Source of the DNA: Octopus sinensis | Taxonomy: Eukaryota | Assembly (NCBI RefSeq): GCF_006345805.1 | Contig: NW_021826614.1 | Span: 1 to 12,403, forward strand | Reading direction: 5' to 3' | DNA length: 12,403 nucleotides | Part shown: positions 1 to 12,403 of the stretch, piece after piece | Numbering within the stretch: position 1 is the stretch's first letter | How the letters are laid out: every line of letters starts with the position of its first letter | Position numbers and translations under genes: made by a program | Notes under the pieces: generated by a model | Database searches by the model: none | What the model was told of the DNA's origin: nothing | Seen by the model: only the letters and a program-made list of their open reading frames with translations

Positions 1-115
1 GATAAATTAGTACCAGTTACGCACTGGGGTCGATGTAATCGACTTAATAACCTATGTCCGTCCTTGTTTGTCCCCTCTGTGTTTAGTCCCTGGTGGGTAA
101 TAAAGAAATAGGTAT
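1..115 (+). mobile_element. 3' part of tRNA-derived SINE (184-bp-body family), cut by window edge
   Basis: Near-identical to 3491-3607 (GATAAATT-AGTACCAGTTACGCACTGGGGTCGATGTAATCGAC...AAAGAAATAGGTAT). Confidence 0.92.
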
Positions 116-476
116 GGGAAGGAGGTGCCGGGGGTGAAAGATGATGTTGAAAGGGAAAAAAAATTAATTGATGAAATGCTGAACTGGAGAAGAACTTGTT
201 GAGCAAGTAAGGGAGAGAAAGAAGAGTAATTAGGTGGCCATGATAAACACACATACATACACACACATACACATGCATATTCAAACATGTTCACAAACAC
301 ACACACATGAACATACATACTCACACGCAACACATGTATCATTTCTGTGTCCTTCACAGCTCGTTAGTTAATTAGTTAGATAGAGTGAAATTAATAATGA
401 ATGTAATTAGTTAGGAAGCTTTTTATCTTAATATATGTAACTTCACTCTGTGTACGTATTGAGTACAGTCGTATGT

Positions 477-1680
477 GTGAAGGTGTGTGGCTAAGTAATT
501 AGGGTATTGAGCCCATGATCATAAGGTCATGGGTTCAATTCTCAGCGATGCATTATGTCCTTGAGCAAGTTACTTTATTTTCATATTACTCCAGTCCACT
601 CAGCTGGCAAAAATGTGTTACACCTATTTCTTTACTGCCCACAAGGGGCCAAACACAGAGAGGACAAACAAGGACAGACAAACGGATTAAGTCGATTACA
701 TCGACCCCAGTGCGTAACTGGTACTTAATTTATCGACCCCGAAAGGATGAAAGGCAAAGTCGACCTTGGCGGAACTTGAACTCAGAACGTAACGCTAGAC
801 GAAATACCTATTTCTTTACTGCCCACAAGGGGCAAACCACAGAGAGGACAAACAAGGACAGACAAACGGATTAAGTCGATTACATCGACCCCAGTGCATA
901 ACTGGTACTTAATTTATCGACCCCGAAAGGATGAAAGGCAAAGTCGACCTCGGCGGAACTTGAAGTCAGAACGTAACGACAGACGAAATGCCTATTTCTT
1001 TACTATCCACAAGGGGCCAAACACAGAGAGGACAAACAAGGACAGACAAACGGATTAAGTTGATTACATCGACCGCAGTGCATAACTGGTACTAAATTTA
1101 TCGACCCCGAAAGAATCAAAGGCAAAGTCGACCTCGGCGGAATTTGAACTCAGAACGTAACGACAGACGAAATGCCTATTTCTTTACTATCCACAAGGGG
1201 CCAAACACAGAGAGGACAAACAAGGACAGACAAACGGATTAAGTCGATTACATCGACCCCAGTGCATAACTGGTACTTAATTTATCGACCCTGAAAGGAT
1301 GAAAGGCAAAGTCAACCTCGGTGGAACTTGAACTCAGAACGTAACGCTAGACGAAATACCTATTTCTTTACTACCCACAAGGGGCCAAACACAGAGAGGA
1401 CAAACAAGGACAGACAAACAGATTAAGTCGATTACATCGACCGCAGTGCATAACTGGTACTAAATTTATCGACCCCGAAAGAATCAAAGGCAAAGTCGAC
1501 CTCGGCGGATTTGAACTCAGGACATAACAGCAGACGAAAAACGGCTACGCATTTCGGCCGGCGTGCTAACGATTCTACCAGCTCGCCACCTTATATAAAA
1601 ATGTGTTACACCTGTTGTACAAAGGGTCAGCCTTGTCACACTGAATCTCTCTGACAACTCTGTAAAGAGGTGGCGGTGAG
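477..1680 (+). mobile_element. tRNA-derived CORE-like SINE (host), split into 477-625 and ~1614-1680 by the SINE array insertion
   Basis: tRNA-like head with B box GGGTTCAATTC (~533-543), CORE-like TGTCCTTGAGCAAGTTACTT, then CCAGTCCACTCAGCTGGCAAAAATG. It continues after the insert as AAAGGGTCAGCCTTGTCACAC, colinear with the minus-strand copy at 8345-8640. Confidence 0.8.
626..1596 (-). mobile_element. SINE multimer: one tRNA-like head (~1543-1596) plus five tandem 184-bp bodies
   Basis: CCTATTTCTTTACT recurs at 623, 807, 991, 1175 and 1359 (period 184). The head (rc GGTGGCGAGCTGGTAGAATCGTTAGCACGCC) occurs once. Flanked by perfect 17-bp direct repeat AAAAATGTGTTACACCT at 609-625 and 1597-1613. 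Confidence 0.95.
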
Positions 1681-1857
1681 TGAAATGCATAATTTTAGGT
1701 TTTTGAACTAAGCGTTTTTTCTCCTCCACTATTTAGCCCGTTTGCCCACTTGTAAAGCTTTCACATTATTAGTTGAAGAGAAAGGTGAAGAGCAAAAAGA
1801 GGGAGAAAAAGAGGATAAGGCGAAGAGTGAGAGAGAAAGAGGGAGAGGGTTGTTTAT

Positions 1858-2934
1858 TCATCATCATCATCATCGTTTGACGGCCGTTTTCCATGCTAGT
1901 ATGGGTTGGACAGTTCGACTGAGGTCTGGGAAGCCAGGAGGCTGCACCAGGCCTCAGTCTGATCTGGCAGTGTTTCTACAGCTGGATGCCCTTCCTAACG
2001 CCTTCATCGTTTAACGTCCGTTTTCCGTGCTGGCATGGGTTGGATGGTTCGACCGGGGTCTGGGAAGCCAGGAGGCTGCACCAGGCTCCAGTCTGATCTG
2101 GCAGGTTTCTACAGCTGGATGCCCTTCCTAACGCCTTCATCGTTTAACGTCCGTTTTCCGTGCTGGCATGGTTGGATGGTTCGACCGGGGTCTGGGAAGC
2201 CAGGAGGCTGCACCCCCTCAGTCTGATCTGGCATGTTTTTCTACAGCTGGATGCCCTTCCTAACGCCTTCATCGTTTAACGTCCGTTTTCCGTGCTGGCA
2301 TGGGTTGGATGGTTCGACCGGGGTCTGGGAAGCCAGGAGGCTGCACCAGGCTCCAGTCTGATCTGGCAGTGTTTCTACAGCTGGATGCCCTTCCTAACGC
2401 CTTCATCGTTTAACGTCCGTTTTCCGTGCTGGCATGGGTTGGATGGTTCGACCGGGGTCTGGGAAGCCAGGAGGCTGCACCAGGCCTCAGTCTGATCTGG
2501 CAGTGTTTCTACAGCTGGATGCCCTTCCTAACGCCTTCATCGTTTAACGTCCGTTTTCCGTGCTGGCATGGGTTGGATGGTTCGACCGGGGTCTGGGAAG
2601 CCAGGAGGCTGCACCAGGCTCCAGTCTGATCTGGCAGTGTTTCTACAGCTGGATGCCCTTCCTAACGCCTTCATCGTTTACGTCCGTTTTCCGTGCTTGG
2701 CATGGGTTGGATGGTTCGACCGGGGTCTGGGAAGCCAGGAGGCTGCACCAGGCCAGTCTGATCTGGCAGTGTTCTACAGCTGGATGCCCTTCCTAACGCC
2801 TTCATCGTTTAACGTCCGTTTTCCGTGCTGGCATGGGTTGGATGGTTCGACCGGGGTCTGGGAAGCCAGGAGGCTGCACCAGGCTCCAGTCTGATCTGGC
2901 AGTGTTTCTACAGCTGGAAGCCCTTCCTAACGCC
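1858..2934 (-). repeat. Tandem array of eight ~134-bp RTE-LINE-tail-like units ending (minus sense) in a (TGA)5 tail
   Basis: CATCGTTT at 1871, 2005, 2138, 2270, 2404, 2538, 2672 and 2803 (periods 131-134). (TCA)5 at 1858-1872. The unit matches the monomers at 5178-5317 and 10133-10282. Confidence 0.95.
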
Positions 2935-3052
2935 AGCCACTCCGAGGCTTTTGTTGGTCAAGGGCTACAGTAAAATGACACTTGCCCAAAGTGCCACACA
3001 GTGGAATTGAACCAGGATCTTTGGGCTTGGGCTGCAAAATTCTCACCACACT
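2935..3052 (-). mobile_element. tRNA/CORE-like SINE head attached to the 134-bp array
   Basis: rc GTGTGGTGAG...GGTTCAATTCCACTGTGTGGCACTTTGGGCAAGTGTC (B box plus MIR-like CORE motif); colinear with the head at 8780-8895. Confidence 0.85.
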
Positions 3053-3127
3053 CTTTGTTTGTCCATCTATCTACCTACTCCTTCTCTCTCTCTCTCTTTC
3101 TCTCATCTGTTTCCTCTTCTCTTGTAG

Positions 3128-3327
3128 GGTAGAGTAAAAAAGGGATCCCTTCGATGACTACCCCCATCTACTGGACAACCTACAGGCTGCAGCTGTATCT
3201 GAAGATGGTCCCATGGAGGTTTGCTGTGTCTCTCTAGAGCGTCATATCAACATTCAGTGATGGGGATGTCATCTCACATATTCATCATTCCATGGACAGG
3301 CAGCTGATGCCATGCACAACGTCACAG
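3128..3327 (+). other. Probable spliced exon, mostly 5' UTR with uORFs; candidate start codon at 3312
   Basis: Long polypyrimidine tract 3078-3123, acceptor TTGTAG| (3126-3127) and consensus donor CAG|GTGAGT (3328). Non-repetitive sequence. All three frames from the acceptor close early. Confidence 0.65.
3312..3327 (+). CDS. Candidate first coding segment MHNVT(E), phase-1 end
   Basis: GCC-ATG context; ends with one spare G that joins AG of the exon at 9755 to give GAG (Glu) in the frame encoding the TM helix; NVT N-glycosylation sequon. Confidence 0.45.
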
Positions 3328-3369
3328 GTGAGTAGATGTGGTCATGGTTGGAGTGGTATATATCATTGG

Positions 3370-3602
3370 AAGGTGGCGAGCTGGCAGAAACGTTAGCACT
3401 CGGGGCGAAATAGTTAGCGGTATTTCATCTGCCGTTACGTTCTGAGTTCAAATTCCGCCGAGGTCGACTTTGCCTTTCATCCTTTCGGGGTCGATAAATT
3501 AAGTACCAGTTACGCACTGGGGTCGATGTAATCGACTTAATCCGTTTGTCTGTCCTTGTTTGTCCTCTCTGTGTTTGGCCCCTTGTCGGTAGTAAAGAAA
3601 TA
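3370..3602 (+). mobile_element. Full monomeric tRNA-derived SINE (head plus one 184-bp-family body)
   Basis: A-box-like TGGCAGAAACG, B box GAGTTCAAATTCC, 3' end AAAGAAATA. TSD GGTATATATCATT (3355-3367) / GGTATGTATCATT (3603-3615), 12/13 match. Confidence 0.93.
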
Positions 3603-4007
3603 GGTATGTATCATTAGGTGGTGGTGGTGGTATACACACACACACACACACACATACAGACACACACACACACTTGCATTATAAATGGTCATTCCATAAA
3701 TAATACAGTTTTTTTATTAATTCTTTTATTTTTCAAAATTAAGATGTACAAAGTCCTTTTTTAATCAAAAATATACTCTCCTTCATCTTCTACAATGCCT
3801 TTCCATCTATCTGGTAGAATTGCAAGGCCCCTCTTCCAAAATCCACTTCTCCCTGGCAAAAAATACTCCTCCAGTACTGTTCTGACCTCATCTACAGAAT
3901 TCATATTTATTCCTTCCAAATGATTTTGAGAACTGCAGAATAAATGATAATCAGATGGGGCAATGTCCGACAGATATGGTTGGTCGGGTATTATTTCTCT
4001 CCTCAAA

Positions 4008-4494
4008 GACATACATCATCTCGAAAGAGTTCAGAAGCTGGCTACCCGCATGGTTCTTGGTCTCAAGCATTTGTCTTATGAAGAAAGGCTGAAGACGCTC
4101 GAACCTTTATTCTCTAGAAAAACGACGACGCCGTGGTGATCTCATTCTTACTCACAACATCATAAGCGGAAAGTGTAACCTCTCGAAAGAGCTGTTCTTC
4201 ACTCCTGCTCCAGAGCGTCAGCTGCGGGGTCACTCCGAAAAGCTCTATCTGCGACGATTTCATCTCAATCGAAGGAGAGGGGATTTCTCCGTCCGGGTTG
4301 CGAATCCGTGGAATAAGCTGCCGGACGAGATAGTGAAGATGCCGATGACCACTCGGTTCAAAGTCTCTCTTGACCAGAAATGGCCTCAACTCTTTGCATG
4401 AACACCCTCCCTGTACATAACTCCATGTCTCCCTACATGGCCTTGGTTTTTGCTTTTTAAGCCAAAAAAAAAAAAAAATTAACTTAACTTAACT
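4008..4494 (+). mobile_element. 5'-truncated CR1-clade LINE (ORF2 C-terminus, 3' UTR, tail) inserted in the mariner
   Basis: Translates DIHHLERVQKLATRMVLGLKHLSYEERLKTL/NLYSLEKRRRRGDLI...NPWNKLP...LFA* (extra G at 4101, stop 4399-4401), matching the CR1-type LERVQ..AT / L.YEERL / RR.RGDLI / WN.LP pattern. A15 (4464-4478) then (TTAAC)3. Mariner rejoins as CTCAAA|CTGCCCC. Confidence 0.9.
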
Positions 4495-5177
4495 GCCCCA
4501 GCTTTGGAATGTCATCCTCGCTGTATGTGGCCGAGCATTATCCTGATGGAAGAACACCTTTTGTCTTGAAACCAAAGATGGTCGTTTTTCTTTTAGCACT
4601 GACTTAAGCTGCTCAAGCTGTTCACAGTAGATCTCCTTTGATACCATTTGGTCTGGATTTAAAATTTCAAAGTGTACTAAGCCTTTCATATCCCACCAAA
4701 ACAGGTAACAACACCTTACATGGGTGAAGACCTTCTTTAGCCTGGGGTGCCAGTGTTTCTCCTTTACCTACCCACTGTCTTCGGCACTTGACATTTTGAT
4801 AGAGAACCCATTTCTTGTCACCAGTCACTATCCGGTCTAAAGAAGGTTCATTCGTGATATGTGACAGCAAAGAAGAGCACACGTTCACTCTCTGCATGCG
4901 ATTAGACTCAGAAAGTTTGTCAGAAATCCATTGACCCAATTTGCTGACTTTTTCAATGGCACACAGGTGTCGATGAATGGTTGAATGACCAAATCCAAGC
5001 TTCTCTTCTAGTTCCTCAATAGTAACAATGGGATTTTGCCCCATCAGGGTTTGCAGGACATTCTTGTTGAGTTCTACAGATGTTCCAGGATGAGGCACAT
5101 TTTCTAGTCTGTGGTTTCCAGCTCAGAATTTCAGAAACCACCATTGATATGGGCTTACACTTAATATCTGATCCCCT

Positions 5178-5427
5178 TCATCATCATTGTTTAACGTCTG
5201 CTTGCCATGCTGGCATAGGTTGGACGGTTTGACTGAAGACTGGCGAACCAGATGGCTGCACCAGACTCCAGTCTGATCTGGCAGAGTTTCTACAGATGGA
5301 TGCCCTTCCTAACGCCAACCACCCCAAGAGTGTAGTGGGTGCTTTTACGTGTCACCAGCATGAGGGCCAATCAGGCAGTACTGGCAACGGCCATGCTCAA
5401 ATGGTGCTTTTTATGTGCCACCTGCGC
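5178..5427 (-). mobile_element. SINE 3' portion with RTE-like tail inserted in the mariner N-terminal region
   Basis: (TCA)n then a diverged copy of the 134-bp unit, continuing into CAACCAC...GTGCTTTTACGTGTCACC...GTGCTTTTTATGTGCCACC; mariner sequence resumes at ~5428. Confidence 0.85.
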
Positions 5428-6076
5428 AATTGCATTAATATTCCTCACACTTTCTACTGTTTTGTTGTCTTTATTGAACTCATAAAGCAAAAAGATGGCA
5501 CACAGGTGTTGATGAATGGTTGAATGACTAAATCCATGCTTTTCTGCTAGTTCTTCAACAGTTACAATGGGATTTTGTTCCACCAGGGTTTGTAGGATGT
5601 CCTTGTCAAACTCTACAGATCTTCCAGGACGTGGCCTCATCTTCTAGGCTGTAGTTTCCGACTTGGAATTTCTGGAACCACCATTGGCACTGACTTACGC
5701 TTATTATCCAATCCCCATATACTGCATTAGTATTCCTTGCACTTTCCATTGCAATGTTGCCTTTATTGAACTCACAAAGCAAAATATGCTGAATATGCTC
5801 CTTTGTTACTTTCATTATAACTTTTAAAAAACCACTGTTAAAATCGAACTGCACTCTTCAAAACTTGCACTAAGAATAAGTACAAGGTAAAATTACTACT
5901 TTCTTTTCTAGCAAGCTGATGCAGGTAATTTATCCCATCCTGTTCCAACTTTTAGTTCATGCAATTGAAAAAACTGCGTTATTTATGGGATGGCCTATTA
6001 TTTCCAGCAATGGTGATTTGATTTTCTTATTTCAAAATTGTTTCTCATGAAATGGTGTCCACATCACATTGTTCAA

Positions 6077-6853
6077 GGTGGCGAGCTGGCAGAATCGTTA
6101 GCACGCCGGGCGAAATGCTTAGCGGTATTTTGTCTGCCGCTACGTTCTGAGTTCAAATTCCGCCGAGGTCGACTTTGCCTTTCATCCTTTCGGGGTCGAT
6201 TAAATAAGTACCAGTTACGCACTGGGGTTGATATAATCGACTTAATCTGCCTGTCTGTCCTTGTTTGTCCTCTCTGTGTTTAGCCCCTGTGGGTAATAAA
6301 GAAATAGGTATTTCGTCTGTCGTTACGTTCTGAGTTCAAATTCCGCCGAGGTCGACTTTGCCTTTCATCCTTTCGGGGTCGATTAAATAAGTACCAGTTA
6401 CGCACTGGGGTTGATATAATCGACTTAATCTGCCTGTCTGTCCTTGTTTGTCCTCTCTGTGTTTAGCCCCCTGTGGGTAATAAAGAATAGGTATTTCGTC
6501 TGTCGTTACGTTCTGAGTTCAAATTCCGCCGAGGTCGACTTTGCCTTCATCCTTTCGGGGTCGATTAAATAAGTACAGTTACGCACTGGGGTTGATATAA
6601 TCGACTTAATCTGCCTGTCTGTCCTGTTTGTCCTCTCTGTGTTTAGCCCCTGTGGGTAATAAAGAAATAGGTATTTTGTCTGGCCGCTACGTTCTGAGTT
6701 CAAATTCCGCCGAGGTCGACTTTGCCTTCATCCTTTCGGGGTCGATTAAATAAGTACCAGTTACGCACTGGGGGTGATATAATCGACTTAATCTGCCTGT
6801 CTGTCCTTGTTTGTCCTCTCTGTGTTTAGCCCCTTGTGGGTAGTGAAGAAATT
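6077..6853 (+). mobile_element. SINE multimer: one head plus four tandem ~183-bp bodies
   Basis: GGTATTT at 6124, 6307, 6490 and 6670; head GGTGGCGAGCTGGCAGAATCGTTAGC occurs once. TSD ATTGTTCAA at 6068-6076 and 6854-6862; the matching empty site is at ~7454-7470. Confidence 0.95.
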
Positions 6854-6973
6854 ATTGTTCAACAGTATTGATTTAATCACTACAATTAATTTTTGCAATT
6901 TTTGCATTGTTGCCTTTATTGAACTCACAAAGTAAAATATGCCGAATATGCTCCTATGTCACTTCCAGTTTAA

Positions 6974-7193
6974 CCCTTTAGTGTTTAAACCGGCTGTATC
7001 CGGCCAGAATATTCTACTCATTTCATGCTCAAACTGGCCAGAACCAGCATCTCACACTTACCCTGCAATGTCACCATAAAAATAAACAATTACATTTTTC
7101 AAATCTTGAAGTTACAAGATAATACCAGATTAATATTTTAAAATGTAAGTGAGTAAGGATTACTTTTGACATATTAATTTGAACACTAAAGGG
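6974..7193. mobile_element. 220-bp non-autonomous piggyBac-type MITE
   Basis: TTAA at 6970-6973 and 7194-7197; TIR CCCTTTAGTGTTTAAA / rc CCCTTTAGTGTTCAAA (15/16); absent from the duplicate copy at ~5820. Confidence 0.88.
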
Positions 7194-7636
7194 TTAACAC
7201 TTTAAAAAATCACTGTTAAAATCGAACTGCACTCTTCAAAACGTGCACTAAGAATAAGTACAAGGTAAAATCACTACCTTCTTTATGGCAAGCTGATGCA
7301 AGTAGTTCATCAGTTTATCCCATCCACTTCCAACTTTTAGTTCATGCAATTGAAAAAAACTGCATTATTTATGGGATGGCCTATTATTTCCAGCAATGGT
7401 GATTTGATTTTCTTATTTCAAAATTGCTTCTCGTGAAATGGTGTCCGCATCACATTGTTCAGCGGTATTGATTTAATCACTACAATTAATTTTTGCAATT
7501 ATTACATAATTGATAATGTTTTCATGTGAGTCCTAGAAACAGCTGCAGAGGAGAATGAATGAAGTTTCCGAAATAGTACTGAGATTGATTTTTTTAATTT
7601 TTCCGTTGTCCTTCCATACATATCTATTTACCTAAG

Positions 7637-8107
7637 TGTGTGTGTGTGTGTGTGTGTGTGCGTGCGTGTGTGTGCATGCGTGTATATATATATGTATATG
7701 TATGTATATATGTGTGTGTGAATGTATATATATATATGTATGTACATATATTTATATATGTATGTATATATATGTATGAAGATGTATGTATGCATATAAG
7801 TATATATATATTTATATATATATATATATATATAGAGGAGAGAGAGAGATACATACATATATATATATAATATATATATAGACATATATGTATATATGTA
7901 CATATATATATGTATATATACATATATATGTATATAAGTTTATGCATATATATGTATGTATATGTTTATATGCATGTACGGTGTGTGTGTGTGCATACAC
8001 ACACCCACAACAAACATATATATAATATATTCATCTTCTCTCTCTTCAAGAGGTACATACACACACAAATGCACAGACAAACAATCGTACACACACACAA
8101 ACATATA

Positions 8108-8149
<42 letters not shown>

Positions 8150-8208
8150 CATACATATACTACTCTATCTATATATATATATCTATATATATACATACAT
8201 ATCCTATC

Positions 8209-8287
<79 letters not shown>

Positions 8288-8308
8288 CATATCTATATAT
8301 ATATATAC
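7637..8308. repeat. Compound (GT)n/(AT)n/(CT)n/(CA)n microsatellite tract
   Basis: Direct inspection; source of the I/Y/C/V-rich spurious ORFs. Confidence 0.95.
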
Positions 8309-8344
8309 ATCAGTCAGGACTGTCTTGTAGCTAAACACTTCATT

Positions 8345-8640
8345 GGTTAAAGCAATGAGAATTCCAGCCTATTCAATTAACAGAACAGCTTGTGTATGAA
8401 ATTAGCATGCAAGTGGCTGAGCGCACCACAGACATATGTACCTTTAACGAAGTTTTCAGTTGAGATCCAGCATGACACAGAATGTGACAAAGCCAAATCT
8501 TTGAATTACCGGTACAACTCATCTTTGCCGGCTGAGTACACTGCAGCAATGTGAAATAAACAATGCCTCACTAGGAATTGAACACGTGATCTTATAATCG
8601 CGAGCTAAATACACTGGCCACCAAGCCACATGTTTTCACA
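8345..8640 (-). mobile_element. Older tRNA-derived SINE, same family as 477-1680
   Basis: rc GTGAAAACATGTGGCTTGGTGG...GTGTTCAATTCC...GTACTCAGCCGGCAAAGATGAG...TTTGTCACATTCTGTGTCATGCTG; the CORE-like segment is partly deleted. Confidence 0.75.
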
Positions 8641-8763
8641 CACATGGCGTGCTTTTAGGTCGCAACACACCTTAAACTAATTAAACACAACCACCACTAT
8701 CACCACCACCACCAACCTCTACATACCACTCTCACACACACACCTATATTAGGATATTCTGGA

Positions 8764-8937
8764 AGGTACAGGTATGGCAGTGTGGTGAGGAGCTTGCTTA
8801 CCAACCACATGGTTCCGGGTTCATTCCCACTGTGTGGCACCTTGGACAAGTGTCTTCTACTATAGCCTTGTGTTGACCAAAGCCTTGTGAGTGGATTTGG
8901 AAGATGGAAACTGAAAGAATCCTGCCGTATAAATATA

Positions 8938-8979
<42 letters not shown>

Positions 8980-9158
8980 CATATATGTGTATATATATGT
9001 ATGTATATATATGTGTATATATATGTATATATATATGTGTGTATATATATATATATGTAATATATATAGTATTATATATATGTATGTATATATATATATG
9101 TATGTATGTATATGTATGTATATATATGTGTATATATATATATATGTATGTATATATA

Positions 9159-9206
<48 letters not shown>

Positions 9207-9270
9207 TGTGTGTGTATATAATATATATATATATATATATACATATATATATACACACACCACACATATA

Positions 9271-9320
<50 letters not shown>

Positions 9321-9583
9321 GTATGTATGTATGTATGCATATATATACATATATACACATATGTCTTTGAGCTTGTGTTTGTCCCTCACTGCCACTTCAG
9401 AACTGGTGTTGGTGTGTTTACATCCCTGTAACTTAGTGGTTCGGCAAAGAGGCCAATAGAATAAGTACAAGACTAGAAAAGGGGAGATAAATACCGAAGT
9501 TGATAAATTTAACTAAATTTCCTCAAGACAGTGCCCCAGCATGGCCACAGTCTAATGACTGAAGCAAGTAAAAGATAGAAGAT
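8764..9583 (+). mobile_element. tRNA/CORE-like SINE with an internal expanded (TA/TG)n microsatellite (~8930-9362)
   Basis: Head with GGGTTCATTCCC and CORE-like GTGGCACCTTGGACAAGTGTC. After the microsatellite: TTGTGTTTGTCCC...GTAACTTAGTGGTTCGGCAAA...CCAGCATGGCCACAGTCTAATGACTGAAGCAAGTAAAAGA. Joining the halves relies on recall of the octopus family consensus. Confidence 0.75.
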
Positions 9584-9754
9584 AATCCCTTATAAATATT
9601 CCAAGCCATCGTCCTTTGTCCCTTTTTCTCAACTGACCAATAACAACCCCCACCCCCATCCTTCCCCATCCCAAACACTTCTATGTGATAATCTTTCTTA
9701 TCCACTTAATATATGTCCTTAATCTCCCTCTCTCTCTCTTTCTGTATCATACAG

Positions 9755-9887
9755 AGCCTCCACCTATACGGAGTGGACACAGCTACTCATCGCAGGAACT
9801 GGACAGTGTGGAATTAGCCCGATGGATTATCATATGGATAGCCATAACATCTCTGGTCATCATGTTGTTCACCTATCGATATTTCAG
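9755..9887 (+). CDS. Probable internal coding exon (phase 1 to phase 2) encoding a transmembrane helix; resembles TM1 of class B/secretin-like 7TM receptors
   Basis: Polypyrimidine tract 9723-9743, ACAG| acceptor and CAG|GTAAGA donor; 133 nt. Open frame PPPIRSGHSYSSQELDSVELARWIIIWIAITSLVIMLFTYRYFR with a hydrophobic stretch followed by RYFR. A second frame is also open but lacks such features. Confidence 0.7.
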
Positions 9888-9966
9888 GTAAGACTTAAGT
9901 GTCATTGTTCACCTGTCTCTATGTCGTTAAATATACATACACACCCATTCACATATATGTAAATAC

Positions 9967-10359
9967 ATCCATATCACCATGATCACTTTGACCAACCAGT
10001 CCGTTGGGCATCCATTTGACACCGCTGGTCACAGCACGCTGTCCATTATACACACACACATATTCATACACACATATTCACATATACATACACATATACA
10101 TACACACATATTCACATATATATACATACATTTTGGCATTAGGGAGGGCATCCAGCCATAGAAACATAGCCAGATCAGACTGGGCCTGGTGCAGCCTCCT
10201 GGCTTCCCAGACCCCAGTTGAACTGTCCAACCCATGCTAGCATGGAAAGCGGACGCTAAACGATGATGATGATGATGATGATCCATATCACCATGATCAC
10301 CTTGACCGACCAGTCTGTTGGGCGTCCATTTGACACCGCTGGTCACAGCATGCTGTCCA
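9967..10359. repeat. 79-bp direct repeat pair (9967-10045 and 10281-10359) of the RTE 3' end
   Basis: ATCCATATCACCATGATCAC...CTGTCCA occurs twice with 5 mismatches, all transitions. Confidence 0.93.
10133..10282 (+). mobile_element. Monomer of the RTE-tail SINE module with (GAT)7 tail
   Basis: Reverse complement of the 134-bp array unit; palindrome CCATGCTAGCATGG just before the tail. Confidence 0.9.
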
Positions 10360-10655
10360 CTCCTCTCTGGATCGCACCTTTCTCATCTACATGATCCCAA
10401 TCGTCCTCCTGAAATCGTAACTCCACCGTCGTGGAGGCCTTCCAAGTGGTCGTTTCACTCGCGTGGGTACCACCCAACAACTGCGCGGGTCCACCAATTA
10501 TCGGTCAGTCGGGCGACATGTCCAGCCCATCTAAACTTGCTGTGTGTATATTCTACGATGACATCGCTCATGCTGGACTTCTTTCTGATGATCTCGCTAC
10601 AGATGTGTTCCCTCAACGAGATTCCAAGCATTGACCTCTCCACGGATGTTTGAGC
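10281..10655 (-). mobile_element. RTE-clade LINE 3' fragment (ORF C-terminus)
   Basis: AQTSVERSMLGISLREHI...KFRWAGHVARLTDNWWTRAVVGWYPRE*KRPLGRPPRRW, the typical RTE WAGHVAR / W.P / GRP..RW motifs. Confidence 0.9.
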
Positions 10656-10726
10656 CAACACAATCACCACCAACACAATCACTATCATCATCACCACCAC
10701 CACCTCCACCACCACCACCACCACCA

Positions 10727-10796
10727 CCGGGAATTGAACTCACGGCCTTACAATCATGAGCTGAATGCCCCTAACCACTAAGCCATGTGCCTTCAC
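10727..10796 (-). mobile_element. Isolated tRNA-like SINE head (477-family) ending in a (GGT)n tract
   Basis: rc GTGAAGGCACATGGCTTAGTGGTTAGG...GAGTTCAATTCCC with A and B boxes; matches 477-545. Confidence 0.75.
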
Positions 10797-11064
10797 TACA
10801 AACCACCGCCACTAGAAACATCAGCAACACCACCTCTGCCACTGGGCCACCACTGTTTAACACTCTGCTACGTCACACACCACTGCTGCTGCGACATCTG
10901 TTGTGAAGTGACTACAGTTCACATCTCCAGATGTAAATAGCAACACTTTTTAGACAAAAGACTGATATCTTAACAAATGTCTGTAGCTTCTTCAGAAACA
11001 AGTATTGTTGAACAGTTTTGTAACACACAGCCACACTTTCTCCCTCTCCTTCTGTCTTTTCGCT

Positions 11065-11092
11065 TCACACACACACACACAACACACACACG

Positions 11093-11135
<43 letters not shown>

Positions 11136-11262
11136 ATATATATTCATATACATACATATATTTGTGAGTGGGTGTTTGTTGCCTATGTGCATATATCATA
11201 GTATATATATATGTGTGTATGTGTGTGTATTTACTAATATACACACAGATAAATAGATGGAC

Positions 11263-11297
<35 letters not shown>

Positions 11298-11367
11298 GAT
11301 AGATGGATAGATTGATAGATAGATAGAGATAGATAGATAGATAGATAGAATAGATAGATAGACAGAC

Positions 11368-11402
<35 letters not shown>

Positions 11403-11418
11403 AGATAGATAGATAGAT

Positions 11419-11469
<51 letters not shown>

Positions 11470-11863
11470 GGATGGATAGATAGATAAATAGATAGATAGA
11501 GAGACAGATAGATAAATACATATATACATACATACATGCATGCATGCAAGCACACATACATTTCTATATTCACAGATATTTGTGTGTATAATATATATAT
11601 ATATATATATATATATGCGTTTTGATGTATGTATGCATATATAAATATTCACATGTGTATGTACACATGTACACGCAAACAACAATATACAAGTATGTAT
11701 ATGTATATACACACACACACACAACACACACACATAGATATATATATAATATATGTATGTGTATATATACTATATATTAATATATATGTATTACATTGTA
11801 TATGTATATATGTATATATATATAATATATATATATATAATATTATTGTATATATGTCTATAT

Positions 11864-11913
<50 letters not shown>

Positions 11914-12093
11914 CATACATAGAGAGATAGATAGATTATATATAACCTTAATCTCTGGAACACAAAAGAACAATTCTCATCAACTCTAATGGGCATTCAA
12001 TCTGTTGTGTATTTCCTCTACATATACACACACATATATACACACGTACGTATGTACGTATATACATAATACATATACATACTACATAATATA

Positions 12094-12150
<57 letters not shown>

Positions 12151-12154
12151 ATAA

Positions 12155-12195
<41 letters not shown>

Positions 12196-12196
12196 A

Positions 12197-12239
<43 letters not shown>

Positions 12240-12310
12240 AATTATATATATATATATATGTATATATGTATATATAATATATATCTATCTATACATATGT
12301 ATACACACAT
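11065..12310. repeat. Compound microsatellite field incl. (GATA)n at ~11247-11515 and long (TA)n/(CA)n tracts
   Basis: Direct inspection; explains the YLSI and IYIY ORFs. Confidence 0.95.
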
Positions 12311-12403
12311 GTGCATAAGCATGATCATACCAGGCTTCATACAGTCCTGTACCTCTCGCCTCTCGCCTTCAGCAAGTCTCATCACCTGATCAGCTTTTGT
12401 GTG

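What the first reader, a model, noticed from the sequence alone, without database searches (positions are those of the whole stretch)
3128..9887. Unannotated-looking two-exon membrane protein gene, possibly a class B-like GPCR with a very short N-terminus
Seen: strong splice signals at 3128-3327 and 9755-9887 with compatible phases, giving MHNVTEPPPIRSGHSYSSQELDSVELARWIIIWIAITSLVIMLFTYRYFR. Established: secretin-family GPCR TM1 ends in a motif like SL.I.LF.F.YFR, commonly with a phase-2 intron at that Arg. Inference: if ATG 3312 is the start, the receptor would lack the Cys-rich hormone-binding domain, which would be atypical. The six-frame track shows only the second exon and misses the join.
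Basis: partly seen in the sequence, partly recalled or inferred. Interest (0 to 1): 0.7.

Follow-up and report, generated by a model that had tools for sequence, protein, structure and literature searches.

The report
First exons of octopus receptor phosphatase

Summary
Donors 3327|3328 and 9887|9888 are the two best donor sites in the window on either strand.

An exhaustive phmmer search found two public proteins that start with this same 50-residue sequence. One is CAI9743236.1, [quoted passage not shown] of Octopus vulgaris (736 aa). The other is XP_052833354.1 of O. bimaculoides (200 aa, truncated model). The 736-aa protein has one membrane helix followed by two tyrosine phosphatase domains (Pfam Y_phosphatase, E = 5e-105). 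It has no 7tm_2 match and no further membrane helices.

Against O. bimaculoides, exon 2 is 97% identical and its flanks 87-91%. Their N-termini align with the octopus one.

So the splice model, start codon, membrane anchor and short N-terminus are right, and the GPCR reading is wrong. The gene is annotated in O. vulgaris and O. bimaculoides; whether the window's own record annotates it was not seen. No spliced RNA read was examined.

The parts
3128..3311 (+). Non-coding (5' UTR) part of the first exon in the window. It has stops in all three frames and seven upstream ATGs. Its 5' edge at acceptor 3128 is not verified.
   Evidence: The acceptor and sequence are conserved in O. bimaculoides, but at 94.0% identity the exon part is no better conserved than the 94.5% just upstream.
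3312..3327 (+). Start codon and first 16 coding bases: M-H-N-V-T plus the first base of Glu6. N3-V4-T5 (3318-3326) is an N-glycosylation sequon. The donor GT is at 3328-3329, giving a phase-1 intron.
   Evidence: The stretch is identical to residues 1-5 of CAI9743236.1 and XP_052833354.1 and 16/16 identical in O. bimaculoides. The sequon Asn is invariant in 7 lophotrochozoan orthologues. A phase-1 intron follows the NxT in scallop too.
3328..9754 (+). Intron 1 (6427 nt, phase 1), mostly repeats. It holds a SINE copy at 3370-3608, a decayed mariner/Mos1 element on the minus strand at about 3760-5860, a SINE-tail tandem array at 6124-6852, and TA/GT microsatellites at 7636-9355.
   Evidence: The orthologous intron in O. 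bimaculoides is only about 2.4 kb.
9755..9887 (+). Exon 2 (133 nt). It encodes the last two bases of Glu6, residues 7-49, and the first two bases of Arg50. That covers the rest of the 28-residue outer tail, the single membrane helix and the YRYF(R) stop-transfer end. The donor at 9888 gives a phase-2 intron.
   Evidence: It matches residues 7-49 of P0001 and P0002 at 100%. It is 97.0% identical to O. bimaculoides, against 91.4% and 87.2% for its flanks, and all 4 differences are silent in this frame. The same intron place and phase occur in scallop and oyster.
9814..9876 (+). Coding for the single membrane helix, residues about 26-46 (LARWIIIWIAITSLVIMLFTY).
   Evidence: It is the only 19-residue Kyte-Doolittle window above 1.6 in the 736-aa product (2.27). 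W29, T37 and R50 are invariant in the orthologue alignment. Net charge is -2 before the helix and +2 after it, which fits N-terminus out and C-terminus in.
9888..12403 (+). First 2.5 kb of intron 2 (phase 2), made of repeats and microsatellites. The next coding exon (R)HKNNQMEFQNGV is not in the window.
   Evidence: tblastn of the full protein finds nothing further in the window. In O. bimaculoides the next exon lies about 12.3 kb downstream of exon 2. The strong acceptor at 12373 would give S-KSHH, not R-HKNN.

Best explanation
The window holds the 5' end of the octopus gene for a receptor-type protein tyrosine phosphatase. Public records call it 'receptor-type tyrosine-protein phosphatase epsilon-like' (O. 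vulgaris CAI9743236.1).

Shown here: exon 3128-3327 carries the start codon and five codons that include an N-glycosylation sequon. After a 6.4-kb repeat-filled phase-1 intron, exon 9755-9887 encodes the rest of a 28-residue N-terminal tail, the only membrane helix, and a basic stop-transfer end. A phase-2 intron then splits Arg50. The rest of the gene lies outside the window. It encodes a juxtamembrane segment and two tandem PTP domains.

Inferred: the protein has no signal peptide, so the helix should act as a signal-anchor that puts the short, probably glycosylated tail outside and the phosphatase domains in the cytosol. This follows from the charge distribution and from the layout of receptor PTPs.

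Inferred: these two exons are specific to the membrane-bound isoform. A downstream alternative first exon (MPALTKLPN.CCF...) gives a form without the anchor, much as vertebrate PTP-epsilon has receptor and cytosolic forms.
For: Exhaustive phmmer with the 43 residues of exon 2 found P0001 and P0002 at 100% identity over protein positions 7-49.

The product has Pfam Y_phosphatase twice (E = 5e-105) and nothing else of note. Its best solved relatives are the tandem domains of PTPRS, LAR, PTPRE, PTPRZ and PTPRA. It has one hydrophobic segment.

The window is about 90% identical to the O. bimaculoides locus L001 in unique DNA. Exon 2 is 97% identical, with 4 of 4 differences silent in this frame and 4 of 4 amino-acid-changing in the rival frame.

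Orthologues in oysters, scallop, limpet, brachiopod and annelid share the layout: a short N-glycosylated tail, no second hydrophobic segment, a helix ending (K/H)Y(F/W/I)R in the molluscs and the brachiopod (VYCR in the annelid Owenia), and tandem PTP domains. In their alignment N3, W29, T37 and R50 are invariant.

Scallop and oyster genes have the phase-1 intron in the tail (directly after an NxT sequon in scallop) and the phase-2 intron inside the Arg codon.

Anchor-less forms were found: a cephalopod transcript-derived protein P0005, oyster isoform X3 (P0010), and an ATG-led exon at about L001 57205.

The O. vulgaris annotation used Iso-Seq, RNA-seq, protein alignments and ab initio prediction (PMC10700109). 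The O. bimaculoides model comes from a separate record (an NCBI XP_ accession).
Against: No spliced read or transcript-derived protein with this N-terminus was seen. Both supporting proteins are gene models, and a last search with 149 residues found only P0001.

The O. bimaculoides model is truncated at 200 aa and is named 'uncharacterized'.

If the whole 3128-3311 stretch is in the mRNA, seven upstream ATGs precede the start, and two of them open out-of-frame ORFs that overlap it. Acceptor 3128 implies at least one further upstream exon of unknown origin.

Glycosylation and topology are inferred, not shown.

The species of the window is not identified beyond 'not O. bimaculoides'.
Confidence: 0.93

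Rival explanations
1. One reading: the two exons start a class B (secretin or adhesion-like) GPCR that lacks the hormone-binding ectodomain. Exon 2 would be the TM1 exon, ending at the conserved TM1/TM2 intron.
For: The TM1 and TM2 boundary is the one place where intron phase is conserved in family 2 GPCR genes (PMC1764030). Octopus has expanded class B groups (PMC6408891). The peptide ends ...SLVIMLFTYRYFR with a phase-2 intron.
Against: The peptide has no 7tm_2 match even at E <= 10, and no GPCR appears among solved structures. No L.C.RN-like motif occurs in any frame of the window. The public products continue HKNNQMEFQ... into two PTP domains, with one hydrophobic segment only. The same intron position and phase belong to the phosphatase orthologues in bivalves.
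Confidence: 0.01
2. The exons are real but are not translated as proposed. They could be untranslated or read-through exons, for instance a transcript from an upstream gene that runs into the phosphatase gene. The receptor isoform would then be an artefact of gene modelling.
For: Acceptor 3128 needs an upstream exon, and seven upstream ATGs precede the start. In O. vulgaris a Tctex-1 gene model on the same strand ends 175 nt before the start of the phosphatase gene's range. In the window a TAA ends at 3137, exactly 175 nt before ATG 3312. No transcript-derived protein with this N-terminus was found.
Against: Four of 4 substitutions in exon 2 are silent in this frame, and the exon is better conserved than its flanks. 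The N-terminus is homologous to those of orthologues across molluscs, a brachiopod and an annelid, with intron places conserved in the two bivalve genes examined. The 175-nt match may be chance, at about 5%, because the range may start at the other isoform's ATG.
Confidence: 0.04
3. The coding frame of exon 2 is the other open frame (ASTYTEW...SIFQ), joined to a different upstream exon.
For: That frame is also open over the whole 133 nt.
Confidence: 0.01

Closest known systems
Octopus vulgaris CAI9743236.1 / UniProt A0AA36BYV9, 'receptor-type tyrosine-protein phosphatase epsilon-like isoform X1'; and O. bimaculoides XP_052833354.1 (LOC128251064)
   Same: The first 50 residues are identical to the peptide encoded by the window. 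The O. bimaculoides locus aligns with the window around both exons.
   Different: None for the O. vulgaris protein over the part encoded here. The O. bimaculoides model stops at 200 aa by reading into an intron, and it is named uncharacterized.
Vertebrate R4 receptor PTPs (RPTP-epsilon / PTPRE and RPTP-alpha / PTPRA)
   Same: They share the layout: a very short glycosylated outer segment with no Ig or FN3 domains, one membrane helix and two tandem PTP domains. Solved PTPRE and PTPRA tandem domains align over residues 97-682 in one stretch. From my own knowledge, PTP-epsilon also has receptor and cytosolic forms from alternative 5' exons. This gene and its oyster orthologue appear to do the same.
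   Different: No hydrophobic signal peptide precedes the helix. By score it is no closer to PTPRE or PTPRA than to other subtypes. Tandem constructs score PTPRS 275, LAR 259, PTPRE 254 and PTPRA 241 bits, and D1-only constructs score PTPRK 158 against PTPRE 133 bits. The best vertebrate hits in the large search are mu- and kappa-like. D1 lacks the KNRY Tyr, the WPD Asp and the first Q-loop Gln, and D2 has Ser for the catalytic Cys. Orthology to R4 is not shown.
Protostome clade of tandem-domain PTPs that includes proteins named 'protein tyrosine phosphatase 36E' (mite) and the insect 'kappa-like' proteins
   Same: They share the hallmark D2 entry motif GDCAGGHR.ENR.KSRD...PPER.RP, a D2 P-loop of S-x-(D/N)-G..R.G, and the same D1 motif losses.
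   Different: The insect members sampled show no hydrophobic segment at all. Identity is only 33-37%. Little is published on them: 5 papers in the library mention Ptp36E, none in title or abstract.
Class B GPCR TM1 exon
   Same: Both are a roughly 130-nt exon that encodes a helix ending ..YFR, with a conserved intron straight after it (PMC1764030).
   Different: The rest differs: one helix instead of seven, no 7tm_2 match, no L.C.RN.IH motif, and PTP domains downstream.

Membership tests
Class B (secretin/adhesion) GPCR, Pfam 7tm_2 | Match to the 7tm_2 profile | tested here: not met
   The 50-aa peptide matches no family at E <= 10. The full 736-aa product matches only Y_phosphatase, plus a weak DSPc hit.
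Class B (secretin/adhesion) GPCR, Pfam 7tm_2 | Seven membrane helices | tested here: not met
   The Kyte-Doolittle scan finds one segment, residues 26-44, in 736 residues.
Class B (secretin/adhesion) GPCR, Pfam 7tm_2 | An L.C.RN.IH-type motif straight after TM1 | tested here: not met
   No such motif occurs in any frame of the window. The product continues R-HKNNQMEFQNGV.
Class B (secretin/adhesion) GPCR, Pfam 7tm_2 | Conserved intron at the TM1/TM2 boundary | tested here: inconclusive
   A phase-2 intron is present at Arg50. The same intron is conserved in the phosphatase orthologues of scallop and oyster, so it does not discriminate.
Classical receptor-type protein tyrosine phosphatase | The window's exons belong to a gene whose product has PTP catalytic domains | tested here: met
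   The first 50 residues of CAI9743236.1 are 100% identical to the window's peptide. Y_phosphatase matches twice at E = 5e-105. The PTP exons themselves lie outside the window. The link rests on gene models and on the same layout in 6 orthologues.
Classical receptor-type protein tyrosine phosphatase | A single membrane helix N-terminal to the PTP domains | tested here: met
   The helix is encoded at 9814-9876.
Classical receptor-type protein tyrosine phosphatase | HC(X5)R active-site loop in D1 | tested here: met
   The loop reads VHCRSGGARTA.
Classical receptor-type protein tyrosine phosphatase | Full catalytic set in D1: KNRY Tyr, WPD Asp, Q-loop Gln | tested here: not met
   The octopus protein has LNNQ for KNRY, WEM for WPD, and MIRT..QY for MVQT..QY. 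In the sampled protostome relatives the KNRY Tyr is absent throughout, the WPD triplet is not kept as such, and the first Q-loop Gln is absent except in the brachiopod Lingula (MVQN). Activity was not assayed.
R4 subtype (RPTP-alpha/epsilon) | Short glycosylated ectodomain without Ig, FN3, MAM or CA domains, plus tandem PTP domains | tested here: met
   The tail is 28 residues with one NxT sequon, and Pfam finds no extracellular domain. Glycosylation itself is not tested.
R4 subtype (RPTP-alpha/epsilon) | Cleavable N-terminal signal peptide | tested here: not met
   There is no hydrophobic stretch before the membrane helix, and the N-tail is polar and acidic. No dedicated signal-peptide predictor was available.
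R4 subtype (RPTP-alpha/epsilon) | Closest vertebrate relatives by sequence are PTPRA and PTPRE | tested here: inconclusive
   Tandem constructs score PTPRS 275 > LAR 259 > PTPRE 254 > PTPRZ 244 > PTPRA 241 bits. The top vertebrate hits in the large search are mu- and kappa-like. No phylogeny was made.

The most novel reading that the evidence does not exclude
The gene may belong to an old protostome clade of short-tailed or tail-less tandem PTPs that act as natural substrate traps or pseudo-phosphatases. D1 keeps the catalytic Cys and Arg, with exceptions among the relatives: Lys replaces the Arg in oysters and scallop, and Gly replaces the Cys in a chiton. D1 has lost the WPD acid and the phosphotyrosine-recognition Tyr, and all relatives sampled except the brachiopod Lingula lack the Q-loop Gln. 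D2 has Ser in place of Cys. These are the residues that are mutated in the laboratory to make trapping mutants. Members of the clade may therefore bind phosphotyrosine targets at the membrane without turning them over. Octopus would carry the form with the shortest outer tail (28 residues). A second, weaker novelty is that exon 3128-3327 may be shared with an upstream Tctex-1 gene model.
Probability: 0.25. Interest if true: 0.35.

Novelty: already known. Interest (0 to 1): 0.1.

Why it matters
It matters little for biology. The gene is already in public annotation and belongs to a well-known enzyme class.

The case is useful as a calibration point. A reader without tools predicted both exons, the start codon and even the split Arg correctly. 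It then assigned the wrong family from one helix and one intron phase. A short helix ending in YFR with a phase-2 intron is not diagnostic of class B GPCRs.

Two minor points could interest specialists. The divergent catalytic motifs of this protostome PTP clade are little studied. The O. bimaculoides RefSeq model is truncated and could be corrected.

Tried and rejected
The word-index search with the 50-aa peptide found nothing. This was a false negative, because the exhaustive search later found exact matches. The word index also missed P0002 when queried with 149 residues.

Pfam and solved-structure searches with the 50-aa peptide gave nothing useful. Rfam at gathering score gave no match in the window. 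A regular-expression scan for C.RN or RN.IH motifs in six frames gave nothing.

I considered acceptor 12373, the best in the window, as the start of exon 3. I rejected it because it would read S-KSHHLISFCV, while the product reads R-HKNNQ. In O. bimaculoides the next exon is also 12.3 kb downstream.

The look-up of encoding contigs had no record for P0002. It returned no DNA for P0004, because the gene range of about 199 kb is too long. The window therefore could not be placed on the O. vulgaris assembly.

The O. bimaculoides region upstream of the alternative exon holds an assembly gap.

The long low-complexity N-terminus of P0004 (1409 aa) maps to GC-rich repeat DNA about 1.45 kb upstream of the alternative first exon, in line with it. 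I take it for an over-extended ORF, but I did not test this.

The literature on Ptp36E is too thin to help.

Full report
THE WINDOW. The DNA is repeat-rich animal DNA of octopus type. It holds tRNA-derived SINE copies and SINE-tail tandem arrays, a 134-bp tandem array, TA, AC and AGAT microsatellites, and a decayed mariner/Mos1 transposon. Rfam finds nothing at gathering score.

CHECK OF THE OBSERVATION. The first exon has acceptor ...ttctcttgtag|GGTAGA at 3127|3128 and donor ACAG|GTGAGT at 3327|3328. The second has acceptor ...tcatacag|AGCCTC at 9754|9755 and donor TTCAG|GTAAGA at 9887|9888.

The two donors are the best and second best on either strand (9.1 and 6.9 bits). The acceptors rank 2nd and 8th on the + strand.

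Exon 1 has stops in all three frames. In the frame of ATG 3312 a TGA lies at 3258-3260, so 3312 is the first usable ATG. Joining 3312-3327 to 9755-9887 gives MHNVTEPPPIRSGHSYSSQELDSVELARWIIIWIAITSLVIMLFTYRYF plus AG. A second frame of exon 2 (ASTYTEW...SIFQ) is also open.

FIRST SEARCHES. Pfam and the solved-structure library gave nothing for the 50-residue peptide, and in particular no 7tm_2 match. The word-index protein search found no candidate. No C.RN or RN.IH motif exists in any frame of the window.

THE DECISIVE RESULT. An exhaustive phmmer search used the 43 residues encoded by 9757-9885 against 1.84 billion cluster representatives. It returned two proteins that are 100% identical over positions 7-49.

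They are CAI9743236.1 (UniProt A0AA36BYV9, 736 aa) of Octopus vulgaris, named 'receptor-type tyrosine-protein phosphatase epsilon-like isoform X1', and XP_052833354.1 (200 aa) of O. bimaculoides, named 'uncharacterized protein LOC128251064'.

The 736-aa protein matches Pfam Y_phosphatase twice (E = 5e-105) and no GPCR family. Its best solved relatives are the tandem catalytic domains of PTPRS, LAR, PTPRE, PTPRZ, PTPRA and CD45. A hydropathy scan finds a single membrane segment at residues 26-44. The earlier negative result was therefore a false negative of the word index.

COMPARISON WITH O. BIMACULOIDES. The O. bimaculoides locus L001 (CM046628.1) aligns with the window around both exons at about 90% identity in unique DNA. 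The window is therefore from another species. This divergence fits the O. vulgaris/O. sinensis lineage, which split from O. bimaculoides about 34 million years ago (PMC10700109).

Exon 2 is 129/133 identical (97.0%), against 91.4% upstream and 87.2% downstream. All four change the amino acid in the rival frame.

The 16 coding bases of exon 1, the ATG and all four splice sites are identical. The non-coding part of exon 1 is no better conserved than the DNA just upstream of it (94.0% against 94.5%). Its 5' edge therefore stays unproven.

In O. bimaculoides the next coding exon lies about 12.3 kb beyond exon 2. The window ends 2.5 kb beyond exon 2 and does not contain it. The strong acceptor at 12373 does not fit the protein.

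ORTHOLOGUES. A search with the full protein found orthologues at 45-52% identity in oysters, scallops, clams, limpets, snails and a chiton. Relatives at 33-43% appear in a brachiopod, an annelid, a bryozoan, flatworms and insects, and one mite protein is named 'protein tyrosine phosphatase 36E'.

Oyster, scallop, limpet, brachiopod and annelid proteins share the layout. They have a 30-65-residue N-terminal tail with NxT or NxS sequons, no earlier hydrophobic stretch, and tandem PTP domains. In the molluscs and the brachiopod the one helix ends (K/H)Y(F/W/I)R; in the annelid Owenia it ends VYCR. In the alignment of the N-termini, the sequon Asn (N3), W29, T37 and R50 are invariant.

I fetched the scallop (Argopecten irradians) and oyster (Saccostrea echinata) genes and read the exon ends. 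Both have a phase-1 intron in the tail. In scallop it comes directly after N-D-T, as it comes after N-V-T in octopus. Both also have a phase-2 intron inside the Arg codon after the helix (TTT AG|gtgagt ... cag|G GAC in scallop; TTC AG|gtaaga ... tag|A GAC in oyster).

The published statement that the TM1/TM2 boundary is the conserved intron in family 2 GPCRs (PMC1764030) is correct. It is simply not specific.

HOW IT MOST LIKELY WORKS. It is shown that the window encodes the start, a 28-residue polar acidic tail with one sequon, a single helix and a basic end (net charge -2 before the helix and +2 after it). I infer that the helix acts as a signal-anchor. It would place the tail outside and the two PTP domains in the cytosol, as in all receptor PTPs.

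These two exons are probably specific to the membrane-bound isoform. Three observations point to an alternative downstream first exon that gives an anchor-less form:
- A cephalopod transcript-derived protein (P0005) starts MPALSKLPLLCCF...
- The other O. vulgaris isoform (P0004) contains MPALTKLPNFCCFTSAEREE.
- The O. bimaculoides DNA has an ATG-led exon at about L001 57205 that reads MPALTKLPNLCCFTSAEREEINV.

An oyster isoform (P0010) likewise lacks the anchor. From my own knowledge, this parallels the receptor and cytosolic forms of vertebrate PTP-epsilon.

FAMILY PLACEMENT. By layout the protein resembles the R4 subtype (RPTP-alpha and RPTP-epsilon). By sequence it is not clearly R4. PTPRS and LAR tandem domains score higher than PTPRE and PTPRA, and PTPRK, PTPRT and PTPRM D1 score higher than PTPRE D1. 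The best vertebrate hits in the large search are mu- and kappa-like.

D1 keeps the Cys and Arg of the active-site loop. Octopus has LNNQ for KNRY, WEM for WPD and MIRT..QY for MVQT..QY. D2 has Ser for the catalytic Cys. Across the sampled protostome relatives the KNRY Tyr is absent and D2 carries the Ser throughout. The WPD triplet is not kept as such in any of them. The first Q-loop Gln is absent except in the brachiopod Lingula. I made no phylogeny and there is no activity data.

OPEN POINTS. No RNA read was seen. If the full 3128-3311 stretch is in the mRNA, seven upstream ATGs precede the start, and two of them are not conserved in O. bimaculoides.

In the O. vulgaris assembly a Tctex-1 gene model on the same strand ends 175 nt before the start of the phosphatase gene range. 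In the window a TAA ends at 3137, just after acceptor 3128 and exactly 175 nt before ATG 3312. That could mean the exon is shared with, or read through from, that neighbour.

The range may instead begin at the other isoform's ATG, which maps far downstream. Probes for Tctex-1 exons found nothing. This stays unresolved.

VERDICT. The splice model and the 'short N-terminus membrane protein' reading are right, and the GPCR assignment is wrong. The gene is annotated in the public O. vulgaris and O. bimaculoides records, and it is an ordinary member of a known enzyme class.

Noticed in passing
window 3128-3137, relative to ATG 3312: In O. vulgaris GCA_951406725.2 a 111-aa Tctex-1 (PF03645) gene model on the same strand ends 175 nt before the start of the phosphatase gene range. 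In the window the frame GTA GAG TAA right after acceptor 3128 stops at 3137, exactly 175 nt before ATG 3312. The exon may be shared with that model or read through from it, or the match is chance (about 5%).
   Followed up: partly
window 3154-3309: Seven upstream ATGs lie in the non-coding part of exon 1. Those at 3292 and 3307 open out-of-frame ORFs that run across the start codon into exon 2. Those at 3213 and 3266 are absent in O. bimaculoides.
   Followed up: partly
outside the window: P0002 residues about 140-380 and 440-680, and relatives: Across the sampled protostome relatives D1 lacks the KNRY Tyr and does not keep the WPD triplet, and all but the brachiopod Lingula lack the first Q-loop Gln. 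D2 has Ser for the catalytic Cys throughout. Oysters and scallop also have Lys for the P-loop Arg, and a chiton has Gly for the Cys.
   Followed up: partly
window 1870-2934; also 5184-5340 and about 10140-10280 (inverted): A GC-rich 134-bp unit is repeated 8 times in tandem (95% matches), ending about 200 bp upstream of exon 1. Single copies lie elsewhere in the window. The array produces long spurious ORFs.
   Followed up: no
window 622-1539 (minus orientation) and 6124-6852: The 3' part of the octopus SINE occurs as head-to-tail arrays with a period of 183-184 bp (5 and 4 copies, 93-96% matches), rather than as single insertions. A normal single copy sits at 3370-3608.
   Followed up: no
window 5823-6075 and 7201-7461: Two copies of a roughly 250-bp segment (95-96% identical) lie about 1.38 kb apart, with the SINE array at 6124-6852 between them. 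Both align to a single place in O. bimaculoides (L001 10635-11158). The segment was therefore duplicated in the window's lineage.
   Followed up: partly
window about 3760-5860, minus strand: A decayed mariner/Mos1 transposon lies in intron 1. It has HTH_48 (E = 7e-17) and Transposase_1 pieces, is broken by stops, and has an internal 141-bp duplication (4956-5096 and 5495-5635, 84% identical).
   Followed up: partly
window 12373-12403: The best-scoring acceptor of the window (cctctcgcctctcgccttcag|CAAGTC) sits 31 nt from the window end. It does not fit the phosphatase protein, and its use is unknown.
   Followed up: partly
L001 (O. bimaculoides) 57238-57600: The RefSeq model XP_052833354.1 ends by reading past ...LNLEVK into the intron (VSRKTSLMALF...), where the O. 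vulgaris protein (P0002) continues ALLNHRPD... into the PTP domains. It is therefore truncated and unnamed. The O. vulgaris isoform CAI9743237.1 (1409 aa) has a low-complexity N-terminus of about 518 residues. Its first 173 residues map to GC-rich repeat DNA about 1.45 kb upstream of the alternative first exon, so it is probably over-extended.
   Followed up: partly
tool behaviour: The word-index protein search missed exact matches that the exhaustive search found. It missed P0001 and P0002 for the 50-aa query, and P0002 for the 149-aa query. A negative from that tool with short or membrane-rich queries should not be trusted.
   Followed up: yes
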